Part shown: positions 1 through 64,000 of the stretch, one piece after another
Layout: the number at the start of each line of letters is the position of its first letter
How positions within the stretch are numbered: the stretch's first letter is position 1
UHGV virus genome: UHGV-1440165
Source: a virus
DNA length: 64,000 nt
Direction: 5' to 3' (one strand)
Made by a program: the position numbers and the translations under genes
The notes under the pieces: model-generated
Told to the model about the DNA's origin: nothing
What the model saw: only the letters and a program-made list of their open reading frames with translations
Database searches by the model: none

Positions 1-96
1 GTTGACGCAGCCGACGAAGGTGAATACTGGTGTGTTGTTTCCGACGCCGACGGTCATTCTGTGACCTCCACCCGTTGTGAAATGGCTGTGGTCTAA
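1..96 (+). CDS. 3' end of an upstream ORF, truncated by the window edge
   Basis: Open frame running from the window start to TAA at 94-96, immediately before the next gene; no start visible. Confidence 0.3.
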   Translation, partial: VDAADEGEYWCVVSDADGHSVTSTRCEMAVV

Positions 97-98
97 TC

Positions 99-329
99 AT
101 GAAGGGCTTCCAGGACTTTCTTGAAGACTCGGCAGCCCCTGGCACCACTACCGCCGATGTGGGGAAACCCGAAGGCGGTATGGTGAAAGAGCCTGTCAAG
201 AAACCCAAGGATCTCGAGGAAGAACAAGAGAAGACCGACTTCCAAAAGATCTTTGGAAACATCTTCAAAGACCTGGATCTGAAGAATGCACGAAAGTGGA
301 ACTTCAGGACAGGAAAATATGAAGACTAA
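99..329 (+). CDS. Small internal-protein-like (IP-like) virion protein candidate
   Basis: N-terminus MKGFQDFLED resembles the T4 internal-protein capsid-targeting sequence (MKTYQEFIAE type); lysine/glutamate-rich 76 aa; followed by a terminator. Confidence 0.45.
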   Translation: MKGFQDFLEDSAAPGTTTADVGKPEGGMVKEPVKKPKDLEEEQEKTDFQKIFGNIFKDLDLKNARKWNFRTGKYED

Positions 330-350
330 AGAGGCTTCGGCCTCTTTTTT
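330..350 (+). terminator. Rho-independent terminator hairpin
   Basis: agaggc-ttcg-gcctct stem-loop followed by a T run (ctctttttt). Confidence 0.6.
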
Positions 351-417
351 CATTTCCAGCATTCGGTGTATAATGGACCCGTTCCCCATGAGCGGAACCT
401 AACTGAGGATACACCAA

Positions 418-897
418 ATGAAATCTATGGTTAAACGCGATGTGAACATCGCCATCACCCCACATATCGAACTCATCACTCAGATGATCCTTGATGCCGT
501 TGAAGTTGTTGAATTTCGTCGTGGTAAATCAAAAACTGATTTTTTACGGCGTGATGATGCGATCTATCATCGATTTCTGCGCCAGACAGGCCACTCCACA
601 GCCCTGAAACATATTCTTTCAAAACAATTCTTGGAAGAAACTGGACTCGAAGTCATAGCTATGTTCGCGAAAGAGCAGACAATCAAACTCACTTTGAATC
701 GTGAAGAAGTGGGTATGAACAATGCGTTCACCACATTTCAGTTTGAAAAGGGTGATGTGCTTATCGGCAGAAATCCGAAAGTCCTGATCGTATCAGACTC
801 TTTACATGATCCGGCATATCAATCTAAAGTCTGGAGTATCATCCAAAATAACCCAGGTCTGCAAACTAGTTTGACTTTAGTAGTGTTTCTGGGCTAG
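418..897 (+). CDS. Hypothetical protein
   Basis: 159-aa ORF, no recognisable motif. Confidence 0.45.
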   Translation: MKSMVKRDVNIAITPHIELITQMILDAVEVVEFRRGKSKTDFLRRDDAIYHRFLRQTGHSTALKHILSKQFLEETGLEVIAMFAKEQTIKLTLNREEVGMNNAFTTFQFEKGDVLIGRNPKVLIVSDSLHDPAYQSKVWSIIQNNPGLQTSLTLVVFLG

Positions 898-942
898 ATA
901 GTTACAGGGGAGGAAACTCCCCGCTTCAACCAGGAGGCACAT

Positions 943-1140
943 ATGTACAAGTTCAAGATCAACAAAGAACGAAATTCGTTCAAATTAGGTGTCGTCGCTG
1001 GAGTGTGTTTCTTCCTGACGATCGAAAACGTGATCGGGCTGCTCACAATATCACAAATGCAGATCACCCGGTTCCTTCTTGCCATTGTATTCGCCGCTAT
1101 CGGCCTGGCCTGCAGTTATGCGGGTTGTATGAAGAAGTAA
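943..1140 (+). CDS. Small hydrophobic (membrane) protein, hypothetical
   Basis: 65-aa ORF with two hydrophobic stretches (GVVAGVCFFLTI / LLAIVFAAIGLA). Confidence 0.3.
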   Translation: MYKFKINKERNSFKLGVVAGVCFFLTIENVIGLLTISQMQITRFLLAIVFAAIGLACSYAGCMKK

Positions 1141-1168
1141 TTTCACTACACACAGCAATACCCCTGAT

Positions 1169-1672
1169 TTGAGAGACTATATCATGATGCTGTTAATGAG
1201 TGTTCCACAGAACAAGATGACCCCTGCAACAGAGGGCAAGAATCACTTCAACATCTACAGTCGGAGCAACACCGAACTCGGTCGCTTTTTGTCGCATTTC
1301 ACTCACCATCCCACAGCCACTTACGAACATGGTGTGTTTAACTCCATGGAGGGCTACTGGTATTGGCTGAAGTACCGGGACGACAACCTGCGTCTGCTCG
1401 ACGGCTACGAGGCCAAGCAGTATGGCCAGGAGTTGGCGGCCACCCGTGTCATCGTCCTGGACCCGTCTACCGAAGAATTCAAGCGAGACATCCTGTTTGC
1501 GACCAGCATGAAACTCCAGACAATGCCAGACCTGCTGAAAATCAGATTGGCATACAGTCGACTTCCCCTGATCCATGCATACGTTCGGAACGGGAAATAC
1601 AGTTTTCAAAACTCTATGGACTTTATCATAGATCACATTAATCGTCTCCGCATACAAGGAACTTTGAAATGA
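1169..1672 (+). CDS. NADAR/YbiA-like (DUF1768-like) protein, putative ADP-ribose-processing enzyme
   Basis: FNIYSRS...LGRFLSHF...PTATYEHGVF...SMEGYWYWLKY resembles the YbiA/NADAR core (FYS..GxFSNF..PTSEHYFQAxK); true start may be an internal Met. Confidence 0.4.
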   Translation: MRDYIMMLLMSVPQNKMTPATEGKNHFNIYSRSNTELGRFLSHFTHHPTATYEHGVFNSMEGYWYWLKYRDDNLRLLDGYEAKQYGQELAATRVIVLDPSTEEFKRDILFATSMKLQTMPDLLKIRLAYSRLPLIHAYVRNGKYSFQNSMDFIIDHINRLRIQGTLK

Positions 1673-2250
1673 AATTTCTACACACTGTCGTTGGCACTTC
1701 CTATGATTGCACTGCGCACGAGCCGAACCGCTCGCCTGTGTTTGTTCTGAACAAACTGGGTGAAGAGATCTGTGAACTGTCCGATGTGTTTCACGGCATA
1801 GCCTCTTCTGAACCGTTGAATGGCGAAGTTGCTGACGTCATTATCTCTGCCATTGACCTTCTGTACGTCATGGATTTCACAGACCAGCAGCTGCATGGTT
1901 GCATGACCAAAGAAGAGTTGATTGACTCGGTGCAGACGCGTTTGGGGTTGCACAGCAATTGTTCACCTGAATATCTTGAAGAAGATTGGTTCCGACTGAT
2001 TGACCGTGATCCCCAGAAGCATCTGAACCTCATTCACCATTACCATGGTCGGATCATCCGATTGTGTAATCAGCCTTATCGCAGTGAAGATGTTCTGGAA
2101 AGACTTGTCGCCCAACTGATTACACAAGTCGCACGCATGGCATGCGGAGAAGGGGCGCTGCACAGCAATTGCACGATGGCCACCCGTATCAAAGTGGAGC
2201 AAGCATTTAACCACAAAGTTGAAAAATGGCGTATTAAATTTGGTCTATAA
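1669..2250 (+). CDS. MazG-like nucleoside triphosphate pyrophosphohydrolase (putative)
   Basis: LGEEICELSDV ... GEVADVIISAIDLL acidic helix pairs typical of MazG/HisE all-alpha NTP-PPases. Confidence 0.4.
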   Translation: MKFLHTVVGTSYDCTAHEPNRSPVFVLNKLGEEICELSDVFHGIASSEPLNGEVADVIISAIDLLYVMDFTDQQLHGCMTKEELIDSVQTRLGLHSNCSPEYLEEDWFRLIDRDPQKHLNLIHHYHGRIIRLCNQPYRSEDVLERLVAQLITQVARMACGEGALHSNCTMATRIKVEQAFNHKVEKWRIKFGL

Positions 2251-2299
2251 GCCAACCCCATACATAATCTTGTGTGTTTACCATTGACGGGATAGGCCG

Positions 2300-4210
2300 A
2301 TGTCCAACAAAATTGATATTGAACGCAAGTACAAGAAGCTCACTCACGTTGAGCATATCCTACTCCGCCCAGAGCGTCATCTGGGCAGTATTCGTTCGTC
2401 TGTGGGGACGGTCTGGGTGTATGACCCAAACAAAGACAAAGTCATCTTCCGTGACAACTTTGAGTACTCCCCCGCGCTGATCAAACAGTTTGATGAAATC
2501 ATCACCAACTGTGTCGACCACAGCAAGACCCCTGAGGGCAAATCCCTGACGGAAATCACTGTCACGGTTTCCCCTATGAACGGTCAAATCATCGTTGCTG
2601 ACAACGGGGGCATCCCTGTGGTCAAGCATGGTGTCACCAATGAGTGGCTCCCTGAGATGTTGTTTGGCTCGCTCTATGCGGGCAGCAACTTCAACGATGA
2701 AGACGAAGAGTACAACAACCAGAAGTCCGGCGGCCAGAATGGTGAAGGGGCTTCGTTGGTCAACGTGTTCTCAAAGTGGTTCCGCGTTACGACCAACGAC
2801 GGCAAGAAATCTTATGCTCAGACGTTTGAAGACAACATGAGCAAGAAGTCTAATCCGGTCATCAGCAACATGAACAGCCCTGGCACTTCCATCGCATGGA
2901 TCCCTGATTATGCTCGCCTGGGCGTCAAGGGGCTTGACCAGAACAACCTGCTCATGATCTATCGCCGCGCATTCGAAGTCGCTGCATGCAACCCGCGCCT
3001 GAAGATTGTGCTCAACGGCAAGCAAATCCGCATTGACCGCTTTGGCCATTTTGTTGATTACTTCTGTGCTGGCTCCGCTGTCGATGAAACCGGGGACTGG
3101 TCTGTTGCTGTAGCCCCTTCATCCGGTACGTTCATGCATGCTTCATACGTGAACTCAATCGCCACCCACATCGGTGGTCCGCACGTTGATTATGTGGCTG
3201 ATCAGATCGTGGCGGCGATTCGTCCTCAGCTGGTTAAGAAGTTCAAGACTGAGCTGAAGCCAGCGATGATCAAGAACCACATGTCCTTGTTCATCGCTGC
3301 CGACATCAACAACCCGCGCTTTGATAGCCAGACCAAGGAGCGCATGACGACTCCTGTCAGCCAGTTCGGTACATCCTACAAGCCCAGCGATAAGCTGATC
3401 CGCAAGGCGCTGGAGTTCGTTACAGCTGGCCTGAGCAAAGAACTGGCGGCTCTGCGTAATGACCAGGATGATGCCGAGTTTGAAAAGGCCAAGAAGGATA
3501 TCAGCAAGCGCGATTACCGTGAGATTGAGAAGTATTACCCGGCGACTGCCCGTGGCGATCGTAGCGGATGCTCCCTGCTGCTGACTGAGGGTGATAGTGC
3601 CTCCAACCCTATTCTGAACGCCCGTGACACTAAGAAGATCGGGTTGTTCCCACTTCGTGGTAAGTTCATCAACTGCCTGAACGCCCCGCGCTCAAAGGTG
3701 ATGGCGAACGAAGAGTTCAAGAACCTGTGCACAATCCACGGCGGCGCAGTACCCGGTCAGCCGCTTGACATCAGCCGCTATCCACAGACTGTTGTGGCTA
3801 CCGATGCGGACGATGACGGCATTCACATCCGTGGTCTACTGATCACCTTGTATTGCACCTACTGGCCGGAGTACGTCCGTCAGGGCAGGCTCAAGCTCCT
3901 GCGCACCCCTTACATGCGTGTGTGGTGTGGTAAGGTGATGCATGAGTTCATGAACAACGCTGAGTATGAGGAATTCCTGAAGACACCTGATGCCAAGAAG
4001 ATCACGAAGAAGAAATATCTGAAAGGTCTGGGCGGTAACAGCACTGAAGACTTCAAACGTATTCTAAACAACCTGGATGCGTATACTACGACGGTCACGC
4101 TGGACGACGGCTACAAACAGTCACTGAAGAATGGCTTCGGTGATGAGGCCGCCGATTACCGCAAAACCTGGTTTAGCGATGTTTGCCTGTTTGAAACCGA
4201 GGATGAATAA
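2300..4210 (+). CDS. 39: DNA topoisomerase II large subunit (GyrB-like ATPase/TOPRIM; T4 gp39 plus gp60-equivalent in one ORF)
   Basis: 636 aa; GHKL ATPase region (DNGGGIPV), TOPRIM region (LLLTEGDSA ... ATDADDDG); length consistent with a fused gp39+gp60. Confidence 0.9.
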   Translation: MSNKIDIERKYKKLTHVEHILLRPERHLGSIRSSVGTVWVYDPNKDKVIFRDNFEYSPALIKQFDEIITNCVDHSKTPEGKSLTEITVTVSPMNGQIIVADNGGIPVVKHGVTNEWLPEMLFGSLYAGSNFNDEDEEYNNQKSGGQNGEGASLVNVFSKWFRVTTNDGKKSYAQTFEDNMSKKSNPVISNMNSPGTSIAWIPDYARLGVKGLDQNNLLMIYRRAFEVAACNPRLKIVLNGKQIRIDRFGHFVDYFCAGSAVDETGDWSVAVAPSSGTFMHASYVNSIATHIGGPHVDYVADQIVAAIRPQLVKKFKTELKPAMIKNHMSLFIAADINNPRFDSQTKERMTTPVSQFGTSYKPSDKLIRKALEFVTAGLSKELAALRNDQDDAEFEKAKKDISKRDYREIEKYYPATARGDRSGCSLLLTEGDSASNPILNARDTKKIGLFPLRGKFINCLNAPRSKVMANEEFKNLCTIHGGAVPGQPLDISRYPQTVVATDADDDGIHIRGLLITLYCTYWPEYVRQGRLKLLRTPYMRVWCGKVMHEFMNNAEYEEFLKTPDAKKITKKKYLKGLGGNSTEDFKRILNNLDAYTTTVTLDDGYKQSLKNGFGDEAADYRKTWFSDVCLFETEDE

Positions 4211-4211
4211 G

Positions 4212-4658
4212 ATGGAATACCCGCTAACTCACCAGATACAACCAACAGCCGACACGTGTATGTCAACGTGTCTGGCGATGTTGCTTGATCGCCCGGTTGC
4301 CCAGGTTGCCGAAACTTGGCATGAAAGTTTCGCAAATTGGGAAACCACTATCGGTGATGTTCTTTGTATGGAGGGGGTTCCGTTCTTGTACGGGAAGGGA
4401 ATCAACCAAACCGCCACCATATATCATGATTATGTCTATCTTCTTTGCGTGCCAAGTCCGGCAACACCAGGAATATTGCATCAGATCATTATGGATACCC
4501 GAGGCGACAAAGTTGTCATACACGACCCACTGAAGGGTACTGGTAAAAGATACTACACCCTGGATGAAGACGACAAATCTCCTCTGGCGGTGAAACTTGA
4601 AACTTGGGTGGTGGACTACATTGTCGACCCGTATGAAGTAGGAGGTTATCGTGGGTAA
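4212..4658 (+). CDS. Hypothetical protein with C39/papain-like cysteine peptidase motif
   Basis: Q-x6-CMSTCLAML matches the C39 active-site signature (Q..C...CLxM); downstream His/Asp candidates (VVIHDP); GGAGG-like SD 9 nt upstream of ATG 4212. Confidence 0.35.
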   Translation: MEYPLTHQIQPTADTCMSTCLAMLLDRPVAQVAETWHESFANWETTIGDVLCMEGVPFLYGKGINQTATIYHDYVYLLCVPSPATPGILHQIIMDTRGDKVVIHDPLKGTGKRYYTLDEDDKSPLAVKLETWVVDYIVDPYEVGGYRG

Positions 4659-5991
4659 GATGGTTGCCAAGAGCATTACTGTAACGGACTTTGTCAACAC
4701 GGACCACAAGGAGTTCTCGGTGGTCAACAGCATCCGTCAAATCCCTCAGCTGATTGACAGCCTCAAGCCAAGCCAGCGCAAGATCCTCTTCGCGGCTCTT
4801 GAGTACAACAAGGAGGAGATTGTTGACCGCCTTGGTATGTTCGCCGCCGCCCGCACGAACTACAAGTCTGGTGGCGAGAACATGAGCGGCACTATCGTGA
4901 ACATGGCTCAGGGCTTCCCAGGTACGAACAACATCCCGTACTTCGACCGCGATGGCCAGTTTGGTTCTATCATGGGGCGCGAAGCGTCGTCGGCTCGTTA
5001 TATTTCGGTTGCTGTATCTGATGTTATCCGCAAGATCTTCCGTAAGGAGGATGAGGGTATCTTGGAATACAACTACCTTGGTGAAGAGAAACTGGAACCG
5101 AAGTTCTTCCTGCCCATCCTTCCCATGTTCCTGGTGAATGGCATTAACGGTATCGGCTCCGGTTATGCCACCGACACCCCGTGCCATTGTGTTAAGTCCG
5201 TGCTGAACGCCCTGAGAGCACTTCTCCGTGGCGATAACCCGACGGACTTAAAACCGTACTGGAACGGCTACAAAGGAGAGACAGGCTATACTGAGGAAGG
5301 AAGAGCATACAGTCGCGGCATCTTCCGTCGCGTCAATGCCACGACCCTGCATATCACCGAAGTCCCAGTGGGCTGGTTCGCCAAGACCTATGAGACCAAG
5401 GTGTTGCTGCCTCTGTATAAGGCTGGTATCCTCACTGAGTACGCCAACGACACGACTGAAGACGGCTGGGACATCACCGTTGTGTTCAAGCGGGGCGAGC
5501 TGTCTAAGCTGGATGACGATCAGGTTGAGCAGATGTTCAAGTTGTACTCTGCTAACAAGCCTGTTTGGACAGCCTGGGATGAAGACGGTGTTATCCATCG
5601 CTATTCGGGTTGGCAGGATATGCTGCTGCCGTTCTTCAACTATCGCCTTTCCCGCTATGAAGACCGCCGCCAGTACATGCTGAAGGATATGGCCGACAGG
5701 ATCAGCAAGCTGGGTGACCGGGCAGTGTTCATTGAATGGGCGACGCGTGTTGATCTCCGCCAAAAGATTGATGTGCTGAAGTCTCTGTTCATGCAGGATT
5801 ACCCAGACTTCGGTGGTGACCTTGACGAGTTGTTCAAGATGCCGCTGTCATCAATCACCCTGGATGCTCGTGAGCGGCTGCTCAAGCAGATAGAGAACCT
5901 TGAAGCACAGCACAAGGAATTAAGTAAGAAAGAGGACATTGACCTCTACAACGAAGACCTTGATGACCTTGAAAAGGCTCTTGGTCTGTAA
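4651..5991 (+). CDS. 52: DNA topoisomerase II medium subunit (GyrA-like; T4 gp52)
   Basis: SVVNSIRQIPQLIDSLKPSQRKILFAALE and GyrA-like breakage-reunion region; ORF-track start 4651 is GTG, ATG at 4660 is the likelier start. Confidence 0.9.
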   Translation: MGKMVAKSITVTDFVNTDHKEFSVVNSIRQIPQLIDSLKPSQRKILFAALEYNKEEIVDRLGMFAAARTNYKSGGENMSGTIVNMAQGFPGTNNIPYFDRDGQFGSIMGREASSARYISVAVSDVIRKIFRKEDEGILEYNYLGEEKLEPKFFLPILPMFLVNGINGIGSGYATDTPCHCVKSVLNALRALLRGDNPTDLKPYWNGYKGETGYTEEGRAYSRGIFRRVNATTLHITEVPVGWFAKTYETKVLLPLYKAGILTEYANDTTEDGWDITVVFKRGELSKLDDDQVEQMFKLYSANKPVWTAWDEDGVIHRYSGWQDMLLPFFNYRLSRYEDRRQYMLKDMADRISKLGDRAVFIEWATRVDLRQKIDVLKSLFMQDYPDFGGDLDELFKMPLSSITLDARERLLKQIENLEAQHKELSKKEDIDLYNEDLDDLEKALGL

Positions 5992-5995
5992 CACC

Positions 5996-6013
5996 GGAGG
6001 GGTTCGCCCCTCC
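5996..6013 (+). terminator. GC-rich hairpin after gp52 (weak terminator candidate)
   Basis: ggagggg-ttcg-cccctcc stem-loop; no clear T run. Confidence 0.3.
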
Positions 6014-6033
6014 TCACCTGCGAGGATTGTGCT

Positions 6034-6324
6034 ATGTTCTATCTCCGTACTGCAGCGCCTATCTTGTTCCTTGTGTTCCTCTTTGATTTCCTGGTTCCTC
6101 GCTTCATCAAAGAAGAGGTTGCCTTCGGCCTCTATGGTGAGACAGAAGACCCAGAGGTTGATGAATACTTCCCGATGTGTGCACTGAAAGACGTCGTTGA
6201 GGGTGAGCCGGGGGTTGTAATGGTCGGCACCATGCGTTCTTTCAACTTGTTTGGCTTCGCACTCTTCCCGAAACTGATCGGTGAACTGCGCCCATACGAT
6301 CCCGAAGCCACTGTAGAGGGTTAA
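6034..6324 (+). CDS. Hypothetical small membrane protein
   Basis: 96-aa ORF with hydrophobic N-terminus (AAPILFLVFLFDFLV). Confidence 0.35.
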   Translation: MFYLRTAAPILFLVFLFDFLVPRFIKEEVAFGLYGETEDPEVDEYFPMCALKDVVEGEPGVVMVGTMRSFNLFGFALFPKLIGELRPYDPEATVEG

Positions 6325-6326
6325 TC

Positions 6327-6641
6327 ATGTCACAGCTTCTGAGTCCTAAACTTCTGTCCATGGGTGACTCCCTGTATTTTCATTGTCCTGGGTGCGATAT
6401 GCTTCACCCATACCGCGTGAAGGGATCCCCAGAACAAGGTCCGGTGTGGTCGTGGAACCACAATGTTGTTGAGCCTACGTTCACACCGAGTCTGCTGGTG
6501 AATGCATCTGATCCAGCATCACGTTGCCATCTATTCCTGACCGACGGCAAAATACAATTCCTCGGCGACTGTTTCCACGATCTGAAGAACCAGACAGTGG
6601 ATATGGTCGACATCCCTGAACCTGAAATTTGGATTGAATAG
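6327..6641 (+). CDS. Hypothetical small Cys/His-rich (zinc-binding?) protein
   Basis: HCPGCDMLHP ... SRCHLF ... GDCFHDL cysteine/histidine pattern; 104 aa. Confidence 0.45.
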   Translation: MSQLLSPKLLSMGDSLYFHCPGCDMLHPYRVKGSPEQGPVWSWNHNVVEPTFTPSLLVNASDPASRCHLFLTDGKIQFLGDCFHDLKNQTVDMVDIPEPEIWIE

Positions 6642-6644
6642 ATT

Positions 6645-7055
6645 ATGAAATTACTGGGTTATTTCCGCGAACTCCCAACAGGCTCTGAAGGCAAGTTGTT
6701 CTCACAGGTGAAGGGGAATGACATCGGTGATACGATGGTTCCCTTGTACACCCGTGACCTTCCTGCTGAAGGTGCCTGGGAGCGTCGTGTTGTCGCTGCT
6801 GCCAACAAATATGGTGATGTGATCGTCGTTGCCGACCGCCACCACAGCCGATTCATGAACAGTCAGCTCAAGATCCTGAAAGAGGCTGGCGTCATTAAAT
6901 CCACCCATACCCGCGAACAGGGCTTCATAGACAACCAGGGCAACTTCCTCACTCGTGAAGAGGCTTGCGTCGTAGCCCGTGAAGCCGGACAGATCAACCA
7001 GGTGCGCCTGAAGACAACCCCATTTCACGAACTCTTTTCCGAAGACCTCTATTGA
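6645..7055 (+). CDS. Hypothetical protein
   Basis: 136-aa ORF coupled to the upstream gene. Confidence 0.45.
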   Translation: MKLLGYFRELPTGSEGKLFSQVKGNDIGDTMVPLYTRDLPAEGAWERRVVAAANKYGDVIVVADRHHSRFMNSQLKILKEAGVIKSTHTREQGFIDNQGNFLTREEACVVAREAGQINQVRLKTTPFHELFSEDLY

Positions 7056-7062
7056 AGAAAAA

Positions 7063-7080
7063 GGCGGTATTATTACCGCC
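7063..7080 (+). terminator. Hairpin, candidate terminator
   Basis: ggcggta-ttat-taccgcc stem-loop just after the 6645-7055 stop. Confidence 0.4.
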
Positions 7081-7105
7081 TCGACCCCTTGTTTGGTAAC
7101 AACAA

Positions 7106-7348
7106 ATGAACCCAGAATTTGAAAATCTGTTCGAGCGCTGCTTTGAACCAGGTTCTGTATCCGGTTACATGGACCGCCTTTGCACTGACATTGTAACACG
7201 CCTTGCTGCCAAGGGTATCGTTGTCAACACCATTATTCGCAATGGGAACAACTTTATCTTGCAGATAACCGATTATCGCCACCGCACAGGCATCTTTCAA
7301 GTGTCGTGTGTTGACAACAGCATCATTGAATGGAGACGTTACGCATGA
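7106..7348 (+). CDS. Hypothetical protein
   Basis: 80-aa ORF. Confidence 0.35.
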   Translation: MNPEFENLFERCFEPGSVSGYMDRLCTDIVTRLAAKGIVVNTIIRNGNNFILQITDYRHRTGIFQVSCVDNSIIEWRRYA

Positions 7349-7944
7349 CCACATATGTAATCAACGGCGGCGATTTACTGAAAGCCGCCTGTAGCTTCAA
7401 CCTGATCAACATCTTTGCCCACGGTGCCAACTGCTGGTCTACCATGGGTGCGGGTATCGCCCTACACATCGCCCACAACTTTCCAGCCCTGCGCGAAGCC
7501 GATGCCAACGATCCTCGCGGTCCAGAGCAACGCCTGGGTGGTATGTCCTATGCTTTCGACCACAGCAAAGGTGTCTGGGGCGCGAACCTCTACACTCAGT
7601 TCTATCCAGGTCCGAACGCCCGCATGCCATCTGTCATCAGTTCTGTTCAGATGTTATTCGAGCAGGTGCATGAGATTGTTGAGGCGACCGATGACGAAAC
7701 CGTCTATGTCGGTCTGCCCGCTATCGGCTGTGGCATCGGTGGTCTGAAGCTATTCAGCGTTGTCTGTCAGATCAACAAGGTGGCAGTATCCGTGTTTGAA
7801 GAAACGCGCCGCCGGGTTGTGCCTGTGTTCTACATCCGGGAGGAAGACGGGTTCGATGATGATCTGATGGATCTGTCAGATCTGATTGAAGATGGTATCA
7901 TGATTGTCGAAGATGAGCAAGAAATCATCGACGAGGAGGCGTGA
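7330..7944 (+). CDS. Macro-domain-like protein (putative ADP-ribose binding/hydrolase)
   Basis: INIFAHGANCWSTMGAGIALHIAHNF resembles the macro-domain NAAN...GGG..AI core; acidic C-terminal tail. Confidence 0.45.
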   Translation: METLRMTTYVINGGDLLKAACSFNLINIFAHGANCWSTMGAGIALHIAHNFPALREADANDPRGPEQRLGGMSYAFDHSKGVWGANLYTQFYPGPNARMPSVISSVQMLFEQVHEIVEATDDETVYVGLPAIGCGIGGLKLFSVVCQINKVAVSVFEETRRRVVPVFYIREEDGFDDDLMDLSDLIEDGIMIVEDEQEIIDEEA

Positions 7945-8336
7945 TGCGCAAACCCGTTACCGAGGAGATGCTGGCGAAAGCCGCTCTCCGCCCCAAAGAG
8001 AAGTTTGCATTCTTCCCAGTACGCTTGCATGACGGAAGCTGGATCTGGCTCCAGCCGTATGTTCGTGCTCCTATCGGCCTGTATGCAAACTGCGAGTCCG
8101 ACATTTTCGAATATGCAGCCTTTGCGAGAGGGGAAATCCCTGCTGTAGAAAGGAAGTATACTCTAAAGCAGTATCGAGTTGGCGGTGATTGGGCTGATGA
8201 TGGGGAATACTTTCCACATCGAAACTTCAGAACCTTCGACAACTCATACCAATCCGTGGATTATGCTTCTGAGTTCGGAAGGACTTCACTGCAGATCCTC
8301 TTAGAAAAGGCAGGAGAAATCGATGTACAAGTCTAA
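7941..8336 (+). CDS. Hypothetical protein
   Basis: 131-aa ORF. Confidence 0.4.
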   Translation: MMRKPVTEEMLAKAALRPKEKFAFFPVRLHDGSWIWLQPYVRAPIGLYANCESDIFEYAAFARGEIPAVERKYTLKQYRVGGDWADDGEYFPHRNFRTFDNSYQSVDYASEFGRTSLQILLEKAGEIDVQV

Positions 8337-8955
8337 CTTCCTTGCAGTGGCCGACAGTGAAACCCTGGGGCGCTGGGATGATGCTGTCATGCTGTCATGG
8401 GCGCATACCATCGCAGATCTGACCAAGCGTTATACTCTCCAACAGCTGGTCGAAGAGCGCACGACGTTCATTAAGCTAGACAGCAGAGAACAACTTGAAC
8501 TCGGTCGAGTAAAAGACCAAGGGACGGTTGAATGGTGGTTTGGCACGGGCAAACGCAATCCGTGTGATGCCGCTCGTGCTGTTAGTTTGTTCCCGAGAGA
8601 AGGTGATATCTCTGTCTTCCAGCTGGCTGACGAAATCCGCAAGGGTTGTCATCGTCTTGGGGTGGACCCGCGCTCGGTTGACTGGTGTGATCGTAACTTG
8701 TTCGACCTGCGCAAGGCTCAACACATCATTGAGGTGACGTGCAAGCAGGACTCCAACGAGCCATGGGATTACCACCACACCTTCGACATCGTGAGCTGGC
8801 TGAAGGGCGTTGGGCAGCAGGACCGCTATGCTGGCATCAAGGCATGGGAACTGGAAGGCATGGTCTATCATGATCCTCGTTATGACGCCGCGCTTGACTG
8901 GCTGCGTATTCAGAAGACCATGGAAGATCTGATGGGGCTGGAGGTGAAAGAATGA
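8323..8955 (+). CDS. dexA: DEDDh 3'-5' exonuclease (T4 DexA-like exonuclease A)
   Basis: Exo motif I AVADSETLG, VEWWFGTGKRNP and H-x4-D (HDPRYD) resemble T4 DexA (IIDFETMG ... MEWW). Confidence 0.65.
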   Translation: MYKSNFLAVADSETLGRWDDAVMLSWAHTIADLTKRYTLQQLVEERTTFIKLDSREQLELGRVKDQGTVEWWFGTGKRNPCDAARAVSLFPREGDISVFQLADEIRKGCHRLGVDPRSVDWCDRNLFDLRKAQHIIEVTCKQDSNEPWDYHHTFDIVSWLKGVGQQDRYAGIKAWELEGMVYHDPRYDAALDWLRIQKTMEDLMGLEVKE

Positions 8956-9254
8956 TATTCTTCACAGTTATTGGCGCTATCGTAACAGCTGGGGTGTTCG
9001 CAGCCATATTGGGCTACCTGTACTTCATGTTCCTTCATCCGTTATTTCAGGCGTTCAGTCTCACGAATTGGTACTTGACCTGCCTAAAGGCCGACGGCGG
9101 CGTGAACATGGCCTCTCTTCCTTACTGGCGGCTGGTGGCGCATTACTACACGGTCGGTGGCTGGCCTGGGGAAAGGACATGGAACTCTATCGGTGAGTGG
9201 TATGGAATAGGTCGATGGCGTATATTCCCAGATGATGAAGACAAAGCCCCGTGA
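8952..9254 (+). CDS. Membrane protein, hypothetical
   Basis: Two hydrophobic helices at the N-terminus; 100 aa. Confidence 0.45.
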   Translation: MIFFTVIGAIVTAGVFAAILGYLYFMFLHPLFQAFSLTNWYLTCLKADGGVNMASLPYWRLVAHYYTVGGWPGERTWNSIGEWYGIGRWRIFPDDEDKAP

Positions 9255-9263
9255 GGGGCTTTT
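9245..9263 (+). terminator. Rho-independent terminator
   Basis: agcccc-gtga-ggggct hairpin followed by TTTT. Confidence 0.6.
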
Positions 9264-9317
9264 CTATATCCGGGATAGAGTATCATTGGTTCACCAACGA
9301 ATCCTCGGGAAACTGCT

Positions 9318-9530
9318 ATGACAATCGCAAGAAGTTACAGAAAGAACTTCAACATCGAAGGGATTGAGTTCTATCACCATTATGCTCAGGACGCCCATGG
9401 CACTGTATGTAACACATACATGCTTGACGGTCGTCCTGTGAGTTCAGACGAGTTCCATCGTGTTCTGCGTGAGTCTACAGAAGAATCCCTTCCGTACATC
9501 ATCAACGCCAACGGATTGATTAAACCATGA
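9318..9530 (+). CDS. Hypothetical protein (first gene of coupled operon)
   Basis: 70-aa ORF, stop overlaps next start. Confidence 0.4.
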   Translation: MTIARSYRKNFNIEGIEFYHHYAQDAHGTVCNTYMLDGRPVSSDEFHRVLRESTEESLPYIINANGLIKP

Positions 9531-9823
9531 CAGACAAAGAGATCATTCAGGTGTGCATCAGGCTGAAGACTTTGAAGCCTCTCTTGCAAGCGCTGCGGTT
9601 CAATGCCATTAAGTTTGAGAAACTGCCTCGCACTGCCGCAACGTACTTTGCCATGAAGTCGGTCGGCGGTGCTATCTTCTTCGAGCACGACATTTACTTC
9701 TACACAAAACTGGATGGCAAAGATTTAGATGATATGGTATTTGCCAACGACTCCGGCGACACCATGAAAACGAAAGTTGAAAATGAGCTTCGCCGTATCA
9801 ATGACGGCCTGAGAGGGATGTAA
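9527..9823 (+). CDS. Hypothetical protein
   Basis: 98-aa ORF, translationally coupled. Confidence 0.4.
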   Translation: MTDKEIIQVCIRLKTLKPLLQALRFNAIKFEKLPRTAATYFAMKSVGGAIFFEHDIYFYTKLDGKDLDDMVFANDSGDTMKTKVENELRRINDGLRGM

Positions 9824-10518
9824 TGATCAACGTATCAATAAACGACCGTGATTTCGTTCGCGACGTCCTGACAAACAACAAAGACCCTCTTGCGTACAAT
9901 GGCAAGAAGGTCACCCTGTTTTGGTCCGGCGGCGTGGACAGCACATACATGCTCTTCTGGCTGCTGGCCCATGGGTACGAAGTACACACGATCTATTGCG
10001 AACTGGAGAACAACTTCTTCAAGGTGAAGCGCGAGAACTGGGCACGCAATAAGATCAGGGAATGGGTGACCGCCAATTCACCGAGGTTGAACAATCATTG
10101 GCATCACAGGAAAGAGCCGATCAGCAGAATAAAAATCCCTTCAGGCGATTTCAGGGCATGCCTGGCGCAAGCCCCTTTGTGGTTGGTGAACACGCAATTT
10201 GTAGGCGGAGAGTTCAGCAGAGAGTTGCCAAGAACTTATGTGATGGCATACGTCAACGGTGACGACGCTCTCCACTGGATCCCGGCCTTCAACAAGATCG
10301 TGGAGGGCTATAACATGTTGGCCAAAGACGGGCATGAGATCACCGTTCTCTTCCCTCTCGCCAGCATGAAGAAGACATGGTTCTACGAAGCCCTGTCGCC
10401 AATCTACGGGCTGATGACCTGGTGTGAATATCATGTCCTGAAGAAGAACTGCAAATGTCCCGCCTGCGTTCGTCATCGTCATGAGCTGTCTGTATTCGAG
10501 CAACAGATCTCTAAGTGA
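9823..10518 (+). CDS. queC: QueC-like PP-loop ATPase (7-cyano-7-deazaguanine synthase family)
   Basis: PP-loop SGGVDST, 231 aa, C-terminal Cys cluster CKCPAC (QueC zinc site is C-x-C-x2-C); resembles E. coli QueC N-terminus (VFSGGQDST). Confidence 0.6.
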   Translation: MINVSINDRDFVRDVLTNNKDPLAYNGKKVTLFWSGGVDSTYMLFWLLAHGYEVHTIYCELENNFFKVKRENWARNKIREWVTANSPRLNNHWHHRKEPISRIKIPSGDFRACLAQAPLWLVNTQFVGGEFSRELPRTYVMAYVNGDDALHWIPAFNKIVEGYNMLAKDGHEITVLFPLASMKKTWFYEALSPIYGLMTWCEYHVLKKNCKCPACVRHRHELSVFEQQISK

Positions 10519-10525
10519 GGGTAGC

Positions 10526-10867
10526 ATGAAACCGTCTGTTGTGGTGAATGACATCACTGTGTTGATAAACCTTGTCAAGGATGTGTTCCCACAACAGGTG
10601 GATGCTGAGTATGTGGGGAAGAACGGGAAGTGCTATCAGGTTGCTCTGCTGTTGAAGCACGTGTACCCTGAAGCGGAGATCCATTACAGTCAGATTGAAG
10701 GTCATGTGTATACTCTGATTGATGGGCATTACTACGACATCGACGGCATCCACTTCAGTGTCCCACCAGACACTTGTTTGCTGGAACACAACAGAGGCCA
10801 CAAACCGCATCGCTGGCATAAGGGGTTTGTGAACGTACCGATTTTAGAATGGCTGAGGAAACCATAA
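10526..10867 (+). CDS. Hypothetical His-rich protein
   Basis: ATG 10526 with SD GAGGG upstream; HxxH-rich C-terminus (HNRGHKPHRWH). Confidence 0.4.
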   Translation: MKPSVVVNDITVLINLVKDVFPQQVDAEYVGKNGKCYQVALLLKHVYPEAEIHYSQIEGHVYTLIDGHYYDIDGIHFSVPPDTCLLEHNRGHKPHRWHKGFVNVPILEWLRKP

Positions 10868-11316
10868 TGCACCTGTCACAAATCGAACGGGATGAGATCA
10901 TCACTGCCCTCGAAAAAGAATGGAAATACATGTTCCAGGCCGGGTTCGCTACGCCATTGGTCTCCCGGCTACAGGAAGCGACAGCATATCATTCCAATTC
11001 TCCTTATTACGGAACCCCGAATTCTCTAGAGACCCGCATGAGAATAGAAAGGGAATTGTCTACAATCCTGGAACAATGGTGTGATGAAACTGCGTCCAAG
11101 TACGTACATGTTGCTCACAAATTGTTGGATAAAGATTTGTTCTGGTTAACGGTGGAGGAAGGTGAAGACCGCAACTCGATAGAAATCAAACTTTCACCAA
11201 CCATATTAGAACTATACAACGGAGTGAGTCCGATTAATGTGTTCAATTGGACTAGCTGGTCGGATGCCATGTTGAAGAACGCTTATGACGACCTAGTGAA
11301 GAAAGAGAGGATATAA
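10849..11316 (+). CDS. Hypothetical protein
   Basis: 155-aa ORF in the coupled operon. Confidence 0.45.
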
Positions 11317-11876
11317 TGGCAGGAATTGTAAAGTACCTGGGCGACCCTCACCTTGGGCACAAGAAAATCTTCAAGCCCCGTGGATTCGATACCCAAGAGG
11401 CGCACGATGCTGCAGTCATCGATACGATCTTTCAGGGGCTGAAGTCCCGGGATGTACTGGAACTCGCAGGTGACATCTGCTTCATCGGGGCTGAGGGGTT
11501 CATCCGTCTGATGCGCGAGGGTGCCAAGCGGAATATCGACGAGTTTAAGCGCCGCCCGGTTCCCGATGATTGGCGTCCGAACTTTATCATCAGGGTGGCA
11601 CAGGGCAACCATGACAGCTTCAAGATGTTGTTGCAGCTGTATCAAGAGGGATGGATTAGCTCCTTCGGTGCCATGTACGAGCGTGACACTTCGGTTGGTC
11701 GTGTGTTGACGACGCACGTCCCTTATCAATTAGACCGCTGGGCGTATAATATCCATGGACATCTTCATGACAAACTCCGTGAAGAACGTGAATACCTGAA
11801 CTGCAGCTGGGAACAATTCAAGCGTCCCGTGACGCTGGCCGAGCTGCTCTATACCAATCTGGGGATTGAATTATGA
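11316..11876 (+). CDS. Calcineurin-like metallophosphoesterase
   Basis: Motifs GDPHLGH, QGNHD, HGHLHD. Confidence 0.6.
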
Positions 11877-12259
11877 CACAAAAAGTTCTTTTGAAGGTCT
11901 ATGTTGGAAAGGGTGAGAAGATCACCTTCGACAAGGCCGAATCCTACAAGCAAACGCCAAAGTTGCTGAAGGATATTGTCTTCAACTGTGATCGTTATGG
12001 CGACCGCTACCCGAACAAACAGGTTCGGATCGAAGACATGATGAAATTTAACGTCGGTTTTAGCAGTTCCCCTTCTTCTGGCTGCGTGTATTGCTTTGAA
12101 GAAGATCTCGAAGAGGCCAAGAAAATCTTGGTGGATGTCATCAACAAGCGCGTCCAGGGCATGCTTAACCGTTTTAAATTCGATGTTGAAGAGCATAACC
12201 GACAGACAGCAAACGCTGAAGGTGTGCAACGGATCAAGCTGGAGTGGGAGATTTTATGA
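11873..12259 (+). CDS. Hypothetical protein
   Basis: 128-aa ORF, coupled. Confidence 0.45.
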
Positions 12260-12627
12260 TCATTGCAGTGGATTTTGATGGGACTTGTGTAACCCACGAG
12301 TACCCAAAGATCGGGCGGGACATCGGTGCTGATGCCTGCCTGAAGAGGCTCTTTGCCAAAGGGCATCAGCTGATTTTGTTCACGATGCGTTCTGGTGCGG
12401 AATTGGAGCAAGCGAAAACATGGTTCCATGTCCGTGGCATCCCTCTGTATGGAGTTAATACAAACCCATCGCAGAAGACTTGGACGGAGTCTCCAAAGGC
12501 ATATGCCCAGGTTTACATCGATGACGCCGCTCTTGGCTGTCCTCTGATATGGGATGAAGTTTCCAATCGCCCCTACGTGAACTGGCCAGAGGTGGAACGC
12601 ATGTTGAAGAAGAGAGATATATTATGA
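12256..12627 (+). CDS. HAD-superfamily phosphatase-like protein
   Basis: HAD motif I DFDGT, motif IV YIDDAALG; ATG 12256 overlaps upstream stop (ATGA). Confidence 0.55.
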   Translation: MIIAVDFDGTCVTHEYPKIGRDIGADACLKRLFAKGHQLILFTMRSGAELEQAKTWFHVRGIPLYGVNTNPSQKTWTESPKAYAQVYIDDAALGCPLIWDEVSNRPYVNWPEVERMLKKRDIL

Positions 12628-12962
12628 AAAAGCCGCGCATCACAGGACATCAACTCTTTGTTCTTTGCGGGATAGAGAACTTTGAGAAAGGTCATCGCCG
12701 TTATGGTGAATGGTACTTGCATCCCAAGTCCTGGGCCAATGACAAGGGAAACACCGTCTGGACTTTCCAGGTATGTGCGAACGCTGGTGGGTTCACCTCC
12801 GTCAAAGGCGACCCATGGGATACCCGCACTGGGGCTTCCCTGTTGGCCAAGGGTCTGATCGAACCAGCTGGCTCGATGGTCCATGACGGTTCGTATGCGA
12901 ACTGGCCGAACACTGAGGTGACGTTCTACCGTCTGACCGAACTCGGCAAGTCTTACCTCTGA
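12624..12962 (+). CDS. Hypothetical protein (last gene of operon)
   Basis: 112-aa ORF followed by a terminator. Confidence 0.45.
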   Translation: MKKPRITGHQLFVLCGIENFEKGHRRYGEWYLHPKSWANDKGNTVWTFQVCANAGGFTSVKGDPWDTRTGASLLAKGLIEPAGSMVHDGSYANWPNTEVTFYRLTELGKSYL

Positions 12963-12986
12963 ATAAAGAATTAGCGGTTATTGAAG

Positions 12987-13010
12987 AAGGGGGAGTATAT
13001 ACTTCCCCTT
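12987..13010 (+). terminator. Terminator hairpin
   Basis: aaggggg-agtatatact-tcccctt stem-loop followed by T-rich sequence. Confidence 0.5.
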
Positions 13011-13032
13011 AGTTTATTAAGAGGAACAGGAA

Positions 13033-13380
13033 ATGACCCCATTAAAAGATATGTACGAGCGCCTTGCTGAACTGCAGGCGAAGGAAAAGCGCTTCTCTGA
13101 GGAAGAGGCAGAGTTATCCGAGCTGAATGCTCTGATCGCCACTCGTGAGAAGTATCTTCAACGTTACATCAACCACCCACCTCACATTGTTGAGCGTGTG
13201 AACGTTGAACTGGAAACCCTGTCCCCAATCACGTATGATAAATTGGGTATGGATAAAGTCCACACGGCTATCTCTGGTGTTGTGAACTCTATGGTGGCGT
13301 TGGGGCAGGTATTTGGTCGCGCCGACCATGACGACCTGTTGTTCTACATAGAACGAAACGTGAGGTTGGACCGCCCATGA
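13033..13380 (+). CDS. Hypothetical protein
   Basis: 115-aa ORF. Confidence 0.45.
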   Translation: MTPLKDMYERLAELQAKEKRFSEEEAELSELNALIATREKYLQRYINHPPHIVERVNVELETLSPITYDKLGMDKVHTAISGVVNSMVALGQVFGRADHDDLLFYIERNVRLDRP

Positions 13381-13877
13381 TTAAGCCTCGTATGATGTTT
13401 GCGCATATGCGCTCGGCTCATGCATACGCTCTGTCCAGCTATGCTCAGCGCCTGAAGGTTGGCTGTGTTATCGTTGACCCAAATATTGACCAACCTGTTG
13501 CCATCGGCTGGAATGGAACCGCCCCCGGCGCTCCCAATGTATGTGAGCAGGAAATAGACGGTCAGCTGGTAAGTCTTGAAAGTGTTATCCATGCTGAAGA
13601 GAACGCTCTGGATAATATCCAAAAGGCTCGCATCGGGCTTGTGATGTTCGTGACGCACAGCCCCTGCCCAAGATGTACGAAAAAGATAATCGAAAGTGGC
13701 AATATCGACAAGGTGTTCTACAACGTTCCGTACCGCATTACAGACGGTATTGTTGAGATGATGAACGCTGGGATTGAAGTTTACCGTATGGTCGACCAAT
13801 ACGCCGTCGCCAGACATTGTTTTGACGCTGAAGGCAAATTAATATCCGTTCCGGTTTTATTGAACCCTGACAAGTAA
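13377..13877 (+). CDS. cd: dCMP deaminase (T4 cd-like)
   Basis: Zinc-binding HAEENA and PCPRCTKK motifs of the cytidine/dCMP deaminase family. Confidence 0.8.
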   Translation: MIKPRMMFAHMRSAHAYALSSYAQRLKVGCVIVDPNIDQPVAIGWNGTAPGAPNVCEQEIDGQLVSLESVIHAEENALDNIQKARIGLVMFVTHSPCPRCTKKIIESGNIDKVFYNVPYRITDGIVEMMNAGIEVYRMVDQYAVARHCFDAEGKLISVPVLLNPDK

Positions 13878-13887
13878 GGAATTTATC

Positions 13888-14295
13888 ATGCGTTATGTAG
13901 ATCGTATGCTCGGCAAAGACGAGCACGTTATTGCCTTCACCCGCCCGACCTGGTGGAGCGGCTTCTGGATGTATGTGCTGGTTGTGCTGCTGTTTGTGCC
14001 AACCTTCGGTGTCAGTCTGTTGTTCCTGATTCCGACTGTGCTGAACGTGTTGACCACTGAATTCGCTGTGACCAACAAGCGTGTAATCGTCAAGCGCGGG
14101 TTCATCCGTCGTGATGCCGACGAACTGCGGATTGGTAAGGTTGAAACAGTGAAGGTCGATCAGTCCATCACAGGCCGCATCCTGGGCTTCTCGACCATCA
14201 GTGTGATCGGTACGGGTGGCACTCGCCTACTGGCCACGGGTTGTGCTGGCGGTAATGCCTTCCGCCAGAAGATCTATGACCACCTGGACGACTGA
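13888..14295 (+). CDS. Membrane-anchored protein, bacterial PH-domain (YdbT/DUF304-like) candidate
   Basis: N-terminal two TM helices then a beta-rich domain; motif-level call only. Confidence 0.4.
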   Translation: MRYVDRMLGKDEHVIAFTRPTWWSGFWMYVLVVLLFVPTFGVSLLFLIPTVLNVLTTEFAVTNKRVIVKRGFIRRDADELRIGKVETVKVDQSITGRILGFSTISVIGTGGTRLLATGCAGGNAFRQKIYDHLDD

Positions 14296-14297
14296 TT

Positions 14298-14510
14298 ATG
14301 ATTACTTCAGGTTACACCATTGACCTGTATTGTGAATGCTCTGACTGCAAGTCATGCAGCTGGGCTTGGGAAGAGCATCACCCCAAGTGTGGGTTCAAAC
14401 AATACGCTGGTGAGACTTGGGGTGAGTGTGTCAGACAGGCACGGGCTGATGGTTGGCAAATCGGGCGTGACAGGCATACCTGTTACGCCCCTGGGCACAA
14501 AAGAAGTTAG
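14298..14510 (+). CDS. Small Cys-rich protein, hypothetical
   Basis: 70 aa with CECSDCKSC ... HPKC ... HTC. Confidence 0.35.
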   Translation: MITSGYTIDLYCECSDCKSCSWAWEEHHPKCGFKQYAGETWGECVRQARADGWQIGRDRHTCYAPGHKRS

Positions 14511-15121
14511 GGCAGCAACAGTCCATCATCCCGCTCCGTTGGGGCGGGTCTTACTTCCTTCATCATCTGTTCTTTCAAGAATCTGACACGTTCGGCTCTA
14601 CGACGGTCTTCCATCTCCATATCCCGTTTCTTCTTCGACTTCAACTCGAACTGTTTCCTCACATCAGGATCTTCACCGGGTACGAGGTGCTCTTCAGTCC
14701 AGATAATGAACTTCCAGTTCTTCTTCGCACACAGCTCGCGGGTGGCCTCCCACTTGGCAGAGTTGACCAGCCAGGTTCGCATCGCATTGTTGAAGGTTGA
14801 TTCCTTCATAGATGGCGTCTTCTTCGGCTGCTTGATCTGATCCTTGGGCTTGATCTCAATGAGGGTGACCTGCAGTTCTTCCTGCCCTTCGCGGTGTGTC
14901 CACACTTTGAGGTCCATGAAGTAACGATGGGTGCGCCCGTCTACTGGCGACACATAGGGGATTACAGTCTCCTCGTTTTCCCAGAAAATGACAGCAGGAT
15001 TAGTGTCGCAAAATTTAAAGGCGACAAGTTCCAAAGAAGAACGAAATACAATTTTATTCAGATTACCTTTGTACTTTTTAGGATTGACAGGAACATATTT
15101 TCCTTGAAGATACTGTGCCAT
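14507..15121 (-). CDS. PD-(D/E)xK-like nuclease candidate
   Basis: D...ExK pattern (FMDLKVW ... TLIEIKP); ATG 15121 with GGAGG SD; ORF-track N-terminus is a TTG extension. Confidence 0.35.
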   Translation of the reverse strand: MAQYLQGKYVPVNPKKYKGNLNKIVFRSSLELVAFKFCDTNPAVIFWENEETVIPYVSPVDGRTHRYFMDLKVWTHREGQEELQVTLIEIKPKDQIKQPKKTPSMKESTFNNAMRTWLVNSAKWEATRELCAKKNWKFIIWTEEHLVPGEDPDVRKQFELKSKKKRDMEMEDRRRAERVRFLKEQMMKEVRPAPTERDDGLLLP

Positions 15122-15855
15122 TATGCTTTCCTCCAACCTTTATGCTGTATATAACGCCCTTTACTCACGTGTCGCATAGAACCTTCATTTAATCCATTCT
15201 CTTTACAAAATTTTGCCAGATTCACGATTGCCACGACATAACCTTCAGGATTGATGAATTTAAACTCTCTGGAGTTTGCTTTGGCTATTGATTCCCTGCC
15301 TTCCTTTGACATGTCTCCAGGACCTTTGAAATTCCACCTTCCTTCTTCTATGGCTTTCCTCTGCCCTGCTTTAACTCTGGATTTCAGATCTTCATCCAAC
15401 TTGACACCAAATCTTGGGTTATTTTCCCCTGAACGATCTTTCCCAAACCAAAAATTCCTAGAACCATTTAATGCCCTTGAACGATAAATCCTTTCCAGTT
15501 CTTCTTTTGGTTTGGAGAGCAATGTGTTCAATGCCTTGATGGACGCATGTTTTCTAGCCTCTGGGTTTGAATTAATGTGGTCGAATGATCCATATCCACC
15601 CAGCGTTAAATTGTATGTGTCTTCCCTTTTGATAAATTCTTTGGTCACTATTCTGGCTTCTTCCAGGTACATTTGTTCCTGGGTTTCACACTCCAACAAG
15701 ATGTCCTTTCTGAAGTTATCGACACCGTGTTTCCTGATTGCTCTCATTATCATATTGCCGGATCCCATATAACCATCATCCGGTTCACCTTTGTGAGCAC
15801 CAACATATATCTTGCCGTTTAGAAGATTCGTTATTTGGTAGACAAAGTATCTCAT
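15121..15855 (-). CDS. GIY-YIG homing endonuclease (Seg-like)
   Basis: N-terminal GIY-YIG module FVYQITNLLNGKIYVGAH ... R ... E; 244 aa; free-standing between unrelated genes. Confidence 0.8.
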   Translation of the reverse strand: MRYFVYQITNLLNGKIYVGAHKGEPDDGYMGSGNMIMRAIRKHGVDNFRKDILLECETQEQMYLEEARIVTKEFIKREDTYNLTLGGYGSFDHINSNPEARKHASIKALNTLLSKPKEELERIYRSRALNGSRNFWFGKDRSGENNPRFGVKLDEDLKSRVKAGQRKAIEEGRWNFKGPGDMSKEGRESIAKANSREFKFINPEGYVVAIVNLAKFCKENGLNEGSMRHVSKGRYIQHKGWRKA

Positions 15856-15905
15856 AATCTAGTCCTAAATAGCCATAACACTCTATCTATTTAAGGGCTG
15901 AGACC

Positions 15906-16874
15906 ATGGCCGACTTCAAGAAGACAATCGATAAGATCAAGGTTCTGAACACGAAGGGGTTGTCCCAGGCTCAGAAGCAATTGGCTTATCCCCTGGACAT
16001 CACGGGCGGCAAAACGCTTGGGCATTATGTGTTGTTCAACATCAACCGCATTTCCGGATCATCTTATGGTGACACGGCGACACAGACTATTGAGAACCCG
16101 ATCAAGAACCCGATCGGGAACACGCCTGTCGTCTACGGTGCCAAGTCCGGCTCCATCACCAAGTATGCCTGGGCGCGTCACGTTCGTTCCAACGAGTCCA
16201 TCGTCCTGTGTATGCCAGAGTCTATCACAACCAACTATGGTGTGGGCTGGAACGGTAGCGAACTCGGCCTGGCAGGTATGGGAGCGCAATTCCTGTCCCG
16301 CGCCGCCCAGGATATGACTCAGTTCAAGCTGGGTGATGCCCTGAACGTCGGGAAGGAGATGGGGCGCTTCGCTGCGACAAAGGCAGTTCAGTCTGCATCT
16401 GAGGCCATACCATTCCTCCCCACCATCAACGCCCACGACACGCTGGAGTTGTTCACTGGCACGATGACGAACCCGTATGTCGAGATGATCTTCCAGGGTG
16501 TGCGCAACCGTGAGATCCCATTCACATTCAAGTTCACGCCGCGCTCTCAGAAGGAAGCGAAGATGGTCCGTGAGATCATCCGGTTGTTCAAGTTGCACAT
16601 GTATCCAGAGTACAAGTACAACAAGAACTCCAGCGCATTCTACTTGCACCCGTCGACGTTCGATATCACCTTCATGGTGCAGGGTGAACGTAACAAGTGG
16701 CTGCATCGCATTTCCACTTGCGTTCTGTCTAACATGTTCGTGAACGAAACGCCGGATAGCTCTTATGCGGTTCACAAAGATGATGGCATCGTGTCCACAC
16801 AGGTTGACATGACCTTCATCGAACTCGAGCCTCTCCACAAAGGGCGCTTTGACACCGAAGGCGATAGCTTCTAA
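15906..16874 (+). CDS. Baseplate/tail-associated structural protein (gp48/gp54-like?)
   Basis: 322 aa; first gene of a + strand structural block ending with gp27- and gp29-like genes. Confidence 0.4.
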   Translation: MADFKKTIDKIKVLNTKGLSQAQKQLAYPLDITGGKTLGHYVLFNINRISGSSYGDTATQTIENPIKNPIGNTPVVYGAKSGSITKYAWARHVRSNESIVLCMPESITTNYGVGWNGSELGLAGMGAQFLSRAAQDMTQFKLGDALNVGKEMGRFAATKAVQSASEAIPFLPTINAHDTLELFTGTMTNPYVEMIFQGVRNREIPFTFKFTPRSQKEAKMVREIIRLFKLHMYPEYKYNKNSSAFYLHPSTFDITFMVQGERNKWLHRISTCVLSNMFVNETPDSSYAVHKDDGIVSTQVDMTFIELEPLHKGRFDTEGDSF

Positions 16875-16885
16875 GGGAGGATGGC

Positions 16886-17440
16886 ATGAAATACTTTGAG
16901 AAATTCCCCCTCGTCTGGCATCAGCTGGTTGATGTACAGGAGGATGACACTGTCCTGTTGCAGAACCTAACGCGACGGGTGATGATCTTACAGAAAATTA
17001 AGGACATCGAAGGGCTTCTCCTGCCTTATACGATCTTTGAGGGGGAAACCCCAAGATCCTTTGCCGAACGCGTCTACGGATCCTTCGAGCTGTTTTGGAT
17101 CCCTTGCCTTATCAATGGCATTATGGACATCAATAAGGACTGGCCGAAACCTGAGCAGCGGATCGTTGAAGAACTGATGGCCGACTATGGCATCGATGGG
17201 ATGTGGGACACTGCCTACTATGTCGACCAGTTCAACAACGTGACCGATGCTCGGGCGATAAAATTCGCATATGGCCTCGATCTGGATGAGCCGTCCATCA
17301 TTGCTAACTATGGTCTGACAGCAGTTTCATATCATGATGATGCAATCAGCAAGAACGAAGCCAAGAGGTCCATCAAAGTTCTGGATCCGGACTATGTGTC
17401 CAGCTTTGTGAATCAGCTTGAGCAGGAGTTGGCGAAATGA
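16886..17440 (+). CDS. Baseplate hub-associated protein (gp51/gp28-like?)
   Basis: 184-aa ORF coupled to the gp27-like gene. Confidence 0.3.
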   Translation: MKYFEKFPLVWHQLVDVQEDDTVLLQNLTRRVMILQKIKDIEGLLLPYTIFEGETPRSFAERVYGSFELFWIPCLINGIMDINKDWPKPEQRIVEELMADYGIDGMWDTAYYVDQFNNVTDARAIKFAYGLDLDEPSIIANYGLTAVSYHDDAISKNEAKRSIKVLDPDYVSSFVNQLEQELAK

Positions 17441-18825
17441 TCGAAAACAGAGAGACCCAAGACGGTATCGTAACGCCGTCGACAACATTTGACCTGAAGT
17501 ACATGGCGATCCTCCCTCACACCCCTCAGGGCGGTACACCAACGCCATATGACCTGACGGCGTTGTTTGAGGAGTTCAACGTCTTCCAGGATCTGGGTCT
17601 TGAGGGGCAGGCTTCCCCGTCTCTGACAGCCAACATCCTGATCAAAGAAGGTTGGGACATCCTGGACACAATGCCTATCCTGGGTGGTGAAGAGGTTGTG
17701 GTGTCGTTCAAGAGTCCGGCGGCCTCCGATTACACCACTCTCTCCCTGCGTGTCAGCCGGGTAGGGCGCGTGGCCGATGAATCCAACAGTTCGTCCAAGA
17801 AGGCATTCTGGCTTCACCTCGTGACGTCTGATGCCTACAAGGACAGTATGATCCGTTGCTCTCTTGGACTGAGTGGTTCATACTCTGAGATGGCACTGAC
17901 GATATTCAATCAGCTGGAGTCTCGTACGAAGTTTGAAGACATCGACCCAACGTATGGCATCCAAGAGCGGTTCGCCACCCCTCTTTGGCCTGTACTGCGG
18001 TCCATCGACTACATGGCAAGCCGTTCTTATGACGAGTTGTTCATGCCGTTCGTGTTCTATGAGGACTTCAATGGCTACCACTTCAAAAGCCTGACGACAT
18101 TGTTCAATCAGGGTAGCCAGTCACTGACAGCCGAAGAGAAGCAGGAGCTGGCTCAGCAGAACAAATTGTTCCGTGATCCTCAGGACGCGCCGCTCATGCA
18201 GGACAACAACTTCAACTCTGAGCGCTTCATGCGCACGATCATCAAGGCAGAGAAGAAGCTGGCACGTGACCAGTACATGGCCAACTACCGTGACATCCTG
18301 GCAGTGAACGAACGTGTTTACGACTTTGAGACCAAGACTGTAACGCCGACCCAGCGCATCTACACCGAGTGGTTCGCAGAGACTGCTCACCTGGATCCGT
18401 TCCCAATGTTCTCCGATGAATTTGATCGCCAGAACGTCCGTTACATCGAAGCGCAGCCGGACGGCGCGGAGCAGATCGATTATGCGCGCCGGGTGATTAA
18501 CTTCAGTCTTGGCAGCACTGCGATGCGTCTGCTGTTGGTGGGTGATAACCGCCTGAACGTTGGTCGTGTGTTCTATATCGAAGATCAGTCCAACCGTCCT
18601 AAGAAGAATGAAAACCTGGCAGAGTTAAGTAAGTTATCGACAGGTCATTATATCGTGACGAAGGTTCGTCACAAGATATCAAGGCTGACCAAGGACTATC
18701 AGTGTATCGCTGAAATCGCCAAAGACAGTATGCTGGAGCAGGTGTTGCCACCACAAACCAATCAGACCACCGCTTCCACCACTACTCCGACGCCGATTGA
18801 AAAAGGGCAGTCTCAGAAAGTTTAA
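17437..18825 (+). CDS. 27: Baseplate hub protein (gp27-like)
   Basis: 462 aa; FMPFVFYEDFNGY motif and Ser/Thr-rich C-terminus as in T4 gp27; precedes a gp29-like gene. Confidence 0.5.
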   Translation: MIENRETQDGIVTPSTTFDLKYMAILPHTPQGGTPTPYDLTALFEEFNVFQDLGLEGQASPSLTANILIKEGWDILDTMPILGGEEVVVSFKSPAASDYTTLSLRVSRVGRVADESNSSSKKAFWLHLVTSDAYKDSMIRCSLGLSGSYSEMALTIFNQLESRTKFEDIDPTYGIQERFATPLWPVLRSIDYMASRSYDELFMPFVFYEDFNGYHFKSLTTLFNQGSQSLTAEEKQELAQQNKLFRDPQDAPLMQDNNFNSERFMRTIIKAEKKLARDQYMANYRDILAVNERVYDFETKTVTPTQRIYTEWFAETAHLDPFPMFSDEFDRQNVRYIEAQPDGAEQIDYARRVINFSLGSTAMRLLLVGDNRLNVGRVFYIEDQSNRPKKNENLAELSKLSTGHYIVTKVRHKISRLTKDYQCIAEIAKDSMLEQVLPPQTNQTTASTTTPTPIEKGQSQKV

Positions 18826-18836
18826 TGAGGTGAATC

Positions 18837-20783
18837 ATGGCAGATCCGGCACAGAACACACAAGCCGACGTCGTCAAAGTTCTAGACAAGATCAAAGCGG
18901 AGATGATGCAACGCAAACAACTCCGCGCCCAGAACGAGACGAACAAACAATTGGAGAGGATGAATCGTAACCTCTCCAAGCTGGAGTCGGCCTCCAAACA
19001 GGACAAGAAAGCGGCTGAGAAGCCGTTTGAGATCCGCTTCCCGACTGTCGCTGAGATTGTGTCGGGCTTCGCTCGCATGTCCCCTATCTTCACCAGGGAC
19101 TTCGGCGCGTGGATGAAGGACACCACCGACATCGGGGCTGAAGGCAACCGTGAACTGGAAAACATCGCTGGCAAGATCGATCGCCTGGGTGACATCACGC
19201 GCATGCCGACAGACGACACGTCCCTGGAATATCTGAACCTGATTTCAGATCAGCTCAAGTCTGCAAACGATGATACGCTGAAGCGCATGGATGAACAGGG
19301 GCAGTCTCTCACTCGCACCAGTTCGTTCTTGAATATGATCGATGGCGTGTTGATCGAAATCCGTGATGACGCTGCCGACCTCAAAAAGAACTCTGACGAG
19401 AGCCTGACTCGCCTGTCCAGCATTGAAAACAAGATCGGGCGCGTTGGCGGTCACATCGTTGGAGCGCTTCAGCGCATCTTTGATAGCGATGAAAAGGCAC
19501 GTGAAAAAGAAGAGATGCGTCAGGGTGAGACCAGTAAAGAAACAGGAGGCCACCCACAGGCGGGTTCCGTCATTCCAAAGGATGATGATCAGAAAGACAA
19601 TTCTTCCGGCGGCGGAGCACTGGCGGCGATTGCTGGGTTGCTCGGCCTGAATGCTATCAAAGGTCTGCTGACCAAGCCGATGGGCATGTTCCTGCGCTTC
19701 TTCAAAGGGTTTGGCAAAATGGAGTTCGGTATCAGCAAACTCCTTGGACCTCTGGGTAAGGTCACCAGGTTCCTCAAAGTTGGACCACTGGCGCTCCTAT
19801 CATCCGCTATTGACTTCGGTAAAGGGTTCATCAATGCCAAAGAGATCCTTGGCAAGTCTGAGGTAACGATTGTCGACAGAGTCCGAGCGGGTTCTGTAGA
19901 AATCATGGGAGGGTTCGGAGACCTGGTAGACTGGGTGGCGGGTATCTTCGGATTCAACACGACGTTCGGAAAAGACTTCCGTAACATCTGGCTGAAGATC
20001 ACAGAGGCTCCAACCAAATGGGCACAGTCTATCGTTGACTGGTTCTCTAATGGTCTGTTCTCGGGAATTACCAAGGATACATCCTTAACCGATATCCCTG
20101 GCAAACTGGCTGACAACCTGCAGACCGAGCTGAAGAAATTGGTTGATTGGATCTCTGGGGGCATCAGTTCTTTCGTTGATGAAGGTATTGGTGTCGCCAA
20201 CAAAGTGATCGACGATATCAAGAAAGGATTCGCCGAGAACGTGAAGAAGCCGTTCTTCAACATGTTGAACGCTATCACGAATGCCATGTTTGACATCGTG
20301 GACAAGTTCGTCAGTATCATCCCTGATTCACTGGGTGGCAAGGCGGCACAGCAGAAGATGGACGAGGCTCGCAAGTCAATGCAGATCGGCGTGGACGAAA
20401 CTCCTCCGGCAAACGCGCCTGTTGAATCTCAACCGCAGACACCGCCTCAGCCGAATATTGATCCACAGACGCTGACTCCGATGCCAACTGGGGTGTCTTC
20501 AGATTACAAGAATGTGACTGACGAACGCGCCTCTCAGCTGAAGGAAGCGTATGGTTCTATCGGCGGGGGTTCACTGGGCGCGGCCATGCCAACACAAGGC
20601 AGAGCGCTATCCAACATTGAGCAGGTTCAGGGTGGATATGCTCCGCCTCCGGCAAGCGTTGTCATGCCTGTGCAGCAGAACGTCGATGCGTCCAAGAAGG
20701 TCAACACGACGAACAACTTCAACAGCAGTACTCTGGAGCCGACCAACAAGACAGACAATGGTCGAATCCTCTGGGATTGGTGA
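18837..20783 (+). CDS. 29: Baseplate hub / tail length tape-measure-like protein (gp29-like)
   Basis: 648 aa; N-terminal coiled coil, Gly-rich hydrophobic segments (SSGGGALAAIAGLLGL), Pro/Gln-rich C-terminus. Confidence 0.5.
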   Translation: MADPAQNTQADVVKVLDKIKAEMMQRKQLRAQNETNKQLERMNRNLSKLESASKQDKKAAEKPFEIRFPTVAEIVSGFARMSPIFTRDFGAWMKDTTDIGAEGNRELENIAGKIDRLGDITRMPTDDTSLEYLNLISDQLKSANDDTLKRMDEQGQSLTRTSSFLNMIDGVLIEIRDDAADLKKNSDESLTRLSSIENKIGRVGGHIVGALQRIFDSDEKAREKEEMRQGETSKETGGHPQAGSVIPKDDDQKDNSSGGGALAAIAGLLGLNAIKGLLTKPMGMFLRFFKGFGKMEFGISKLLGPLGKVTRFLKVGPLALLSSAIDFGKGFINAKEILGKSEVTIVDRVRAGSVEIMGGFGDLVDWVAGIFGFNTTFGKDFRNIWLKITEAPTKWAQSIVDWFSNGLFSGITKDTSLTDIPGKLADNLQTELKKLVDWISGGISSFVDEGIGVANKVIDDIKKGFAENVKKPFFNMLNAITNAMFDIVDKFVSIIPDSLGGKAAQQKMDEARKSMQIGVDETPPANAPVESQPQTPPQPNIDPQTLTPMPTGVSSDYKNVTDERASQLKEAYGSIGGGSLGAAMPTQGRALSNIEQVQGGYAPPPASVVMPVQQNVDASKKVNTTNNFNSSTLEPTNKTDNGRILWDW

Positions 20784-21443
20784 TTAGATTCCGTGGGCTT
20801 GGATTAGCTCACGGAGTCTCACTTTCGAGTACGTCGTATCCTCATCCGGCACCACAGCATTCGTCTTCCTGAGCAAGAACGCCTCAGAGTTCCAGTAGAT
20901 GTCCTCCCGCAGTTGTGTGTCATACAGGTGGATGAACCCCACGATCTTATTCAGGCCAACCAGGAACCACATCGGGAACCGCTTGGTGATGATGTCTGTC
21001 AGTAGCGCCGGGTGCCCCTGGCCTGTACCCTTCACATAATCAATGAACGACAGGTTGCGCTCTTTGATAGCCGGGATCATCTCCCGCTCGAACTCCTCAA
21101 GGAAGTTGTACGTGAAGTTGTCGTACAGCTTGCGGTATTCATCATAATTCGATTGCGCCTGACGGGTAAGCAACGTCGTCACCCAGGTCTTTGGAGACTT
21201 GATGAAGTTGGCAATGATGTAGTTCTCCACCACTTCACCCTGGGATGTTTCGAACCGACGAGCGAGGCGAGCAAACTGTTTGCACACGGCTTCCTTCGCC
21301 AAGAAGGTTTCGAACTTGTAGTTCATCGGCCCATACAAACTGTAGTCGAAGTCCTTAGTGGTGAAGTGCAGCTTAATCGCCATGAAGACACAATACACGT
21401 TGAACGCCCGTTCATATTCCATCTTCTGCCACTCTGTCAGCAT
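20784..21443 (-). CDS. 59: Helicase loader (T4 gp59-like)
   Basis: 219 aa; N-terminal AFNVYCVFMAIKLHFTTKDFD resembles gp59 (KSVYKLYLMIKQHMNGKYD). Confidence 0.6.
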   Translation of the reverse strand: MLTEWQKMEYERAFNVYCVFMAIKLHFTTKDFDYSLYGPMNYKFETFLAKEAVCKQFARLARRFETSQGEVVENYIIANFIKSPKTWVTTLLTRQAQSNYDEYRKLYDNFTYNFLEEFEREMIPAIKERNLSFIDYVKGTGQGHPALLTDIITKRFPMWFLVGLNKIVGFIHLYDTQLREDIYWNSEAFLLRKTNAVVPDEDTTYSKVRLRELIQAHGI

Positions 21444-21604
21444 TCGCGTTTCCTCAGGTTATTGGCGGCGCGGCGTTTTTGGTTTCGTGCCCTGCAGTAT
21501 TCTTCAAATTCTGCACGCAGACCTTTCAACTGAATGAACGCGTATGCATCGGCCAACATACGAACCAGTTTGCGAGGATTGTAAGATTTATCTTTGATCA
21601 GCAT
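21437..21604 (-). CDS. Small basic protein, hypothetical (below ORF-track cutoff)
   Basis: 55-aa ORF MLIKDKSYNPRKLVRML...; ATG overlaps upstream stop and its TGA overlaps the gp59 start. Confidence 0.25.
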   Translation of the reverse strand: MLIKDKSYNPRKLVRMLADAYAFIQLKGLRAEFEEYCRARNQKRRAANNLRKREC

Positions 21605-21939
21605 TTGCGCTTCCTCTTATTTCGCCCAGCTTCTACATCATTTAATTTTAGCCAGTTGGTCTCCTTGATATCAGAAGACCCCCAGCCCTGAGATTCATGG
21701 TGTTTGATGTATTTCATCAACTCTGACATGAGGTTCAGTTCGTGAATAAACCGCAACACCAGCATGAACCGCTTGAAGGAAACAGGAATCTGGCGATATC
21801 CCATCACCCAATGGTTCACCACGTTAGAGCATGACAACGCCCTTGTCAGTGCGCTCTGGTTCATCCCCATCATCTTCAGGAATTTCAATAGGAACAAAGA
21901 GTCGTTATTTTCCTTGACTTTCCGGAGTTCTGAAATCAT
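21598..21939 (-). CDS. Hypothetical protein with HTH-like segment
   Basis: MNQSALTRALSCSNVVNHWVMGY resembles an XRE-type helix-turn-helix; start may be internal (about 21873). Confidence 0.35.
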   Translation of the reverse strand: MISELRKVKENNDSLFLLKFLKMMGMNQSALTRALSCSNVVNHWVMGYRQIPVSFKRFMLVLRFIHELNLMSELMKYIKHHESQGWGSSDIKETNWLKLNDVEAGRNKRKRKC

Positions 21940-22162
21940 GATATCGTTCCGCTAATGTCTTGTAATGTTTGTCAGGATTATACTCCTGTTTGGAATAGTG
22001 AAGAGTAAGGGAAGCACTCAGACCGATGATCATCACGGCAATGAGCACCTTGTGGTTCTTGATGTCAGGAATAGCTATCCACACCAGCACCATCACAAGC
22101 GAGCTGACAATCAAGGACAGCAGGAAAGTTAATGACAACACCAATGCGAATAGCTCGTCCAT
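21905..22162 (-). CDS. Small membrane protein
   Basis: Two predicted TM helices; 85 aa. Confidence 0.35.
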   Translation of the reverse strand: MDELFALVLSLTFLLSLIVSSLVMVLVWIAIPDIKNHKVLIAVMIIGLSASLTLHYSKQEYNPDKHYKTLAERYHDFRTPESQGK

Positions 22163-22166
22163 CAGA

Positions 22167-22424
22167 TCACCCTTGTGTGCGATGTGTTAGCAAGAGACTT
22201 CTGCGATCGATTTTCTTAGAAGACTCTACCATGTCAGCCAAGCGCTGTCGAAGGACTTCTTCGCCAGGGATTGGACCAGCTTTCAAGAATTCACGGGCTT
22301 CCGGGAACTCAGTTTCGGGCAGTGTATCCAGGATCTGCTTCAGGAAACAGATTGCCTGCATACGATGGCCATCGAACTGGAGGGCAAGATCCCTCCATTT
22401 CAGTTCAGTGCTGTCTTTGCTCAT
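22167..22424 (-). CDS. Hypothetical protein
   Basis: 85-aa ORF coupled (ATGA) to the ligase stop. Confidence 0.4.
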   Translation of the reverse strand: MSKDSTELKWRDLALQFDGHRMQAICFLKQILDTLPETEFPEAREFLKAGPIPGEEVLRQRLADMVESSKKIDRRSLLLTHRTQG

Positions 22425-23848
22425 GTTGCAGACTCCAACAGGAACGCGATGTTTTCGATGTATGCTTTCTGAATCGCGTAGACTTCATCCAGCGTGTTGG
22501 CCACTTTCTTGTCGATGCGGATTTCGGCAAGGCGTGGCAGGAACAGGGACTTCAGTGCATCATCTGTCTTATCCTGTACGCCATTAGAGAGCACTGCGGC
22601 GATCTTACCAATGTAGTCGCCCTGGTTCTCCCACATACGGAGTCTCAGCTCATCTGAGATCCCTGAGACGCCAACGACGAGCAAGCCATCGGAAGTCTTA
22701 CACAGCAGGGAGCCAAAGGTCTTGGCGTGTTTGCCTTTCTTGTCGGCATCATTGAAGCCCACGATTTCAAGGTCACACTCAACCTCCATCTTCAGCTTCA
22801 GACCTTCGGAGGAAGTCCCATCTTCCCACGGCATGTCAGCAGCCTTACAGATCGTGCCTTCTTCTTTACGAGCCAGCGCGTCTTTGAAGTGATCGACAGC
22901 TTCGGCAAACGAGTGAACAACACGGGTTTCCTGGACCTGAACCAGGCCGTCTTCTTCATCAAACAGCTGCTGGATGATATCGAAGCGGCGCTCATACGGA
23001 GTGTCCACGCGCTGGGCATTGAACCATTGTTCGTAAGGAACAACGTCCCACACCCGGTAGATCACCTGGTAACGATCTTCTAGAGGCTCACCCGTCTGGA
23101 TCACGCTGTTGAGTTTGCCGTTGCCAACAGCGCGAGGCAGGATTGTATTGGCCTTGAGGTCGATGACCAACAGCTCACCATGGAAGACGCTTTCACCAAT
23201 CCCTGCGTCGTAGATGATGTCCTTGAACACCAGTGACAGATTGTCGACCGAACCGCCTGCGATAAGCGAACCGGAGCGAGAGCGGATTTCAGGCGCTTTG
23301 TTGTAACGACAGATGATGTTGGCGAACATGCCGTCTGACTTCAGCTGGCTGTAGACGCCGCGCTTGAAGTCCATCTTCTTGAGCAGTTCAATCGTCATGT
23401 TGTCGTAACGATGATACGGAAGGATGTTGATCAGGCGACCTGTGCCCCCGGCGGCGTTAAATGCGGCGTTGATACCCTTCTCGGCAATACCCGCCTTGAT
23501 ATCACGGTCCAGGATCATCTGGATGAGTTCGTGATACTGTGGGTCCATCTTCAGGGCAACCGACGCCAGCAGGGAGTCGGCCTTTTGGCCACCGACAAGG
23601 CGCTGTGCCATCTGGTCGAGGACGTCATAGACTTCGCTGATGTCATCAGTCTTTTCACGCACGAGCATGCGAGGGTACGCGCTGAGTTTCAGTTCAGTGC
23701 GATAGAAAGACGTCATTGGGTCATAGACGTATTGCAGGAAGTCTGCCATGTCTGGACAATTCTTGAACGCTTCGGTCAACACAGCTTTCTTCGCATTGCT
23801 GCCTTTGGCTTCTCGAAGTCGGTGAACTGTTGCAAGGATAGGGATCAT
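22421..23848 (-). CDS. 30: ATP-dependent DNA ligase (T4 gp30-like)
   Basis: 475 aa; adenylation motif KSDG (YSQLKSDGMF) and nucleotidyltransferase/OB architecture. Confidence 0.85.
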   Translation of the reverse strand: MIPILATVHRLREAKGSNAKKAVLTEAFKNCPDMADFLQYVYDPMTSFYRTELKLSAYPRMLVREKTDDISEVYDVLDQMAQRLVGGQKADSLLASVALKMDPQYHELIQMILDRDIKAGIAEKGINAAFNAAGGTGRLINILPYHRYDNMTIELLKKMDFKRGVYSQLKSDGMFANIICRYNKAPEIRSRSGSLIAGGSVDNLSLVFKDIIYDAGIGESVFHGELLVIDLKANTILPRAVGNGKLNSVIQTGEPLEDRYQVIYRVWDVVPYEQWFNAQRVDTPYERRFDIIQQLFDEEDGLVQVQETRVVHSFAEAVDHFKDALARKEEGTICKAADMPWEDGTSSEGLKLKMEVECDLEIVGFNDADKKGKHAKTFGSLLCKTSDGLLVVGVSGISDELRLRMWENQGDYIGKIAAVLSNGVQDKTDDALKSLFLPRLAEIRIDKKVANTLDEVYAIQKAYIENIAFLLESAT

Positions 23849-23903
23849 GTAATGTCTCCAGGGTTATATGTGCTGCTATTATAACCCTGGGGACTTCAAT
23901 AGA

Positions 23904-24089
23904 TTATTGGCGGCGGGATCTTGCCTGGCTGACAATGATGTCGATGTTCGATTGTGGTTTCTTTTTCTTTTTCTTACGAGGCATCAGAGAGTGATATGCG
24001 ACGTAGAGGAACAAGAACATAATCAGACCACAACCGGTGAGTGCGCAACCGACCAGACCCGCAGTCAAAACCATTTCAAAAGTCGTCAT
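23904..24089 (-). CDS. Small single-pass membrane protein (tandem paralog 3)
   Basis: MTTFEMVLTAGLVGCALTGCG... TM helix plus poly-Lys tail; SD GAGGAAG; internal Met of the 127-aa ORF-track read-through. Confidence 0.4.
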   Translation of the reverse strand: MTTFEMVLTAGLVGCALTGCGLIMFLFLYVAYHSLMPRKKKKKKPQSNIDIIVSQARSRRQ

Positions 24090-24253
24090 TTGCGTCTTCC
24101 TCGAGCTTTGTTCACTATGTGGTCGATACTTTCCTTCCGAAACTTCGATTTCAGAACACCGATAGCCCCAGATGCGTGGAGTGCTATAGCAATCGCCACT
24201 AATATGGCCGGAGAAGCCCCGACCAGACCCGCCAAAAAGTGTTCCAGCGTCAT
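24086..24253 (-). CDS. Small single-pass membrane protein (tandem paralog 2)
   Basis: 55-aa ORF MTLEHFLAGLVGASPAILVAIAIAL...; near-identical RBS/start region to the 24089 start; ATGA coupling. Confidence 0.4.
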   Translation of the reverse strand: MTLEHFLAGLVGASPAILVAIAIALHASGAIGVLKSKFRKESIDHIVNKARGRRK

Positions 24254-24429
24254 CTGCGTCTCCTCCGAGCGTTCTCCACAATCGCATAGATGTCCCAGCC
24301 AGTACGGCGGTTTTTGCGCTTAATGCGCCACTCGTGGAACTTTGCGTCCAGGTTGTGGGAATTCAGCATTACCATCACGATACACACAGCTGTGGTGATC
24401 AATGAGAACAACTTCATATATTCCATCAT
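24250..24429 (-). CDS. Small single-pass membrane protein (tandem paralog 1)
   Basis: 59-aa ORF MMEYMKLFSLITTAVCIVMVM... with Arg-rich tail; SD GGAGGGG; overlaps both neighbours. Confidence 0.4.
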   Translation of the reverse strand: MMEYMKLFSLITTAVCIVMVMLNSHNLDAKFHEWRIKRKNRRTGWDIYAIVENARRRRR

Positions 24430-24989
24430 AACCCCTCCGCCCAGACAAACCCATACTTGTTCAGCAGATCCACGTTCTGTCCACGGGCGCGAGCCACGAT
24501 GGTTTCAATGGCTTCTTCTACCTCGAGTGGCGGGCACCCGGCGTCCACGTATGTGTTGAATAAGTGTTCTAATTCCTTTATGAACCCGGATTGTTCGTCT
24601 TTACCAAAGAACCAAACCCTGGCATCAGTTTCCTTGCCATCTTGGTCGATGGAGGCCATGTACATATACAAATGCGTTTTTCTTTGGGTGATACCCCTTA
24701 CTTCAGGCCAGTGCAATCCGTTCATGACATAATTGAAAAACTCTACGGGAGTGATGTCATCTGATACATAATAAAGCCGGAAGTCTGTGTCCGTTTCACC
24801 ATGCTTGGAAATCCTTCCGCTCAATAATTTAGAGATATTCACCCTTCGGCGAGTCCCATAAAATGTCTTGGATTTGAATTTACTGATGCCATCGGAAATG
24901 AAGCGACGCCCGAATACAATGACGGACATAACCCAAATAACACCCAAGATTATGGTGCTGAGGTCAACGTTGAACATAAGATCCCCCAA
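24426..24989 (-). CDS. Membrane-anchored protein, hypothetical
   Basis: N-terminal TM helix (LSTIILGVIWVMSVIVFG) then a soluble domain; 187 aa. Confidence 0.45.
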   Translation of the reverse strand: MGDLMFNVDLSTIILGVIWVMSVIVFGRRFISDGISKFKSKTFYGTRRRVNISKLLSGRISKHGETDTDFRLYYVSDDITPVEFFNYVMNGLHWPEVRGITQRKTHLYMYMASIDQDGKETDARVWFFGKDEQSGFIKELEHLFNTYVDAGCPPLEVEEAIETIVARARGQNVDLLNKYGFVWAEGL

Positions 24990-25019
24990 AATGATTGAGG
25001 GGCTTTCGCCCCTCTGGTG

Positions 25020-25631
25020 TTACTTGGCAGCCAGGCTGGCGAGGTAGTTGTCGGCTTCGATAGACGACGGGCTGTTGGCCGAGTAGCTCGAGTCGGCGAT
25101 TTCGGTTTCGCGCAGGATGGCATCGATATCGATAGTGGTCATGCCAGCAGCATAATCGATGTCTTCAGGGAGTACCAGACCCATATTGCTGGTTTCTTTC
25201 TGAACACGGACCAGCTCGAGGTTGGACTTCACTTCGTCCAGTTTGTCACCCAGCTGGATGATCGCTTCGTTCAGCTTGCCGCTGCTCGCTTCGATGTCCT
25301 TCACCTGAGCCAACAGGGCTTCGCCAATACGGCGGCGATGCAGAACGATCAGGGCTTCTGAACGTGCGGGCTTGCCACCACGGGCGATAGCGTCTTTCAG
25401 AATCTGCTCACGCTTGGTGGCCTCACCCAGGTTCTCTTCGGCGGTCTTCTTCAGCTTGACGCCGTTGCGGACGTTGGCGACACGGGCTTCTTCCAGGCGA
25501 CGGATTTCATCAGACAGCTTACGAGCAGCCAGGTTCAGGCGCTTTTCGGTGTCGGTCAGTTTATCCAGACCTGCAGTGACGTTGGCTTCAACAGTGGTGA
25601 AGATGCGTTTCAGTAAGTTTTTCAGTGACAT
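25020..25631 (-). CDS. PspA/IM30-like coiled-coil protein (candidate)
   Basis: IFTTVEANVTAGLDKLTDTEKRL resembles the PspA N-terminus ([26 protein letters not shown]); helical coiled-coil composition; about 200 aa. Confidence 0.45.
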   Translation of the reverse strand: MSLKNLLKRIFTTVEANVTAGLDKLTDTEKRLNLAARKLSDEIRRLEEARVANVRNGVKLKKTAEENLGEATKREQILKDAIARGGKPARSEALIVLHRRRIGEALLAQVKDIEASSGKLNEAIIQLGDKLDEVKSNLELVRVQKETSNMGLVLPEDIDYAAGMTTIDIDAILRETEIADSSYSANSPSSIEADNYLASLAAK

Positions 25632-25690
25632 TAGTGTAGTCCTCGTTTGTGTAAGTTCCCATGTATTATATGGGCGAATCGTTTATTGAA

Positions 25691-26038
25691 TTATTTGTTA
25701 TGAAATCCCAGAGTCTTGCGGACTTCTTCCCGGCATTTGGTGTCGAGCTGAACCGCCGCGCGATTAATCCGACGCCTGTAGTGTCGGGTAAGAGCTTTAT
25801 ACACAGCCTTGGATTCATGGTATGGCAGACAGTTGGAACAGAACCCGATATCGACCCTGTAGCCTGCGTTGCTGTTAACCGTGTAAGCATATACTCTGAC
25901 ACCGTTATAGATCACAGCGTCGATCCCGACCAGCCGCTCTCCGTTCCATTCAACGTCATCAGCGTCGATCGCATCAATCAGACAACGGATTTCGGCGCTC
26001 AGAGGCTTGCCCAACAACCAGTTGAAATACTTGCGCAT
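25691..26038 (-). CDS. Hypothetical protein
   Basis: 115-aa ORF. Confidence 0.4.
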   Translation of the reverse strand: MRKYFNWLLGKPLSAEIRCLIDAIDADDVEWNGERLVGIDAVIYNGVRVYAYTVNSNAGYRVDIGFCSNCLPYHESKAVYKALTRHYRRRINRAAVQLDTKCREEVRKTLGFHNK

Positions 26039-26039
26039 G

Positions 26040-26255
26040 TCACTTCCTCATCAGTGAAAGCAGGTTGACCGTAGCAGGGCGCGCATCAGGGGCGTAGAAG
26101 ACGTCCTGAGAGTGCCTCTTACAGCACGGGCAATCCTTCGTGGCGATTACACAGGGAGCCTTGTCCACGGCAAACCCGGCGGCTTCGGCTTCCTTCACGG
26201 TGGTGAATGGCAGGTAAGCACTTGTGCCCTGCCCTCCGCATGAACATTCCATCAA
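26040..26255 (-). CDS. Small Cys-rich protein, hypothetical
   Basis: 71 aa with CSCGG ... CPCCK. Confidence 0.35.
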   Translation of the reverse strand: MMECSCGGQGTSAYLPFTTVKEAEAAGFAVDKAPCVIATKDCPCCKRHSQDVFYAPDARPATVNLLSLMRK

Positions 26256-26364
26256 CGTTTCCTCTTAAAGGGGATGATCAGAGCTATGATGACAAGCATA
26301 GCTGTAATCACCCCGCATGCTATCAGACCAAAGGCGAACGACTTCAGAACAAACTCAATCAAAT

Positions 26365-27558
26365 TCATAACTTCCTCAATTTGGCTCGGGTGACCTGAGT
26401 TTGTTTAACACCGTTGTACTCGGTCAGTTCTTTGACACGACCTCTGATGATCATATCGCCCTGTAAGAACTCAGTATCCATATAAGAGGTCTTCCAGGTA
26501 ATTGTATTGCCTTCTGCTGTTTTGAAAGTAAACAGGTAGCTGTCACCGTATTCATTGGAGAAGAGGAAGGTGCGCTTGTCGAACCTGACTTGCACTTCCA
26601 GCATCTCCCCGACTTCGCCCACCCATTTGTTCTCTGTCTTGCGGTCGGCGCGAGGGCGATGGATGTAATCGTAATACTTCTTGGCACCCCAGCGGACTGT
26701 GTTATCGTCCTTGATCAGGTGGTAGCCCGGTTCGCACATGCGTTTCAGGCGAACGTTGAACTCGTTGGATTCAGACAGCGCTGCGATGAAGAGCTTCATG
26801 TGGTACATTTCTGACTCGGCATCTTCACGATATTCACGAGCCTTGATCAGAAAAATCTCGGCGTCAGAACCAGCCTTTGGTCTCTGGCCAGCACGGAGGT
26901 AGCCCAGAACCTCACCAAACAGATCTGATTTGATGTCCACGCCAGCCAGCAGCACCTGGAAGCATGCGCGCAGGTAACTGTGGGTGTCGGTGAAGCGTTC
27001 GTTCTGGACGCGATAGATCCCATCCGGGTCGTCTTCATCCGGCATGAAGAACTCGGTGATACCCAGATAGTAAGACATAATCGCGTCAAGAGACTTCTGA
27101 TGTGGTACGTAATGATGCATACAGGTACTGCCGATCAGCATCTGGGTGTGGCTCTGCTCATTCTCGATCACATATGTGTTCTTGCGACGGATGAGCAGAT
27201 TACAGTGCTGACACCAAGAGACGTTCTCTCCCTCGAAGCGACGGATGAAGTCGGCATTGATGTTGTCGGACAGTTTGTTCAGGATGACCTTTGGGTACTC
27301 GTGATTGAACTGCCCAATGATCTTCCAGCCACCATAAGAAACCGGGCGGTCGATACCTTCGCCTTCGAGGGTGACGGGTTTCCACCAATGAGTAAGGATC
27401 TCACCAGTGAAGTCACGGGTATGGGTTTTGAAGGGTTCACCATAAGTCACAGTCGGGAACGGGATACCCAATCTTTCGGCAGTGCGCTCGAGCTTCTTCA
27501 GTCGCTCAACCACCAGTTCTTCATTGTCGATCGGAATGTTGAATGTCTTGGCGTCCAT
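26365..27558 (-). CDS. Hypothetical protein with Cys/His cluster and OB-fold-like C-terminus
   Basis: 397 aa; WCQHCN...STCMHH cluster; C-terminal beta-rich segment ends RGRVKELTEYNGVKQTQVTRAKL. Confidence 0.5.
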   Translation of the reverse strand: MDAKTFNIPIDNEELVVERLKKLERTAERLGIPFPTVTYGEPFKTHTRDFTGEILTHWWKPVTLEGEGIDRPVSYGGWKIIGQFNHEYPKVILNKLSDNINADFIRRFEGENVSWCQHCNLLIRRKNTYVIENEQSHTQMLIGSTCMHHYVPHQKSLDAIMSYYLGITEFFMPDEDDPDGIYRVQNERFTDTHSYLRACFQVLLAGVDIKSDLFGEVLGYLRAGQRPKAGSDAEIFLIKAREYREDAESEMYHMKLFIAALSESNEFNVRLKRMCEPGYHLIKDDNTVRWGAKKYYDYIHRPRADRKTENKWVGEVGEMLEVQVRFDKRTFLFSNEYGDSYLFTFKTAEGNTITWKTSYMDTEFLQGDMIIRGRVKELTEYNGVKQTQVTRAKLRKL

Positions 27559-27647
27559 GTTTGAGCCTCATGATTTAGTAACAACTCTTCAATAGAGATT
27601 AAATAATAAGCGCTTTATTCTTGAAAGTAAAGTTATTGAAATTAAAA

Positions 27648-27668
27648 AGCCCAGTACTTGACTGGGCT
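27648..27668 (-). terminator. Rho-independent terminator (minus strand)
   Basis: agcccagt-acttg-actgggct hairpin; T run on the minus strand. Confidence 0.55.
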
Positions 27669-27686
27669 TCTTGGTGTTCAATCGGC

Positions 27687-28007
27687 TTATTCTTCAGCCG
27701 AATCAACGTTCGGGTCACGATCCGGCTTGGCGTTCGGGAACAGGGATTCGTACAGATCCTGATACTTCTCGCTCGTTTCGATCGTTTTCTGGTAGGTGCC
27801 ATTGGCACGGTCAGATACAACCTTACGCAGGTCGCTCGCCTTGATGCCCGTTTCCTTCGCCAGCTCGGCCAGGGTCTCAGTGATGAAGGTCTGTTCTGAC
27901 TTGATGCGGACTTGAGCAGCGCGGCAGTTTTCAATCGCACCCATCAGCTTGCGACGGGATTCAGGATCAGATGGCAGTGCATAAAAACCGATTTGTTCTA
28001 CAGACAT
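27687..28007 (-). CDS. Hypothetical protein
   Basis: 106-aa ORF with SD AAGAGGAA upstream. Confidence 0.45.
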   Translation of the reverse strand: MSVEQIGFYALPSDPESRRKLMGAIENCRAAQVRIKSEQTFITETLAELAKETGIKASDLRKVVSDRANGTYQKTIETSEKYQDLYESLFPNAKPDRDPNVDSAEE

Positions 28008-28023
28008 GTGTTATTCCTCTTGA

Positions 28024-28380
28024 TTAGGCTCTGGTGCCTTGTGGGATCAGATTAGCCCCACGACGGCGTAAAAAGAAGTTTACGATGGAGTGATACTGGA
28101 ACTTCGGGATGATCTCAACACCGTCTTCCGTCGTATACCATTCCACTGTGTTGGTGCGCACTGGAAGGGGGAATGAAGGCAAGTCCAGCTGTACGAGTTC
28201 ACCCTCTTGGCAGATCATGCCAATACCATATTCCTCCCAGATTTTACGATTGTCAAAGAACTCCAGAGTCTGCTCTGGGCTCAGTTCAATCGTTTGTTCG
28301 GTGTGGCACACCTGTTTGGCGGCCTGCACCAGGCCAGCCATAAAATCATTGTGTAACATGATGTGCTCCTGGTTTAACAT
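28024..28380 (-). CDS. Hypothetical protein
   Basis: 118-aa ORF. Confidence 0.45.
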   Translation of the reverse strand: MLNQEHIMLHNDFMAGLVQAAKQVCHTEQTIELSPEQTLEFFDNRKIWEEYGIGMICQEGELVQLDLPSFPLPVRTNTVEWYTTEDGVEIIPKFQYHSIVNFFLRRRGANLIPQGTRA

Positions 28381-28424
28381 TCAGATCATAGAATTATACC
28401 CTATGACCTGCTTTATTGAATTAC

Positions 28425-29849
28425 CTAGAATTTCCAATTATTGACTGTTTGGGCTTTCTGCTCATCGCTGGCGATAGCCCCGGACTTGTTGAGGTCATGT
28501 TTGATGTGCACGTTCTCAACATACTTCGCCTCAGATTCAGTCAGGTCTTTCTTCACCTCGTTCCAGTCAAGATCAAACAGGATCTGCTTGTCCTGGTCCA
28601 TGCCGAACAGGAATGACTTGAGCTTTTGCTTGTTGGCATAACGGTTCTTAAGGATTGATGCTCGGGCTTTCTTAACAGCAGCCAGTTCATCCGGAGCATA
28701 GAATGCCATGATGAAGTCGGCCACCTTAGGGATACCGATAGCATCTGCCAGGTCACTGATCCCACCATCCGTGCTATTCTGGTTCTCACGGTTGAACTGC
28801 ATACCAGTCCAAACAGGAACATCAAACTCGAAGCCCAGGGCGCGGAACTCACGAGCCACGGACGTGTAATAGACGTTCGTGTTCTGCATCAGATGAGCTG
28901 GCAGGCGCGAGGAAGCGGCTTCACCAAGGTAGTCGATAACGATGACATCAGGAGCACGGCCTGTTGCCTGGATGTACTCAAGGATGTCACGACGGAACAA
29001 CCCTGTATGACCTGTGCCGGACGGATACTCCTTGATGACAATATCACCCTTGGGTGCACCATCCTGCTTGTGACGGAGCTTCTCTATCGTGGCGATGTAC
29101 TCGTGTCTTGGGAGCTTCTCTAAGGACTCAAAGTCCCGGCGCATAATACGGGCATCAAGGCGGTGACGCCAGACGTTCTCGGCCACTTCCAGGGTGAATA
29201 CAAAGACGTTCAACCCCTGCTCCGAGTACCCTGCAGCCAGGTCAATCAGCGTTGTGGTCTTACCTGCGTTGATCGCACCTGTTACGATGTTCAGGGTCTT
29301 CTTACCAACGCCGCCACGGGTCGCCTTGTTGAAGATCTCAACCGCGAACGGGATCTTGGCTTCGTTGGAGTTCATGTGGTCATACTGCTCTGCCGCCATC
29401 TCCCAATAGATGTGGCCGAGGTATGAGTCGAACCGGATCGCCAGTGCTTCCTGCAACAAGGTCGGGATGTTGTTCATCTCATCCTTGCGCTTTTCGTCCC
29501 CATAGATGTTGACGGCGGTCTTGATCGCGTTGTGTACAGCCTTTTGCCGCGCCCAGGTCTCCGTTTCCTTCACCAACCACTCTTCATTGAAGGTGTTGTC
29601 GTTGATGTTCTCCAGGGCAGACACCGCCTGGTCAAACACATATTCGTTCAGCTTTGTCCGTTCAAGAATGATGGACAGCGCTTCGATAGACGGGCGGGCA
29701 TTGTACTCTGCGGCATAACTGTCAATCAGGCCAAAGATGACCTTTTCGCCTTCGTTGTCAAAATAATCGGCTTTCAGATACGGCAGGATCTTTCTTTGAT
29801 AATCTTCATTGTAAATCAACTGTGAAAGCACGACAGATTCGAGTAACAT
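28425..29849 (-). CDS. 41: Replicative DNA helicase (DnaB-like; T4 gp41)
   Basis: 474 aa; Walker A GAINAGKTT; N-terminus resembles gp41. Confidence 0.9.
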   Translation of the reverse strand: MLLESVVLSQLIYNEDYQRKILPYLKADYFDNEGEKVIFGLIDSYAAEYNARPSIEALSIILERTKLNEYVFDQAVSALENINDNTFNEEWLVKETETWARQKAVHNAIKTAVNIYGDEKRKDEMNNIPTLLQEALAIRFDSYLGHIYWEMAAEQYDHMNSNEAKIPFAVEIFNKATRGGVGKKTLNIVTGAINAGKTTTLIDLAAGYSEQGLNVFVFTLEVAENVWRHRLDARIMRRDFESLEKLPRHEYIATIEKLRHKQDGAPKGDIVIKEYPSGTGHTGLFRRDILEYIQATGRAPDVIVIDYLGEAASSRLPAHLMQNTNVYYTSVAREFRALGFEFDVPVWTGMQFNRENQNSTDGGISDLADAIGIPKVADFIMAFYAPDELAAVKKARASILKNRYANKQKLKSFLFGMDQDKQILFDLDWNEVKKDLTESEAKYVENVHIKHDLNKSGAIASDEQKAQTVNNWKF

Positions 29850-29889
29850 ATTGCGTTCCTAAATTATCTGGTTTGACAGAGACCAAACA

Positions 29890-30372
29890 CTAACCTTGAT
29901 AAAATTCTCCGAACAATTCTTTGTAGGCTTTGTCTGCCATTTCCTTTGCTTCTTCGAATTCATCGTAATGCCCAAACGACCTGTATTTCCCATCAACTCT
30001 GATTTGCACACACCATCTACCCTTGTATCGAAATACACCCCTCGCGCCTGTGGTGTTGTGGCTATACAAATCTGTGTTGACGGCGTTCTGGCTTTTATTG
30101 GATTCTCTAAGGTTCAACCAGCGGTTGTCGTCTCTTATACGATTTTTGTGGTCGACCAATTTCTTTGGCCATGAACCAGTTTTATAGAGAAATGCCAACC
30201 TGTGTTCTAAATGCTTCTTCTCGCCGATTCTTATAGCCCTGTATCCGTCAGGTTTTAAAGACCCAGCTCTTGTTCCGGCTTTGGCAGTACCACCACGATC
30301 CGTCAACCATGTAAACCACCCAGTGTCTTCGTCGTAATGCAGAATTTCTTTAAGAGACTGTTGTGTTAACAT
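29890..30372 (-). CDS. HNH homing endonuclease with AP2-like DNA-binding domain
   Basis: YDEDTGWFTW N-terminal motif, HKNRIRDDNRWLNL HNH core, AP2-like GVFRYKGRWCVQIRVDGKYRSFGHYDEFEEA. Confidence 0.7.
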   Translation of the reverse strand: MLTQQSLKEILHYDEDTGWFTWLTDRGGTAKAGTRAGSLKPDGYRAIRIGEKKHLEHRLAFLYKTGSWPKKLVDHKNRIRDDNRWLNLRESNKSQNAVNTDLYSHNTTGARGVFRYKGRWCVQIRVDGKYRSFGHYDEFEEAKEMADKAYKELFGEFYQG

Positions 30373-30384
30373 AGGACTCCTCGG

Positions 30385-30714
30385 TCATCCCACCAAAAAT
30401 TTATTGTATTCCTGAGCATTACGCTGCATGAGGTCTACAAGGATATCCCCTGTCACCTCAGTGAACAAGTCATTTTCTTTCAAATTCACAAACACCAGAC
30501 GCAATGGTTTCTTCAATATATCGGTCACGAAAGACAGGCGGGGTTCGCCGTCCACTTCGTTGATGGCCACCTTGCCGAACCGGAATTGAACGCCACGGAA
30601 TTTGCCAGAAGTGATCTTGACGATCGCCAGCTGATCAGCACCAGGGTCGATGATTGCGTAGTTATTGGGGGAGTTGCCTCCCCCTCCGTTGTCACTCGGT
30701 TGTTTTGATAACAT
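30385..30714 (-). CDS. Hypothetical protein
   Basis: 109-aa ORF, Gly-rich N-terminus; overlaps the uvsX start. Confidence 0.4.
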   Translation of the reverse strand: MLSKQPSDNGGGGNSPNNYAIIDPGADQLAIVKITSGKFRGVQFRFGKVAINEVDGEPRLSFVTDILKKPLRLVFVNLKENDLFTEVTGDILVDLMQRNAQEYNKFLVG

Positions 30715-31783
30715 CGTCGAATTTCTCCAACATGTCAGCTGGCATCACCGGACCAGTGGAAATACCGTACATGGAGTGAATGTCGTCGCAGAATTGTGGG
30801 TTCTCGAGCAGAGGATACCAGAAGTCATCACCCAGCTGGGATTTACGCAGCTTGGTTTCCTTCTCTTGATTGAAACCACCTTTGGCAGTGCGCTGATACC
30901 AAGAACCGCTCACCAACTCAACATAACCGAGGGCACGGGCGATCTCAAGTAAACCTGACCACTTGTCAATACCGCCCTCATACAGCACGGTTACAGGGAA
31001 CTTGGCTTTCTCTTTGACATGACGACCTTTCATGATGTTGATCACGAACTGCCAACCACGGATCTCTTTGTCGCCATCTTCTTTAACCTGGCGACGAGTG
31101 ATGAACCAGATCAGATCGCAAGACAAGAAGCCCTGTTTGCCGCCCTTCAGATTAGGCTCGGCATATTCATTACCGATCTCATCATAGTAGGAGTTGATCC
31201 AAACCATGAGCAGGTTCTTCATGTTAAGCTGGACTGTAACAGTACGCCAAAAGCTGTTGAGGGCGCGGGCGCGGGTCATATCCTGCTTGTCTTCGCCTTT
31301 TATCGCATCGTTAACTTCCTTGGTGGAAGGTAACTGGCTGATGGAGTCGATGAAGAAGATAATGTGCTCACCACGCTGAGCATCATTCAACATCTGCATG
31401 AATACGATCTGCATGTTCTCCACCGATACAATCGGCACGTGAACAACACGGTTCATGTCAATGCCTATGGCATCCCAATACTTCTGATTGGCACCGAACT
31501 CAGAATCACCAAACACGCAAATCGCGTCTTCGTGCTTGTCTAGATATGCCTTCACGTCCACCAGACCGAACATGGTCTTAAATGTACGAGAATCCCCAAC
31601 CAGCTGCTTAGAACCCGAGTGGATACCACCATCAGGGCGGCCTGTCCAAGCAATGTTTAGCAGAGGGATACCAGTGGATGCAATTACTTGTTTGTCCAGC
31701 AGCGTTGTCTTGCTCAGAACTTCCGCTTCAGGGGAATGTTTCTTCGCAGTCTTCAGCATGCGTTCCATTAATGAACTGGCCAT
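30692..31783 (-). CDS. uvsX: RecA-like recombinase UvsX
   Basis: 363 aa; PLLNIAWTGRPDGG...GSKQLVGDSRTFKT...FIDSISQLPSTKE matches T4 UvsX. Confidence 0.9.
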   Translation of the reverse strand: MASSLMERMLKTAKKHSPEAEVLSKTTLLDKQVIASTGIPLLNIAWTGRPDGGIHSGSKQLVGDSRTFKTMFGLVDVKAYLDKHEDAICVFGDSEFGANQKYWDAIGIDMNRVVHVPIVSVENMQIVFMQMLNDAQRGEHIIFFIDSISQLPSTKEVNDAIKGEDKQDMTRARALNSFWRTVTVQLNMKNLLMVWINSYYDEIGNEYAEPNLKGGKQGFLSCDLIWFITRRQVKEDGDKEIRGWQFVINIMKGRHVKEKAKFPVTVLYEGGIDKWSGLLEIARALGYVELVSGSWYQRTAKGGFNQEKETKLRKSQLGDDFWYPLLENPQFCDDIHSMYGISTGPVMPADMLEKFDDVIKTTE

Positions 31784-32310
31784 TTCACTTCCTCTTTATT
31801 GTTGATCGTCGTTAATAATTCTACACCCATAACCTTCTGGGACAAAATGTTGACCGCCTCTTGGATACTCTTCAGAGACATCATCTCAACAGGCGACGCC
31901 GCATCATTATGTCGGTCGGTTAGGTACATATTGCGCAGATTGTTGTAGTTCGTGCGGTTGATGCACGCAGCGTTCAGCGCAATATTCAGGATATACATCA
32001 TCTGTTCAATGGTTACATCCTTCGGCATGGCGTGGATGTAATAGATCGAGCCTTCGAAGTAGACGTCCACCAGTTCATCTGGTATCTCGACGCCACCACT
32101 GGCATACTCTTCGATCATCCTGAACAGAGACTCTGGTTGCTCGCTGGCGATCTTATGCGTAACAGTCGCCGAAAGACCGTCGCCCGGTTTAACAGGCCTG
32201 GTGTATTCAGTGAGGAATACATTATGGCCGCTGCCGATGATGTGCTCGGCGAATTTGGAGGACGCCTCAGCAGCGTTCTCCGCATGGTAAGAAACGACGA
32301 CTGTAAACAT
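31768..32310 (-). CDS. Hypothetical protein
   Basis: 180-aa ORF coupled to uvsX. Confidence 0.45.
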   Translation of the reverse strand: MFTVVVSYHAENAAEASSKFAEHIIGSGHNVFLTEYTRPVKPGDGLSATVTHKIASEQPESLFRMIEEYASGGVEIPDELVDVYFEGSIYYIHAMPKDVTIEQMMYILNIALNAACINRTNYNNLRNMYLTDRHNDAASPVEMMSLKSIQEAVNILSQKVMGVELLTTINNKEEVKWPVH

Positions 32311-32852
32311 TAGAACTCCAGGGTCAGAGGGGTTTCTGCGGACTTGTCGTAATCCGCGCCGCCAGCAGCGCGCAGACGATTGCGATCGTTCTTGCGTTTG
32401 TGTGCCAGCATGTACGTCTCAATGTCGATCTCCATATAAGAACACGCAGCGTTCAGGAAGAACATGAGAGTCTCAACGCAAGGATCGTTCATGAACTGCC
32501 CAAGGCGGTATGTAACATCGCGATGCCCGGCAACGTATGGTTTGAATCCTTCAATTAGGATTTCAAATTCTTCTTCGATCTCGCCTTTGGTCCGATCCAA
32601 TAGCACGAAGCACAGCATGAAGTGAACCACGTCCACCAGTTCATAAACTGCGTTCGCATGATGAAACCCGATGTCATTGCCATAGACCTTCCAGTCACGG
32701 GTAGTTTCGTCAAGGAACTCTGCCCACTCACGATAGATGGAGTTGATGACTGCGTTCTGACTCCATACGTTCTTCCACTCTTCCCCAAAGTAGGCCACGT
32801 TGGTGGCCTTTTGGAGTTCGAGCAGGCTTTTGATATGCCCTGCTGTGATCAT
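32310..32852 (-). CDS. MazG-like all-alpha NTP pyrophosphatase (gp56 dCTPase-like candidate)
   Basis: Acidic helix motifs EWAEFLDE ... ELVDVVHF; position next to the dNMP-kinase-like and TS-family genes. Confidence 0.4.
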   Translation of the reverse strand: MITAGHIKSLLELQKATNVAYFGEEWKNVWSQNAVINSIYREWAEFLDETTRDWKVYGNDIGFHHANAVYELVDVVHFMLCFVLLDRTKGEIEEEFEILIEGFKPYVAGHRDVTYRLGQFMNDPCVETLMFFLNAACSYMEIDIETYMLAHKRKNDRNRLRAAGGADYDKSAETPLTLEF

Positions 32853-33418
32853 TTACGTTCTCCGTAGAATTTAACGAACGGTGCCCAACCATCAAATGGA
32901 TTGAGGAATTCGTAGTCCACTTTCATCTGGTCAATGAAAGCCTCTATATCGTCCTCTATGATACCAGCGCGGTCGGCCTTTGAAATGCGGGTGATAGGGC
33001 ATTTCGTACTCAGCGCCCATTCATATTCCTGAGGGGTGCGCAGATCGCTCACGATATAATGGACGTCAGGGTTCTGCTCTACCAGAGGAAGCTGGAAGCG
33101 CTTGAAGAATGCCAGGAACAGATCAGGCTGTACGTAACGCAAGCCCGTATCGCTGCCTAGATGAAGCCAGATCTGCCGTGGGGTTAAGCCCTTGGGGTTA
33201 TCAGGGTGGACGTAAGGAACGTCCTTCACGGCATCCTCCACCTCCGCTGGAAGCCATGGATAGATGAAGTTGGCAACCCGGCGCAGTTCGTCTGAGAACG
33301 AAAGGCGCTGGATATCCATATCGCCCTGTAGATGGTGATAGCTGATGAGGGACTCCAAACAGAAGTCCTTACCGGAGCGCTTGCGCCCCGTAAAGAATTC
33401 AAGGTTAGGATACATCAT
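32849..33418 (-). CDS. Deoxynucleoside monophosphate kinase-like P-loop protein (T4 gp1-like)
   Basis: P-loop GRKRSGKD resembles T4 gp1 GVKRSGKD. Confidence 0.5.
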   Translation of the reverse strand: MMYPNLEFFTGRKRSGKDFCLESLISYHHLQGDMDIQRLSFSDELRRVANFIYPWLPAEVEDAVKDVPYVHPDNPKGLTPRQIWLHLGSDTGLRYVQPDLFLAFFKRFQLPLVEQNPDVHYIVSDLRTPQEYEWALSTKCPITRISKADRAGIIEDDIEAFIDQMKVDYEFLNPFDGWAPFVKFYGERK

Positions 33419-34464
33419 TCTTTATCACCCAGGAACTTAGGATCAACAATCTTGCGGTCAACCGGGGAATGGGTGAGCGCGACGTTCAGGGACTGGTCAC
33501 TGACGTTATCCAGATTGATGAGCTTACCACTCAGCTTGCACCACAGGCAGTATGCCATATCCAGAATTAACCCGGCATCGGCTCCGTGTTCGTGTAGAGT
33601 TTTCATAACGTCTAACCATGATGAACCTTTGGAAATCACTTCAACGATATCGGCGAACATGACTCGGATACGTGTTTGATTCCCAGGGACACCAAACAAA
33701 ATAGGGGAGAAGTAAGAACCCGTGTGGAATACACTGGTGGCAGGAGTAATTTTACCCAGCTGCTTCTGGCTGACTTCATTGTTGTAATAATGAAGGTTGT
33801 TAGAGAAGAGGCGGTACAGCCCAACTTCCACATTCAGCACCCTAGCGACGATCTCTTGGAGGATGGAGAATTCAATGAAATTGATTGAACTCATGCCCCA
33901 CAGAACATCCTGAGATCGGTTGATGACTGTTAGGTTCAGGCGACCATCCACGATAGAGAACAAAAGGGCTAGGTTACACACCATATCCTTGGTCTTTGGT
34001 TCCCCGCTTTCGTTGGACCAGATCAGACCAGAGTCCGAGTCAAGAGCAGGGTCATAGATGGTGAGGTATGCTTGGCGACTGTTTGGATTTTCTTTCAAGC
34101 GGCGAATCACACTGTCAATCTGACCATAGGCGTACAGGCGCGGTCCATAAGCAGCTCGCCATGTAGTGCCGTTATCAGAGAAGTTGACAGCGCGAGGTAA
34201 TACACGGGAAAGGAACTCAACGTCATTGCGCCCAGCAAGCACCCAGAAAGTCTCACCAATGGCAGCAACAGCAGAAGAGTTGCGCCCTTCCACGGATAAC
34301 CAACGGTCGCGTGGGTTCTGCACGGTGATCGTCACACCGTCAAGGAAGCGGGTGCCGTCAGTGTTGATCTCCGCGTTACCAGGATCAGATTCAATCCCGT
34401 GCTCACGGATAGCCAAGACAGCCTGTTTCAGCATGTCATTGTTGTTTATTGCTTTGATTTCCAT
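33415..34464 (-). CDS. Thymidylate synthase family enzyme (ThyA / pyrimidine hydroxymethylase) with C-terminal extension
   Basis: TS-fold motifs: ETFWVLAGRND, candidate nucleophile in MVCNL, RSQDVLWGMSSIN aligns to TS RSCDVFLGLPFN with Asn at the specificity position; 349 aa. Confidence 0.7.
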   Translation of the reverse strand: MEIKAINNNDMLKQAVLAIREHGIESDPGNAEINTDGTRFLDGVTITVQNPRDRWLSVEGRNSSAVAAIGETFWVLAGRNDVEFLSRVLPRAVNFSDNGTTWRAAYGPRLYAYGQIDSVIRRLKENPNSRQAYLTIYDPALDSDSGLIWSNESGEPKTKDMVCNLALLFSIVDGRLNLTVINRSQDVLWGMSSINFIEFSILQEIVARVLNVEVGLYRLFSNNLHYYNNEVSQKQLGKITPATSVFHTGSYFSPILFGVPGNQTRIRVMFADIVEVISKGSSWLDVMKTLHEHGADAGLILDMAYCLWCKLSGKLINLDNVSDQSLNVALTHSPVDRKIVDPKFLGDKE

Positions 34465-35126
34465 TAATCGATACTCCCAAAATCACGACAGAGGAATGCC
34501 ATCACAGCCTGGTCTACTGTTAGACCGTGAGACTTCATCATACCTGCAGCCACCGTAGGGAACAAGCCCTTATGGCGCTGGCGGTGGTCTTGAACGCGCT
34601 CCCACTTCTCGACCACCAGGCTTTCATTGAAGTCCGCGCCGCCGTTGCGTGATTTAACACGGGCGATGCAGGTTTCAAGAGGCGTGTCCATGAAGAGCAC
34701 AACCAGTTCGCGCGGTGGGCGCGTCAGGCGAGGGATCCAGGAACTCAGCAGAGTTGAAGGAATGATGCCTTCGAAGATCACATCGTATCCCAGATACTCT
34801 GGCTGATCAGCGATGCTCAGGGCGAAGAGCATTTGTTCAGTATCCTTCAGGGAATCAACTCCCTTGGACTTCGACTTGTCATATTTGCCGATGCAGACCA
34901 CATTGAAAGAAGGGCAGACGGTCAGCATAATCTTTCCGTTGTGGGTCACGACATATGCCTGAGGATCCCTCTCCGCCAGCTGGGAAGGCACGGTAGATTT
35001 ACCGCTACCATTCGAGCCTTTGACGTAATAGAGTTGCCCTCGTGCTGGGTATATGCCCTTGACGACAGGCGGCTTAAAGAATGTGTGGACGGGGCGCTTC
35101 AACAGCCCCTTCAGGGAATAGGACAT
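34464..35126 (-). CDS. P-loop kinase (nucleotide or polynucleotide kinase-like)
   Basis: Walker A GSNGSGKST; ATG 35126 with GGAG SD; ORF-track start is a TTG extension. Confidence 0.5.
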   Translation of the reverse strand: MSYSLKGLLKRPVHTFFKPPVVKGIYPARGQLYYVKGSNGSGKSTVPSQLAERDPQAYVVTHNGKIMLTVCPSFNVVCIGKYDKSKSKGVDSLKDTEQMLFALSIADQPEYLGYDVIFEGIIPSTLLSSWIPRLTRPPRELVVLFMDTPLETCIARVKSRNGGADFNESLVVEKWERVQDHRQRHKGLFPTVAAGMMKSHGLTVDQAVMAFLCRDFGSID

Positions 35127-35201
35127 AGACTGCTCCAATAAACAAAAGGAGCTGCTATTATAGCAGCCCCTTCATCTATTGAACAGCTTCTGAACTTAAA
35201 T

Positions 35202-36116
35202 TTAAGCAGCAGCTTTCGCTTCGGCCAGCGCCTGTGGCAGCCATTCATTGATCGCCTTAACCAGAGACTCAGCATCGGTCTCTTTGATTTTCTGGCGCTT
35301 GGTGAAGGACTTGCCGTTCACGTACAGGCTGAAGCCCCAGCCGCCGGAAACGATAGGCGCGACATCAACGTATGTGTTGGTGCGGGCATGCAGGTTATCC
35401 GGGTTGGCCAGTTCGGTGACCGGGAACTGGAACCAGCGCATGTCTGGGTTCACGTAGCTCAGGAAGACGCCTGGGACAACGCCTGCTTCAATAGCAGCCA
35501 GAATCGGACCGTGGGTAGATGCGCGAGCCGCTTCAACCATTTCTTCACGTTTGGTGTGGCGACGTTTACGCTCTTCAAGAGCGGCCTGCGGAGTGAGGGT
35601 CTTACCCTTCGCCGCTTCTTTCAGCATTGAGGAAGCCAGGGAACCCACTTTGGCGTCGGACGGTTGATCACCTTCAGCCAGAGCAGCATTCACCGCATCT
35701 TTGACGGCATCGGTTGGTTCCGCCGGATCAGCTGGCTCCTGTGCCGCGCCGTCAACGGTTTCAGCCGCTTCTTCACCACCTTCACTACCTGCCACGCCGC
35801 CAGCGTCGGCATTGGTGTTGTCGGCAGATACCGGGACGTCTTTGGTCACGTCTTCGGCGTCTTTCAGGGCTTGCTCGGAATCAGCCTGCTCTTTAGCACG
35901 AGCCAGCGCTTCGGCTTGCTCTTCCTGCTCTTCTTCGCTCAGGCTGGCGATAACTTCGAAGCCGTTGGCGGACTGAAGAACACCTTCCACCATACGGCGC
36001 AGGGTGACGTTGCCGATGATCAGGCCAGCTTCTTTGATTTCAGCCTGGATGGCAGAGACGTCTTTACCTTCAAGATCAAATTTAGAACCAGATTCTACAT
36101 GAAGAATATATGACAT
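35202..36116 (-). CDS. Hypothetical protein with long acidic low-complexity linker
   Basis: ATG 36116 (MSYILHVESG...) with AAAGGG SD; Glu/Asp/Ala-rich central region; upstream part of the ORF-track N-terminus lies upstream of a predicted promoter. Confidence 0.45.
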   Translation of the reverse strand: MSYILHVESGSKFDLEGKDVSAIQAEIKEAGLIIGNVTLRRMVEGVLQSANGFEVIASLSEEEQEEQAEALARAKEQADSEQALKDAEDVTKDVPVSADNTNADAGGVAGSEGGEEAAETVDGAAQEPADPAEPTDAVKDAVNAALAEGDQPSDAKVGSLASSMLKEAAKGKTLTPQAALEERKRRHTKREEMVEAARASTHGPILAAIEAGVVPGVFLSYVNPDMRWFQFPVTELANPDNLHARTNTYVDVAPIVSGGWGFSLYVNGKSFTKRQKIKETDAESLVKAINEWLPQALAEAKAAA

Positions 36117-36186
36117 AATAAAAACCCTTTCGTTATTAAGACCGTCTTCGCGGCATATTGCTGTTCTGACTGTGTAGTGAGAACAT

Positions 36187-36214
36187 AATATACTGCATTT
36201 TTCATAGATGTAAA
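36187..36214 (-). promoter_or_regulatory. Sigma70-like promoter candidate (minus strand)
   Basis: TTTACA-N16-TATATT read on the minus strand, upstream of the 36116 start. Confidence 0.3.
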
Positions 36215-36235
36215 CCACTTTTTATTGAAAAGAAG

Positions 36236-36253
36236 TTAACACCATCGTGTTAA
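36236..36253. promoter_or_regulatory. Inverted repeat (candidate operator)
   Basis: TTAACAC-CATC-GTGTTAA, 7-bp perfect arms, next to the promoter candidate. Confidence 0.3.
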
Positions 36254-36322
36254 ACAGCGCCCAGCCAAGCGGGGCGCGAACTTGCGTGAATAATAACTTT
36301 CAACGTCGATATTGAAAACAAA

Positions 36323-37075
36323 TTATTCTTTGGTCAGATAGAAGTTCGGAACTTCAGGACATGCCTCTGGGAGATAGTACCCCACGACACCCTGCTTCAC
36401 TTTCTTCTCAATGTCATCACGGATTTTGCGAACAACTTCTTCCTTCTGCTCGTTGGCCATAACTTCCTCCATGGCACTGTACAGAGAATCAACGATGACG
36501 CTGACATAGTTGTGGATGGCGCGACAAGTGTTCTGGTCATAAACCATATCCGGATCGATCTTGAGATCAACCTGATCGCGTCCGACCAGCAAATGCCCGC
36601 CAGACACGTTAACAGTGTGTTTGAACACATCACTAGATTTCATGACCACGCCATCGGCCTGTGCCAGGTAGAACTCAGTTTTAGAGAAATTCTCCAGAAC
36701 TTCGGCCGGGAAATCGATTTGGATGTCACTACGGTGGCGGCCAAGGTAGTACAGGCAATGTGATAACTTGGAACACGCTTCTTGCGCCATCTTCATGTGC
36801 GCTTTGGCATGTTCATAACCAGCCAGGACGTCGCGGACAAAGTCTGCAACTTCTTGGTTTCCGTATTTGACTTCGTCTTCGAAGTCCATAGCAGTAGGAC
36901 TGTCCGGCTCAATACCCAGCATGTCGAACAGGTTGCGTTCGCGAACAGATTTACCCTGGCGGTCGAAGCCGAGTTTACAACCGACTTCAAACCCGGTTGG
37001 TTCGAAGGTGGTCAGTTTCACATCAAGGCGAGCTGGTGTAAAGTCCAGCCCGAACAGACGATATAGTTGTGACAT
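36323..37075 (-). CDS. Hypothetical protein
   Basis: 250-aa ORF with GAGG SD. Confidence 0.5.
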   Translation of the reverse strand: MSQLYRLFGLDFTPARLDVKLTTFEPTGFEVGCKLGFDRQGKSVRERNLFDMLGIEPDSPTAMDFEDEVKYGNQEVADFVRDVLAGYEHAKAHMKMAQEACSKLSHCLYYLGRHRSDIQIDFPAEVLENFSKTEFYLAQADGVVMKSSDVFKHTVNVSGGHLLVGRDQVDLKIDPDMVYDQNTCRAIHNYVSVIVDSLYSAMEEVMANEQKEEVVRKIRDDIEKKVKQGVVGYYLPEACPEVPNFYLTKE

Positions 37076-37139
37076 GTTATAGCCTCATGGTTGAAGGAAT
37101 TACCCGTTCGCGAATTATCACTCGGAACGGGTTATAGAA

Positions 37140-37841
37140 CTATTTCTTGTGTACTCGGCGGGCATCTTTCCAGACAGACATCTGGCTCTGTTTCTGGAAG
37201 CGAGCGGTGCGCATGAAGAGCACGATTTCCCAGTATTGTGGCTCAATCTCATAAAGCTGAGAGCGGAACTGATCGGCGCGGTACAGCTTCACACAGTGAT
37301 TGTACAGCGGGTGGTTGGCGAAGCGCTTCAGGGCATCCCAGGTGAGTTTCAGACGCGTCTTTGAGCGGTATGCCCGTTCGTTGCGCAACTTGATCAGATC
37401 CTCGAACACCAACAGCCTGAGCTTCGGTGGCAGGTAGTGCATGTTGAGTCCCCAGAGATAGGTCACACCCCTCTCCCCGAAGTTAATGCCGTCGCCCTTC
37501 GCAAAGTTGAAGAAGAACACCAGTGGATACATGTCCCAGTACGGCAGTTCATTCTTCGTCAGCGCATCGTATTTGAAATAGAACATACGCCCGATCATGT
37601 ACCGCACACCCTGTACCGGGCGCTTGTGATCAGCGAACGCCTGCTTCATGTGGTTTGGCGACAGGTTTGCATCCTTGGACACACGTTCCATGAACCACAC
37701 GTGCGAACGGCGGATGTTGCGCTTCGCCTCTGGACCGAAGTGTTGACGGTACTTGCGGATGTAACGCTTCACCAACTCGGGGGCGTCCATCTCGGCCGGG
37801 AACAGCAACGGATCTTCTTCGCCAGCTGTGTTCTTTGCCAT
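37140..37841 (-). CDS. Hypothetical protein (possibly head completion / DNA end-protector gp2/gp4-like)
   Basis: 233-aa basic protein; sits divergent from a baseplate gene, as gene 4 does in T4; AGGAG SD. Confidence 0.4.
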   Translation of the reverse strand: MAKNTAGEEDPLLFPAEMDAPELVKRYIRKYRQHFGPEAKRNIRRSHVWFMERVSKDANLSPNHMKQAFADHKRPVQGVRYMIGRMFYFKYDALTKNELPYWDMYPLVFFFNFAKGDGINFGERGVTYLWGLNMHYLPPKLRLLVFEDLIKLRNERAYRSKTRLKLTWDALKRFANHPLYNHCVKLYRADQFRSQLYEIEPQYWEIVLFMRTARFQKQSQMSVWKDARRVHKK

Positions 37842-37852
37842 TTGTCAACTCC

Positions 37853-37860
37853 TATAAATA
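37853..37860 (+). promoter_or_regulatory. T4-type late promoter candidate (TATAAATA)
   Basis: Exact TATAAATA about 35 nt upstream of the 37895 structural gene ATG. Confidence 0.45.
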
Positions 37861-37894
37861 ACAACAGTTATCATATTTAAGTGGAGTCCTCATC

Positions 37895-38842
37895 GTGGAA
37901 GACTATCGCAATTTCATCACCCAATTGTTGCAGCGCGGGATATCGCGGAAGAACCGTTTCCGCGTCACCATCCCCCTGCCACCGGGCGTGTTCGATTCAA
38001 ACGCCACCCTGAGCAATGACGGGGATGCTTACAAATCAAGTTCATCATCGTTTGGCGACTTGTTTAAGGAGTCAGCCCGTATTGTAAACGCTTTCTTTGG
38101 AGGGACAAACCAGACGGCGCGTTCCCTTCAGATGATGTGTATGGTCGCAGGTCTGCCGGGGGTCGGCGTCGACACCACCCCAATGAACAACAACGGCAAC
38201 CACATCAAGATGCCAAACAACAAGTCCAACGTCGATCTGGATCTAACATTCCTCATTGCCAACGACTACTATGAGAAGTCGGTCATGGACAAATGGAAGA
38301 ATCTGATCTTTGATCCGTACACAACTAAGATGGGTTATTACGAAGACTTCGTGACTGACATCTGTATCGAGCAGATGGATACAGAAGACCAGGTTGTGCA
38401 CCGGGTGTACATCGTGGAGGCGCATCCGATCAACTTCAGCACGATTGACCTTGACAAGGGTGCAACAGATCAGTTCAACCAATACAACATCACATTCTCT
38501 TACAACAAAGTGTTATCGGAGACTGAGTATGAAACACGCAGCCTTGCCAGCGATTTTCTTCCTCTTGGGATTACTGACGCTCTTGCCAGTGGAGATTGGG
38601 AAACTGCGGCCTCAAAAGCCGGGCAACTTTATCGCAAGGTGAAGGAAGGCAACTTCACAGGGGAAGCGCTCCTGGCGTACAAGCAGCTGGATCAACTGGT
38701 AAACAATCTGGCTGGCATCAGCCTGCAGGACTTCGAGCGCATCTCTATCGGCATCTCTCGTGACATCATGGGGAATGATAACCTGACTGCAGCTGAAAAG
38801 ACCAGCCTGCTGGGTATCCTCCAGGACGTCATGGGCAAATAA
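37895..38842 (+). CDS. Baseplate/tail structural protein candidate (gp53/gp54/gp48-like?)
   Basis: 315 aa; N-terminus RKNRFRVTIPLPPG resembles the tail-tube-family start; late-promoter motif upstream. Confidence 0.4.
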   Translation: MEDYRNFITQLLQRGISRKNRFRVTIPLPPGVFDSNATLSNDGDAYKSSSSSFGDLFKESARIVNAFFGGTNQTARSLQMMCMVAGLPGVGVDTTPMNNNGNHIKMPNNKSNVDLDLTFLIANDYYEKSVMDKWKNLIFDPYTTKMGYYEDFVTDICIEQMDTEDQVVHRVYIVEAHPINFSTIDLDKGATDQFNQYNITFSYNKVLSETEYETRSLASDFLPLGITDALASGDWETAASKAGQLYRKVKEGNFTGEALLAYKQLDQLVNNLAGISLQDFERISIGISRDIMGNDNLTAAEKTSLLGILQDVMGK

Positions 38843-38844
38843 AA

Positions 38845-38863
38845 AGCCCCTCACGGGGCTTTG
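38845..38863. terminator. Bidirectional terminator between convergent genes
   Basis: agcccc-tcac-ggggct hairpin flanked by an A run upstream and T-rich sequence downstream. Confidence 0.55.
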
Positions 38864-39255
38864 TCTTCTGAATACTTCTTGTATTCTTGTCTAGTTCCGT
38901 ACTCCACTATGCGATACAACAGAATCACAACAGCATGGGACACCGCCAAGAAGGTGTAACCTGCCCAAGCAAGCAGAATGAAAATGATGATCGCCTTCAC
39001 AGTTCTTGCAACCCATTTGTACGGCTTCCCCAACTCTGTCATCTTCAACAACGCGCTCGGGTCGGTCTTGGCATGGGAAGAAACGCAGAGATAGAGAAAA
39101 GACAGAACTATCAGCAGAATAATATTCAGACAAGTAACTGCTACTGCGACTGTCGGGAAAGGCGTTATTCCCAATGGTGCGATAGCGGATAGAAGAGATG
39201 AGACCAACAATAAGAAGATCAGTTGTCGAAGAACAGACAAGAACAAAGTTTTCAT
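38851..39255 (-). CDS. Polytopic membrane protein, hypothetical
   Basis: 134 aa with 3-4 hydrophobic helices. Confidence 0.45.
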   Translation of the reverse strand: MKTLFLSVLRQLIFLLLVSSLLSAIAPLGITPFPTVAVAVTCLNIILLIVLSFLYLCVSSHAKTDPSALLKMTELGKPYKWVARTVKAIIIFILLAWAGYTFLAVSHAVVILLYRIVEYGTRQEYKKYSEDKAP

Positions 39256-39275
39256 GGTATAGATGCCTCAGAGAA

Positions 39276-39293
39276 AGCCCTCCGAAGAGGGCT
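39276..39293 (-). terminator. Terminator hairpin downstream of gp32
   Basis: agccctc-cgaa-gagggct stem-loop. Confidence 0.5.
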
Positions 39294-39300
39294 TTGTGGT

Positions 39301-40344
39301 TTAGTTGTTTTTCAGGAACTGCTCGAATTCTTCAATTGAACCAGTTTCTTTCGGGTTCGGTTGAGCACCCGGATTGTTCACAGCGGCCTGGGACGGCTGA
39401 GCCTGCTGTTGGTTCAGGCTGTCTTGAGCAGTTGGCTGCTGATTGACAGACTGTTGAGCCGGAGCCTGGTTGGTAGGGGCATGGGCCATAGTGGCCGCAC
39501 CACCTTCAACCAGAGGCTGGCCGTCAGGGATTGCCAGCACTTTGCGCAGACGTTTTTCCAGATCTTCGTAGCTCTTGAAGTTCGCCGGATTGAAGAACTC
39601 AAACAGGCTGTGTTCACGAGACCAAACGTCTTCCATGTAGGCTTCGTCTTCGCTCAGTGGAGCCGGAGCAGCCCAGCTGACGTTGGAGAAGTTGGCCACC
39701 AGACCTTCCCAGTTCCCGAACTTCTTCTGCTCGCCGAAGAGCTTGAGGTTCAGGTTCGCACCTTCCCACAGATCGAACGGGTCGAATTTAGGGTCGGTTG
39801 GGAACTTAGGATTCTGCGCCTGGTCCAGGATTTTCTTGATGGCGTTACCAAACTCCAGCAGGAAGACCTTGCCGTTGTTTTCCGGTACGTTGACATCTTC
39901 GATCACCAGGATGTTGGCGTAGTATTTGGTGTCCGGCAGACGTTTCTTCAGCACGTCCTTCAGCTTTTCGTCGTTCGTTTCTTTCTGTTGCGCCCACAGC
40001 GGACGGTCATGGTCACGCACCGGATCGTCGTTGCCGAACGTCTGAGGTGAGTTCTCAATGTACCAACCACCAGCGCCCTGGAACTGGTGCTTCATGATCA
40101 TGGCGCAAGGGGTCAGGATCTGATCTTTATCGATCGTACCTTCTTCCTGTGCCTTGAGGTCTACCAGCGGAACTGGCAGGAAGCGGATGGTGTTCTGAGA
40201 GATACCATCTTTGTTCCACGTCCATTTCCAGATGCGAGGATCCTTCTGGAAACCAGACTTCTGACCTTGCTGAGCCAGACGCGCTTGCATCGCGTCGGTC
40301 TGCTGGCCACGGGACTGTTTCAGACGATCGAATAAATTACCCAT
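39301..40344 (-). CDS. 32: Single-stranded DNA-binding protein (T4 gp32-like)
   Basis: IRFLPVP, WYIENS and DLWEGANLNLKL match gp32 (IRFLPSK, WYIETCSS, CPWEGANFVLKV); Gln/Pro-rich acidic C-terminus. Confidence 0.85.
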   Translation of the reverse strand: MGNLFDRLKQSRGQQTDAMQARLAQQGQKSGFQKDPRIWKWTWNKDGISQNTIRFLPVPLVDLKAQEEGTIDKDQILTPCAMIMKHQFQGAGGWYIENSPQTFGNDDPVRDHDRPLWAQQKETNDEKLKDVLKKRLPDTKYYANILVIEDVNVPENNGKVFLLEFGNAIKKILDQAQNPKFPTDPKFDPFDLWEGANLNLKLFGEQKKFGNWEGLVANFSNVSWAAPAPLSEDEAYMEDVWSREHSLFEFFNPANFKSYEDLEKRLRKVLAIPDGQPLVEGGAATMAHAPTNQAPAQQSVNQQPTAQDSLNQQQAQPSQAAVNNPGAQPNPKETGSIEEFEQFLKNN

Positions 40345-40441
40345 TTCTTAATTCCTCTGTTTCCGCCCCTCGGGGCTATTCTGTTGCATGTATTTTCAGT
40401 TTGTTTCAAGCGGGGTAATTATACCCCGATACTACATTGAA

Positions 40442-40681
40442 TTAACCCTTAAGCACTTGATTCGCTGGGTCAATTTCAATAATGTCATACACGTCTGAGA
40501 ACGTCTTTTTGCCCTCATCGTGCGTATGGTACTCAACCACATATGAGCGACCATCAGGGGTGACATAACGAATACGATCCGTGTTGTCGGCGTTTTCGTT
40601 CAGACTACCCACGCGCCAGCGCATTGAGCCTGGCAGGAACTCTTGGACTTTCATTGCACTGTAAATTGATTCTTTGCTCAT
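40442..40681 (-). CDS. Hypothetical protein
   Basis: 79-aa ORF. Confidence 0.4.
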   Translation of the reverse strand: MSKESIYSAMKVQEFLPGSMRWRVGSLNENADNTDRIRYVTPDGRSYVVEYHTHDEGKKTFSDVYDIIEIDPANQVLKG

Positions 40682-40688
40682 AATATGC

Positions 40689-40934
40689 CTACACTAATTT
40701 CTTCGATTTCAGCACATCTTTTATCAGACGTGCATCGGAGCACTCAGCTGTCAGTCGGGACAGAAGAGGTGCTGTGATCATTTTTCTGACCTTCGTTTCG
40801 TCTATGTCGTTTTCTTCACAGACGGCGACGAGGGTCTCAAGGATTGTTTCCCTGGTACGGGCGGCGCGGAGCAGAACGGCTTCTGAGAAGGAGTCTGCGG
40901 TCAGCACCTGGGCGGGTGATTTATCGTCAGACAT
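40689..40934 (-). CDS. Hypothetical protein
   Basis: Internal Met start MSDDKSPAQ...; ORF-track N-terminus overlaps the upstream zinc-ribbon gene. Confidence 0.35.
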   Translation of the reverse strand: MSDDKSPAQVLTADSFSEAVLLRAARTRETILETLVAVCEENDIDETKVRKMITAPLLSRLTAECSDARLIKDVLKSKKLV

Positions 40935-41172
40935 CGATCGTGTTCTCCTTGCCAGAACCCTTCTTGATCGTGCGCAGAACGTCCTTGAAACCGTCCGGCG
41001 CAGACTGTGGTCCCTTAACCCCAGACACGATCTTAGGAGCACCCACCACCATTTTAATCTCCCCTCCACACTCAGTGCAAGGGTTGGATTCAGGCTTGTG
41101 GCGATCAGCGATAGATTTACGCAATGTCATCTCGTTGCCACAGCCTTTGCATTGATAATCATACAGCGGCAT
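40927..41172 (-). CDS. FmdB-family zinc-ribbon protein
   Basis: MPLYDYQCKGCGNEM ... CTECGG: two CxxC pairs with the characteristic YDYQC start. Confidence 0.5.
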   Translation of the reverse strand: MPLYDYQCKGCGNEMTLRKSIADRHKPESNPCTECGGEIKMVVGAPKIVSGVKGPQSAPDGFKDVLRTIKKGSGKENTIDV

Positions 41173-41473
41173 GGAACACCCCCACAGTTGTCAGCACAAA
41201 ACGAACCATAATGATAACCAGCAGCGCCACTGTAGAAAACACGATGCGTTTGATCATTTTGTCACGGATCTGAATGAACTGATAGGAGAGGATGGCCTCT
41301 GCCTGTTGATCAGCACGCACGTTCGTGTCACGATGAGGCGACAACGTGTAGAAGTTGATCTGGTACACATATGCGTGAACCAGAGTGAAGAATGTCTTCA
41401 CCCAGACCAACACAACCACCAACAACAAGGCGAACGTCAAAAAGTTCGCCAACAACCAGTAATCGACCATCAT
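41159..41473 (-). CDS. Membrane protein, hypothetical
   Basis: 104 aa, hydrophobic helices at both ends. Confidence 0.4.
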   Translation of the reverse strand: MMVDYWLLANFLTFALLLVVVLVWVKTFFTLVHAYVYQINFYTLSPHRDTNVRADQQAEAILSYQFIQIRDKMIKRIVFSTVALLVIIMVRFVLTTVGVFHAAV

Positions 41474-42060
41474 ACACCTCTGTTGAAGTCTGGATTATTC
41501 TCAATGAAGTAAGAGCCGCAAGACATGATTGCAAACGAATCCACGAGGTCATCGATTGGCTTGGGATCCTTAACTTCCAACATGTCCATTATACCGCGCA
41601 TATTAACATTGAACAGCGACTCGAAGTGGGAGATCATGGCGAGTTTATCCGCGTTGCCCTTGTCCGTGAACATCTTTTTCACATGTGTCGGCGTGACGAT
41701 CTGGAAGTCGAAATTGTTCCGGCGCAGGGCTTGCTTCAAAAGAGAAGTGTTCTCTGCGGTCTGACAGATATTGTTGGAGTTCTTTGAGTTCCCCATGGCA
41801 TACCCTTCGAGGGTAATGACATCAGGCTTCTCAGTCAGCAGTACAGCCTCAGCCCATTTGCAAATGTTGTAGAAGCGCTCTTCTGGCGTCTCCCACTTCG
41901 GTTGCTTGAGGATCAGGATGTTCTGGCGAATTTGGCTGCAGTACTTCTCCACGGTGTAATACGCGTAGAAGTTCAGGTGGTCAAAATCAAGAGGGTCTTT
42001 GTCGTCCCAGATACAGATGGACGGGCAACCGTATGAGTAGTCAATTCCGCAATATTTCAT
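41470..42060 (-). CDS. RuvC-like Holliday junction resolvase (candidate)
   Basis: GIDYSYG (Asp), ITLEGYAMG (Glu), IDDLVDSFAI (Asp pair) in RuvC-like spacing. Confidence 0.45.
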   Translation of the reverse strand: MKYCGIDYSYGCPSICIWDDKDPLDFDHLNFYAYYTVEKYCSQIRQNILILKQPKWETPEERFYNICKWAEAVLLTEKPDVITLEGYAMGNSKNSNNICQTAENTSLLKQALRRNNFDFQIVTPTHVKKMFTDKGNADKLAMISHFESLFNVNMRGIMDMLEVKDPKPIDDLVDSFAIMSCGSYFIENNPDFNRGV

Positions 42061-42111
42061 GTAAATAGCCCATAACGAAGTTTCATTGGTGTATGGGCTA
42101 TTTACGCCGGA

Positions 42112-42603
42112 TTAACGGGTGATGATTTTACCTTCAGGCAGGATCAGGCCTGGATGGTCCAGGTTCTTCTGCATCTGCTGGATGCTCTGGAGGATCACGG
42201 TGGTGTCAATATGGCGTTTCACTTTACGCGCTTCCTCGCCATAAGAAATCTGCCCCTGGGGGTCGATGTAATGAGCTGACACAACCCGCAGATCATAGCC
42301 ACATTTCAACATATACTTGGCAATGTTGCTAACTTCCAGCGACAGTGATTCACCATCCACGCCGATGTTAGCCGAATAGATGACCGCGCCGTTTTCTGCC
42401 GCCTCTGGATCGAACATCACCATACCAGCGATCGTCTGGATCAAAGGAACTCCCTCGGTATCGAAAGCTACCTGATCGAACGCGCCGATGAACTCATCCG
42501 GCACTTTACCTTCGGCGTCAGAAACTGTATGTTTCATCAGGTCCAGAACGTGTTGCTGTACTTCCTCAATCGGAGCACGTTCAACGGGTTTTTCGTTTTG
42601 CAT
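42112..42603 (-). CDS. Hypothetical protein
   Basis: Internal Met start MQNEKPVE...; ORF-track N-terminus overlaps the upstream gene. Confidence 0.4.
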   Translation of the reverse strand: MQNEKPVERAPIEEVQQHVLDLMKHTVSDAEGKVPDEFIGAFDQVAFDTEGVPLIQTIAGMVMFDPEAAENGAVIYSANIGVDGESLSLEVSNIAKYMLKCGYDLRVVSAHYIDPQGQISYGEEARKVKRHIDTTVILQSIQQMQKNLDHPGLILPEGKIITR

Positions 42604-43111
42604 TACTTTTCTCCAGTTCATAATCGCGCTCCACAACATATTGGTAGACACGCATCTTAATATAGTCGGCACCGCCTGCTGAAGACAGCACCCTCCATCC
42701 ACTACTGAGGGCATTCATCTTATATTGACCAACACCCTCTTGAAAATAACTTTTAATCTGTTCCAGCTTTCGCCCACGATGATAATAAGAGATGAGTTCG
42801 CCGATGACAATACATTCTGGATAATGTTTGTCCAATGTATTGATGTTGCGGTGGACATACACGGGCAAAACTTCCTCATCATCGATAGGGCTGTACAATG
42901 GGTCGACGATGATTACATTCAGACCATAACGCAGCAGATCTTTGACGCCCAGTCGACAGAACTTATAATCTTCGTGCTTCATCGCCACATATTCGATATT
43001 CTCTTTCTGAGCATAATCCGTCAAGAAAATAAAGAAGTCTGTGTTGGGATCTGGATATTGTATCGACAATTCCTTGCCGATTTCACTAAAACAAAATCCG
43101 CGCATTTTCAT
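42581..43111 (-). CDS. Hypothetical protein
   Basis: 176-aa ORF. Confidence 0.45.
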   Translation of the reverse strand: MKMRGFCFSEIGKELSIQYPDPNTDFFIFLTDYAQKENIEYVAMKHEDYKFCRLGVKDLLRYGLNVIIVDPLYSPIDDEEVLPVYVHRNINTLDKHYPECIVIGELISYYHRGRKLEQIKSYFQEGVGQYKMNALSSGWRVLSSAGGADYIKMRVYQYVVERDYELEKSNAKRKTR

Positions 43112-43118
43112 TCCTCGT

Positions 43119-43126
43119 TATAAATA
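43119..43126 (+). promoter_or_regulatory. T4-type late promoter candidate (TATAAATA)
   Basis: Exact TATAAATA about 30 nt upstream of the 43156 ATG. Confidence 0.4.
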
Positions 43127-43155
43127 TCTGTACAACTATACTGTGGAGACATATT

Positions 43156-43962
43156 ATGAAATTGCCTTCATTGCCCAGAACGGAAAAGACGTTCAAAAGT
43201 GATTTTTGGCCGAGTGTTATCAAATACCGCGCTTTCACTGCCGGGCAACAAACCCTCATGCTGCAGGTGGCAGATCCAAACACTCCGGTAGCCGAACGCG
43301 CCGAGATCATGGAGAGCCTGTTTGCAGATTGTGTTGAAGCTGGAGCACCGTTCAACAAATTACCCATCGGTGTGGTTGAAGAAGTGTTCATCCGCATGCG
43401 CAGTATCGCTATTGGCGAGCTGATGAAGATTCGTTACAAGTGCAATAACCCTATCGAAGAAACAACCGACCTCGGTGATGGCGAATCCAGAAAAGAAATG
43501 GTTCCGTGTGGGCAAGAACTGACTCTGCCGATCCCCCTCTTGAACGTGAAATGCGTGGCAAAGGAAGGGTTCAAAGAGGTCTTCGACCTGCCTGGTGGTT
43601 ATCACCTGAAGATGCGCCAGCCGTCCTTCGCTGATGCCACCGCGCTGTCCGAATCGGCAAGTGTTGAGCAAATGCTGGCCACCTTTATCGACTGCTTGTA
43701 CGATGACGACGGCCAGGTGTGGAGTGTTGAGAACCCTGATGAACCGGGTATCAAGCCGGAAGATGCTATCGAGCGCCGTCGTGTCAAAGAAGCGTTTATC
43801 GAATGGGTGAAAGATAACCTCGAATCAGATGTCATCGAGGATATCACCAAGAACTTCTTCCATAAGATTCCTCGCATCCACTACAAGAACAAGATCAAGT
43901 GTCCAAAATGTGGTAAAGAACACCCGATCGAGTTCAACAGCATTAATGAAATTTTCATCTAA
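43156..43962 (+). CDS. Putative baseplate protein with C-terminal zinc ribbon (gp26/gp53-like?)
   Basis: 268 aa; late-promoter motif upstream; lies just upstream of the gp5-like gene; C-terminal CPKCGKEH. Confidence 0.4.
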   Translation: MKLPSLPRTEKTFKSDFWPSVIKYRAFTAGQQTLMLQVADPNTPVAERAEIMESLFADCVEAGAPFNKLPIGVVEEVFIRMRSIAIGELMKIRYKCNNPIEETTDLGDGESRKEMVPCGQELTLPIPLLNVKCVAKEGFKEVFDLPGGYHLKMRQPSFADATALSESASVEQMLATFIDCLYDDDGQVWSVENPDEPGIKPEDAIERRRVKEAFIEWVKDNLESDVIEDITKNFFHKIPRIHYKNKIKCPKCGKEHPIEFNSINEIFI

Positions 43963-44117
43963 TGTTTGAAACTGATTTGCTATCCTACTTCGTGATGTGT
44001 GATGAATTGAAGTTACACGGCTATAACATATTCGAAATCAACGAGTCGATGCCATGGCACCTTGACTTGTTAACCGAAGCCCTCCGGGTCAGGTTATCTA
44101 AGAAGAACCCCGCATAA
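43962..44117 (+). CDS. Small ORF (51 aa), hypothetical
   Basis: ATG overlaps the upstream TAA (TAATG); its TAA stop lies in the loop of the 44108-44128 terminator. Confidence 0.3.
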   Translation: MFETDLLSYFVMCDELKLHGYNIFEINESMPWHLDLLTEALRVRLSKKNPA

Positions 44118-44128
44118 GCGGGGTTTTT
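44108..44128 (+). terminator. Rho-independent terminator
   Basis: ccccgc-ataa-gcgggg hairpin followed by TTTTT. Confidence 0.65.
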
Positions 44129-44177
44129 ATTGGCTTAACTGTAAAACAGGTTAATGCCGCTCCTCTTTACCCGAAAT

Positions 44178-44186
44178 TGTTATAAT
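44178..44186 (+). promoter_or_regulatory. Extended -10 promoter candidate (TGTTATAAT)
   Basis: TGn immediately upstream of TATAAT; no good -35; about 280 nt upstream of gp5. Confidence 0.3.
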
Positions 44187-44468
44187 AGGCGTGTTCCTGA
44201 GTTAACAATTGGCGGTCTCTGGTTTTGAATCAGATTGTCAATTAAAAACCATTTTTCAAGGGATGTTCTGAGGTGTACAGTTATTGCCTCGCTCTTATGC
44301 CTCCATGGCATTGGAATGGTGCTGCCTGCATAAGGCGGTCTGATGAGCGAAGCGAATAGGATCGAATAAGACAATAACGGAACGGAAGCAGAGCTTCCTA
44401 TAGTATATAAGGCAAAATCCGTTGCGCATAAATACCTTCAAATCCTTGTTTGACAACTGGAACACAAC

Positions 44469-46079
44469 ATGTTAGACAAAATGAAATGGTTTTATGGCAC
44501 GGTTGAAGACGTCAACGATCCGGACCAAAACGGGCGCGTGGCCGTCCGCATCTATGGCGTACACACAGACGATCCAGTCCTCCTGCCTACCGATAAACTC
44601 CCATGGGCGAAGGTGTTAATGCCTGCATCGAATGCCTCCTCGGCTGGTTTAGGCTGGTCACCGACTGGTATTATCGTTGGCACTGAGGTCATGGGGTTCG
44701 CCCTGGACGATGCGTATCAGAATCTGCGTATCACTTGGACATGGCCGGGGGCTTCTCCTACCGATGGGGCAGACACAAACCCGCTGGCTCTGGGGCAGGT
44801 TGTGCAATCTGTCGAACGTCAGGCGTACAATGCTGTGACGGACGTGCCTGTGAAGGAAGAAGACACACCGCCACCGGACCCCCAGCCTCCTGTTGGTGGA
44901 TATGATCCTGAAAAATGGATGACTATCGCTCGTGGTGAATTGGGTGTCAAAGAGTACGCTGGCAAGTTCAATAACAACCCACGAATCGTTGAGTACCACA
45001 AGACCACCTCCCTCGGCGCATCTGAAGATGAGGTGTCATGGTGTGCGGCGTTCGTCGGTTGGGTTATGCTCAAGGCCGGATTTACGTCTACGCGCTCTGC
45101 TCTTGCCCGATCATACCTGACATGGGGTAGTCCACTGTCAGGACCACAATATGGCGCTATCGTAGTGTTCCGGCGCGGGAACAACCCTACGTTCGGTCAC
45201 GTGGCGTTTGTACAGAAGTTCGATGCCAACTATGTGTGGTGTCTTGGTGGCAACCAGTCTGACTCCGTGAAGGTGAGCCGTTTCAGCCGATCTTCAGTTC
45301 TGGGCTACCGCTGGCCGGGTCCGACTAACACTACCGCAGCAGCCCCAGCACAACAGAACGGGAAGTGGTCTGAACCTATCCCAGACCGTACTCCAAAAGA
45401 GCAGACGACTCCGCCTCCTTCCGGGCGTGTGCAGGATATTGACAACACTGGCGAGACTATGGTTCCGGCAGCGGGTGGTTCCAAATATCCGTACAACAAT
45501 GTCATGGCTTCACGTGCGGGGCACATCATGGAAGTGGACGACACTCCTGGTGGTGAACGTCTCCACTGGATGCACATGTCAGGCTCGTACAAGCAGATGC
45601 TGCCGGACGGGGATGTTGTCAACAAGTCGGTCAAAGACCACTATGACCTGACTATGTTCAACAAACGCTATTATGTTGGCGGCGATCACAACCTGACTAT
45701 CAAAGGGACTGAGGTGCAGCGCAAGAACGGTGAAGTCTATCACCTGCACTCCAGCAATTACTCAAATGTGGTTGCAGGCACGGCGCTATTAAAGTTCAGC
45801 GATCTGGTCGAAATGCAGGCACAGAAGATCTTGCGTATCATCTGTGAGACTCTTGAAGTTGGCGGTGTTCTGAAAGTTCCTAAGCTGCTGGTCACAGAGA
45901 TCATCGCCGATAAACTGACGGTGGCACAGACAATCAACGGCAACATCATATATGCTGAAGGTGCTGGTCGTGCTTCTTCTCTGTCGGGTGCAACCCCGGC
46001 CAGCCCTACGGGTCCGGGTGAGATAGATATCAAGGCAGAGCTAAAAGACAATGGTGGTAATTTCTCCTCAGGGGAATAA
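44469..46079 (+). CDS. 5: Baseplate central spike (gp5-like) with CHAP/NlpC-P60-type peptidase domain
   Basis: N-terminus WFYGTVEDVNDPDQNGRVAVRIYGVHT matches the gp5 OB domain; middle has a Cys/His pair (SWCAAFVGW ... FGHVAFV); C-terminal beta-helix-like repeats. Confidence 0.75.
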   Translation: MLDKMKWFYGTVEDVNDPDQNGRVAVRIYGVHTDDPVLLPTDKLPWAKVLMPASNASSAGLGWSPTGIIVGTEVMGFALDDAYQNLRITWTWPGASPTDGADTNPLALGQVVQSVERQAYNAVTDVPVKEEDTPPPDPQPPVGGYDPEKWMTIARGELGVKEYAGKFNNNPRIVEYHKTTSLGASEDEVSWCAAFVGWVMLKAGFTSTRSALARSYLTWGSPLSGPQYGAIVVFRRGNNPTFGHVAFVQKFDANYVWCLGGNQSDSVKVSRFSRSSVLGYRWPGPTNTTAAAPAQQNGKWSEPIPDRTPKEQTTPPPSGRVQDIDNTGETMVPAAGGSKYPYNNVMASRAGHIMEVDDTPGGERLHWMHMSGSYKQMLPDGDVVNKSVKDHYDLTMFNKRYYVGGDHNLTIKGTEVQRKNGEVYHLHSSNYSNVVAGTALLKFSDLVEMQAQKILRIICETLEVGGVLKVPKLLVTEIIADKLTVAQTINGNIIYAEGAGRASSLSGATPASPTGPGEIDIKAELKDNGGNFSSGE

Positions 46080-46096
46080 CCTGGTATAGTTTAGCG

Positions 46097-46121
46097 GCAG
46101 AGAGGCAGCACGTCTCTCTGC
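46097..46121 (+). terminator. Hairpin after gp5 (terminator candidate)
   Basis: 8-bp stem gcagagag / ctctctgc with a 9-nt loop; weak T tract. Confidence 0.4.
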
Positions 46122-46151
46122 TCCTTCTAGGCATCCTCAGGGGGTGTGTAA

Positions 46152-46532
46152 ATGAAAGAGTACAAAGATGTCGATCTGAAGTTTGGGATGCACCCGGTCA
46201 CCAAGGACGTCACCATGAAGTCTGGGGTGTATGCTGTGCTTCAATCCGTGAGGAATATCACGATGTCCGCTGTTGGTGACTGGCCGACATATCCTGGTAT
46301 CGGTGCAGGGCTTTACGGTCTTCTGGGTGAGAACACGAACCCGACGATTCAGGTGGACGTGGCGAAGAAAGTAGAGGACGCCATTGCCCTGTATGAGCCT
46401 CGAGCAGAGGTGGATGATGTGAGCGTGTCCCTGTCAGATGATTATCATTCTCTGGGCGTGACCATCAGATTCTATGTGGTCAACAACCCAGAGCCGATAA
46501 CAGACACAGTCTGGTTGAAGCGGACGAACTGA
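46152..46532 (+). CDS. 25: Baseplate wedge protein (gp25/GPW-like)
   Basis: 126 aa; GPW/gp25-family pattern (AVGDWPTYPGIGAGLYGLLGE). Confidence 0.6.
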   Translation: MKEYKDVDLKFGMHPVTKDVTMKSGVYAVLQSVRNITMSAVGDWPTYPGIGAGLYGLLGENTNPTIQVDVAKKVEDAIALYEPRAEVDDVSVSLSDDYHSLGVTIRFYVVNNPEPITDTVWLKRTN

Positions 46533-46922
46533 TTAACTGGCGTTGGGTGGTGTGAACATAGGCTTCAGGACGATAGTCATTTTGAAACCCACCAACAACG
46601 CAAATCTGTACTTCACGCCATCCTCCCGGAATTCGTGTGCGACTGGTTCTAAGAACAGGTCATATTTCTGAAGATCGACTGGCTTGTCAATCATGAACCT
46701 CATCATCATTGACGATTCTCTTGGCTTGAAATTCTCCGTGCGATTGAAATCAAATGCCCAGTATTCACTGTCATCAATCGCACATGAGACTCCCTTCCCA
46801 ACTTTCTTCCCACCCTCGTACACTGGGATTGTTTCCCCGGCGGCCAAGAGTTGGTGCAGAACACGGAAAGTGTTCAATTCTGATCTTGGAAGAATAAACT
46901 TCGCGTCAAGAGGATAGTTCAT
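46533..46922 (-). CDS. Hypothetical protein
   Basis: Internal Met start MNYPLDAKF...; ORF-track N-terminus is Arg/Pro-rich and overlaps the upstream gene. Confidence 0.4.
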   Translation of the reverse strand: MNYPLDAKFILPRSELNTFRVLHQLLAAGETIPVYEGGKKVGKGVSCAIDDSEYWAFDFNRTENFKPRESSMMMRFMIDKPVDLQKYDLFLEPVAHEFREDGVKYRFALLVGFKMTIVLKPMFTPPNAS

Positions 46923-46927
46923 GATGG

Positions 46928-47389
46928 TTACTCCGCGAGGGTGATCACAACCATATTTAAGACAGTGTCGACAGCGCGGCCTGTTTCCTCTTCGTGGAGG
47001 GTTTCGGCGCGGAGGTGAACGTCGGTGATGAAATTGTCTATGTGCATTGACGTCAGGTACGGGCGGTGCTGACATACAGGTCGATTAATCAGAACGTATT
47101 CGCGCAGAATGCCAAAATCTTTCTGCGAGCACCCGGTGGTATCGATGCGCAGGAAGCGCTCATTGTGACTCGTCTTTAGTTCAGTCACTTTGCCGAGGTA
47201 GACCAGAGGTCCATTGAGACCGATACGGAACATGACATCAACCACAGACTTGAAGATTTCGCGTTCAATCAGTGCGGTGGGTGACCAGCAGATCTCTTCT
47301 TTGTCGTCGGCGTACAGGGTGTCGATCACCAGAGGGAGCTGAATGTAACCGAAGTTGTGCAGTGGGTTGGTGAGTACTTTGTTTGTCAT
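46928..47389 (-). CDS. Hypothetical protein
   Basis: 153 aa; leader AAGGAACTATATC before ATG. Confidence 0.45.
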   Translation of the reverse strand: MTNKVLTNPLHNFGYIQLPLVIDTLYADDKEEICWSPTALIEREIFKSVVDVMFRIGLNGPLVYLGKVTELKTSHNERFLRIDTTGCSQKDFGILREYVLINRPVCQHRPYLTSMHIDNFITDVHLRAETLHEEETGRAVDTVLNMVVITLAE

Positions 47390-47400
47390 GATATAGTTCC

Positions 47401-47634
47401 TTATTTCACATATTCAAGGGCTTTGGACAGGCCAAAGCGAAGACGTTCACGAGCAACCTTCAATTCCTCTCGGTCTTCCCCTTTGTTGTCGTGGTTCATG
47501 ATAATTTGGTAGTTAACCGCCGCACGAAGGGCACGGAGTTCCCCCACCCAGTAGGCTTTGTCGGCAGCACAGCCTTTCTTGGCAACTTTGGCGTGATAAG
47601 TCATTGAGGCATTGTAGACTTCGGAGTCTGTCAT
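47401..47634 (-). CDS. Hypothetical protein
   Basis: ATG 47634 with leader AGGAACTACACC; ORF-track start is a TTG extension. Confidence 0.4.
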   Translation of the reverse strand: MTDSEVYNASMTYHAKVAKKGCAADKAYWVGELRALRAAVNYQIIMNHDNKGEDREELKVARERLRFGLSKALEYVK

Positions 47635-47712
47635 GGTGTAGTTCCTGCTGTTCAATTTGTGGCGAATGCCAATGAATTACTGGGAAGTATAGGGGAGGGT
47701 GTTTCAAAAGTA

Positions 47713-47733
47713 AAGCCCCTCATTGAGGGGCTT
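47713..47733 (-). terminator. Terminator hairpin
   Basis: aagcccctc-att-gaggggctt stem-loop. Confidence 0.55.
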
Positions 47734-47740
47734 TGGCAGA

Positions 47741-47965
47741 TCAGCGTTTGAGGCTGGCGGCGAGTCCACTAACGTCGGTCACGGTCTGGTCAGCGAGGAC
47801 GATAACAGGCATCGACATGCGCTGCTTACCCGTCAACTTCTGAAGTTCTTCCAGCTGATAATCCTTGTCCAGCTTCAGAATCTTGTGGTCCAGCCCTTTC
47901 ATCTTGCACAGATTTTCAGCTGTAACACACTGCGCGCAACCTTGTTTAGAGTAGATCGTAATCAT
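47741..47965 (-). CDS. nrdC: Glutaredoxin/thioredoxin-like redoxin (NrdC/NrdH-like)
   Basis: 74 aa; N-terminal MITIYSKQGCAQCV (CxxC); adjacent to nrdB. Confidence 0.65.
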   Translation of the reverse strand: MITIYSKQGCAQCVTAENLCKMKGLDHKILKLDKDYQLEELQKLTGKQRMSMPVIVLADQTVTDVSGLAASLKR

Positions 47966-47974
47966 TTCTCACCT

Positions 47975-49078
47975 TTAAGCGAATTTGAGACCGTCGGATA
48001 CTGAACCAGTCAGTACACCCATCAGATAATCAGGAGCTTCCGCTTCCTGCAACGCGTACTGCATTGTCTTATTATTTAGCCACTCGTTGATCCATGGCAC
48101 TGGGCATTCCTTACGTGGTTCCCCAGGATATGGGTGTCCGATAGCGCCCATGCGGTGGGTGAGCAACCAGTCTACCATATGGTGTAGGATCTTCGCGTTC
48201 AGGCCAAGCATGGAGCCGTCCTGGAACAGATAGTCAGCCCATTGCTTCTCCTGATTACCCACGTCCAAGAACATCTGGGTCATCTCACCACGCAGTTCCT
48301 CACGGATGATTTCGAAGTCAGGGTCCATACCAGGCAGGCGGTTCAGCAGAGTCTGGGTAAGGATCAAGTGGTCTTGCTCATCACGGGCGATCTGGCGGAT
48401 GATTTTAGCGTTGCCTTCCATCTTCTTCTGGAACTGCGTGAACGCCCAAGAGCATGCAAAGGACACGTAGAAGCGGATGCCTTCCAGTGTGTTGGCAGCA
48501 AACAGAGCACGCCAGAATGCGCGTTTGGCATTCATAATGTCTTCACGAGTAAAGGCGCGACCAGCCATACGCATACCACTGTAACGAACCATATCGTCAT
48601 AGTGAGTACTAATCTGATGAGCGCAGTCCACGATCTCTGCAACGTCTAACACGTGGTCAAACACGATACCAGGATCGTTCACAGTGTTTCGCAGGATGTG
48701 GGTGTACGACAGGGAGTGAATGGCTTCTTGACGTGTCCACTCAAGGACGGCGAACTGCATTTCAGGGGTAGACGCCCATGGACCAAACGCCTCGAACGGA
48801 GCCGCGCCCTGGATAGAATCCAGCATGGTCTGGCGCTTCAGGTTGCTTTCATAGATGCGCTTTTCAGCAGGTGTGAGTGTTGCATAGTCGGCCTTGTCCT
48901 TAGTGATGTCTACTTCTTCCGGACGCCAGAACTGGCTGAGGCCTTTCTCATACCACTTCTGTACGAATGGCCAAGCTACGATGTCATAGCGCTGAATGCT
49001 CACCGGATCGCCGAAGAACGGCAGGCCAGTGTTGTCAGAGCTTGGGTCGAATACGGAGAATTGTTTCTGTTCGCTCAT
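47975..49078 (-). CDS. nrdB: Ribonucleotide reductase small subunit NrdB (class Ia)
   Basis: 367 aa; ferritin-like di-iron pattern; adjacent to nrdA. Confidence 0.85.
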   Translation of the reverse strand: MSEQKQFSVFDPSSDNTGLPFFGDPVSIQRYDIVAWPFVQKWYEKGLSQFWRPEEVDITKDKADYATLTPAEKRIYESNLKRQTMLDSIQGAAPFEAFGPWASTPEMQFAVLEWTRQEAIHSLSYTHILRNTVNDPGIVFDHVLDVAEIVDCAHQISTHYDDMVRYSGMRMAGRAFTREDIMNAKRAFWRALFAANTLEGIRFYVSFACSWAFTQFQKKMEGNAKIIRQIARDEQDHLILTQTLLNRLPGMDPDFEIIREELRGEMTQMFLDVGNQEKQWADYLFQDGSMLGLNAKILHHMVDWLLTHRMGAIGHPYPGEPRKECPVPWINEWLNNKTMQYALQEAEAPDYLMGVLTGSVSDGLKFA

Positions 49079-49148
49079 GTTTCTTTCCTGATGAATAAGG
49101 GGTGATCTCTCACCCCTGATGATATAACGGTAGCAGGTTTAGACCAAC

Positions 49149-51428
49149 TCAGACAACACAGGTGTCACAAACTTCTTCAGCCTGTTTCAGCTCTTCGTCT
49201 TCCTTGGCGTCCTTGTTCGTGTTGTAATACAGAGTCTTGCCGCCCCACATATAGAAGGACAGGATATCCTGCATCATCTTGGCACGAGGAATTTTGCCAC
49301 CCGGGAACTTCTCTGGGTCATACCAGGTGTTGGTGCTGATGGCCTGGTCAACCCAGCGCTGAATAACAGCAGCGGTCTTCAGGTACTCGATGCATTCCAG
49401 GTCCCACTTCAGGTCATACAGCGGTCCAAGGGTCTCTACATCCGGAACAACCTGCTTGTAAGTGCCGTCCTTGCTACCCTTAATGCTTACCAAGCCCTTC
49501 GGCGGCTCAATGCCGTTCGTTGCGTTGAGGACTTGTGAGGAGCTTTCGGTAGGGGCTACTGCCAGCAGGGTGGCGTTGCGGATACCATAGGTCTTCAGAT
49601 CATCCTTCAGTTCTTCCCAATCCAGACCGTATGCCATGCCTTCCGGCTTCTTACCATTCGGCAGGATATCAAGTGGAAGCGGCTGAAGATCGGCAGTCAC
49701 CTGACCCATACCATGAATGGTCGCACGTTTGCATGCACCGAACTTCATCGCCAGACGGTTGGATGCCTTGACCAGATAGTAGTGTAGGTGCGCCATCCAC
49801 GCATCCAACATCTCGAGACCAGCTGGTGAGCCGTACCCCGTGAAGTTCTTGGCCAGGAAGTGAGCCACGTTCACGATACCAACACCCAGAGGGCGATAGT
49901 CTTCAACAGCTTTACGAGCCTGGATTGCCGGATAGTCTTGATATTCCAACAGCATGTCCAGCGCAGACACCAACACGAACGCCACGTCTTCCATCTCAGT
50001 CGGGTCTTCGAACGCCGTCAGGTTAAAGGAAGCCAGGGTACACAGAGCCACGCGCCCGTTTTCATCGTTGTACTGCTCAAACTCACGGGTCGGCAGGGCG
50101 ATTTCAAGACACAGGTTGGAGCTGTAGATGGTGTCGAGGTTGAATGGGCTGTATTCATTCATGTGATCGACAAATGCGATATAGATGCGGCCTGTGTCTG
50201 AACGCTGGTCTAACAGCATCTGGAACACTTCTTCAGCCTGCAGCTTCTTAGAACGCACCAGACCAGCATCGGCGGCCTTGATCATGTTCTCATACAGAGT
50301 ACGGAACTTGTCAACGTCGGCGAAGTATGCTTCGTACATTTCGCGGTTGTCTTTCGGGTCGAACAGATACAGAGGCTGCTTGGCAACCAGGCGCTCAAAC
50401 ATTACACGATTGATCTGAATACCGTAGTCGATACGACGTTCGCGGTTCTCTTCAGTACCACGGTTGTTCTTCAGAACAACGACGTCATCGAACTGGTAAT
50501 GCCACAGAGGGATATAAGCTGTTGCTGCACCACCACGAATGCCGCCCTGAGAGCACGACTTCAGCGCCCCAGTGAGGTACTTGATGAACGGGATCAGGCC
50601 TGTGTGAACCATCTCTCCGCCGCGAATAGGACTGCCAATCCCACGGATAGCCCCGATGTCGAAGCCGATACCCGCACGTTTGGACACATAGTCAACGATG
50701 GTCTTGGCTGTTGCGTTGATAGAATCCAGGGTGTCACCAGTTTTGATCAACACACAGGAACTGAACTGACGGGTTGGCGTACGAACGCCTGCCATGATCG
50801 GGGTTGGAAGACTGAACTTGCCTGTGCTGGCATATTCATAGAACTTCTTCACCATATCCAGGCGGCTGTCTTTGTCCCAGTTGGAGAACAACGCCATGGC
50901 GATGCCCATGTACATGACCTGTGGGGTTTCATAGAAGATCTTGCTGTCCTTCTTGGAACGGTCACGCAGCAGATACTTCTCTGTCAGCTGGCCCATGGCC
51001 GCCCAGGTGAAGTTCTTGTCACGTTTGTGGTTGATAACATCGTTCAGCTCGTTGAACTCTTCGGTAGTGTAGAGATCAAGGAACTCACGATCATACACGC
51101 GCTGTTTGATGTTCTTGGCGAAGATATCCAGCAGGTGAGGCGGCTTGTACTGGCCATAGGCGCTCTTACGCAGATCATATGACTTCAGACGAGCAGCCAC
51201 ATACTGGTAATTGGGTTTGTCTACGGAGATCAGTGAAGCCGCAGCCTGGATGAGGATATCCTGAATGCGATCTGTTCTCATGTTATCGGTGAACTGGATC
51301 TTCGATGCAGCAATCACCTCTGACATTGATACCCCAGGCAGACCATCACACGCACGGTCTACGACAGTGTGGAGTCTTTCAATATCAAAGGGGACAGAAG
51401 ATCCGTCCCGCTTAATGACGTTAATCAT
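49149..51428 (-). CDS. nrdA: Ribonucleotide reductase large subunit NrdA (class Ia)
   Basis: 759 aa; N-terminal ATP-cone (VIKRDGSSVPFDIERL), catalytic barrel, C-terminal Cys pair (CDTCVV). Confidence 0.9.
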   Translation of the reverse strand: MINVIKRDGSSVPFDIERLHTVVDRACDGLPGVSMSEVIAASKIQFTDNMRTDRIQDILIQAAASLISVDKPNYQYVAARLKSYDLRKSAYGQYKPPHLLDIFAKNIKQRVYDREFLDLYTTEEFNELNDVINHKRDKNFTWAAMGQLTEKYLLRDRSKKDSKIFYETPQVMYMGIAMALFSNWDKDSRLDMVKKFYEYASTGKFSLPTPIMAGVRTPTRQFSSCVLIKTGDTLDSINATAKTIVDYVSKRAGIGFDIGAIRGIGSPIRGGEMVHTGLIPFIKYLTGALKSCSQGGIRGGAATAYIPLWHYQFDDVVVLKNNRGTEENRERRIDYGIQINRVMFERLVAKQPLYLFDPKDNREMYEAYFADVDKFRTLYENMIKAADAGLVRSKKLQAEEVFQMLLDQRSDTGRIYIAFVDHMNEYSPFNLDTIYSSNLCLEIALPTREFEQYNDENGRVALCTLASFNLTAFEDPTEMEDVAFVLVSALDMLLEYQDYPAIQARKAVEDYRPLGVGIVNVAHFLAKNFTGYGSPAGLEMLDAWMAHLHYYLVKASNRLAMKFGACKRATIHGMGQVTADLQPLPLDILPNGKKPEGMAYGLDWEELKDDLKTYGIRNATLLAVAPTESSSQVLNATNGIEPPKGLVSIKGSKDGTYKQVVPDVETLGPLYDLKWDLECIEYLKTAAVIQRWVDQAISTNTWYDPEKFPGGKIPRAKMMQDILSFYMWGGKTLYYNTNKDAKEDEELKQAEEVCDTCVV

Positions 51429-51513
51429 AGCGATCCTCGGTTTGTGTTATAAGCAGGTTTTATTATACGCCGCCCTCGTAGATTGAAGGCGGCGGGGAGT
51501 GTTGATGAGTTAC

Positions 51514-52389
51514 TTAAATGTCGTACAGATCGTTGACTTCCAGCATCAGGCGGGTGAAGTCGCCGCGCCCGTTGCGATCAGACTTGTCGAACTCGATGAT
51601 GCTGAACGGCTGAACCCATTCAGGATATTCATCACCGACGCCAACACCATCGATCTTCAGGGTTCCGGCCTCCAGCTTGGTGTTGAAGTCACGGAAGGAC
51701 TGAACGTACTTCTCAAGAGCACTGTCACGCAGGCGCTTGTTGGGCTGTTTGATGTCACCGTTGACAAAGATGTAAGTCGAATCGGAAGCACGGGTCAGCA
51801 GGTTCTTCAGCTGCTCCATATCGCATTCCTGGGCTTCTTCAATGATCAGGAAGGTGTCATCAAAGGTCATACCCTTGATGGTCTCCAGATCCTGGATCTC
51901 AATGATCCGCTTCTCCCACAGATAGTTGAAGAACCCGTCGCTGCCCGTATCTGTCTTCAGCACCTTCTTCAGAGTCTGAATCAGGGGCATCAGATATGGC
52001 ATCAGCTTTTCGTATGTATCACCGGGGCGGAAGCCTGCAGTCTGGCCTGTTGGCAGCGGAGAGCGCGTGATGACGATCTTGCTGACGACTTTATCGATCA
52101 GGAGCTTGGCGGCGGCTGAGGCACCACAGTATGATTTACCTGTACCAGCAGGACCGATTGCGATGGTGAGGTTTTCTTCAAGAGCAGATTGATAAGCGAG
52201 GTTCTGATTCTCTGAGAGGCCATTGAACGGAGCGATTCTGAAGTCACCTTTGGAGAACTTCATCCAGTCATCTTCTTTCTGGACAGTTTCTTTCCGACGT
52301 GCTGACTTGGTTTTGCCCGCTGGCTTCATACTTACAACTTTGGTGGCAGATTGCATGGGAACCTTCCTATATCTAAGGGGTGTCATCAC
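51514..52389 (-). CDS. phoH: PhoH-like P-loop ATPase
   Basis: Walker A GPAGTGKS, Walker B FLIIEEAQ. Confidence 0.8.
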   Translation of the reverse strand: MMTPLRYRKVPMQSATKVVSMKPAGKTKSARRKETVQKEDDWMKFSKGDFRIAPFNGLSENQNLAYQSALEENLTIAIGPAGTGKSYCGASAAAKLLIDKVVSKIVITRSPLPTGQTAGFRPGDTYEKLMPYLMPLIQTLKKVLKTDTGSDGFFNYLWEKRIIEIQDLETIKGMTFDDTFLIIEEAQECDMEQLKNLLTRASDSTYIFVNGDIKQPNKRLRDSALEKYVQSFRDFNTKLEAGTLKIDGVGVGDEYPEWVQPFSIIEFDKSDRNGRGDFTRLMLEVNDLYDI

Positions 52390-52435
52390 CTTTAATTAAG
52401 GCGACACACCCAGCATACCCGAGGCTTGGATAAAG

Positions 52436-52454
52436 AAAAAGGCCGTTTCCGGCC
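52436..52454 (-). terminator. Rho-independent terminator (minus strand)
   Basis: ggccg-tttc-cggcc hairpin with a T run on the minus strand, just downstream of the endolysin stop. Confidence 0.6.
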
Positions 52455-52460
52455 TTTGAG

Positions 52461-53255
52461 TTAACTGAAGCTTTTGTATGCCGCTGCGAGCTTCGTGTCG
52501 TACTGGTTCTTGGCGTATGCTGGGCCATTGTAGCGCCGCGCAAACTCCGCCCAGTTCTTGTCTTTCAGAGCCTGCCAGAGCTTGGCATCGGCCTTGATGA
52601 ACTTCACGAATGCCAACAGATGAGCGCGTTCGCCTGTCAGGAAGTCATTGAACATCTCCTTGGCGTTGGCATACCCACAGACCTGGCAGTTGAAGCCCAT
52701 GATCTGGAAGAGGCCGTAAGAGGCGCTCTCGTACGCACAATCCTCATCGATGTTGATGGCCGCATGGAGTCGATCCAGTTCTGCGTCGCCGCCCGTGTAC
52801 CCGCCCGCAGCCGGACTGACCAATGTTGGATACATCTGACCCATGGCATTCGCCCGAGCCTGACCGAACTTCGCCATCAGTTTTTTGTACATGATGTGAC
52901 GTTCGAACAACGTTTTTATCTTGCCTGACTTGGTGAAGCCCGTGCCACGGGATTCGACCTGGTTGACCGCCTTCACAGAAGCGAGGTCGACACCCAGCTG
53001 ATTGGCCGCCTCGATAAGGTCGGCCTCAGTCAGGTGATCCTGATGCGCTTCCCCGGCGTTGCGAATGGCATAGGAGGTCTTTGGACCCACGATACCATCA
53101 ATGACAAGCCCCGCACCCGCCTGAACAGTCTTCACAGCGTTCTCTGTTGCCTTACCAAAGATGCCGTCAGCGACGAGAGTGAAGCCGATTTTGTTGAGGC
53201 TATCCTGAAGTGCCTTCACTTCAGTGCCACGGTTGCCAAGTTTTAGAATGGCCAT
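52461..53255 (-). CDS. Endolysin: peptidoglycan-binding domain plus N-acetylmuramidase-like catalytic domain
   Basis: PG_binding_1-like N-terminus (GTEVKALQDSLNKIGF...DGIFGKATENAVKTVQ); ATG 53255 with GGAGG SD. Confidence 0.7.
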   Translation of the reverse strand: MAILKLGNRGTEVKALQDSLNKIGFTLVADGIFGKATENAVKTVQAGAGLVIDGIVGPKTSYAIRNAGEAHQDHLTEADLIEAANQLGVDLASVKAVNQVESRGTGFTKSGKIKTLFERHIMYKKLMAKFGQARANAMGQMYPTLVSPAAGGYTGGDAELDRLHAAINIDEDCAYESASYGLFQIMGFNCQVCGYANAKEMFNDFLTGERAHLLAFVKFIKADAKLWQALKDKNWAEFARRYNGPAYAKNQYDTKLAAAYKSFS

Positions 53256-53314
53256 AAGAAAATACCTCCGCAATGAATGCGAAGGTATTTAAAGTGAAAG
53301 TGAACTACTTGAGA

Positions 53315-53593
53315 TTACATTCCAGATAAGAAGTGCGATATTTTCTCGACCATATGGCGAAGTCGGATATATGCTTCTGCTGCCGAAGGTTCGGATCTCA
53401 ACTCTAGAGGGATCCCGACGATATGAGCCGACCAGCGTTTGGTGGTTTGATGGTATGTTAACAGAACCCCAGAACGCCCCATCTTGATGTCTCGCCCTTC
53501 GACATTCATCAATACAAGCCAGTCATCGTGTCCTAACGATACTTTCAAATCCCATTTAGCCTGCCTGATCAATTCAATGTTAGCCATTTTCAT
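53315..53593 (-). CDS. Hypothetical protein
   Basis: 92-aa ORF. Confidence 0.4.
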   Translation of the reverse strand: MKMANIELIRQAKWDLKVSLGHDDWLVLMNVEGRDIKMGRSGVLLTYHQTTKRWSAHIVGIPLELRSEPSAAEAYIRLRHMVEKISHFLSGM

Positions 53594-53778
53594 CTTGCTA
53601 CCACCACAGGCATGACTTCGTTGAAGGACGTACGAACTTCAGTGTCGTACCCGTATTTTTCCAGGACTGCTAACATCGCCTGCTCGAGTTCCTCTTGGAA
53701 CTGAGGGAAGACTTTGTTCGGAATGCGGTCGGCAACCCAGAGAGCGCCTGAAGAGGCTTGAATGACCACACGGCTCAT
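53590..53778 (-). CDS. Hypothetical protein
   Basis: 62-aa ORF, coupled. Confidence 0.35.
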   Translation of the reverse strand: MSRVVIQASSGALWVADRIPNKVFPQFQEELEQAMLAVLEKYGYDTEVRTSFNEVMPVVVAR

Positions 53779-53975
53779 GCTACTTCCTCCCTCTGGAGTT
53801 TAGCGACAGCAGAGGCGATGTCCATCACTACTTCCTGGGCGTCCTTACAGAAGCCTACTGCCAGCCCGAGGGAGAAATCGAACGCGCTCGGGGAGCTTGA
53901 GTTCACCATGTTCGGGTTCCGGTTGAACAAAGTGAACGCGATATTGTTGATGCACATTTCGTATGCGGTCATCAT
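53775..53975 (-). CDS. Hypothetical protein
   Basis: 66-aa ORF, coupled. Confidence 0.35.
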   Translation of the reverse strand: MMTAYEMCINNIAFTLFNRNPNMVNSSSPSAFDFSLGLAVGFCKDAQEVVMDIASAVAKLQREEVA

Positions 53976-54025
53976 GACCTCCTACCAAAAATCTGAATAA
54001 GGAGGGGAGTTTCCTCCCCTTTCGA

Positions 54026-54514
54026 TTAAGCCAGTTTGCTTACCAGGGTCTGAACGTCTTTGGCGGTCAGTTTACCCATTTTGACGTACTGAGCTTTTGC
54101 TTCGCCACCAGCAGCTTTCACGATGTCGGTGTTGTCGTAGCCCTTCTTAGGGAAGACCATCACAGAGAAGGAACCGTTGTTCAGCGGGTTCAGCTGGATG
54201 CGACCTTTGCCGACTACGATGGTGCCGTAAGTTTCGGTGTTCGCTTCGACAACGTGGATGTCGTGGCCCAGGTCTTTCAGCATGCCAACTTTGTCGGCAG
54301 TCTTAGAAACCACAGCTTTGTCAACCACAACCTGCTCTACCAGGGTGAAGCCGTTAGTCGCTTTCACTTTACCGTTCAGCAGGTTCATGAAGGAAGTCTT
54401 GCCACCAGTGAAGCCAGCTGCCTGAGCGATGCGGAACATTTCAACTTTAGCAACTTCGGTGTTCAGTTCGAAAGAGATGGTGCCGTTGGTGATCAGAGTT
54501 TTGGTAGTAGCCAT
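54026..54514 (-). CDS. Hypothetical protein (possibly abundant virion or nucleoid protein)
   Basis: ATG 54514 (MATTKTL...) with AGGAATTACATC leader; 162 aa, Gly/Lys/Thr-rich. Confidence 0.5.
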   Translation of the reverse strand: MATTKTLITNGTISFELNTEVAKVEMFRIAQAAGFTGGKTSFMNLLNGKVKATNGFTLVEQVVVDKAVVSKTADKVGMLKDLGHDIHVVEANTETYGTIVVGKGRIQLNPLNNGSFSVMVFPKKGYDNTDIVKAAGGEAKAQYVKMGKLTAKDVQTLVSKLA

Positions 54515-54660
54515 GATGTAATTCCTCATAATGTAGTTGGTTCGTTTCACTTTTCATTCGGCGGTGTGTTGCCGCCCTATGTGAACTATAATAGGGCACC
54601 ATTATTGAAGAGTAAAGTCTTTTTCAATAATTTTTTAAAATATTTTTGAAGTATTTTAAA

Positions 54661-54681
54661 AGGCCTCATTCGACGAGGCCT
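54661..54681 (-). terminator. Terminator hairpin
   Basis: aggcctc-attcgac-gaggcct stem-loop. Confidence 0.5.
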
Positions 54682-54710
54682 GGAGGGAAGGTGATGTGAA
54701 GTAAAAAGTT

Positions 54711-54917
54711 TTAGCTCGGACGAAATCTTACAAACTCGCGAGCCAATTCGGCCTGCTCAGCACTGATGGGAACCCCATGAAAGTCTACCTGACCATTCTT
54801 CCAGCCGTGGATGAAACTCGGGGATTCATCGCCAGACAGGGCATACCCCTTGCGGGACATCTCATACCCGCGCTGGATCTCACTGTCGTCCAGCTTGTTC
54901 AGTTCTTCTAGAGTCAT
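54711..54917 (-). CDS. Hypothetical protein
   Basis: 68-aa ORF coupled to the primase stop. Confidence 0.4.
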   Translation of the reverse strand: MTLEELNKLDDSEIQRGYEMSRKGYALSGDESPSFIHGWKNGQVDFHGVPISAEQAELAREFVRFRPS

Positions 54918-55975
54918 CGTACTTTCCTCAGTTCGGCAAATTGTAATGATGCGGCCATACCCTGGTAGACGTTCTGAGCAATCAGCTTCAGGAGGTCTCG
55001 TATGGCCATGTTACCCTTCGAAGGCATAACCATATCGTTGATGTCCTTCCACGGAATGTTCGGTGGGAAGAGGACGACCTTGACACCTTTATCTATCATC
55101 TTCTGAATACCGTCGCACACTTGAGGGTTTCGGTACTGGTTGTCAGGGATATAGATGTCTCCCTTCACGCTCAGCAAATCCGCATCAGCTGATGCAAGAC
55201 AGTTGGGTAGGAACAGACTGTCAATCGGACCTTCCACGACCAGCTTGGTCTTGTGAATGTTCACCCGGTCTTCACCATACACCTTCGTGTCTTCATCGCG
55301 GGGCTTGACAGTAGAATACCGGAGCACACCATCACGCACTTCAAATGCACGCCCCTGAACGACCTTCATGCGACCATCCTGAGTCCAGAATGGGATTACC
55401 AGGCGCTCGTCATCGGGGATTTTCAGCTGCTTCTCAGGGTTCGTTTCGAACTGGAGTAGATCCTGGCGGAAGTGCTGGGTGTAATACAGGAGGGGCAACG
55501 TGCTCTCCGGCATTCCCCTGCCCTGTACGTACTGTCGAGCCTTATGGTCAGGCGGTAGCAGATCAAGTCTGAGCATATTGCCGAGGAGGCTCTCGTCGCG
55601 TTTAGCCTCCATTGAACCGATACGGGCTGTCTGTGTCAGCTTTGGCAAAGGCTTCAGCGCCGGGAGCGGCTTGGAAGATGAATCACCCAGCAGACGGAAC
55701 TTCTCCATGTTGTACTCGGTGGACAAGCGTTCATCAAACTTCTTCAGCCAGAACTCAAACGCCCAGCCGTTCATCTGGTTGCAGTTGTGGCACTTGAACC
55801 GGAAGCAGTCATGGTCCCGGTCGAAAAAGAAGTACCCACGACGCTTGTTGGCAGACTTCGTGGAGTCACCACACAGGGGGCAGCGGAAGTTCGCAACCGA
55901 TCCCACGCGCTCCCACTTGAACTTGTCAAGGCGCGGTGACACGTTGTTGATAAATTGCTCGTCAAGAAATTTCAT
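54914..55975 (-). CDS. 61: DNA primase (T4 gp61-like)
   Basis: Zinc ribbon RCPLCGDS...CHNC and TOPRIM VVEGPIDSLF as in gp61; ATG 55975 overlaps the upstream stop (TAATG). Confidence 0.85.
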   Translation of the reverse strand: MKFLDEQFINNVSPRLDKFKWERVGSVANFRCPLCGDSTKSANKRRGYFFFDRDHDCFRFKCHNCNQMNGWAFEFWLKKFDERLSTEYNMEKFRLLGDSSSKPLPALKPLPKLTQTARIGSMEAKRDESLLGNMLRLDLLPPDHKARQYVQGRGMPESTLPLLYYTQHFRQDLLQFETNPEKQLKIPDDERLVIPFWTQDGRMKVVQGRAFEVRDGVLRYSTVKPRDEDTKVYGEDRVNIHKTKLVVEGPIDSLFLPNCLASADADLLSVKGDIYIPDNQYRNPQVCDGIQKMIDKGVKVVLFPPNIPWKDINDMVMPSKGNMAIRDLLKLIAQNVYQGMAASLQFAELRKVR

Positions 55976-56586
55976 TAGATCTTCGGCCTCTGGAACACTT
56001 CGGTCACAGTATAGTCTACACCACGACTTTGAGCTATACACAGTTGTCGCCAAGCCCCATACAGGATATTCTGCTCCCCGGCAGTGTTGCGCTCAAAGTG
56101 GGCGAAGCCGTCAAGGAGTTCCATGTAGCTGCGCATATGCCGGGTAACGGTTCTTCCTCTCTTGATCTGTTCATCAAGATACTTCTGATAATGCTCTGGT
56201 GATGACAATGAAGAGTACTGCATGTCTGGCACATGAACTGGCATCAGGGACTTGCGGGGTGTGAAGTAGAACAACCCCCACTTTGGTGGCAGGTCTTCAA
56301 CCCTGATCACGTCCTGAGGGCAGACATAAAAGCGGTATGCGCCCATTCCTGTTGTGGGGTCCATCCGATGGGGCTTCTTCTTGTCAGTGAGGAAGTCGGC
56401 GCGGGACACCTTCACTTCCATCAGGACAGAGCACCCACCTGAACGAAACCCGATGGCATCAGGTGATTCTTTGTTGTCAAACGAATTTGGCTCGATGAAG
56501 ACAGCGCCGCAGTTCATGCGACCGCGCAGGTAGTTGGCCGCGATCTCACATCCTTCACGATGTGTCGGGGTAAAGATTTTGCTCAT
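55975..56586 (-). CDS. PD-(D/E)xK nuclease-fold protein (candidate)
   Basis: DAIGF ... VLMEVKV (D...ExK) pattern; ATG 56586 with AAGGAAAGGA SD. Confidence 0.4.
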   Translation of the reverse strand: MSKIFTPTHREGCEIAANYLRGRMNCGAVFIEPNSFDNKESPDAIGFRSGGCSVLMEVKVSRADFLTDKKKPHRMDPTTGMGAYRFYVCPQDVIRVEDLPPKWGLFYFTPRKSLMPVHVPDMQYSSLSSPEHYQKYLDEQIKRGRTVTRHMRSYMELLDGFAHFERNTAGEQNILYGAWRQLCIAQSRGVDYTVTEVFQRPKI

Positions 56587-56643
56587 TGTCCTTTCCTTTC
56601 GGTGAATAATGAGCAAAATTATATGCCTTTATTTTGTATTGAC

Positions 56644-56997
56644 TTACGACAGCTGCTTCAGTTTGTAGATCGTCTGATAACACAGCGTCTTGATTTCATC
56701 AAGCGTGTTCTGAAGGTGGGAGTCACACTGCCTGTAGATGCCATCGACGTCTATCACCACGCTGTTGACATAGGAGATAGGGTCTGGGTTATAGAGCTTG
56801 ATGTTCTCAAACGACGGAACGTACTGGCCACCCGCACCGATGTATGCTTCGGTAAACGTGTCCAGCAAGTCCTCCAGTTCCCCGTAGAACTCCCCGAGAG
56901 CTTTGTGCTTGGCGTAGGACGTTGTAACGAAGTGCAGGGCATGAGAGTGGGCTATAGCAAGCAGTCCACGGTTGATGAAAATACTCGCGTTAACCAT
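56644..56997 (-). CDS. Hypothetical protein
   Basis: 117-aa ORF. Confidence 0.45.
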   Translation of the reverse strand: MVNASIFINRGLLAIAHSHALHFVTTSYAKHKALGEFYGELEDLLDTFTEAYIGAGGQYVPSFENIKLYNPDPISYVNSVVIDVDGIYRQCDSHLQNTLDEIKTLCYQTIYKLKQLS

Positions 56998-57086
56998 GAT
57001 TTGTTTCCTGTATTGTGAACCATCTAGTATTTAGTGTTAATGGGTCCATGAGGTACTATATAGAATAATATAACTGGAGAACGAAA

Positions 57087-57692
57087 ATGAAAACTTTTCA
57101 AGACTTTCTGACCGAAGCCGCGCCGCCGATGTTTGTTCATATCAAGGCAGACAAGATCGGCAAATCCACCGAAGACAATATCGGTACTTTCTTGCGAGTT
57201 AGTGTTAGTGGCGACAAAGCCACCTTTGAAACCCCTGACGGTCGCAAGATAATCCTGACGGGTGCTAAAGACATCATCTCGGCATCTGGCCTGAAAGATG
57301 GGCAGTTTGCCAGTGCCCAGATGATTGACAAGGTTGATACTGACACCGCTGTCAAGTACAACAAATCAGGCAAATATATTGACTTGTTGGATGTCAAATC
57401 AGGTATGGGTAATTCCTTTATCTCCATTGACGGTAACAAGCAATGGAAAGAAATGACCGAAGGTGGTTGGTATGCGTATAAAGGCGGTCGCCCCGGCTTG
57501 GCTCGTTATAAGATCGCTATGGTTATGGGACCTCATGCGGGTATGCCATCTCCTGGGGAAGATATTGAATACGAGTTACCGAATGGCGGCAAAGAACGCG
57601 GAACCGTCATGAAACTGAATGGTGCATCCAAGCTGATGGATGTCAAAAACGAAAAAGGTAAGAAAGTACAAGTCAGTATGTATGTGAAATAA
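57087..57692 (+). CDS. IP-like internal head protein candidate
   Basis: N-terminus MKTFQDFLTEAAPP matches the T4 IP capsid-targeting consensus and the 99-329 N-terminus; Lys/Gly-rich 201 aa. Confidence 0.5.
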   Translation: MKTFQDFLTEAAPPMFVHIKADKIGKSTEDNIGTFLRVSVSGDKATFETPDGRKIILTGAKDIISASGLKDGQFASAQMIDKVDTDTAVKYNKSGKYIDLLDVKSGMGNSFISIDGNKQWKEMTEGGWYAYKGGRPGLARYKIAMVMGPHAGMPSPGEDIEYELPNGGKERGTVMKLNGASKLMDVKNEKGKKVQVSMYVK

Positions 57693-57697
57693 CAAAA

Positions 57698-57722
57698 CCC
57701 CGCGAAAAGCGGGGTTTATTTT
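57698..57722. terminator. Bidirectional rho-independent terminator
   Basis: ccccgc-gaaaa-gcgggg hairpin flanked by A and T runs. Confidence 0.65.
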
Positions 57723-57752
57723 ACGACTCACCCGGTTGCAAAGTTCACCCTT

Positions 57753-58322
57753 CTACACAGGCTTGACGCCGAGGAACTTGGCGATATCAGCAGCCAGGTT
57801 TTTACCCTTGCTGATGTCGTGTTCTTTACCGCCGACAGTAACGATTACATATGGATCGTCTTCACCGCCGAAGTTCACAGACACAGCCTTACCATGGCCA
57901 GGGATGCCAGAGTATTCGAACTCAGTACGACCACTCTTGCGAGACTTGCCAACACCCAGTGCTTTACCGATCATCTTGTCCATGTTCGCCAGTTCCTGAG
58001 CATAGGCTTCAGTCACCTGGCCTTTGTCAGCAGACTTGCCAAAGAAGAATTCGAAACCGTCATGGACAGCAACGACTTCCTGACCTTGGGAGATACCGTG
58101 AGTCTGGTCTGGGGTCAGTTTCACCTTGATGGTGTTGCCGTTGGTTAACTCCAGGTTGTAGACATCCGCCTGATTGTCAGGAGTGATCTGGGTCACGGTA
58201 GCACCGGAGCACCACTGAGTGCCATCGGCCTGTTTGGTGATGGATACGCTTTTGCCTTGGACACCAGCATGGGTCTGAGGCTGTGCAGCTTGCTCTTTAA
58301 AATATTCGATAAAAGGTTTCAT
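57753..58322 (-). CDS. IP-like internal head protein candidate
   Basis: ATG 58322 gives MKPFIEYFKEQAAQP (capsid-targeting-like) with GAGGAGA SD; Gly/Lys-rich. Confidence 0.45.
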   Translation of the reverse strand: MKPFIEYFKEQAAQPQTHAGVQGKSVSITKQADGTQWCSGATVTQITPDNQADVYNLELTNGNTIKVKLTPDQTHGISQGQEVVAVHDGFEFFFGKSADKGQVTEAYAQELANMDKMIGKALGVGKSRKSGRTEFEYSGIPGHGKAVSVNFGGEDDPYVIVTVGGKEHDISKGKNLAADIAKFLGVKPV

Positions 58323-58394
58323 TGGATCTCTCCTCGGGGATTTAGATGTAATTAGCCCCCGGAGGGGCTTTATTCTGTTCAAGACCAGCTAGTT

Positions 58395-60398
58395 TCACCA
58401 AACATTCAGAAATAGTGCATGACCCATACCGCCGTTTGACTGAAGAGACCATTTTCCTGTTTCTCTTCCCAGGCGTTCTATGTTGTTGAGTTGGTTTATC
58501 GACAATTCAGAAGAGTCGAATAATACCACATCACGTTTTTTGGGTTCTCTCAAATAAGGTCCGAGATCAATATCAATCATCCGGTTTATAAATTCTACTA
58601 CTTCGGCTTGTTTCTTTGGTAATGTGATATCCGGCCTGTTTGTCACTTTCTCCAAGCGTCTATTTTCTGCGCTTATCATGGACAGCATAATTTGTGTAAC
58701 TTTGCCGTCAGACAAGTTGTAATCGTTCCAAATCACTTCACCTTTATCCGTGATGGTTATATCATTCAAGAAAACCTGGTTTGGGTTGTATGTCTGACTT
58801 TTCAACTGTTGGAGGTTTCTGGAAAGATATTCCATTTTTGATGAGATTTCATCGATCATGGATTGAACAATATCTTTCTTCAAAGTAAGTTCATAGGTCT
58901 TCGGATTGTTCAGGGTACGCCCTTTCTGGGAGACAATTGGGGTGAATGCAACTTTGCCTTTGTCATGATAATAGGTTACGTTGGTTATCATAGAAGTACC
59001 GGCATATTTTCCGGTTTCAGGGAAATTGATTCCAGACCAAGTGATGGACATGCCGTTCTCTGTTTCCCCGAACACTGATGCGTTTTTCGGGATTCGCAGA
59101 TCTTTAGAACTGATTGCATTTGGATTCGGTTCTGCTGCTTTCGCCTGAGGAGCCAACTGATCGATAGCACCCTGTACCACTCCAGTCAATTTGGATGGTT
59201 TGGTGATGTCGATGTCACGGATTACGATAGGCTGGCCGATGGTTTGCCCACCAGGTCCCAATTCTGTAACTGCCTTGACTGTCAAGACAATCGGATCACT
59301 CCCTTTGATGATGCCACGGTTGATTGTGGCCACCACTGCAGATTTACCGCCGAATGTCAAGCTACCAGAGGCCATTGTCATAGAGGATACGCCGCGAAGA
59401 TCATTCACTTTGTAGAATGCGTTCACCAGAGCACGCCAGCGGTCTGTTGTGAGTTCGGCTGCCGTGGTTTGAGCAGGAGCCACAGCCCCAACGCCAAATT
59501 CAACATAAGCCACAATCTTACCACCAGACTTCAGTTCCCAACCCATGCCCTGGCGGTCAGAAGCCGCCATGATTTTGCGATCCACTTCCCCACGACCAAC
59601 ATACTCTTTGTCGAACACAGTTACCTGGGCGATGGTTTGGGTGCGGGCAATCTTCGCCATTGCGCCATCTTTGACCATGATGGCCAGGTCGTTGGAACTC
59701 AGAGTCACATCGTTGGCACCGACCACCTTCACAACAGAACTGAAGATGCCGTTGGATTTTGCCATGACGGAAATGTTCCAGTCTGGATTGTTGGGCGAAG
59801 CCCCCACATCCGGAGTATTGTTCTGAACCGGAACGTCGCCGACCTTGTCTGGATCATCCCAGGTGATGCCCTGCATCTTCGGACCGTCGAATACCTGAGC
59901 CGGATCTTTGCCCTTGCGGACCAGCCACACATAACCACGGTCAGGGACAGGCGCGTAAGTCAGGTCCATGACGTTCAGTTTCTGTTTCAAACCAGACTGA
60001 CGGATGATCTTTGGAATCAGGGTCATACCGCGATCCAGGGCTTTCTTGGAGAAGTTCACAGCATAGCCATCGATAGTCTTGCCAAGAGGAGTCGCCATGA
60101 ATTGTTTGGTCGCTTCGATCATGGAGGCGATGACGCGCATTGGGTTCTTGAAGCGAGCAATAGCGTCAGGGTAGACGGAGCCGCGCTTCTGGCCTATGAA
60201 GACCTGGCGGACATTCTTGCCCAACCCCTGTGGGGTATAGAACTGGATGCGGTATTCTTTTTCATCTTCGTCGATGAAGGTGAAGAACACATCGCCTGCG
60301 TTCTTCTTGCCCATGGTCAGCTCATACGGAGCGGAGTTGAACGCTTCGTCCAACTGATCTCTTTCCTGCATGAACTGGAGGAAACTTGGCTTTGACAT
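58395..60398 (-). CDS. Large hypothetical protein, possibly virion-packaged
   Basis: 667 aa; N-terminus MSKPSFLQFMQERDQLDE has L-x-E sites reminiscent of prohead-protease targeting; no catalytic motif identified. Confidence 0.5.
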   Translation of the reverse strand: MSKPSFLQFMQERDQLDEAFNSAPYELTMGKKNAGDVFFTFIDEDEKEYRIQFYTPQGLGKNVRQVFIGQKRGSVYPDAIARFKNPMRVIASMIEATKQFMATPLGKTIDGYAVNFSKKALDRGMTLIPKIIRQSGLKQKLNVMDLTYAPVPDRGYVWLVRKGKDPAQVFDGPKMQGITWDDPDKVGDVPVQNNTPDVGASPNNPDWNISVMAKSNGIFSSVVKVVGANDVTLSSNDLAIMVKDGAMAKIARTQTIAQVTVFDKEYVGRGEVDRKIMAASDRQGMGWELKSGGKIVAYVEFGVGAVAPAQTTAAELTTDRWRALVNAFYKVNDLRGVSSMTMASGSLTFGGKSAVVATINRGIIKGSDPIVLTVKAVTELGPGGQTIGQPIVIRDIDITKPSKLTGVVQGAIDQLAPQAKAAEPNPNAISSKDLRIPKNASVFGETENGMSITWSGINFPETGKYAGTSMITNVTYYHDKGKVAFTPIVSQKGRTLNNPKTYELTLKKDIVQSMIDEISSKMEYLSRNLQQLKSQTYNPNQVFLNDITITDKGEVIWNDYNLSDGKVTQIMLSMISAENRRLEKVTNRPDITLPKKQAEVVEFINRMIDIDLGPYLREPKKRDVVLFDSSELSINQLNNIERLGRETGKWSLQSNGGMGHALFLNVW

Positions 60399-60443
60399 TT
60401 TATATCTCCTGATGGGAATATGGCGGTTTCCCTTAATTAGCGA

Positions 60444-60671
60444 TCAGCCGCGCAATTGATACTGCATGATTCGTGAAAAGCTATCGCTTGTCAGGACGCA
60501 TCCTTCAACGATTTCCACAGAAAGATCCTGATCCACCCGATAACGCTTGCCATTCAAATCAAAGTAAACATAGAAATAACCGCGACGTTCCACCATATCC
60601 AGATTACTGATGCTTGAAACTTCTGGCAATTTGGTGATGATCGACTGAACGATATAAGACAACACATTCAT
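60444..60671 (-). CDS. Hypothetical protein
   Basis: ATG 60671 with leader CCGAAGGAACTATATC; ORF-track start is a TTG extension. Confidence 0.4.
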   Translation of the reverse strand: MNVLSYIVQSIITKLPEVSSISNLDMVERRGYFYVYFDLNGKRYRVDQDLSVEIVEGCVLTSDSFSRIMQYQLRG

Positions 60672-60693
60672 GATATAGTTCCTTCGGTTCAAA

Positions 60694-60927
60694 TTAAAGA
60701 GAGGCTTCAGATTTCACAACAGCTACCAGGGCGGCAATTTTCTTGCTGCTGGTAATCTTTTTACGGCTACCCTGGTTGCCCGCTTTCGGGGTGTTCAGCT
60801 GTACTACTGGGGTGTCAGTCTCGGCACCGTAAACGTGGTAAAAACCTTCACCTTCAACAGTAAATGTAGCGTGGGAAGCAAAGCGGCTAACTGCTGGTAC
60901 AAAGTAAAAACCGGTTACTGTAGTCAT
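60694..60927 (-). CDS. Hypothetical protein
   Basis: ATG 60927 with leader CGAAGGAACTACACC. Confidence 0.4.
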   Translation of the reverse strand: MTTVTGFYFVPAVSRFASHATFTVEGEGFYHVYGAETDTPVVQLNTPKAGNQGSRKKITSSKKIAALVAVVKSEASL

Positions 60928-61003
60928 GGTGTAGTTCCTTCGTTTCAAGTTGGTGTCGTACTGCTTATGTATTGAAGTATAGGGAAGGTTATTGAAGAAG
61001 TAA

Positions 61004-61024
61004 AGGGGCAAAAGCCCCTTTTAT
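61004..61024. terminator. Bidirectional terminator hairpin
   Basis: aggggc-aaaa-gcccct stem-loop followed by TTTTA. Confidence 0.55.
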
Positions 61025-61034
61025 TGAATTATTT

Positions 61035-61673
61035 TTACGGTGTTGGGTTCACAACAGGAATATGGAATCTGATTCCAGCGATGATGTCCTTCAGCTGAGG
61101 TTTCCAGCCAGCCACCAAGCGAGGGAGAGCGACAGAACCGGGCTGAACTAAAATGATGTCGCTGCCTGTGATGTTGTGCTGAGGGAATTGGGCAAGATAT
61201 TGCTCCATTGTGACGCCCGGATCAATCAGAACAGGACCAACATCAGATGATGCATAAGTCGCACCCAGACCGTCAACACCCCATGCCAAGATACCCCAGT
61301 CAGGGATGTTGGCTTCAGATGTGATGGTGAACCCAAACACGGTGTTCAGCGAGGTGAAGGAGTAGACGTCGTGAGTGATGTCATACACCAGATACCCCTT
61401 GGCCAGCATATCGGCAAAGATCGCGTCTGTGTCTCCCGCCGCTGGAGTCGGTACGGTAAACAACAGCTCACCAGCCGGAGGAACAGGATACGTGCCGAGG
61501 GCATAGAGGCACCATGCGTCAATGCACTTCTTAATGAATGTCTCTGACGCCACATAATCGGCAAGGCGAACCGTGCCTGAGTACTCGGATACGATGATGC
61601 CTTCCTTCGCGCCCTGTAGAGCAATGAAGACCAAGATATGTTCATATCCGGTCTGGGATGGAGTGATGTTCAT
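61035..61673 (-). CDS. Hypothetical protein
   Basis: 212-aa ORF. Confidence 0.5.
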   Translation of the reverse strand: MNITPSQTGYEHILVFIALQGAKEGIIVSEYSGTVRLADYVASETFIKKCIDAWCLYALGTYPVPPAGELLFTVPTPAAGDTDAIFADMLAKGYLVYDITHDVYSFTSLNTVFGFTITSEANIPDWGILAWGVDGLGATYASSDVGPVLIDPGVTMEQYLAQFPQHNITGSDIILVQPGSVALPRLVAGWKPQLKDIIAGIRFHIPVVNPTP

Positions 61674-62287
61674 TATCTTGTCCTCTTCAGTTTCTCTATT
61701 GTGCGCTTGTTCATGGCGATCACCTGAGGGTCCACCTCAGAGATTGAGCGCCCTTTGAAGGACACACATTTCTGAAGATATTTAGCTTTCTTCACGACGT
61801 CAGCAGCATATGCATTGGACGCAGAATTACGGGCGAAGCCAGCATTGTACGAGGAGAGGGATTTGCGGACATTCTGTTTGTGATAGGTCAACCAGAACTG
61901 CATCTCATCGAGGGCGGCCTGAGCAGCATATTCCTGATCAGTCAGCAGCTTGACAGCAACATTGGCATAACACTTGCGATTCTTACAACCTTCGCGATCA
62001 CCAACAGTCTTCACCTTATTCTGAAAGGCTCCCATGTTGGCCGCCTTGAGGCCGTATCGCATTGACACTACATCTTCACCAGCGCGGCTCTCTCGCCAGG
62101 ATATGGCAGCCAGGGTGTAACCAAGATCTTGTGTCTTGCCTATGTGATAGGCAGTTGCCAGCGTATTAAGTTGTTGCTCAGAGAAATCATAAACACATTG
62201 ACTTGTATTTTGGGAAGCGTGCACATTCCCGCTGGCAATGGTAAAGGTCACGGATAAGGCCATGGCCTTCAACGTTGTCATCGTCAT
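61673..62287 (-). CDS. Secreted lytic transglycosylase-like (SLT domain) protein
   Basis: Signal-peptide-like N-terminus; SLT-type motifs ISWRESRAG, MGAFQ, SYNAGF. Confidence 0.5.
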   Translation of the reverse strand: MTMTTLKAMALSVTFTIASGNVHASQNTSQCVYDFSEQQLNTLATAYHIGKTQDLGYTLAAISWRESRAGEDVVSMRYGLKAANMGAFQNKVKTVGDREGCKNRKCYANVAVKLLTDQEYAAQAALDEMQFWLTYHKQNVRKSLSSYNAGFARNSASNAYAADVVKKAKYLQKCVSFKGRSISEVDPQVIAMNKRTIEKLKRTR

Positions 62288-62356
62288 GATGGCGTTCCTT
62301 ATGTGGTTTGTCGACTTGCAGCTCGATTGAGCCTCCTGACAGGGGTTAAAAGATAA

Positions 62357-62380
62357 AGGGCACGTGATATTTAGTGCCCT
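62357..62380 (-). terminator. Hairpin, terminator candidate
   Basis: agggcac ... gtgccct stem-loop downstream of the 62387 gene. Confidence 0.4.
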
Positions 62381-62386
62381 TCAGCC

Positions 62387-62671
62387 TCATTCGTAGATGA
62401 GGTGGTAGGATTCCTCGATACACTCCAGCCAGCCATAGACGAACTCCATCGGGTCATCCCAGGCCGTATTGGTCGCGACGGTGAAGTTGCCGTCCAGGAT
62501 CTGCATATCGTGGTACTTGTTGAAAGCGAGCACAGCGTCAACCACAATCAGGCCGCCTTGCTCAAGATAACGATTCGGATTGACCGTCACCTGATAATGC
62601 GGGTTCCGGCGGTTCCATATCTCCACAGCAATGTCACAGGATTCCTGAATTTCATCTTTGTTTTCTGACAT
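62387..62671 (-). CDS. Hypothetical protein
   Basis: 94-aa acidic ORF. Confidence 0.45.
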   Translation of the reverse strand: MSENKDEIQESCDIAVEIWNRRNPHYQVTVNPNRYLEQGGLIVVDAVLAFNKYHDMQILDGNFTVATNTAWDDPMEFVYGWLECIEESYHLIYE

Positions 62672-62981
62672 ATGTTTGTCTCAGGTGTTCAGTAAAGGAT
62701 TTACCCAGCTTGCGGAATAGTTTAATACGCCCGATGACTTTGACGTAAACATCTCCGTGACAGGGGTGCGGCTTACACCAGCACCCCAGGATCTTCCCAT
62801 CAAGCTCAAGGAGTTCATCCTCGGTGATATCCCCTTCAATCAGGCGCACATACAGATCGTCCTCAAACAACTCTATGCAGTTGCCCCGCCCGTGGTCTTT
62901 GACCTCGAATGGGTTCCCCCATTTACCGGGACGACCGATGTAGATGTCGTATGGCTCCTTCTTGAAGTGGACGACTTTCAT
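62652..62981 (-). CDS. DUF4326-like protein
   Basis: YDIYIGRPGKWGNPF ... GKILGCWCKPHPCHG matches the DUF4326 signature as recalled. Confidence 0.5.
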   Translation of the reverse strand: MKVVHFKKEPYDIYIGRPGKWGNPFEVKDHGRGNCIELFEDDLYVRLIEGDITEDELLELDGKILGCWCKPHPCHGDVYVKVIGRIKLFRKLGKSFTEHLRQTYVRKQR

Positions 62982-63142
62982 TTCAGGATTTGACCTGCAA
63001 GTAGATAACAGAACCAGACAGAGAACCCGAGATACCCCAGTGCTTTCAGGTAGTTTTTCCTTTCGGTTTCACGAGAAAATGCAATGATGTCAATGATGCA
63101 TGCAAAGATCAGAATAGCCAGTTTAATTTGTTCGTAGTTCAT
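62978..63142 (-). CDS. Small membrane protein (54 aa, below ORF-track cutoff)
   Basis: MNYEQIKLAILIFACIIDIIAF...; start sits 2 nt after the gp46-like stop and its stop overlaps the DUF4326 start. Confidence 0.3.
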   Translation of the reverse strand: MNYEQIKLAILIFACIIDIIAFSRETERKNYLKALGYLGFSVWFCYLLAGQILK

Positions 63143-63144
63143 GA

Positions 63145-64000
63145 TCAATCCTTCTTGATAACTTCGGTCAGGCCGTTGCGCAGGCCATAGCGAATATTGT
63201 GTTGGAAGTATTCCTGGAACTCCTGCTCACGCTGGCTGATGACAAACAGGTTGTTTCCGCCGAACTTATGCTTCAGCATCTCAACCGATTCCTGCACCCC
63301 GCGCTCACTCATGTTCTCAAGGATTTCGTCCAGGACAAACAGATTACATTGCACCGATGCCTTGAGGTTAGCCACGTCACGCAGAGCTAGTGTCACCGCC
63401 AGGTTCAGGCGGCTCCGCTGGCCAGTAGACAGGGAGAAGATGCTCTGCCCCTTGCGGCCTGCTGCACTCATGGTGATCTCAAAGGTATCGTCAACAACGA
63501 TGTCCAGGAACATATTGAGGGCTTCAAGATACTCGTTGATCTTGCTATTGAGGAATGGCAAGTACAGGGCGATGATGCGCGCCTTGGTCTGATCATCCTT
63601 CAGGAAGAACAACAGGTGCTGTAAGTCCTGGAGTTCCTGGTCAGCATCCTCGCCGCGCTGGTATAGATCTTCCAGTTCACCCTCAATCGAGGAGATGGCA
63701 TTCTCCAGGTCGGCGGTAGGCGTCGGCTGTACGGCCAGTTTACGCTCCAGGTCGGCAATGGACGCCACGAGAGGAGCACGACGGGCTTTCATCTCGGCGA
63801 TCTTATCATCGACGGCTTTAATCCCGCTGACGGCATTCTCTCGCGTTTGTTGTAGTGACGCAGTGATATCATCGAAGCGCACATTCAGTGCCTTGCGGAT
63901 ATCAAGGATCTTCTGCTGGCATTCACGATTCAGAGAGTTGCACTCAATCGTGGCTGCATCATGGAATCCCTGAATGTCACGGCGCAGTTGCTTGATGTTA
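63145..64000 (-). CDS. 46: SbcC/Rad50-like recombination ATPase (T4 gp46-like), C-terminal part; N-terminus beyond window
   Basis: ABC signature LSTGQRSRL and Walker B LFVLDEIL with coiled-coil region; Walker A expected upstream of the window edge. Confidence 0.6.
   Translation of the reverse strand, partial: NIKQLRRDIQGFHDAATIECNSLNRECQQKILDIRKALNVRFDDITASLQQTRENAVSGIKAVDDKIAEMKARRAPLVASIADLERKLAVQPTPTADLENAISSIEGELEDLYQRGEDADQELQDLQHLLFFLKDDQTKARIIALYLPFLNSKINEYLEALNMFLDIVVDDTFEITMSAAGRKGQSIFSLSTGQRSRLNLAVTLALRDVANLKASVQCNLFVLDEILENMSERGVQESVEMLKHKFGGNNLFVISQREQEFQEYFQHNIRYGLRNGLTEVIKKD

What the first reader, a model, noticed from the sequence alone, without database searches (positions are those of the whole stretch)
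23904..25631. PspA/IM30-like coiled-coil protein translationally coupled to four membrane proteins
The 203-aa protein at 25020-25631 has a PspA-like N-terminus and coiled-coil composition. Immediately downstream and tightly coupled are a TM-anchored 187-aa protein and three tiny single-pass membrane proteins with basic tails, all upstream of the ligase gene. A phage-encoded membrane-stress or membrane-remodelling module (possibly lysis timing or superinfection exclusion) is not a described T4 function.
Basis: partly seen in the sequence, partly recalled or inferred. Interest (0 to 1): 0.6.

Follow-up and report, generated by a model that had tools for sequence, protein, structure and literature searches.

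The report
Phage PspA-like membrane module with docking motif
A Salmonella/Shigella-type phage (not T4) carries a removable five-gene block: a distant relative of the bacterial membrane-repair protein PspA, plus four inner-membrane proteins that all display the same short cytoplasmic peptide. Phage T4 has the same kind of unit in its uncharacterised genes e.6 to e.3.

Summary
The window is an Ackermannviridae (Agtrevirus-like) phage, not T4. The 203-aa protein is a genuine but divergent PspA/IM30/Vipp1 (ESCRT-III superfamily) relative. It scores above the Pfam cut-off, a family profile hits only Vipp1/PspA structures, and the AlphaFold model matches Vipp1/PspA. This homology was already known: NCBI names it, and a 2022 paper noted it. 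Downstream lie a 183-aa N-terminally anchored protein and three 55-61-aa single-pass proteins, all predicted N-out/C-in. Only these four are translationally coupled. A stable hairpin separates them from the PspA-like gene.

Apparently new points:
- The five genes are lost together, by two independent clean deletions in close relatives.
- The PspA-like protein belongs to the T4 e.6 family.
- In 16 loci from both phage families, the e.6-like gene is followed by a hairpin and then by genes whose products carry a near-C-terminal motif (I[IV]xxAR or F[IV]xxCR). The motif is conserved at protein level and absent from other neighbours.

I infer that the motif docks the PspA-like polymer onto the inner membrane early in infection to protect membrane integrity. 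Binding and phenotype are untested.

The parts
25655..25686 (-). Promoter-like upstream element with a TATAAT core and a small inverted repeat, 23 nt upstream of the PspA-like start codon
   Evidence: Read from the sequence. It is unique in the window. In pSal-SNUABM-02 and SW16-7 the same element sits upstream of a 113-aa gene that the window lacks. It has no canonical -35 box and the sigma-70 scan did not call it. Its function is not shown.
25020..25631 (-). PspA/IM30-like protein (203 aa), a member of the phage e.6 family (phrog_1203). It has an amphipathic cationic N-terminal helix, a long alpha-helical hairpin and a phage-specific C-terminal region.
   Evidence: Pfam PF04012 44.7 bits, above the 33.9 cut-off. 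phrog_1203. The family profile's top PDB hits are all Vipp1/PspA and are in register. AF2 hairpin pLDDT 84-97. The top 12 Foldseek hits are Vipp1/PspA, and 4whe gives TM 0.78 and rmsd 3.7 A. Full-length alignment to T4 e.6. Helix alpha0 muH = 0.47 with net charge +2.
24997..25014 (-). GC-rich stem-loop (GAGGGGC-GAAA-GCCCCUC) followed by a short T-rich stretch, in the 42-nt spacer after the PspA-like stop codon. Probably an attenuator or an mRNA 3'-end stabiliser.
   Evidence: Called in the terminator-like scan. Folding 24970-25030 gives dG = -21.8 kcal/mol, z = -2.8. An equivalent hairpin is present at 16/16 e.6-to-next-gene junctions, against 16/114 other junctions. A stem-loop is annotated at the same place after T4 e.6.
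24426..24977 (-). 183-aa inner-membrane protein (N-terminal TM, cytoplasmic domain of about 155 aa, phrog_11433). It carries the invariant block E-x-I-V-A-R-A-R-G...KYGFxW.
   Evidence: TM segment and positive-inside rule. PHROG assignment. 86 phage records carry it, all Ackermannviridae, and it lies next to the PspA-like gene wherever both sets of coordinates are visible. Alignment invariants. AF2 pLDDT 59.7, with the motif on a flexible tail.
24483..24500 (-). Motif IVARAR in the 183-aa protein
24250..24429 (-). 59-aa single-pass membrane protein (N-out/C-in). Its start overlaps the preceding stop codon (ATGA). Motif IVENAR at 24265-24282.
24086..24253 (-). 55-aa single-pass membrane protein (N-out/C-in), ATGA overlap. 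Motif IVNKAR at 24101-24118.
23904..24089 (-). 61-aa single-pass membrane protein (N-out/C-in), ATGA overlap, K6 run. Motif IVSQAR at 23919-23936.
   Evidence: Its last ~30 nt survive as a remnant in the cassette-less relatives SW16-7 and CAU_YEP3.

Best explanation
This is an accessory, self-contained phage membrane module.

Shown:
- The first gene encodes a divergent, phage-specific member of the PspA/IM30/Vipp1 branch of the ESCRT-III superfamily. It has an amphipathic N-terminal helix and the alpha1-alpha3 hairpin.
- A stable hairpin follows that gene, then four translationally coupled genes for inner-membrane proteins.
- The C-terminal tails of those proteins are predicted to be cytoplasmic. 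Each tail carries the same short motif, (D/E)-x-I-(I/V)-x-x-A-R followed by basic residues.
- The five genes are gained and lost as one block.
- The same design occurs in T4-like phages, including T4 e.6, e.5, e.4 and e.3: an e.6-like gene, a hairpin, then partner genes with the motif F-(I/V)-x-x-C-R.

Inferred:
- The motif is a docking peptide. Through it the membrane partners recruit or nucleate the PspA-like protein, probably as a polymer, on the cytoplasmic face of the inner membrane.
- The hairpin makes the PspA-like protein more abundant than its anchors.
- The module acts early in infection to keep the inner membrane sealed and energised. The threats could be membrane-depolarising abortive-infection effectors, superinfecting phage, or the phage's own membrane-active proteins.

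My graded confidence for each step:
- PspA-type fold: about 0.9.
- The five genes are one functional unit: about 0.8.
- The motif binds the PspA-like protein directly: about 0.45.
- The physiological role is membrane protection or anti-Abi: about 0.3.
For: PspA-type identity:
- Pfam PF04012 above its cut-off.
- The family profile's top eight PDB hits are all Vipp1/PspA, aligned 6-144 to 2-142.
- In an exhaustive search of 1.84 billion proteins, the only cellular-type protein reached was P0156, itself a bona fide PspA_IM30 at 111.8 bits.
- AF2 hairpin pLDDT 84-97.
- The top 12 Foldseek hits are Vipp1/PspA at probability 1.0, and E. coli PspA 4whe gives TM 0.78.
- Helix alpha0 is amphipathic and cationic, like PspA and Vipp1.

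One unit:
- SW16-7 and CAU_YEP3 each lost exactly this block, through different breakpoints, and each retains end remnants.
- The 183-aa partner occurs in 86 records, close to the ~85 records with a PspA-like protein at >=60% identity, and the two genes are adjacent in every record where both sets of coordinates are visible.
- The architecture is kept in Agtrevirus, Kuttervirus, Taipeivirus and Nezavisimistyvirus at 27-80% identity.
- The genomic neighbourhood differs between lineages (ligase; nrdD/nrdG; e/nudE/tRNA; gp31/cd), yet e.6 and the motif-bearing genes stay together.

Motif:
- 27/45 downstream proteins carry it, against 4/82 other neighbours (p = 8e-12).
- In loci fetched after the regex was fixed: 7/18 against 1/37 (p = 0.001; binomial p = 8e-7).
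- The codons differ between copies, including both Arg codon families, and the distance to the stop codon is 0-67 codons.
- In about 20,000 aa of other window proteins there are no occurrences, with 0.6 expected.
- It is the most conserved block of the 183-aa family and the only invariant residue of the e.5 family.
- AF2 places it on a detached helix on a flexible tail.
- Every single-pass partner has 0 K/R on its N-terminal flank and 1-7 on its C-terminal flank, which predicts that the tails face the cytoplasm.

Hairpin: present at 16/16 junctions against 16/114.

Expression: T4 e.6, e.5, e.4 and e.3 are early transcripts, and all four proteins were detected (PMC9697503 supplement).
Against: - No interaction, polymerisation, membrane binding or phenotype has been shown for any member.
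- Homology to cellular PspA is remote. The PDB profile E-values are only about 1e-3. hhalign against E. coli PspA alone gives probability 11%. The NCBIfam PspA and LiaH equivalogs score far below their cut-offs. T4 e.6 and several other family members do not hit Pfam PF04012 on their own.
- The region corresponding to PspA helices alpha4 and alpha5, which build the ESCRT-III-type polymer, is not matched by Pfam (the match stops at profile position 146 of 220) and is modelled with low confidence.
- The motif could bind a host factor or some other phage protein rather than the PspA-like protein.
- Some T4-like loci have only degenerate versions of the motif (AS-zj FINYCI; SJ_PmiM YIMQCR).
- Part of the regex was generalised post hoc, although it passed a held-out test.
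- The cassette is dispensable: about two thirds of related Ackermannviridae records lack it.
Confidence: 0.5

Rival explanations
1. The membrane proteins are the effectors, for example in superinfection exclusion, host takeover, or as holin-like or lysis-timing factors. The PspA-like protein is their regulator, chaperone or antidote. It would hold them through the shared tail motif, or repair the leak they cause.
For: - The partners are small single-pass or two-pass proteins with basic tails, like many phage membrane effectors.
- Copy number varies from 1 to 3 small genes between genera, as expected for fast-evolving effectors.
- The same co-loss, motif and hairpin data fit this direction of control equally well.
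Against: - No similarity to T4 Imm, Sp, RI, RIII or holin families, or to any PHROG with a lysis or exclusion annotation.
- Several partners are soluble (T4 e.5, GAP161_245, Aeromonas phage 65 p396/p395) yet carry the motif.
- Early expression in T4 argues against a lysis-step role.
Confidence: 0.25
2. The PspA-like protein is a decoy that manipulates the host Psp response. It would bind host PspF (blocking induction) or PspB/PspC, and the phage membrane proteins would act as PspB/C-like sensors or triggers.
For: - The hosts named in the phage records (Enterobacterales and Aeromonas) are groups I recall as encoding PspF-ABC. I did not test this here.
- In E. coli the hairpin region of PspA is the part that binds PspF (established knowledge).
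- The small partners have a PspB-like layout, with an N-terminal TM segment and a cytoplasmic tail.
Against: - The phage family is very far from enterobacterial PspA (TIGR02977 14 bits against a 243 cut-off; hhalign probability 11%). Its best sequence hits are to cyanobacterial Vipp1, so it is not a recent host-derived mimic.
- The partners have no PspB or PspC Pfam/NCBIfam hit.
Confidence: 0.1
3. The PspA resemblance is generic coiled-coil similarity, and the adjacency is inherited synteny. On this view the protein has an unrelated role, for example in replication or recombination near the ligase gene, and the membrane genes are independent morons.
For: - Long helical hairpins attract spurious matches, and lower-ranked Foldseek hits include chemoreceptors and BAR domains.
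- PADLOC gives weak coiled-coil hits to JetC and LmuB.
- The cassette sits among replication genes.
Against: - All the top hits by three methods are PspA/Vipp1, aligned from residue 1 in register and including the conserved N-terminal helix.
- There is a reciprocal hit to a true PspA.
- The unit keeps its internal design in unrelated genomic neighbourhoods and is deleted as a block.
Confidence: 0.05

Closest known systems
PspA / IM30 / Vipp1 family (Pfam PF04012; bacterial branch of the ESCRT-III superfamily)
   Same: N-terminal amphipathic helix, long alpha1-alpha2/3 helical hairpin, size of about 200 aa, cytoplasmic location, and a sequence-profile match in register from the N-terminus.
   Different: - It is a small, isolated, phage-only clade: 53 representatives at 50% identity among 1.84 billion proteins, all about 195-210 aa.
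- The C-terminal third (residues ~150-203) is family-specific and is not matched by the PspA profile.
- Most family members, T4 e.6 included, fall below the Pfam threshold on their own.
PspA with its membrane partners PspB/PspC (enterobacterial psp operon), and LiaH with its anchor LiaI (Bacillus)
   Same: A soluble PspA-type protein encoded next to small inner-membrane proteins that, in those systems, recruit or regulate it at the membrane (established knowledge).
   Different: - No sequence relationship between the phage partners and PspB, PspC or LiaI.
- There are four partners here instead of one or two.
- The partners share a short C-terminal motif, which I do not recall being described for PspB/C or LiaI.
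- There is no PspF-type regulator.
Phage T4 genes e.6, e.5, e.4, e.3 (uncharacterised early genes; phrog_1203, 2607, 2604, 2330)
   Same: - e.6 aligns end to end with the window protein and falls in the same PHROG.
- e.6 is followed by a stem-loop and then by overlapping genes whose products all carry the related motif near the C-terminus: FVKECR, FVKESR and FVIDCR.
   Different: - The first partner (e.5) is soluble, and hhalign detects no homology to the 183-aa protein (probability 0.1%).
- e.4 and e.3 have two TM segments rather than one.
- The motif has F and C where the Ackermannviridae version has I and A.
Salmonella phage SeF3a Gp_125 (Kuttervirus), described by Gendre et al. 2022 (PMC9409062)
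   Same: An orthologous protein (phrog_1203), recognised there as a PspA homologue and proposed as a possible anti-abortive-infection factor.
   Different: The passages I read (the two mentioning PspA) do not mention the linked membrane proteins, the shared motif, the hairpin, the block-wise loss or the T4 e.6-e.3 equivalence. I did not read the rest of the paper.
Archaeal CdvA-CdvB recruitment (ESCRT-III recruited by a C-terminal peptide of a membrane-binding adaptor). Recalled from memory and not tested here.
   Same: Conceptually the mechanism proposed here: a short C-terminal peptide on a membrane-associated partner binds a lineage-specific C-terminal region of an ESCRT-III-type protein and so places the polymer on the membrane.
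   Different: No sequence or domain relationship. It is an analogy only.

Membership tests
PspA/IM30 (Pfam PF04012) | Score at or above the curated Pfam gathering threshold | tested here: met
   The window protein scores 44.7 bits against a 33.9 cut-off, E=1.5e-11, residues 5-149 on profile positions 1-146 of 220. Distant family members do not pass: GAP161 scores 20.4 bits, and T4 e.6, Kevin, Bue1 and Aeromonas phage 65 give no hit.
PspA/IM30 (Pfam PF04012) | N-terminal amphipathic membrane-binding helix (alpha0) | tested here: met
   Hydrophobic moment 0.47 for the window protein and 0.39-0.61 across the family, with net charge +1 to +3. E. coli PspA gives 0.49 and Vipp1 gives 0.61. The sequence pattern LxRIxxxVxAN...D.EK aligns with Vipp1. 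Membrane binding itself was not tested.
PspA/IM30 (Pfam PF04012) | Long alpha1-alpha2/3 helical hairpin with the ESCRT-III-type fold | tested here: met
   AF2 helices 28-83 and 90-149, pLDDT 84-97. The top 12 Foldseek PDB hits are Vipp1/PspA, and 4whe gives TM 0.78 and rmsd 3.7 A.
PspA/IM30 (Pfam PF04012) | C-terminal helices alpha4/alpha5 that lock subunits into rods, rings or carpets | tested here: inconclusive
   The Pfam match ends at profile position 146 of 220. The model shows short helices at 155-164, 169-175 and 191-202, but with pLDDT below 50-65. The region is conserved within the phage family, with Y196, S199 and L200 nearly invariant.
PspA/IM30 (Pfam PF04012) | Self-assembly into polymers, and membrane binding or protection | not testable with these tools
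   Needs electron microscopy, liposome assays and in vivo localisation.
Enterobacterial PspA orthologue (NCBIfam TIGR02977) or LiaH (NF045984) | Equivalog score above the curated cut-off | tested here: not met
   14.3 bits against 242.95 for PspA, and 14.3 bits against 380 for LiaH. hhalign against E. coli PspA gives probability 11%. It is not an orthologue of the host PspA.
Psp operon partners PspB (PF06667) and PspC (PF04024) | Sequence membership of the adjacent membrane proteins | tested here: not met
   No Pfam or NCBIfam hit to PspB or PspC for any of the four membrane proteins at E<=1.
Phage e.6 family (phrog_1203) | Full-length match to the PHROG profile and to T4 e.6 | tested here: met
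   phrog_1203 E=2.6e-65 for the window protein. T4 e.6 hits the same PHROG at E=8e-88. The pairwise alignment is full length, 22% identity, E=5e-12.
e.6 module (defined here) | Hairpin directly after the e.6-like gene, then downstream genes whose products carry the near-C-terminal motif [FIV][IV]xx[ACS][RK] | tested here: met
   In the window, the hairpin is at 24997-25014 and all four downstream proteins carry the motif. Across loci, the hairpin is present at 16/16 junctions and the motif in 27/45 downstream proteins against 4/82 other neighbours.
Known anti-phage defence or counter-defence families (PADLOC-DB) | Profile match | tested here: not met
   Only weak coiled-coil hits (JetC E=0.005, LmuB E=0.09) for the PspA-like protein, and none for the four partners.

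The most novel reading that the evidence does not exclude
T4-like and ViI-like phages share an unrecognised ESCRT-III-type membrane system. In it, a phage-specific PspA-like polymer (T4 e.6) is recruited to the inner membrane by a set of adaptor proteins (T4 e.5, e.4, e.3; the four membrane proteins here). Recruitment works through a common C-terminal docking peptide, which would make it a viral counterpart of adaptor-driven ESCRT-III recruitment. The system acts early in infection to remodel or protect the host membrane.
Probability: 0.35. Interest if true: 0.8.

Novelty: new variant of a known kind. Interest (0 to 1): 0.6.

Why it matters
PspA/Vipp1 proteins are the bacterial arm of the ESCRT-III membrane-repair machinery, and the host version was first discovered through phage stress. 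A phage-owned version with its own membrane adaptors would mean that large lytic phages actively manage the integrity of the membrane they depend on. That could include countering defence systems that kill the cell by depolarising it.

The same unit exists in T4 as e.6-e.3: early, expressed proteins of unknown function. The idea can therefore be tested directly in the best-developed phage genetic system. The shared motif gives precise point mutations to make. The cassette is naturally present or absent among phages that are being considered for therapy, so it may affect host range or robustness.

Tried and rejected
1. The motif as a by-product of a Shine-Dalgarno or other DNA signal for the next gene. 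Rejected. The codons differ (CGN and AGR for Arg; all four Ala codons). The motif lies 0-67 codons from the stop. It persists in the last gene of the series, where no coupled gene follows.
2. Homology between the 183-aa partner and T4 e.5. hhalign probability 0.1%, so only the motif is shared.
3. Fold of the 183-aa partner. The AF2 model is poor (pLDDT 59.7). Foldseek against viral structures found only orthologues, and against the PDB nothing significant (best E=0.013, TM about 0.24).
4. PspB/PspC/LiaI-type partners. No hits.
5. Defence or counter-defence profiles (PADLOC). Nothing meaningful.
6. Direct phmmer of the single protein against PDB sequences. No hit. A family profile was needed.
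7. A sigma-70 promoter for the cassette. The scan called none, and the upstream TATAAT element is unique in the window. Timing in this phage is therefore not established.
8. The search for related loci with the family alignment failed because no stretch was conserved enough. Single-protein scans returned only close relatives, so I took diversity from annotated phage records instead.
9. Literature on T4 e.3-e.6 or on phage PspA. Nothing beyond Gendre et al. 2022 and a passing mention of pspA-like genes in gut 'Jug' phages. The T4 genome review was not held.
10. T4 e.2, the next predicted membrane protein. It is tail-anchored and lacks the motif, so the T4 unit ends at e.3.
Full report
**What the window is**

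The 5.2 kb around the finding is 96.9% identical to Salmonella phage pSal-SNUABM-02 and about 90% identical to Shigella phage Ag3 and Salmonella phage SKML-39. All three are Ackermannviridae, genus Agtrevirus. GC content is about 50%. It is therefore not T4. All genes in the region are on the minus strand and lie in a replication-gene neighbourhood: primase-helicase, helicase loader and ligase.

**Checking the observation**

The 203-aa ORF at 25020-25631 matches Pfam PspA_IM30 above the curated threshold (E=1.5e-11, 44.7 bits against 33.9; residues 5-149 on profile positions 1-146 of 220). It has no TM segment.

Downstream lie the following:
- An ORF listed as 187 aa from a TTG start. It more plausibly starts at the ATG at 24977 (183 aa). 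That ATG has a GGGGGA Shine-Dalgarno just upstream, it is the start annotated in pSal-SNUABM-02, and orthologue N-termini agree. The protein has one N-terminal hydrophobic segment.
- Three small genes of 59, 55 and 61 aa, each with one hydrophobic segment and a basic tail.

The 127-aa ORF in the mechanical list is an upstream in-frame extension of the 61-aa gene. Ag3's annotators found one TM domain in each orthologue with Phobius and TMHMM.

The three junctions among the four membrane-protein genes are ATGA overlaps. The junction after the PspA-like gene is a 42-nt spacer. It holds a GAGGGGC-GAAA-GCCCCUC hairpin followed by a short T-rich stretch. Folding the surrounding 61 nt gives dG = -21.8 kcal/mol and z = -2.8.

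The description is therefore right apart from two points: the coupling of the first junction and the identity of the phage.

**Is it really PspA-like?**

Three independent routes agree.
1. Pfam, as above.
2. A profile of 11 divergent phage homologues searched against all PDB sequences. Its top eight hits are all Vipp1/PspA, aligned in register (family 6-144 to Vipp1 2-142), although only at E of about 1e-3. An exhaustive HMMER search of 1.84 billion representative proteins with a 53-sequence profile found only 53 proteins. Nearly all are about 195-205 aa phage-type members. The only cellular-type protein reached (P0156, E=9.6e-4) is itself a strong PspA_IM30 at 111.8 bits.
3. An AlphaFold2 model (mean pLDDT 73). 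It has an N-terminal helix at 3-22, a confident helical hairpin at 28-83 and 90-149 (pLDDT 84-97), and short low-confidence C-terminal helices. Its top 12 Foldseek PDB matches are all Vipp1/PspA at probability 1.00. The E. coli PspA(1-144) crystal structure superposes at TM 0.78 and rmsd 3.7 A.

The N-terminal helix is amphipathic and cationic, to the same degree as alpha0 of PspA and Vipp1.

The limits are as follows. It is not an orthologue of host PspA or of LiaH (NCBIfam scores about 14 bits against cut-offs of 243 and 380; hhalign against E. coli PspA gives probability 11%). The last ~55 residues are specific to the phage family and are not covered by the PspA profile.

**This part was already known**

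NCBI names the 99%-identical protein 'PspA/IM30 family protein'. Serratia phage Kevin annotates its homologue as 'PspA protein'. Gendre et al. 2022 reported that phrog_1203 (SeF3a Gp_125) is homologous to PspA and suggested an anti-abortive-infection role (PMC9409062). Other phages, the gut 'Jug' phages, are also reported to carry pspA-like genes.

**The family is T4's e.6**

Ag3's annotators called the orthologue 'e.6-like'. T4 e.6 (197 aa) aligns with the window protein over its full length (22% identity, pairwise E=5e-12) and falls in the same PHROG. tblastn finds the family in 255 phage records, which are Ackermannviridae plus many Straboviridae genera.

**The five genes are one unit**

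- Two close relatives lack the PspA-like gene, and both also lack all four membrane genes. In SW16-7 the window's 23943-25646 is missing. In CAU_YEP3 the window's 23926-26005 is missing.
- Both keep remnants. SW16-7 retains the PspA-like gene's ribosome-binding leader. Both retain the last ~30 nt of the final small gene. In CAU_YEP3 that remnant is fused to codon 11 of the upstream 115-aa gene. These are two independent deletions of the same block.
- The 183-aa protein occurs in 86 phage records, all Ackermannviridae. That is close to the ~85 records whose PspA-like protein is at least 60% identical. The two genes are adjacent in every record where both sets of coordinates are visible.
- About 246 records match the wider region, so roughly a third carry the cassette. 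It is accessory.
- Agtrevirus, Kuttervirus (Vi01) and Taipeivirus (May, IME250) keep the order PspA-like, then a TM-anchored protein of ~180-195 aa, then one to three small TM proteins, then ligase. The distant Nezavisimistyvirus (Bue1) keeps the same kind of arrangement with extra genes interposed. PspA-like identities range from 27% to 80%.

**A shared motif**

All four membrane proteins carry I-V-x-x-A-R followed by basic residues near the C-terminus: IVARAR, IVENAR, IVNKAR and IVSQAR. So do their counterparts in the other genera, including soluble proteins downstream of the PspA-like gene in Bue1 and Kevin.

In about 20,000 aa of other putative window proteins the strict motif does not occur, with 0.6 expected. 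In the 183-aa family it sits in the most conserved, invariant block. AlphaFold places it on a short helix on a low-confidence, detached tail.

Looking at T4, the three genes after e.6 are e.5 (soluble), e.4 and e.3 (two TM segments each). All end with a related motif: FVKECR, FVKESR and FVIDCR.

I fixed a generalised pattern, [FIV][IV]xx[ACS][RK], in the notebook. I then fetched six more T4-like loci from other genera. Results:
- In those held-out loci, 7 of 18 proteins at positions +1 to +3 have the motif in their last 45 residues, against 1 of 37 other neighbours (Fisher p = 0.001; binomial p = 8e-7).
- Over all 16 loci the figures are 27/45 against 4/82 (p = 8e-12).
- Near misses occur in Bragavirus (YIMQCR) and Ceceduovirus (FINYCI).
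- In an alignment of the e.5-like proteins, the motif's Cys is the only invariant residue apart from the initiator Met.

The conservation is at protein level. Arg uses both the CGN and the AGR codon families, the Ala, Ile and Val codons vary freely, and the motif lies anywhere from 0 to 67 codons before the stop. The globular parts of the Ackermannviridae and T4-like '+1' proteins are not detectably homologous (hhalign probability 0.1%). The motif is therefore what is shared.

Every single-pass partner has no Lys or Arg on the N-terminal flank of its TM segment and 1-7 on the C-terminal flank. That predicts an N-out/C-in topology and puts the motif in the cytoplasm, the same compartment as the PspA-like protein.

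**A shared operon design**

In all 16 loci the e.6-like stop codon is followed by a short spacer with a GC-rich stem-loop. The loops are mostly GNRA or UUCG-type, and several stems are followed by a U-run. The downstream partner genes are typically overlapping or tightly spaced. Such hairpins occur at 16/16 of these junctions, against 16/114 other junctions in the same loci, or 16/47 when only spacers of at least 15 nt are counted (p = 1.6e-6). An old T4 record annotates a promoter just before e.6 and a stem-loop just after it.

The genomic neighbourhoods differ completely between lineages: ligase, nrdD/nrdG, e/nudE/tRNA, gp31/cd and nrdH. The unit therefore keeps its internal design while moving between contexts.

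**Expression**

For T4, published time-resolved data classify e.6, e.5, e.4 and e.3 as early transcripts. All four proteins were detected: e.4 and e.5 early, e.6 middle and e.3 late (PMC9697503 supplementary tables). No timing data exist for this phage. The upstream TATAAT-containing element is unique in the window and lacks a canonical -35 box.

**Mechanism proposed**

Shown:
- A divergent PspA/ESCRT-III-type protein.
- Four membrane proteins, predicted N-out/C-in, displaying a common peptide.
- Block-wise inheritance.
- A conserved hairpin between scaffold and partners.
- Conservation of this design in two phage families.

Inferred:
- The peptide docks the PspA-like protein, probably as a polymer, on the membrane. 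It may bind the family-specific C-terminal region or the hairpin.
- The RNA hairpin gives an excess of scaffold over anchors.
- The assembly stabilises or remodels the inner membrane from early in infection.

The role in membrane protection or anti-abortive infection follows Gendre et al.'s suggestion and what cellular PspA/Vipp1 is known to do. It is the weakest step.

Rivals:
- The membrane proteins are the effectors and the PspA-like protein is their regulator or antidote.
- The protein is a decoy acting on the host Psp response.
- The resemblance is generic coiled-coil similarity and the adjacency is inherited synteny.

**Verdict**

The finding is real and partly known. The PspA homology is already annotated. 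I found no report of the five-gene unit, its docking-type motif, the hairpin design or the equivalence to T4 e.6-e.3 in the searchable literature. Together they make a concrete, testable hypothesis in T4. I rate it a new variant of a known kind, with moderate to high interest.

Noticed in passing
window 25644-25647: The window precisely lacks a 113-aa gene (342 bp). In pSal-SNUABM-02, Ag3, Vi01, May and SW16-7 that gene lies between the promoter-like element and the PspA-like gene. Here the promoter-like element is joined directly to the PspA-like leader. The stretch between the ligase gene and the 397-aa gene is a hotspot of clean gene-sized indels.
   Followed up: partly
window 23858-23890 (minus strand): An 11-bp inverted repeat, CCAGGGTTATA...TATAACCCTGG, lies just upstream of the ligase start codon. 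It contains a TATAAT, and the ligase Shine-Dalgarno (GGAG) overlaps the end of its 3' arm. It is conserved in SW16-7 and CAU_YEP3 even though the cassette is deleted right next to it. It could regulate ligase translation or transcription.
   Followed up: no
window 27603-27669: A terminator-like hairpin (GAAGCCCAGT...ACTGGGCTTTTT on the minus strand) is followed by the best promoter-like site in the region (TTTACT-17-TATTAT). Both lie in the 128-nt gap upstream of the 397-aa gene. This is probably the boundary of the transcription unit that runs into the cassette.
   Followed up: no
window 26252-26368: A 38-aa single-pass membrane protein ending in KRKR overlaps the end of the 397-aa gene. It is conserved in Ag3 and Vi01, and a gene of the same size and position occurs in Kevin. 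It lacks the motif and is retained in the relatives that lost the cassette, so it is not part of the cassette.
   Followed up: partly
window 26040-26255; L006 4704-4922: A 71-aa Cys-rich protein (C-x-C ... CPCC, phrog_4789), with a weak PHROG hit to the N-terminus of ATP-dependent DNA ligases. In Erwinia phage Bue1 a protein with similar Cys-rich features lies after the cassette, next to the ligase gene, rather than before it. I did not test the relationship between the two.
   Followed up: no
window 23958-23975: A run of six lysine codons (AAGAAAAAGAAAAAGAAA) in the 61-aa gene. It is an A-rich tract of a kind prone to slippage. The Ag3 orthologue has KPKKHHPK at this position.
   Followed up: no
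window 25020-25060 and family alignments A1 and A2: The extreme C-terminus of the PspA-like/e.6 family is a conserved short amphipathic helix, (D/E)-x-x-x-Y-(L/I)-x-S-L-K, with Y196, S199 and L200 nearly invariant. It has no counterpart in the Pfam PspA profile. Its role is unexplained: self-assembly, partner binding or host-factor binding are all possible.
   Followed up: partly
L007 6653-6961 (T4 e.2): T4 e.2, the gene after e.3, is a tail-anchored predicted membrane protein without the motif. The T4 unit therefore appears to end at e.3.
   Followed up: yes
(PLSDB 'plasmids' collection): Records of 4.8-4.9 Mb labelled as E. coli plasmids (for example NZ_OL790696.1) carry chromosomal pspA. 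They look like chromosomes filed as plasmids.
   Followed up: no

Follow-up and report, generated by a model that had tools for sequence, protein, structure and literature searches.

Four consecutive membrane protein genes beside a PspA-like gene share a short motif in a phage genome

Organization of the locus

The window, which is the whole 64,000-nt stretch of viral DNA that was analyzed, contains an array of three small genes (A, B and C) that sits among replication genes, upstream of a DNA ligase gene. The gene order on the minus strand was found to be a 115-aa ORF, a gene for a PspA-like protein, the gene for a larger membrane protein (T187), A, B, C, a 55-nt spacer and the ligase gene (Table 1). 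Comparison with related phages revealed that the locus was 97.4% identical to that of Salmonella phage pSal-SNUABM-02 and showed a patchy identity of approximately 90% to Shigella phage Ag3 and Salmonella phage SKML-39 (Ackermannviridae, Agtrevirus). The spacer between C and the ligase gene carries an inverted repeat that contains a TATAAT sequence and abuts the ligase Shine-Dalgarno sequence; this repeat is the conserved right-hand edge of the small-gene array. Additionally, a GAAA-loop hairpin was observed near the array. A promoter and terminator scan revealed nothing exceeding the shuffle expectation, and the sole Rfam match over the region was a sub-threshold, snoRNA-like match that arose by chance.

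Table 1. Positions of the genes, motifs and repeats in and around the small-gene array.
Feature	Position	Strand	Remarks
115-aa ORF	25691-26038	-	precedes the PspA-like gene
PspA/IM30-family protein, 203 aa, T4 e.6-like	25020..25631	-	first gene of the cassette; phrog_1203
T187, 183-aa membrane protein	24426..24977	-	phrog_11433, E 5e-57
Motif of T187, IETIVARARG	24483-24509	-	followed by KYGFVW
T187/A overlap, ATGA	24426-24429	-	
Gene A, 59 aa, predicted bitopic membrane protein	24250..24429	-	tail DIYAIVENARRRRR; phrog_25181, E 6e-11
Tail motif of A, IYAIVENAR	24265..24291	-	followed by Arg codons AGG AGA (24259-24264), the Shine-Dalgarno sequence of B
20-mer at the A/B junction	24251-24270	+	
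A/B overlap, ATGA	24250-24253	-	
Gene B, 55 aa, predicted bitopic membrane protein	24086..24253	-	tail SIDHIVNKARGRRK; phrog_34926, E 2e-39
Tail motif of B, IDHIVNKAR	24101..24127	-	followed by GGA AGA (24095-24100)
20-mer at the B/C junction	24087-24106	+	
B/C overlap, ATGA	24086-24089	-	
Gene C, 61 aa, predicted bitopic membrane protein	23904..24089	-	K6 stretch; tail NIDIIVSQARSRRQ; phrog_33430, E 1.5e-7
Tail motif of C, IDIIVSQAR	23919..23945	-	no overlapping downstream gene; codons unlike A and B
14-nt direct repeat CCGACCAGACCCGC	24049..24062 and 24219-24232		sole exact repeat in the array
Inverted repeat, 15-nt arms, 93% complementary	23854..23894		within the 55-nt C/ligase spacer
ATP-dependent DNA ligase, 475 aa	22421..23848	-	conserved; downstream of the array

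Anatomy of the small genes

The preliminary description had placed here three consecutive minus-strand ORFs of 59, 55 and 61 aa, two of them shorter than 60 aa and the third lying within a 127-aa ORF, each with a short N-terminus, one transmembrane (TM) segment and a basic C-terminal tail, and all of these points were borne out. The best 19-aa Kyte-Doolittle mean was 2.0-2.35 in A, B and C, with one strongly hydrophobic segment in each protein, and the net charge was 0 to -1 in the N-terminal flank and +7 to +9 in the C-terminal tail. On the basis of this charge distribution and the positive-inside rule, an N-out/C-in topology was predicted for all three proteins. The AF2 model of gene A, calculated from a 26-sequence alignment, had a mean pLDDT of 84 and comprised three helices: residues 2-22 (TM), residues 24-43 (basic juxtamembrane, containing FHEWR) and residues 45-58 (tail). 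As ATGA overlaps were present at all three junctions from T187 to C, the four genes T187, A, B and C would form one translationally coupled string. As judged from these sequence features, A, B and C are predicted to be translationally coupled, N-out/C-in single-pass proteins of the inner membrane.

Two longer frames overlapping the array were rejected as genes. The 127-aa extended form of C (23904-24287) is broken by a stop codon in the 97%-identical pSal-SNUABM-02, and all C orthologues begin at the M-T-(T)-F position. A plus-strand 151-aa ORF (23868-24323), which sits in a 156-codon stop-to-stop open frame (23853-24320), was discarded because its open frame is interrupted in Ag3 and SKML-39.

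The small genes are already annotated in relatives. Ag3 lists them as orf00047, orf00047.1 and orf00046 ("hypothetical membrane protein, one transmembrane domain"), and SKML-39 and pSal-SNUABM-02 likewise annotate them as hypothetical membrane proteins; the Ag3 genome paper is silent on any kinship among the three (PMC3121705). Searches with A, B, C and T187 against Pfam, NCBIfam, PADLOC and PDB sequences gave no family match, only noise at E <= 1. The PHROG families of the four proteins were matched over their full length, and all are unannotated or named merely "membrane protein". Gene B was the rarest yet best conserved type, with seven phage records of 94-98% identity.

Similarity among A, B and C

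A recent tandem duplication had been proposed, in which nearly identical start regions were copied together with the ribosome-binding sites. Both 20-mers on which this proposal was based are present (Table 1), but just 16 of their 20 bases match, and neither retrieved the other at <=3 mismatches. On the coding strand, the two regions read GCT CGG AGG AGA CGC AGA TGA (A) and GCT CGA GGA AGA CGC AAA TGA (B), which are the last codons of A (A-R-R-R-R-R-stop) and of B (A-R-G-R-R-K-stop), and the closing Arg/Gly codons of A and B also provide the following gene with its Shine-Dalgarno sequence. The conserved stretch is thus the coding 3' end of the preceding paralogue and not an upstream element, which contradicts the idea that a ribosome-binding site was duplicated with its gene.

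Pairwise alignment revealed significant local similarity among the proteins, whereas nucleotide similarity extended over no more than 33 nt. In particular, the top-scoring local alignment between the A and B nucleotide sequences matched at 26 of 33 positions and was confined to the 3' ends (shuffle p ~0.002), A and C showed no similarity at the nucleotide level (p 0.98), and the sole nucleotide match between B and C was the exact 14-nt direct repeat, which is translated as AGLVG close to the N-terminus of either protein. The BLOSUM62 local scores were significant against shuffles for all three protein pairs (p 0.013 for A/B, 0.002 for A/C and 0.0005 for B/C), with the significant alignments confined to the last 21-24 residues. 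Profile comparison using hhalign gave a probability of 96.7% and an E value of 4e-10 over 29 columns for the A-type against the C-type profile, and an E value of 1e-4 over 16 columns for the C-type profile against B. Overall protein identity among A, B and C was 17-25% and their TM segments were unalignable; no homology spanning the entire proteins with their TM segments was found among A, B, C and T187, as the alignments span the last 16-29 residues only. Additionally, A, B and C fall into three separate PHROG families, and orthologues of each type are present in several other phages.

These alignments indicated an old relationship among the three genes, either as genuine paralogues or through shared modules, and not a recent triplication. 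The description of a tandem family of single-pass proteins with a basic tail therefore holds, but a recent duplication that included the ribosome-binding sites does not: extended nucleotide identity is missing, the TM segments cannot be aligned, three PHROG families are involved, and dS reaches or approaches saturation for A and C (see below).

The shared tail motif and T187

The tails of the small proteins conform to the consensus [IV]-D-x-I-[IV]-x-x-A-R-x-R. A search with the motif regex of the six-frame translation of the 64 kb returned exactly four matches, compared with 0.37 expected from shuffles, and the matches were A, B, C and T187, which are four consecutive genes. This fourth motif-bearing gene and its PspA-like neighbor had been overlooked in the first reading. 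The mechanical ORF of T187 comprises 187 aa from a TTG at 24989. Its product has an N-terminal TM segment, a cytoplasmic α/β domain, the motif and then KYGFVW, so the shared helix is C-terminal in the small proteins and internal in T187. AF2 modeled the cytoplasmic domain of T187 (approximately residues 45-150) with confidence, at a pLDDT of ~90, and the block containing KYGFVW had a mean of 89, while the motif helix (residues 157-164) was of low confidence, with block means of 56-61. In three genera, the T187 homologues share an invariant E-x-[IV]-E-[ST]-I-[IV]-x-R-A-R that is followed by KYGF-x-W.

The I, A and R of the motif were also invariant in 26 sequences that were 12-88% identical to A. 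The Shine-Dalgarno sequence of C consists of the GGA AGA that follows the motif of B together with the preceding CGA. T187, C and the single-copy genes of other genera, none of which is overlapped by a following gene, spell the motif with different codons, which argues that the constraint acts on the protein and not solely on the Shine-Dalgarno sequence. Taken from sequence and profile comparisons, A, B, C and T187 appear as a four-member family that is defined by a predicted short cytoplasmic helix, [IV]-D/E-x-I-[IV]-x-x-A-R-x-R.

Variants of the motif also matched within genomes. SII was found in both motif genes of phage May, A-K in three of the five motif genes of the metagenomic contig L018, and EQARKE, written with different codons, in both motif genes of the Nezavisimistyvirus Bue1. 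This matching, which was seen in three genomes, is suggestive of a shared contact.

The PspA-like neighbor and linkage of the cassette genes

The PspA-like protein matched PF04012 with 44.7 bits (gathering cut-off 33.9; E 1.5e-11) over profile positions 1-146 of 220. Its scores fell well short of the NCBIfam equivalog cut-offs for PspA and LiaH, which makes it a divergent member of the family; a search against the PDB returned no sequence match. Across Agtrevirus, Taipeivirus and Kuttervirus, the PspA-like protein was 77-92% identical, whereas T187 was just 30-54% identical.

To describe the linkage, 40 fetched loci and the window were compared. Twenty loci had the PspA-like gene as well as T187 and 18 had neither, counts that are not independent since several loci are the same phage sampled twice. 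In this set, T187 was never found without the PspA-like gene, and full-length small genes were found solely where T187 and the PspA-like gene were both present. The whole cassette was missing from many relatives.

More distant loci showed looser versions of the arrangement. In Bue1, whose PspA-like protein is 27% identical to that of the window, we found the PspA-like gene, one or more larger motif-bearing proteins, a small TM protein with an I-V-x-x-A-R-type tail, and the ligase. In the Miltonvirus Kevin (30% identical), the order was looser, the last TM protein lacked a clean IVxxAR tail, and the T187-like protein had no TM segment and carried EIINGARK. T4-like phages such as GAP161 have e.6/PspA-like genes without such neighbors. 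Phage ZQ1 and locus L028 keep the PspA-like gene and T187 without small genes, which indicates that the cassette can exist without them.

Copy number, mosaic structure and selection

The expectation that copy number might vary among related phages proved correct, with zero, one, two or three small genes present between T187 and the ligase gene. Three were found in the window, pSal-SNUABM-02, Ag3, SKML-39 and P46FS4; two in MK-13, EspM4VN and two metagenomic contigs; and one in May, Vi01 and FEC14, where it is unannotated, and in IME250, where the single gene is divergent and also unannotated. Contig L018 carried five motif genes in a row, namely two T187 paralogues and three small genes.

Several of the reduced or lost arrays bore traces of recombination. 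The single gene of phage Gloob consists of an A-type N-terminus joined to a C-type tail inside the D-x-I-I codons. The only small-gene remnant in L028 is MMDTETFAVIISQARSRTRQ, which is a crossover of ATCATCATCAGC (the N-terminus of the first gene) with ATCATTATCAGC (the tail of the last gene), as they occur in MK-13; ZQ1 has the same remnant, decayed further by a stop codon. In AV101 and CBA120, the whole cassette is absent and a few tail codons are fused to or overlap the upstream gene, leaving the scars ...LHTDLIIGQARSRTRQ and ...NNRKRRSK. As read from these junctions, recombination inside the tail codons appears to make chimeras, collapse the array and delete the cassette.

Sliding identity against Ag3 was 17-50% in the TM-coding parts of T187, A and C and 83-100% in the tails, the whole of B and the spacers. 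The membrane anchors thus appear to have been replaced wholesale while the tails, which mark the boundaries, were retained. Against Ag3, dS was 0.33 for the 203-aa gene and 0.20 for B (0.43 for the ligase, measured against SKML-39), and it reached or approached saturation for T187, A and C (1.06 to undefined, the latter for A), which is explained by the 17-50% identity of their TM-coding parts. The dN/dS of B was 0.15-0.35 (0.15-0.22 against Ag3 and SKML-39), and where dS was unsaturated, values of 0.18-0.47 for C and 0.30 for A were obtained, compared with 0.03-0.06 for the ligase and 0.04-0.13 for the 203-aa PspA-like gene. These values indicated that the small genes are coding and constrained, though loosely.

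The family was found to be narrow. The small-protein profile retrieved 27 clusters among 5.8 billion, all with the same tail, several of them on contigs of ~158 kb and many on short fragments. An exhaustive HMMER search of 1.84 billion representatives yielded 12 small proteins (55-64 aa), all from Ackermannviridae-like contigs, and one spurious long match; the T187 family was equally narrow. Overall, these comparisons point to an old family that is confined to Ackermannviridae-like phage contigs and appears to evolve by module exchange.

Discussion

Taken as first stated, three duplicated small membrane protein genes would be a minor observation; large phages often carry such genes in their plastic regions. 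Although the small genes had been annotated in relatives, their recognition as one motif family tied to a PspA cassette is new. The 9-11-residue cytoplasmic motif unites four PHROG families that clustering had kept apart, and it links this family to the phage PspA homologues.

PspA-family proteins are typically encoded beside small membrane partners, including PspB, PspC, LiaI and PspM (PMC11237479). The array resembled the loci of PspB/PspC in E. coli and Yersinia, LiaI in B. subtilis and PspM in mycobacteria, where short membrane proteins adjoin a PspA/IM30 gene: A is preceded by a PF04012 gene, from which T187 separates it, and the small proteins are predicted to be bitopic with an N-out/C-in orientation. 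As in PspB, an N-terminal TM helix is combined with a cytoplasmic helical tail (PMC11237479). In contrast to the Psp partners, the small proteins are phage-encoded, multi-copy and hypervariable in the TM segment, with a tail motif that is not known from Psp systems, and in Pfam and NCBIfam they showed no match at E <= 1 beyond noise to the PspB (PF06667) or PspC (PF04024) profiles.

We consider it possible, though short of probable, that the shared helix docks a common cassette partner and that the small proteins are additional, non-essential anchors or modulators. In this view, A, B, C and T187 would each expose an amphipathic-plus-arginine helix of the same kind to the cytoplasm at the inner membrane, and this helix would dock the PspA/ESCRT-III-like protein or the cytoplasmic domain of T187, which are the best candidates for the partner; the analogy with PspB/PspC, LiaI and PspM favors the PspA-like protein. 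The small proteins would then serve as anchors or nucleation sites in the manner of these Psp partners, and they would be interchangeable and dispensable anchors or modulators of a phage membrane-maintenance module, while the arginine codons of their tails would serve the following gene as its Shine-Dalgarno sequence as well. The anatomy of the proteins, the linkage, the shared motif, the constraint at the protein level, the narrowness of the family, the mosaicism, the recombination products and the Psp precedent were counted in favor of such docking. Counted against it were the e.6/PspA-like genes of T4-like phages without such neighbors, the loss of the small genes from ZQ1 and L028 while the PspA-like gene and T187 stay, and the lack of a match to PspB, PspC or another family. 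Moreover, neighboring genes may be lost together as a side effect of deletion, synteny in the Ackermannviridae is generally conserved, and the covariation of the motif within genomes rests on three genomes. If the tails are docking peptides for PspA or T187, they offer an experimental route to the question of why lytic phages encode ESCRT-III-like proteins.

A phage PspA homologue in Kuttervirus SeF3a was hypothesized to counter membrane-depolarizing abortive infection (PMC9409062). That homologue belongs to the same family (phrog_1203) as the PspA-like protein of the window and occupies the same locus upstream of the ligase, and the parts of the report that deal with it cover the PspA-like gene alone, with nothing on accompanying motif-bearing membrane proteins (PMC9409062). 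A bolder form of the docking proposal, which we regard as improbable, is that Ackermannviridae carry a self-contained viral counterpart of the Psp module, in which the ESCRT-III-like PspA homologue is recruited to the inner membrane by interchangeable, quickly swapped bitopic adaptors and the helix is a new PspA-binding motif. The adaptors would be T187 and zero to three mini-anchors presenting [IV]-D-x-I-V-x-x-A-R-x-R, and such a module would keep the host membrane energized while infection proceeds or counter membrane-depolarizing abortive infection.

Alternatively, each small protein might act alone as an independent membrane effector, for example in superinfection exclusion like T4 Imm and Sp, in host takeover or in countering a membrane-acting defense. 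Imm and Sp are small inner-membrane superinfection-exclusion proteins that are encoded outside the lysis cassette of a large lytic myovirus, and the small proteins resemble them in being predicted inner-membrane proteins of a large phage encoded outside the lysis cassette. The hypervariable TM segment would set specificity, the tail would be generic (oligomerization, lipid binding, insertion or turnover), and the linkage to PspA would be a mere position in a plastic region or would reflect protection of the membrane from these very proteins. The exchange of TM parts with retention of the tails is consistent with this possibility, as are the fluid copy number, the dispensability of the genes and dN/dS values of 0.15-0.47 compared with 0.03-0.13 in the flanking genes; PHROGs also lists A and T187 under moron/host takeover, which is owing just to the name "membrane protein". 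However, the small genes were never seen without T187 and the PspA-like gene, and the invariant spacing of I, A and R, held in common with T187, argues for a specific contact over a generic basic tail. In addition, no similarity to a known exclusion, holin or defense-related family was found: PHROG, Pfam and PADLOC gave no match to holins, spanins, anti-phage defense or exclusion proteins, the genes do not lie in a lysis cassette, and T4 Imm and Sp showed no sequence or PHROG relationship to the small proteins. We view independent action as somewhat doubtful.

It is rather unlikely, in our estimate, that the small proteins are micro-protein regulators of T187, that is, truncated T187-like anchors (TM segment, basic stretch and helix) that tune the activity of T187 by assembling with it via the common helix or by competing with it, with the PspA-like protein not a direct partner. 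T187 bears the motif itself, and its N-proximal part (TM segment, basic stretch and RVDIHKIML) aligned with the whole small-protein profile at an hhalign E value of 4e-4, but with a probability of just 35%. The low-pLDDT motif helix between confident blocks of the model may be an exposed element, motif variants match within genomes, and L018 has duplicated T187 too.

A constraint at the nucleotide level only, in which the shared 3' sequence is kept as a Shine-Dalgarno sequence and stop-start overlap or as a recombination linker and the peptides are otherwise unrelated hydrophobic ORFs, is very unlikely. AGG AGA and GGA AGA do provide GGAGGA-type Shine-Dalgarno sequences 7-8 nt before the next ATG, together with the ATGA overlaps, and the recombination breakpoints do lie in the shared 3' sequence. 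On the other hand, I-V-x-x-A-R is retained with other codons in C, in the T187 motif and in the single-copy genes of May, Vi01 and FEC14, none of which is overlapped by a following gene; the hydrophobic residues of the motif are encoded ahead of the Shine-Dalgarno sequence; and the profile comparison was significant at the protein level. Finally, a recent tandem triplication of one gene with its ribosome-binding site, to which the adjacency of genes of the same layout and the 16/20 identity of the 20-mers could point, is hardly credible in view of nucleotide similarity that ends at 33 nt (A/B), 14 nt (B/C) or is absent (A/C), protein identities of 17-25%, three PHROG families each with orthologues in several phages, and dS at or near saturation for A and C.

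The array is a worked example of how recombination within a coding motif leads to copy-number variation, chimeras and clean cassette loss. T4-type phages acquire, lose or exchange small genes of unknown function in their hyperplastic regions through recombination at short conserved flanking sequences, the PeSLs (PMC2839356, PMC4122927). The chimeras, collapses and scars of the array resemble the products of such shuffling, whereas the recombining sequence here is the coding 3' end of a gene, comprising the tail motif and the Shine-Dalgarno sequence, and not an intergenic promoter/stem-loop. Unlike the separately promoted genes flanked by PeSLs, the genes of the array appear to be co-translationally coupled.

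Divergence and architecture of the motif-bearing genes

The three small single-pass membrane protein genes of the array (A, B and C) differed sharply in their divergence. The protein of gene B was 96% identical to those of phages Ag3 and SKML-39, with a dS of 0.20, whereas the products of A and C, which lie on either side of B, shared 45-57% identity with their orthologues in Ag3 and SKML-39, and their dS values had reached or approached saturation. This difference points to a recent exchange of B alone or to unusually strong constraint on B. Gene B was found in only seven phage records.

The 183-aa membrane protein T187, encoded at 24426-24977 on the minus strand just upstream of A, carries the motif of the small-protein tails, [IV]-D/E-x-I-[IV]-x-x-A-R-x-R. 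The entire small-protein profile aligned to residues ~11-52 of T187 (hhalign E 4e-4, probability 35%), where a TM is followed by a basic stretch and then R-V-D/N-I-x-K-[IL]-[LM]. Based on this match, T187 may be a fusion in which a module resembling the small proteins is joined to a globular domain and to a second copy of the motif.

Motif genes were also identified in other phages and in a metagenomic contig. Phages FEC14 and IME250 each carry an unannotated small motif-bearing ORF; the IME250 homologue of T187 comprises 177 aa, and its annotation covers merely a 150-nt fragment. The metagenomic contig has five consecutive motif genes. Two of them encode T187 paralogues, of 197 and 183 aa, and the other three are small genes of 58, 92 and 59 aa; A-K replaced the A-R of the motif in three of the five.

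Features of the gene string and of the comparison loci
Feature	Location	Strand	Remarks
38-aa ORF	26252-26368	-	same gene string
PspA/IM30-family protein, 203 aa	25020-25631	-	T4 e.6-like; PF04012 match above threshold
GC-rich hairpin, GAAA tetraloop	24997-25014	-	GAGGGGC-GAAA-GCCCCTC, then AATCATTTTG
Gene B	24086-24253	-	
Inverted repeat, 15-nt arms	23854-23894		GTCTCCAGGGTTATA / TATAACCCTGGGGAC; between C and ligase
85-aa ORF	22167-22424	-	downstream of ligase
85-aa ORF	21905-22162	-	downstream of ligase
Small motif ORF	L010 (FEC14) ~3085-3252		
Motif ORF; T187 homologue	L011 (IME250) 3664-3834; 3146-3679		
Five consecutive motif genes	L018 1407-3180		contig SRR30883068_7125

Neighboring genes and intergenic elements

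The tail motif was absent from the 38-aa ORF and both 85-aa ORFs, all three of which belong to this gene string. Homologues of the former (MNLIE..KRKR) in AV101 and Ds9CZ are labelled 'putative membrane protein', and Ag3 is annotated at the place of the latter two with membrane proteins containing one and two TM.

In phage Gloob the family of the PspA-like protein bears the annotation 'putative ABC-type phosphate transport system', in Serratia phage Kevin 'PspA protein'; in print, PspA homologue status is given for this family in Kuttervirus SeF3a only (PMC9409062). The 42-nt spacer between this gene and T187 holds the hairpin, which showed 87-90% conservation relative to Ag3 and may act as a partial terminator or RNA-stability element setting the ratio of PspA-like to membrane protein.

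The inverted repeat contains TATAAT and adjoins the Shine-Dalgarno sequence of the ligase gene. It was almost unchanged in Ag3, MK-13, ZQ1 and comparison locus L028, and every array deletion left it in place.

What the first reader, a model, noticed from the sequence alone, without database searches (positions are those of the whole stretch)
33415..35126. Extended thymidylate-synthase-family enzyme next to an extra P-loop kinase: possible pyrimidine modification
The 349-aa TS-family protein is longer than typical ThyA or T4 dCMP hydroxymethylase and has Asn, not Asp, at the position aligning with the pyrimidine-specificity residue (RSQDVLWGMSSIN), suggesting a uracil-type substrate. It is followed by a P-loop kinase (GSNGSGKST) distinct from the gp1-like dNMP kinase further downstream, with a MazG-like NTPase and dCMP deaminase also present. 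This could be ordinary dTMP synthesis or a 5-hydroxymethyl-pyrimidine and DNA-kinase route toward hypermodified thymidine.
Basis: inference. Interest (0 to 1): 0.55.

Follow-up and report, generated by a model that had tools for sequence, protein, structure and literature searches.

The report
Known phage thymidine-hypermodification genes (ViI type)
These two adjacent genes are the dUMP hydroxymethylase and the 5-hydroxymethyluracil DNA kinase of an Ackermannviridae (ViI-like, Agtrevirus-type) phage, the first steps of an already characterised pathway that turns part of the phage's thymidines into 5-(2-aminoethoxy)methyluridine; it is real, but ordinary for this phage family.

Summary
A 349-aa thymidylate-synthase-family ORF (33415..34464, -) abuts a 220-aa P-loop kinase ORF (34464..35126, -).

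The window comes from an Ackermannviridae phage. It is 96.9% identical in DNA to Agtrevirus pSal-SNUABM-02.

The kinase:
- It matches Pfam PF18748, "5-hmdU DNA kinase", at E=1.8e-108.
- It is 89% identical to ViI gp67, which has been shown in vitro to phosphorylate 5-hmdU in DNA.

The TS homologue:
- It is 68% identical to the ViI orthologue.
- It fails every NCBIfam ThyA cut-off.
- Its high-confidence model superposes full-length on the hydroxymethylase MilA, including the C-terminal five-helix domain that accounts for the extra length.
- It carries the dUMP-hydroxymethylase residue set: Cys163, Asp160, Arg130, Ser184, Asn195.

Six genes are translationally coupled, in this order: kinase, hydroxymethylase, dNMP kinase, dUTPase-like NTPase, ACT protein, UvsX.

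The later pathway genes are not in the window. These are the serine:DNA transferase, the PLP decarboxylase, kinase 2 and aGPT-Pplase1. All four are present in the closest relative at 47-92% identity to ViI.

The pathway was published in 2011-2021 and is known to be conserved across the family. Low interest.

The parts
34464..35126 (-). 5-hydroxymethyl-dU DNA kinase (5-HMUDK, orthologue of ViI gp67), 220 aa from the ATG at 35126, with Walker A motif GSNGSGKST at residues 37-45.
   Evidence: Pfam PF18748 HMUDK_HMUD1, E=1.8e-108, 360.9 bits, profile positions 1-195 of 196. 89.1% identical over all 220 aa to ViI gp67 (YP_004327432). GGAG ribosome-binding site 8 nt before the ATG. ViI gp67 phosphorylates 5-hmdU in DNA in vitro (PMC8989533).
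33415..34464 (-). dUMP 5-hydroxymethylase (deoxyuridylate hydroxymethyltransferase), 349 aa. It has a thymidylate-synthase-fold core plus a C-terminal five-helix domain (about residues 263-339).
   Evidence: PF00303 E=8e-16, covering residues 67-234 only. All NCBIfam ThyA equivalogs fall far below their cut-offs. AlphaFold2 model with pLDDT 94.7. Foldseek gives a full-length match to MilA CMP hydroxymethylase (348 columns, TMq 0.73), against about 240-260 columns and TMq about 0.5 to ThyA. Catalytic residues Cys163, Glu71, Tyr106, Arg183, Asp186, His225 and Tyr227 are conserved. Asp160 aligns with T4 dCH Asp145, and Arg130, Ser184 and Asn195 give the dUMP signature. 68% identical to ViI Vi01_060c.
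32849..33418 (-). gp1-like dNMP kinase. It presumably converts 5-hmdUMP to 5-hmdUDP. Its start overlaps the hydroxymethylase stop (ATGA).
   Evidence: phrog_139 deoxynucleoside monophosphate kinase, E=1.4e-46. 91% identical to ViI orf65 'dnk'. ATGA overlap. Its activity on 5-hmdUMP is inferred from the SPO1-type pathway (PMC8989533).
32310..32852 (-). All-alpha dUTPase_2/MazG-like nucleoside-triphosphate pyrophosphohydrolase. It is the candidate dUTPase/dTTPase that feeds dUMP and depletes competing dNTPs.
   Evidence: PF08761 dUTPase_2, E=7e-8. phrog_173 NTP pyrophosphohydrolase, E=2e-40. 64% identical to ViI orf63. Substrate range not tested.
31768..32310 (-). Phage ACT-like domain protein, translationally coupled between the NTPase and UvsX. 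Its role is unknown, and it may not belong to the pathway.
   Evidence: PF24021 ACT_phage, E=2.7e-80. TAATG overlap with the upstream gene.
13377..13877 (+). dCMP deaminase, which supplies dUMP to the hydroxymethylase.
   Evidence: PF00383, E=9.5e-18. phrog_174 and phrog_20648 dCMP deaminase. 66% identical to ViI Vi01_030.
1669..2250 (+). Second MazG-like pyrophosphatase (homologue of ViI orf11). Whether it takes part in the pathway is not established.
   Evidence: phrog_1247 MazG-like pyrophosphatase, E=2.7e-35. 48% identical to ViI Vi01_011.
35145..35173 (-). Hairpin with a 13-bp stem, followed by a T-rich tract, between the upstream ORF and the kinase gene. It looks like a terminator or RNA-processing site just before the kinase ribosome-binding site.
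   Evidence: Terminator-like scan and sequence read. The total number of such sites in the region is not above the shuffled expectation, so function is not shown.

Best explanation
The two genes are the entry points of the ViI-type thymidine hypermodification pathway of an Ackermannviridae phage.

Before replication:
1. dCMP deaminase and a dUTPase-like NTPase supply dUMP.
2. In the TS homologue, Cys163 attacks C6 of dUMP, and the methylene group of 5,10-methylene-THF is transferred to C5.
3. The exocyclic methylene intermediate is then captured by water rather than reduced by hydride. Two features point to this. Asp160 occupies the place of T4 dCH Asp145. The ThyA C-terminal folate-closing tail is absent, replaced by a MilA-like helical domain. 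The products are 5-hmdUMP and THF.
4. The adjacent dNMP kinase and host NDP kinase convert 5-hmdUMP to 5-hmdUTP.
5. The phage polymerase incorporates 5-hmdUTP in place of dTTP.

After replication:
1. The P-loop kinase (5-HMUDK) transfers the gamma-phosphate of ATP to the hydroxymethyl group of 5-hmdU in duplex DNA, giving 5-PmdU.
2. Genes elsewhere in the genome complete the modification. A serine:DNA transferase (aGPT-Pplase2/ADDT) makes O-serinyl-thymidine. A PLP-dependent decarboxylase converts that to 5-(2-aminoethoxy)methyl-dU. This base replaces about 40% of T in ViI-like virions and blocks many restriction enzymes.

What is shown here: the identity and orthology of the genes, the fold, the active-site signature, the operon structure, and the presence of the downstream genes in the nearest relative.

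What is taken from the literature on orthologues: kinase activity, the transferase and decarboxylase steps, and the final base.

What is inferred: hydroxymethylase rather than methylase chemistry for this particular protein, the substrates of the dNMP kinase and the NTPase, and the final base in this particular phage.
For: Source of the window:
- The region is 96.9% identical in DNA to Agtrevirus pSal-SNUABM-02, and 271 Ackermannviridae-type records match it.
- The TS protein is 99.4% identical to that of Yersinia phage CAU_YEP3.

Kinase:
- PF18748, E=1.8e-108.
- 89% identical to ViI gp67 and syntenic with it.
- ViI gp67 phosphorylates 5-hmdU DNA (PMC8989533).

TS homologue:
- Its best PDB sequence match is MilA CMP hydroxymethylase, E=1e-17, against 4e-9 or weaker for ThyA.
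- Foldseek gives full-length superposition on MilA, including the C-terminal five-helix domain (PMC5175136).
- BLASTP bit scores are 135 to the phage M6 TS homologue and 118 to the SPO1-like gp29 dUMP hydroxymethylase. They are 56 to E. coli ThyA and 38 to T4 gp42.
- ThyA equivalog HMMs score 39-61 bits against cut-offs of 108-405.
- Asp160, Cys163, Arg183, Asp186, His225 and Tyr227 are invariant in 64 homologues, and Asn195 is present in 63 of 64.
- Asp160 aligns with T4 dCH Asp145, the proposed activator of the substrate water. E. coli ThyA has Leu143 there (PMC6400193).
- The Arg130/Ser184/Asn195 set is the deoxyribose plus uracil signature defined in the MilA paper.
- It is the only TS-family gene in the window.

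Operon: TAATG and ATGA overlaps link the six genes.

Downstream genes in pSal-SNUABM-02:
- ADDT (PF18724), 89% identical to ViI gp247.
- PLP enzyme, 92% identical to gp226.
- HMUD2 (PF18747), 47% identical to gp243.
- HMUDK_hel (PF18723), 78.5% identical to gp160.

Literature:
- The TS homologues of CBA120, ViI and AG3 cluster with dUMP hydroxymethylases, and CBA120 does not incorporate 3H-thymidine (PMC3184105).
- 5-NeOmdU replaces about 40% of T in ViI-like phages (PMC5889632).
- The pathway genes are conserved across the family (PMC11721090).
Against: - In the papers I read, I found no biochemical assay of any Ackermannviridae TS homologue, so hydroxymethylase activity rests on homology and signature residues.
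- About 60% of thymidines in ViI-like virion DNA are ordinary T, and their origin is unresolved. Some dTMP-forming activity of this enzyme is therefore not formally excluded.
- The transferase, decarboxylase, kinase 2 and aGPT-Pplase1 genes are not in the 64-kb window. Their presence in this exact genome is inferred from a relative that is 97% identical.
- I found no published nucleoside analysis of an Agtrevirus virion. The phages measured are Kuttervirus ViI, CBA120 and CBA6, plus phage 1.255.O.
- Trp83 of E. coli ThyA is replaced here by Phe95, a conservative change. It is not the small Val seen at this position in T4 dCH.
Confidence: 0.88

Rival explanations
1. The TS homologue is a mixed-function enzyme, or a plain thymidylate synthase. 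It would make dTMP, alone or alongside 5-hmdUMP, and so account for the roughly 60% of unmodified T in virion DNA. The kinase would still act on 5-hmdU DNA.
For: - Pfam places it in PF00303, and many database records call it thymidylate synthase.
- All the residues for covalent catalysis that ThyA shares are present.
- ViI-like DNA keeps about 60% T (PMC5889632).
- The 5-hmdU-to-T route is described as unknown (PMC5889632).
Against: - It is far below every ThyA equivalog cut-off.
- It lacks the ThyA C-terminal tail that closes over the folate for hydride transfer. A MilA-like helical domain takes its place.
- It has an invariant Asp160 where ThyA has Leu143, and where T4 dCH has the water-activating Asp145.
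- It is closer to known dUMP hydroxymethylases than to ThyA.
- No DHFR gene is annotated in the parts of ViI (bases 100001-107061 were not fetched) or pSal-SNUABM-02 that I inspected. A DHFR would be expected if dihydrofolate were produced.
- CBA120 does not incorporate 3H-thymidine.
Confidence: 0.07
2. The P-loop protein is a small terminase subunit, as RefSeq and PHROG label its orthologues, or a nucleotide kinase such as thymidylate kinase acting on free nucleotides, as some GenBank records label it. On this view it is not a DNA base kinase.
For: - RefSeq annotates the orthologues as 'terminase small subunit'.
- phrog_800, 'terminase small subunit', matches at E=4.8e-69.
- There is a weak match to phrog_761, thymidylate kinase, at E=4e-6.
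- Some records say 'putative thymidylate kinase'.
Against: - The curated Pfam family 5-hmdU DNA kinase matches end to end at 361 bits, and no terminase domain matches.
- The 89%-identical ViI gp67 transfers phosphate to 5-hmdU in DNA in vitro (PMC8989533).
- The genuine small terminase sits next to the large terminase elsewhere in the genome: Vi01_162c in ViI and pSal_SNUABM02_117 in pSal-SNUABM-02.
- The phrog_800 match covers only positions 4-220 of a 511-position profile.
Confidence: 0.02
3. The enzyme is a cytosine-directed hydroxymethylase of the T4 gp42 or MilA type. The phage would then modify C rather than T.
For: - The best solved-structure match is a CMP hydroxymethylase.
- The genome has T4-like replication genes.
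Against: - Asn195 stands where cytosine-specific enzymes have Asp: T4 Asp179 and MilA Asp186. Asn is present in 63 of 64 homologues.
- CBA120 does not substitute hmdC (PMC3184105).
- A dCMP deaminase is present, and the partner kinase is specific for 5-hmdU.
Confidence: 0.01

Closest known systems
Salmonella phage ViI (Kuttervirus) gp67 5-hmdU DNA kinase and orf66 'thyA' (Vi01_061c and Vi01_060c), in the 5-NeOmdU pathway (Lee et al. 2018, PMC5889632; 2021, PMC8989533)
   Same: - The gene order is the same: kinase, TS homologue, dnk, dUTPase-like, ACT, uvsX.
- Identities are 89% for the kinase, 68% for the TS homologue and 91% for the dNMP kinase.
- The same Pfam families match.
- The same downstream genes are present in the nearest relative.
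   Different: - It belongs to a different genus (Agtrevirus-like, about 50% GC).
- The TS homologue is noticeably more diverged than the kinase, mostly in the C-terminal helical domain.
- Kinase 2 of the relative pSal-SNUABM-02 carries an extra 235-residue N-terminal part.
- The final base has not been measured for this genus, as far as I found.
SPO1-type dUMP hydroxymethylase (gp29; here the Bacillus phage vB_BsuM-Goe10 orthologue) and the TS homologue of Pseudomonas phage M6
   Same: - They share the TS core with Asp at position -3 from the catalytic Cys, Arg, Ser and Asn at the substrate positions, and long C-terminal regions (350-383 aa).
- Identity is 34-35% over the core.
   Different: - SPO1-type phages leave 5-hmdU unmodified in the DNA and have no 5-HMUDK.
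- The C-terminal regions align poorly at sequence level.
MilA, CMP 5-hydroxymethylase of mildiomycin biosynthesis (PDB 5jnh, 5b6d; PMC5175136)
   Same: - It is the best solved structure, superposing full-length including the extra C-terminal five-helix domain.
- It shares the catalytic Cys, Glu, His and Tyr, and the Asp at -3 from the Cys.
   Different: - MilA has Lys133'/Ala176/Asp186, the ribose plus cytosine set. The phage protein has Arg130/Ser184/Asn195, the deoxyribose plus uracil set.
- MilA is a bacterial secondary-metabolism enzyme.
- Identity is about 20%.
T4 gp42 dCMP hydroxymethylase (PDB 1B5E; PMC6400193)
   Same: - The chemistry is the same: water capture of the exocyclic methylene.
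- The water-activating Asp (T4 Asp145, here Asp160) is shared.
- Neither has the ThyA C-terminal tail.
   Different: - T4 has Asp179 where this protein has Asn195.
- T4 gp42 is 246 aa and has no helical C-terminal domain.
- BLASTP gives only 38 bits.
E. coli ThyA, the classical thymidylate synthase
   Same: The fold and the covalent-catalysis residues are shared: Cys146/Cys163, Glu58/Glu71, Tyr94/Tyr106, Arg166/Arg183, Asp169/Asp186, Asn177/Asn195, His207/His225 and Tyr209/Tyr227.
   Different: - ThyA's Leu143 is Asp160 here, His147 is Asn164, Arg127 is Gln131 and Trp83 is Phe95.
- There is no equivalent of Trp80 in the alignment.
- The C-terminal tail is replaced.
- The protein fails the ThyA HMM cut-offs.

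Membership tests
[quoted passage not shown] | Full-length match to the family profile above the gathering score | tested here: met
   360.9 bits against a cut-off of 27, E=1.8e-108, profile positions 1-195 of 196.
[quoted passage not shown] | P-loop (Walker A) NTP-binding motif | tested here: met
   GSNGSGKST at residues 37-45 of the 220-aa protein.
[quoted passage not shown] | Orthology with a biochemically verified member | tested here: met
   89.1% identical over 220/220 residues to ViI gp67 and in the syntenic position. gp67 activity is reported in PMC8989533.
[quoted passage not shown] | A dUMP hydroxymethylase (the source of 5-hmdU) in the same genome | tested here: met
   The adjacent gene overlaps by 1 nt.
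[quoted passage not shown] | An aGPT-Pplase2 / amino acid:DNA transferase (the consumer of 5-PmdU) in the same genome | tested here: inconclusive
   None in the 64-kb window (tblastn). Present in the 97%-identical relative pSal-SNUABM-02, 89% identical to ViI gp247, PF18724. The rest of this genome was not available.
[quoted passage not shown] | ATP-dependent phosphorylation of 5-hmdU in DNA | not testable with these tools
   Needs an enzyme assay.
dUMP 5-hydroxymethylase (TS superfamily, SPO1 gp29 / phiW-14 / M6 / ViI type) | Thymidylate-synthase fold with the catalytic Cys and the conserved Glu/Tyr/Arg/Asp/His/Tyr set | tested here: met
   PF00303, E=8e-16. Model pLDDT 94.7. Foldseek probability 1.0 to TS-family structures. 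Residues are invariant in 64 homologues.
dUMP 5-hydroxymethylase (TS superfamily, SPO1 gp29 / phiW-14 / M6 / ViI type) | Asn (uracil) rather than Asp (cytosine) at the ThyA Asn177 position | tested here: met
   Asn195 lies in the column of EcThyA Asn177 and T4 Asp179. Present in 63 of 64 homologues. The rule is stated in PMC5175136.
dUMP 5-hydroxymethylase (TS superfamily, SPO1 gp29 / phiW-14 / M6 / ViI type) | Arg and Ser (deoxyribose) rather than Lys and Ala (ribose) at the MilA Lys133'/Ala176 positions | tested here: met
   Arg130 and Ser184. The rule comes from PMC5175136.
dUMP 5-hydroxymethylase (TS superfamily, SPO1 gp29 / phiW-14 / M6 / ViI type) | Hydroxymethylase-type active site: an Asp three residues before the catalytic Cys (T4 dCH Asp145) in place of ThyA Leu143, and no ThyA C-terminal folate-closing tail | tested here: met
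   Asp160 is invariant in 64 of 64 homologues and aligns with T4 Asp145, where EcThyA has Leu143. The C-terminus is a five-helix, MilA-like domain. The rationale is in PMC6400193.
dUMP 5-hydroxymethylase (TS superfamily, SPO1 gp29 / phiW-14 / M6 / ViI type) | Closer in sequence to known dUMP hydroxymethylases than to ThyA or dCMP hydroxymethylase | tested here: met
   135 bits (M6) and 118 bits (SPO1-like gp29), against 56 bits (EcThyA) and 38 bits (T4 gp42). Kutter et al. 2011 reached the same conclusion for CBA120, ViI and AG3.
dUMP 5-hydroxymethylase (TS superfamily, SPO1 gp29 / phiW-14 / M6 / ViI type) | Products are 5-hmdUMP and THF | not testable with these tools
   Needs an enzyme assay. 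I found no published assay of an Ackermannviridae orthologue.
Classical thymidylate synthase ThyA | Scores above the curated cut-off of a ThyA equivalog model | tested here: not met
   Best scores are 59-61 bits against cut-offs of 174-327. All six models fail.
Classical thymidylate synthase ThyA | C-terminal tail closing over the folate, and the Trp80/Trp83/Leu143 hydrophobic shield for hydride transfer | tested here: not met
   The tail is replaced by a helical domain. Leu143 is Asp160 and Trp83 is Phe95. Trp80 falls in a gap of the MAFFT alignment, and the loop alignment there is uncertain.
T4-type dCMP hydroxymethylase | Asp at the pyrimidine-specificity position (T4 Asp179) | tested here: not met
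   Asn195.
Small terminase subunit (the database label of the kinase orthologues) | A terminase small-subunit domain and a position next to the large terminase | tested here: not met
   The only Pfam matches are PF18748 and a sub-threshold AAA_33. The gene sits in a nucleotide-metabolism operon. The genuine TerS is next to TerL in both ViI and pSal-SNUABM-02.

The most novel reading that the evidence does not exclude
No nucleoside analysis of an Agtrevirus-type virion turned up. The relative's second kinase is also diverged: 47% identical to ViI gp243, with an extra 235-residue N-terminal part. The evidence therefore does not exclude two readings. First, this lineage may finish the pathway differently from ViI, with a different final base or a different modified fraction. 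Second, the 5-PmdU made by this kinase may also be the branch point for the still-unexplained conversion of the remaining 5-hmdU to ordinary T. Either would bear on an open question in phage DNA modification. Neither is suggested by anything specific in this window.
Probability: 0.1. Interest if true: 0.45.

Novelty: already known. Interest (0 to 1): 0.15.

Why it matters
It matters mainly as correct annotation. Many public records still call these two genes 'thymidylate synthase' and 'terminase small subunit', 'thymidylate kinase' or 'hypothetical protein'. They in fact mark a phage whose DNA carries a bulky, positively charged thymidine derivative that resists many restriction enzymes. This affects sequencing, cloning and restriction mapping of such phages, and their use in phage therapy and biocontrol. 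Nothing here goes beyond what is established for ViI-like phages.

Tried and rejected
1. Later pathway genes in the window. I ran tblastn with ViI gp160, gp226, gp243 and gp247 and found no hits in the window. They lie in other parts of Ackermannviridae genomes, so I checked the nearest relative instead.

2. A second TS-family or ThyX gene in the window. tblastn with E. coli ThyA hits only the same ORF, and T4 gp42 gives nothing significant. A crude RHR(x7-8)S motif scan gave only scattered chance matches, some of them spanning stop codons. I had no proper ThyX profile to search with.

3. A solved structure for the kinase. None is detectable by sequence; the only hit is a spurious CFTR P-loop match at E=0.003.

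4. NCBIfam and PADLOC-type labels. NCBIfam gave no useful family for the kinase or the dNMP kinase. PADLOC was not run because this is a phage counter-defence pathway, not a host defence system.

5. Promoter and terminator scans. Counts are not above the shuffled expectation. Only the strong hairpin upstream of the kinase is worth noting.

6. The 'extended length' as a possible new fused domain. Rejected. It is the same C-terminal five-helix domain seen in MilA, and long C-termini are general in this clade. The number of residues after the Tyr227 position ranges from 76 to 167, with a median of 130, in 64 homologues.

7. Sequence-level alignment of the C-terminal domain with M6 and SPO1-like enzymes. 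It is poor, so I did not use it for residue-level claims.


Full report
**Observation.** ORF 33415..34464 (-) encodes 349 aa and contains NRSQDVLWGMSSINFIEFS. The neighbouring ORF on the same strand, 34464..35138 by the mechanical TTG start, contains GSNGSGKST. The kinase most likely starts at the ATG at 35126, which has a GGAG 8 nt upstream. Both are real genes. The first hits Pfam PF00303 at E=8e-16. The second hits PF18748, '5-hmdU DNA kinase', at E=1.8e-108 over essentially the whole profile.

**Source of the window.** The 2.9-kb region matches 271 phage records, nearly all Ackermannviridae. The best are Agtrevirus pSal-SNUABM-02 (96.9%) and Yersinia phage CAU_YEP3 (96.6%). The TS-family protein is 99.4% identical to that of CAU_YEP3. 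Gene order is the same as in Salmonella phage ViI: DNA end protector, several unknown genes, kinase, TS homologue, dnk, dUTPase-like, ACT-like, uvsX and gp41.

**The kinase.** It is 89.1% identical over all 220 residues to ViI gp67 (YP_004327432). ViI gp67, like M6 gp54, converts 5-hmdU in DNA to a 418-Da phosphorylated nucleotide, and label from [gamma-32P]ATP ends up in the DNA. It is one of five ViI proteins whose mixed lysates reconstitute 5-NeOmdU (PMC8989533 and PMC5889632). RefSeq and PHROG label orthologues 'terminase small subunit'. That label is an annotation error. No terminase domain matches, and the genuine small terminase lies beside the large terminase elsewhere in the genome.

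**The TS homologue: sequence affinities.**
- It is 68% identical to ViI Vi01_060c.
- It fails all six NCBIfam ThyA equivalog models by a wide margin, for example 59 bits against a cut-off of 327.
- Against solved structures, its best sequence match is MilA, a CMP 5-hydroxymethylase, at E=1e-17. ThyA entries come in at 4e-9 or weaker.
- Pairwise BLASTP gives 135 bits to the phage M6 homologue and 118 bits to the SPO1-like gp29 deoxyuridylate hydroxymethyltransferase. It gives only 56 bits to E. coli ThyA and 38 bits to T4 gp42.

**The TS homologue: structure and the extra length.** An AlphaFold2 model built on 64 homologues has mean pLDDT 94.7. Foldseek superposes it over its whole length on MilA (348 columns, TMq 0.73, TMt 0.80). 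ThyA structures cover only about 236-260 columns, with TMq about 0.5. The additional length is a bundle of five helices at about residues 263-339. [quoted passage not shown] It stands in place of the 27-residue ThyA tail that closes over the folate (PMC5175136). Long C-termini are general in this clade. The number of residues after the Tyr227 position ranges from 76 to 167 in 64 homologues, against 55 in E. coli ThyA.

**The TS homologue: active site.** The alignment with ViI, M6, SPO1-like gp29, T4 gp42 and E. coli ThyA (the ThyA sequence was verified against PDB entries) gives these equivalences:

| This protein | E. coli ThyA | Note |
|---|---|---|
| Glu71 | Glu58 | |
| Tyr106 | Tyr94 | |
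| Arg130 | Arg126 | MilA has Lys133' here |
| Cys163 | Cys146 | catalytic nucleophile |
| Arg183 | Arg166 | |
| Ser184 | Ser167 | MilA has Ala176 here |
| Asp186 | Asp169 | |
| Asn195 | Asn177 | T4 gp42 has Asp179, MilA has Asp186 |
| His225 | His207 | |
| Tyr227 | Tyr209 | |

Three further points follow from this.
- By the rules in the MilA paper, Arg and Ser mark deoxyribose substrates and Asn marks uracil.
- Asp160, three residues before the catalytic Cys, is invariant in all 64 homologues. It aligns with T4 dCH Asp145. That residue is proposed to activate the substrate water that attacks the exocyclic methylene and to prevent hydride transfer. ThyA has Leu143 there (PMC6400193).
- Trp83 of ThyA is Phe95 here, and Trp80 has no counterpart in the MAFFT alignment. 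This loop aligns uncertainly, so I give it little weight.

**Context and mechanism.** The six genes run in the order kinase, hydroxymethylase, dNMP kinase, dUTPase_2-type NTPase, ACT-like protein and UvsX. They are linked by TAATG, ATGA or 16-nt overlaps, which implies co-transcription and translational coupling. A strong hairpin followed by a T tract lies just upstream of the kinase ribosome-binding site. A dCMP deaminase (13377..13877) and a second MazG-like gene (1669..2250) lie elsewhere in the window. This is the canonical pre-replicative 5-hmdUTP supply module described for hmU and hypermodifying phages: dCMP deaminase, dUTPase/dTTPase, dUMP hydroxymethylase and dNMP kinase (PMC8989533; PMC13458397). 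The window contains no other TS-family gene.

**Later steps.** ViI gp160, gp226, gp243 and gp247 have no homologue in the window. All four are present in pSal-SNUABM-02:

| ViI protein | Identity | Pfam family in pSal-SNUABM-02 | Function |
|---|---|---|---|
| gp247 | 89% | PF18724 ADDT | serine:DNA transferase |
| gp226 | 92% | PALP | PLP-dependent decarboxylase |
| gp243 | 47% | PF18747 HMUD2 | 5-hmdU DNA kinase 2 |
| gp160 | 78.5% | PF18723 HMUDK_hel | aGPT-Pplase1 |

In ViI the pathway runs from 5-hmdU through 5-PmdU and O-serinyl-T to 5-NeOmdU, which replaces about 40% of T.

**What is already known.** Kutter et al. (2011) showed that the 'thymidylate synthases' of CBA120, ViI and AG3 (the type Agtrevirus) cluster with dUMP hydroxymethylases. 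They also showed that CBA120 does not incorporate 3H-thymidine. A 2024 review states that the modification genes are conserved throughout Ackermannviridae. An Agtrevirus genome paper lists the same five genes. The finding is therefore a correct recognition of a known system in a genome nearly identical to deposited ones.

**Uncertainties.**
- I found no enzyme assay of an Ackermannviridae hydroxymethylase.
- The origin of the roughly 60% of ordinary T is unresolved.
- The rest of this genome was not available.
- I found no nucleoside analysis of an Agtrevirus virion.
- These gaps leave a small probability of a mixed-function enzyme, or of a variant end product.

**Verdict.** Novelty is 'already known', and interest is low (0.15).

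Noticed in passing
window 34464-35126 (-); ViI Vi01_061c (L002 38203-38865): Orthologues of the 5-hmdU DNA kinase are labelled 'terminase small subunit' in RefSeq records and in PHROG phrog_800. Some GenBank records label them 'thymidylate kinase' or 'baseplate hub'. This is a propagated misannotation: the real small terminase sits beside the large terminase.
   Followed up: yes
L001 22191-22763 (pSal-SNUABM-02), against the window junction at 34464: pSal-SNUABM-02 and CAU_YEP3 carry an insertion of about 590 bp with a 190-aa ORF between the kinase and hydroxymethylase genes. CAU_YEP3 annotates it as an HNH endonuclease, but it has no Pfam hit. The window lacks it, and here the two genes overlap by one base (TAATG). 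It is probably a mobile homing-endonuclease insertion.
   Followed up: partly
L007 23788-25386 (-) (pSal-SNUABM-02): The second 5-hmdU DNA kinase (HMUD2, PF18747) of the closest relative is 532 aa. The Pfam domain covers residues 236-531, and the 235 N-terminal residues have no Pfam match. ViI gp243 is 304 aa. This could be a fusion, an insertion or a mis-called start.
   Followed up: no
Proteins P0042, P0044, P0050, P0063, P0066, P0067, P0118; locus L011 5526-10749: Bacterial chromosomal homologues of about 360 aa occur in Dickeya lacustris, Sodalis ligni, Paenarthrobacter, Streptomyces, Nocardia and Rhizobium rhizogenes. They keep the hydroxymethylase Asp and the uracil Asn but have the MilA-type ribose residues (Lys and Ala), so they are predicted UMP hydroxymethylases. 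In Dickeya lacustris the gene sits in an operon with a MilB-like Nuc_deoxyrib_tr protein, an MFS transporter and two ATP-grasp ligases. This looks like a small-molecule cluster built on 5-hydroxymethyluracil.
   Followed up: partly
Proteins listed (for example P0037, P0043, P0045, P0055, P0069): Many homologues of the hydroxymethylase core are 480-600 aa long, which suggests fusion to an additional domain. Only PF00303 is recorded for them. The extra part was not examined.
   Followed up: no
window 9823-10518 (+): A QueC-like protein with a weak PF06508 match confined to the N-terminal nucleotide-binding motif. It is 64% identical to ViI Vi01_023, which is annotated 'QueC-like queuosine biosynthesis'. 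It stands alone, with no other 7-deazaguanine genes noticed.
   Followed up: no
window 35145-35173 (-): A hairpin with a 13-bp stem (GAAGGGGCTGCTATAATAGCAGCTCCTTT) followed by a T-rich tract lies between the upstream ORF and the kinase ribosome-binding site. The loop region contains TATAAT.
   Followed up: partly
window 35202-36218 (-): The mechanical GTG start of this 338-aa acidic, Ala/Glu-rich ORF is probably too far upstream. The phrog_3905 match begins at residue 35 (ATG at 36116), and the pSal-SNUABM-02 orthologue is 304 aa. Function is unknown.
   Followed up: partly
window 29890-30372 (-): An HNH endonuclease ORF of 160 aa lies between the gp41-like primase-helicase gene and the small ORF preceding uvsX. 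pSal-SNUABM-02 has it too, but ViI does not at this position. It is another mobile endonuclease in the replication gene block.
   Followed up: no
window 26365-27558 (-), against L001 14072-14878: The window and ViI (Vi01_051c) have a 397-aa ORF here. pSal-SNUABM-02 annotates only a 268-aa gene at the corresponding place, so the window differs locally from its closest relative.
   Followed up: no
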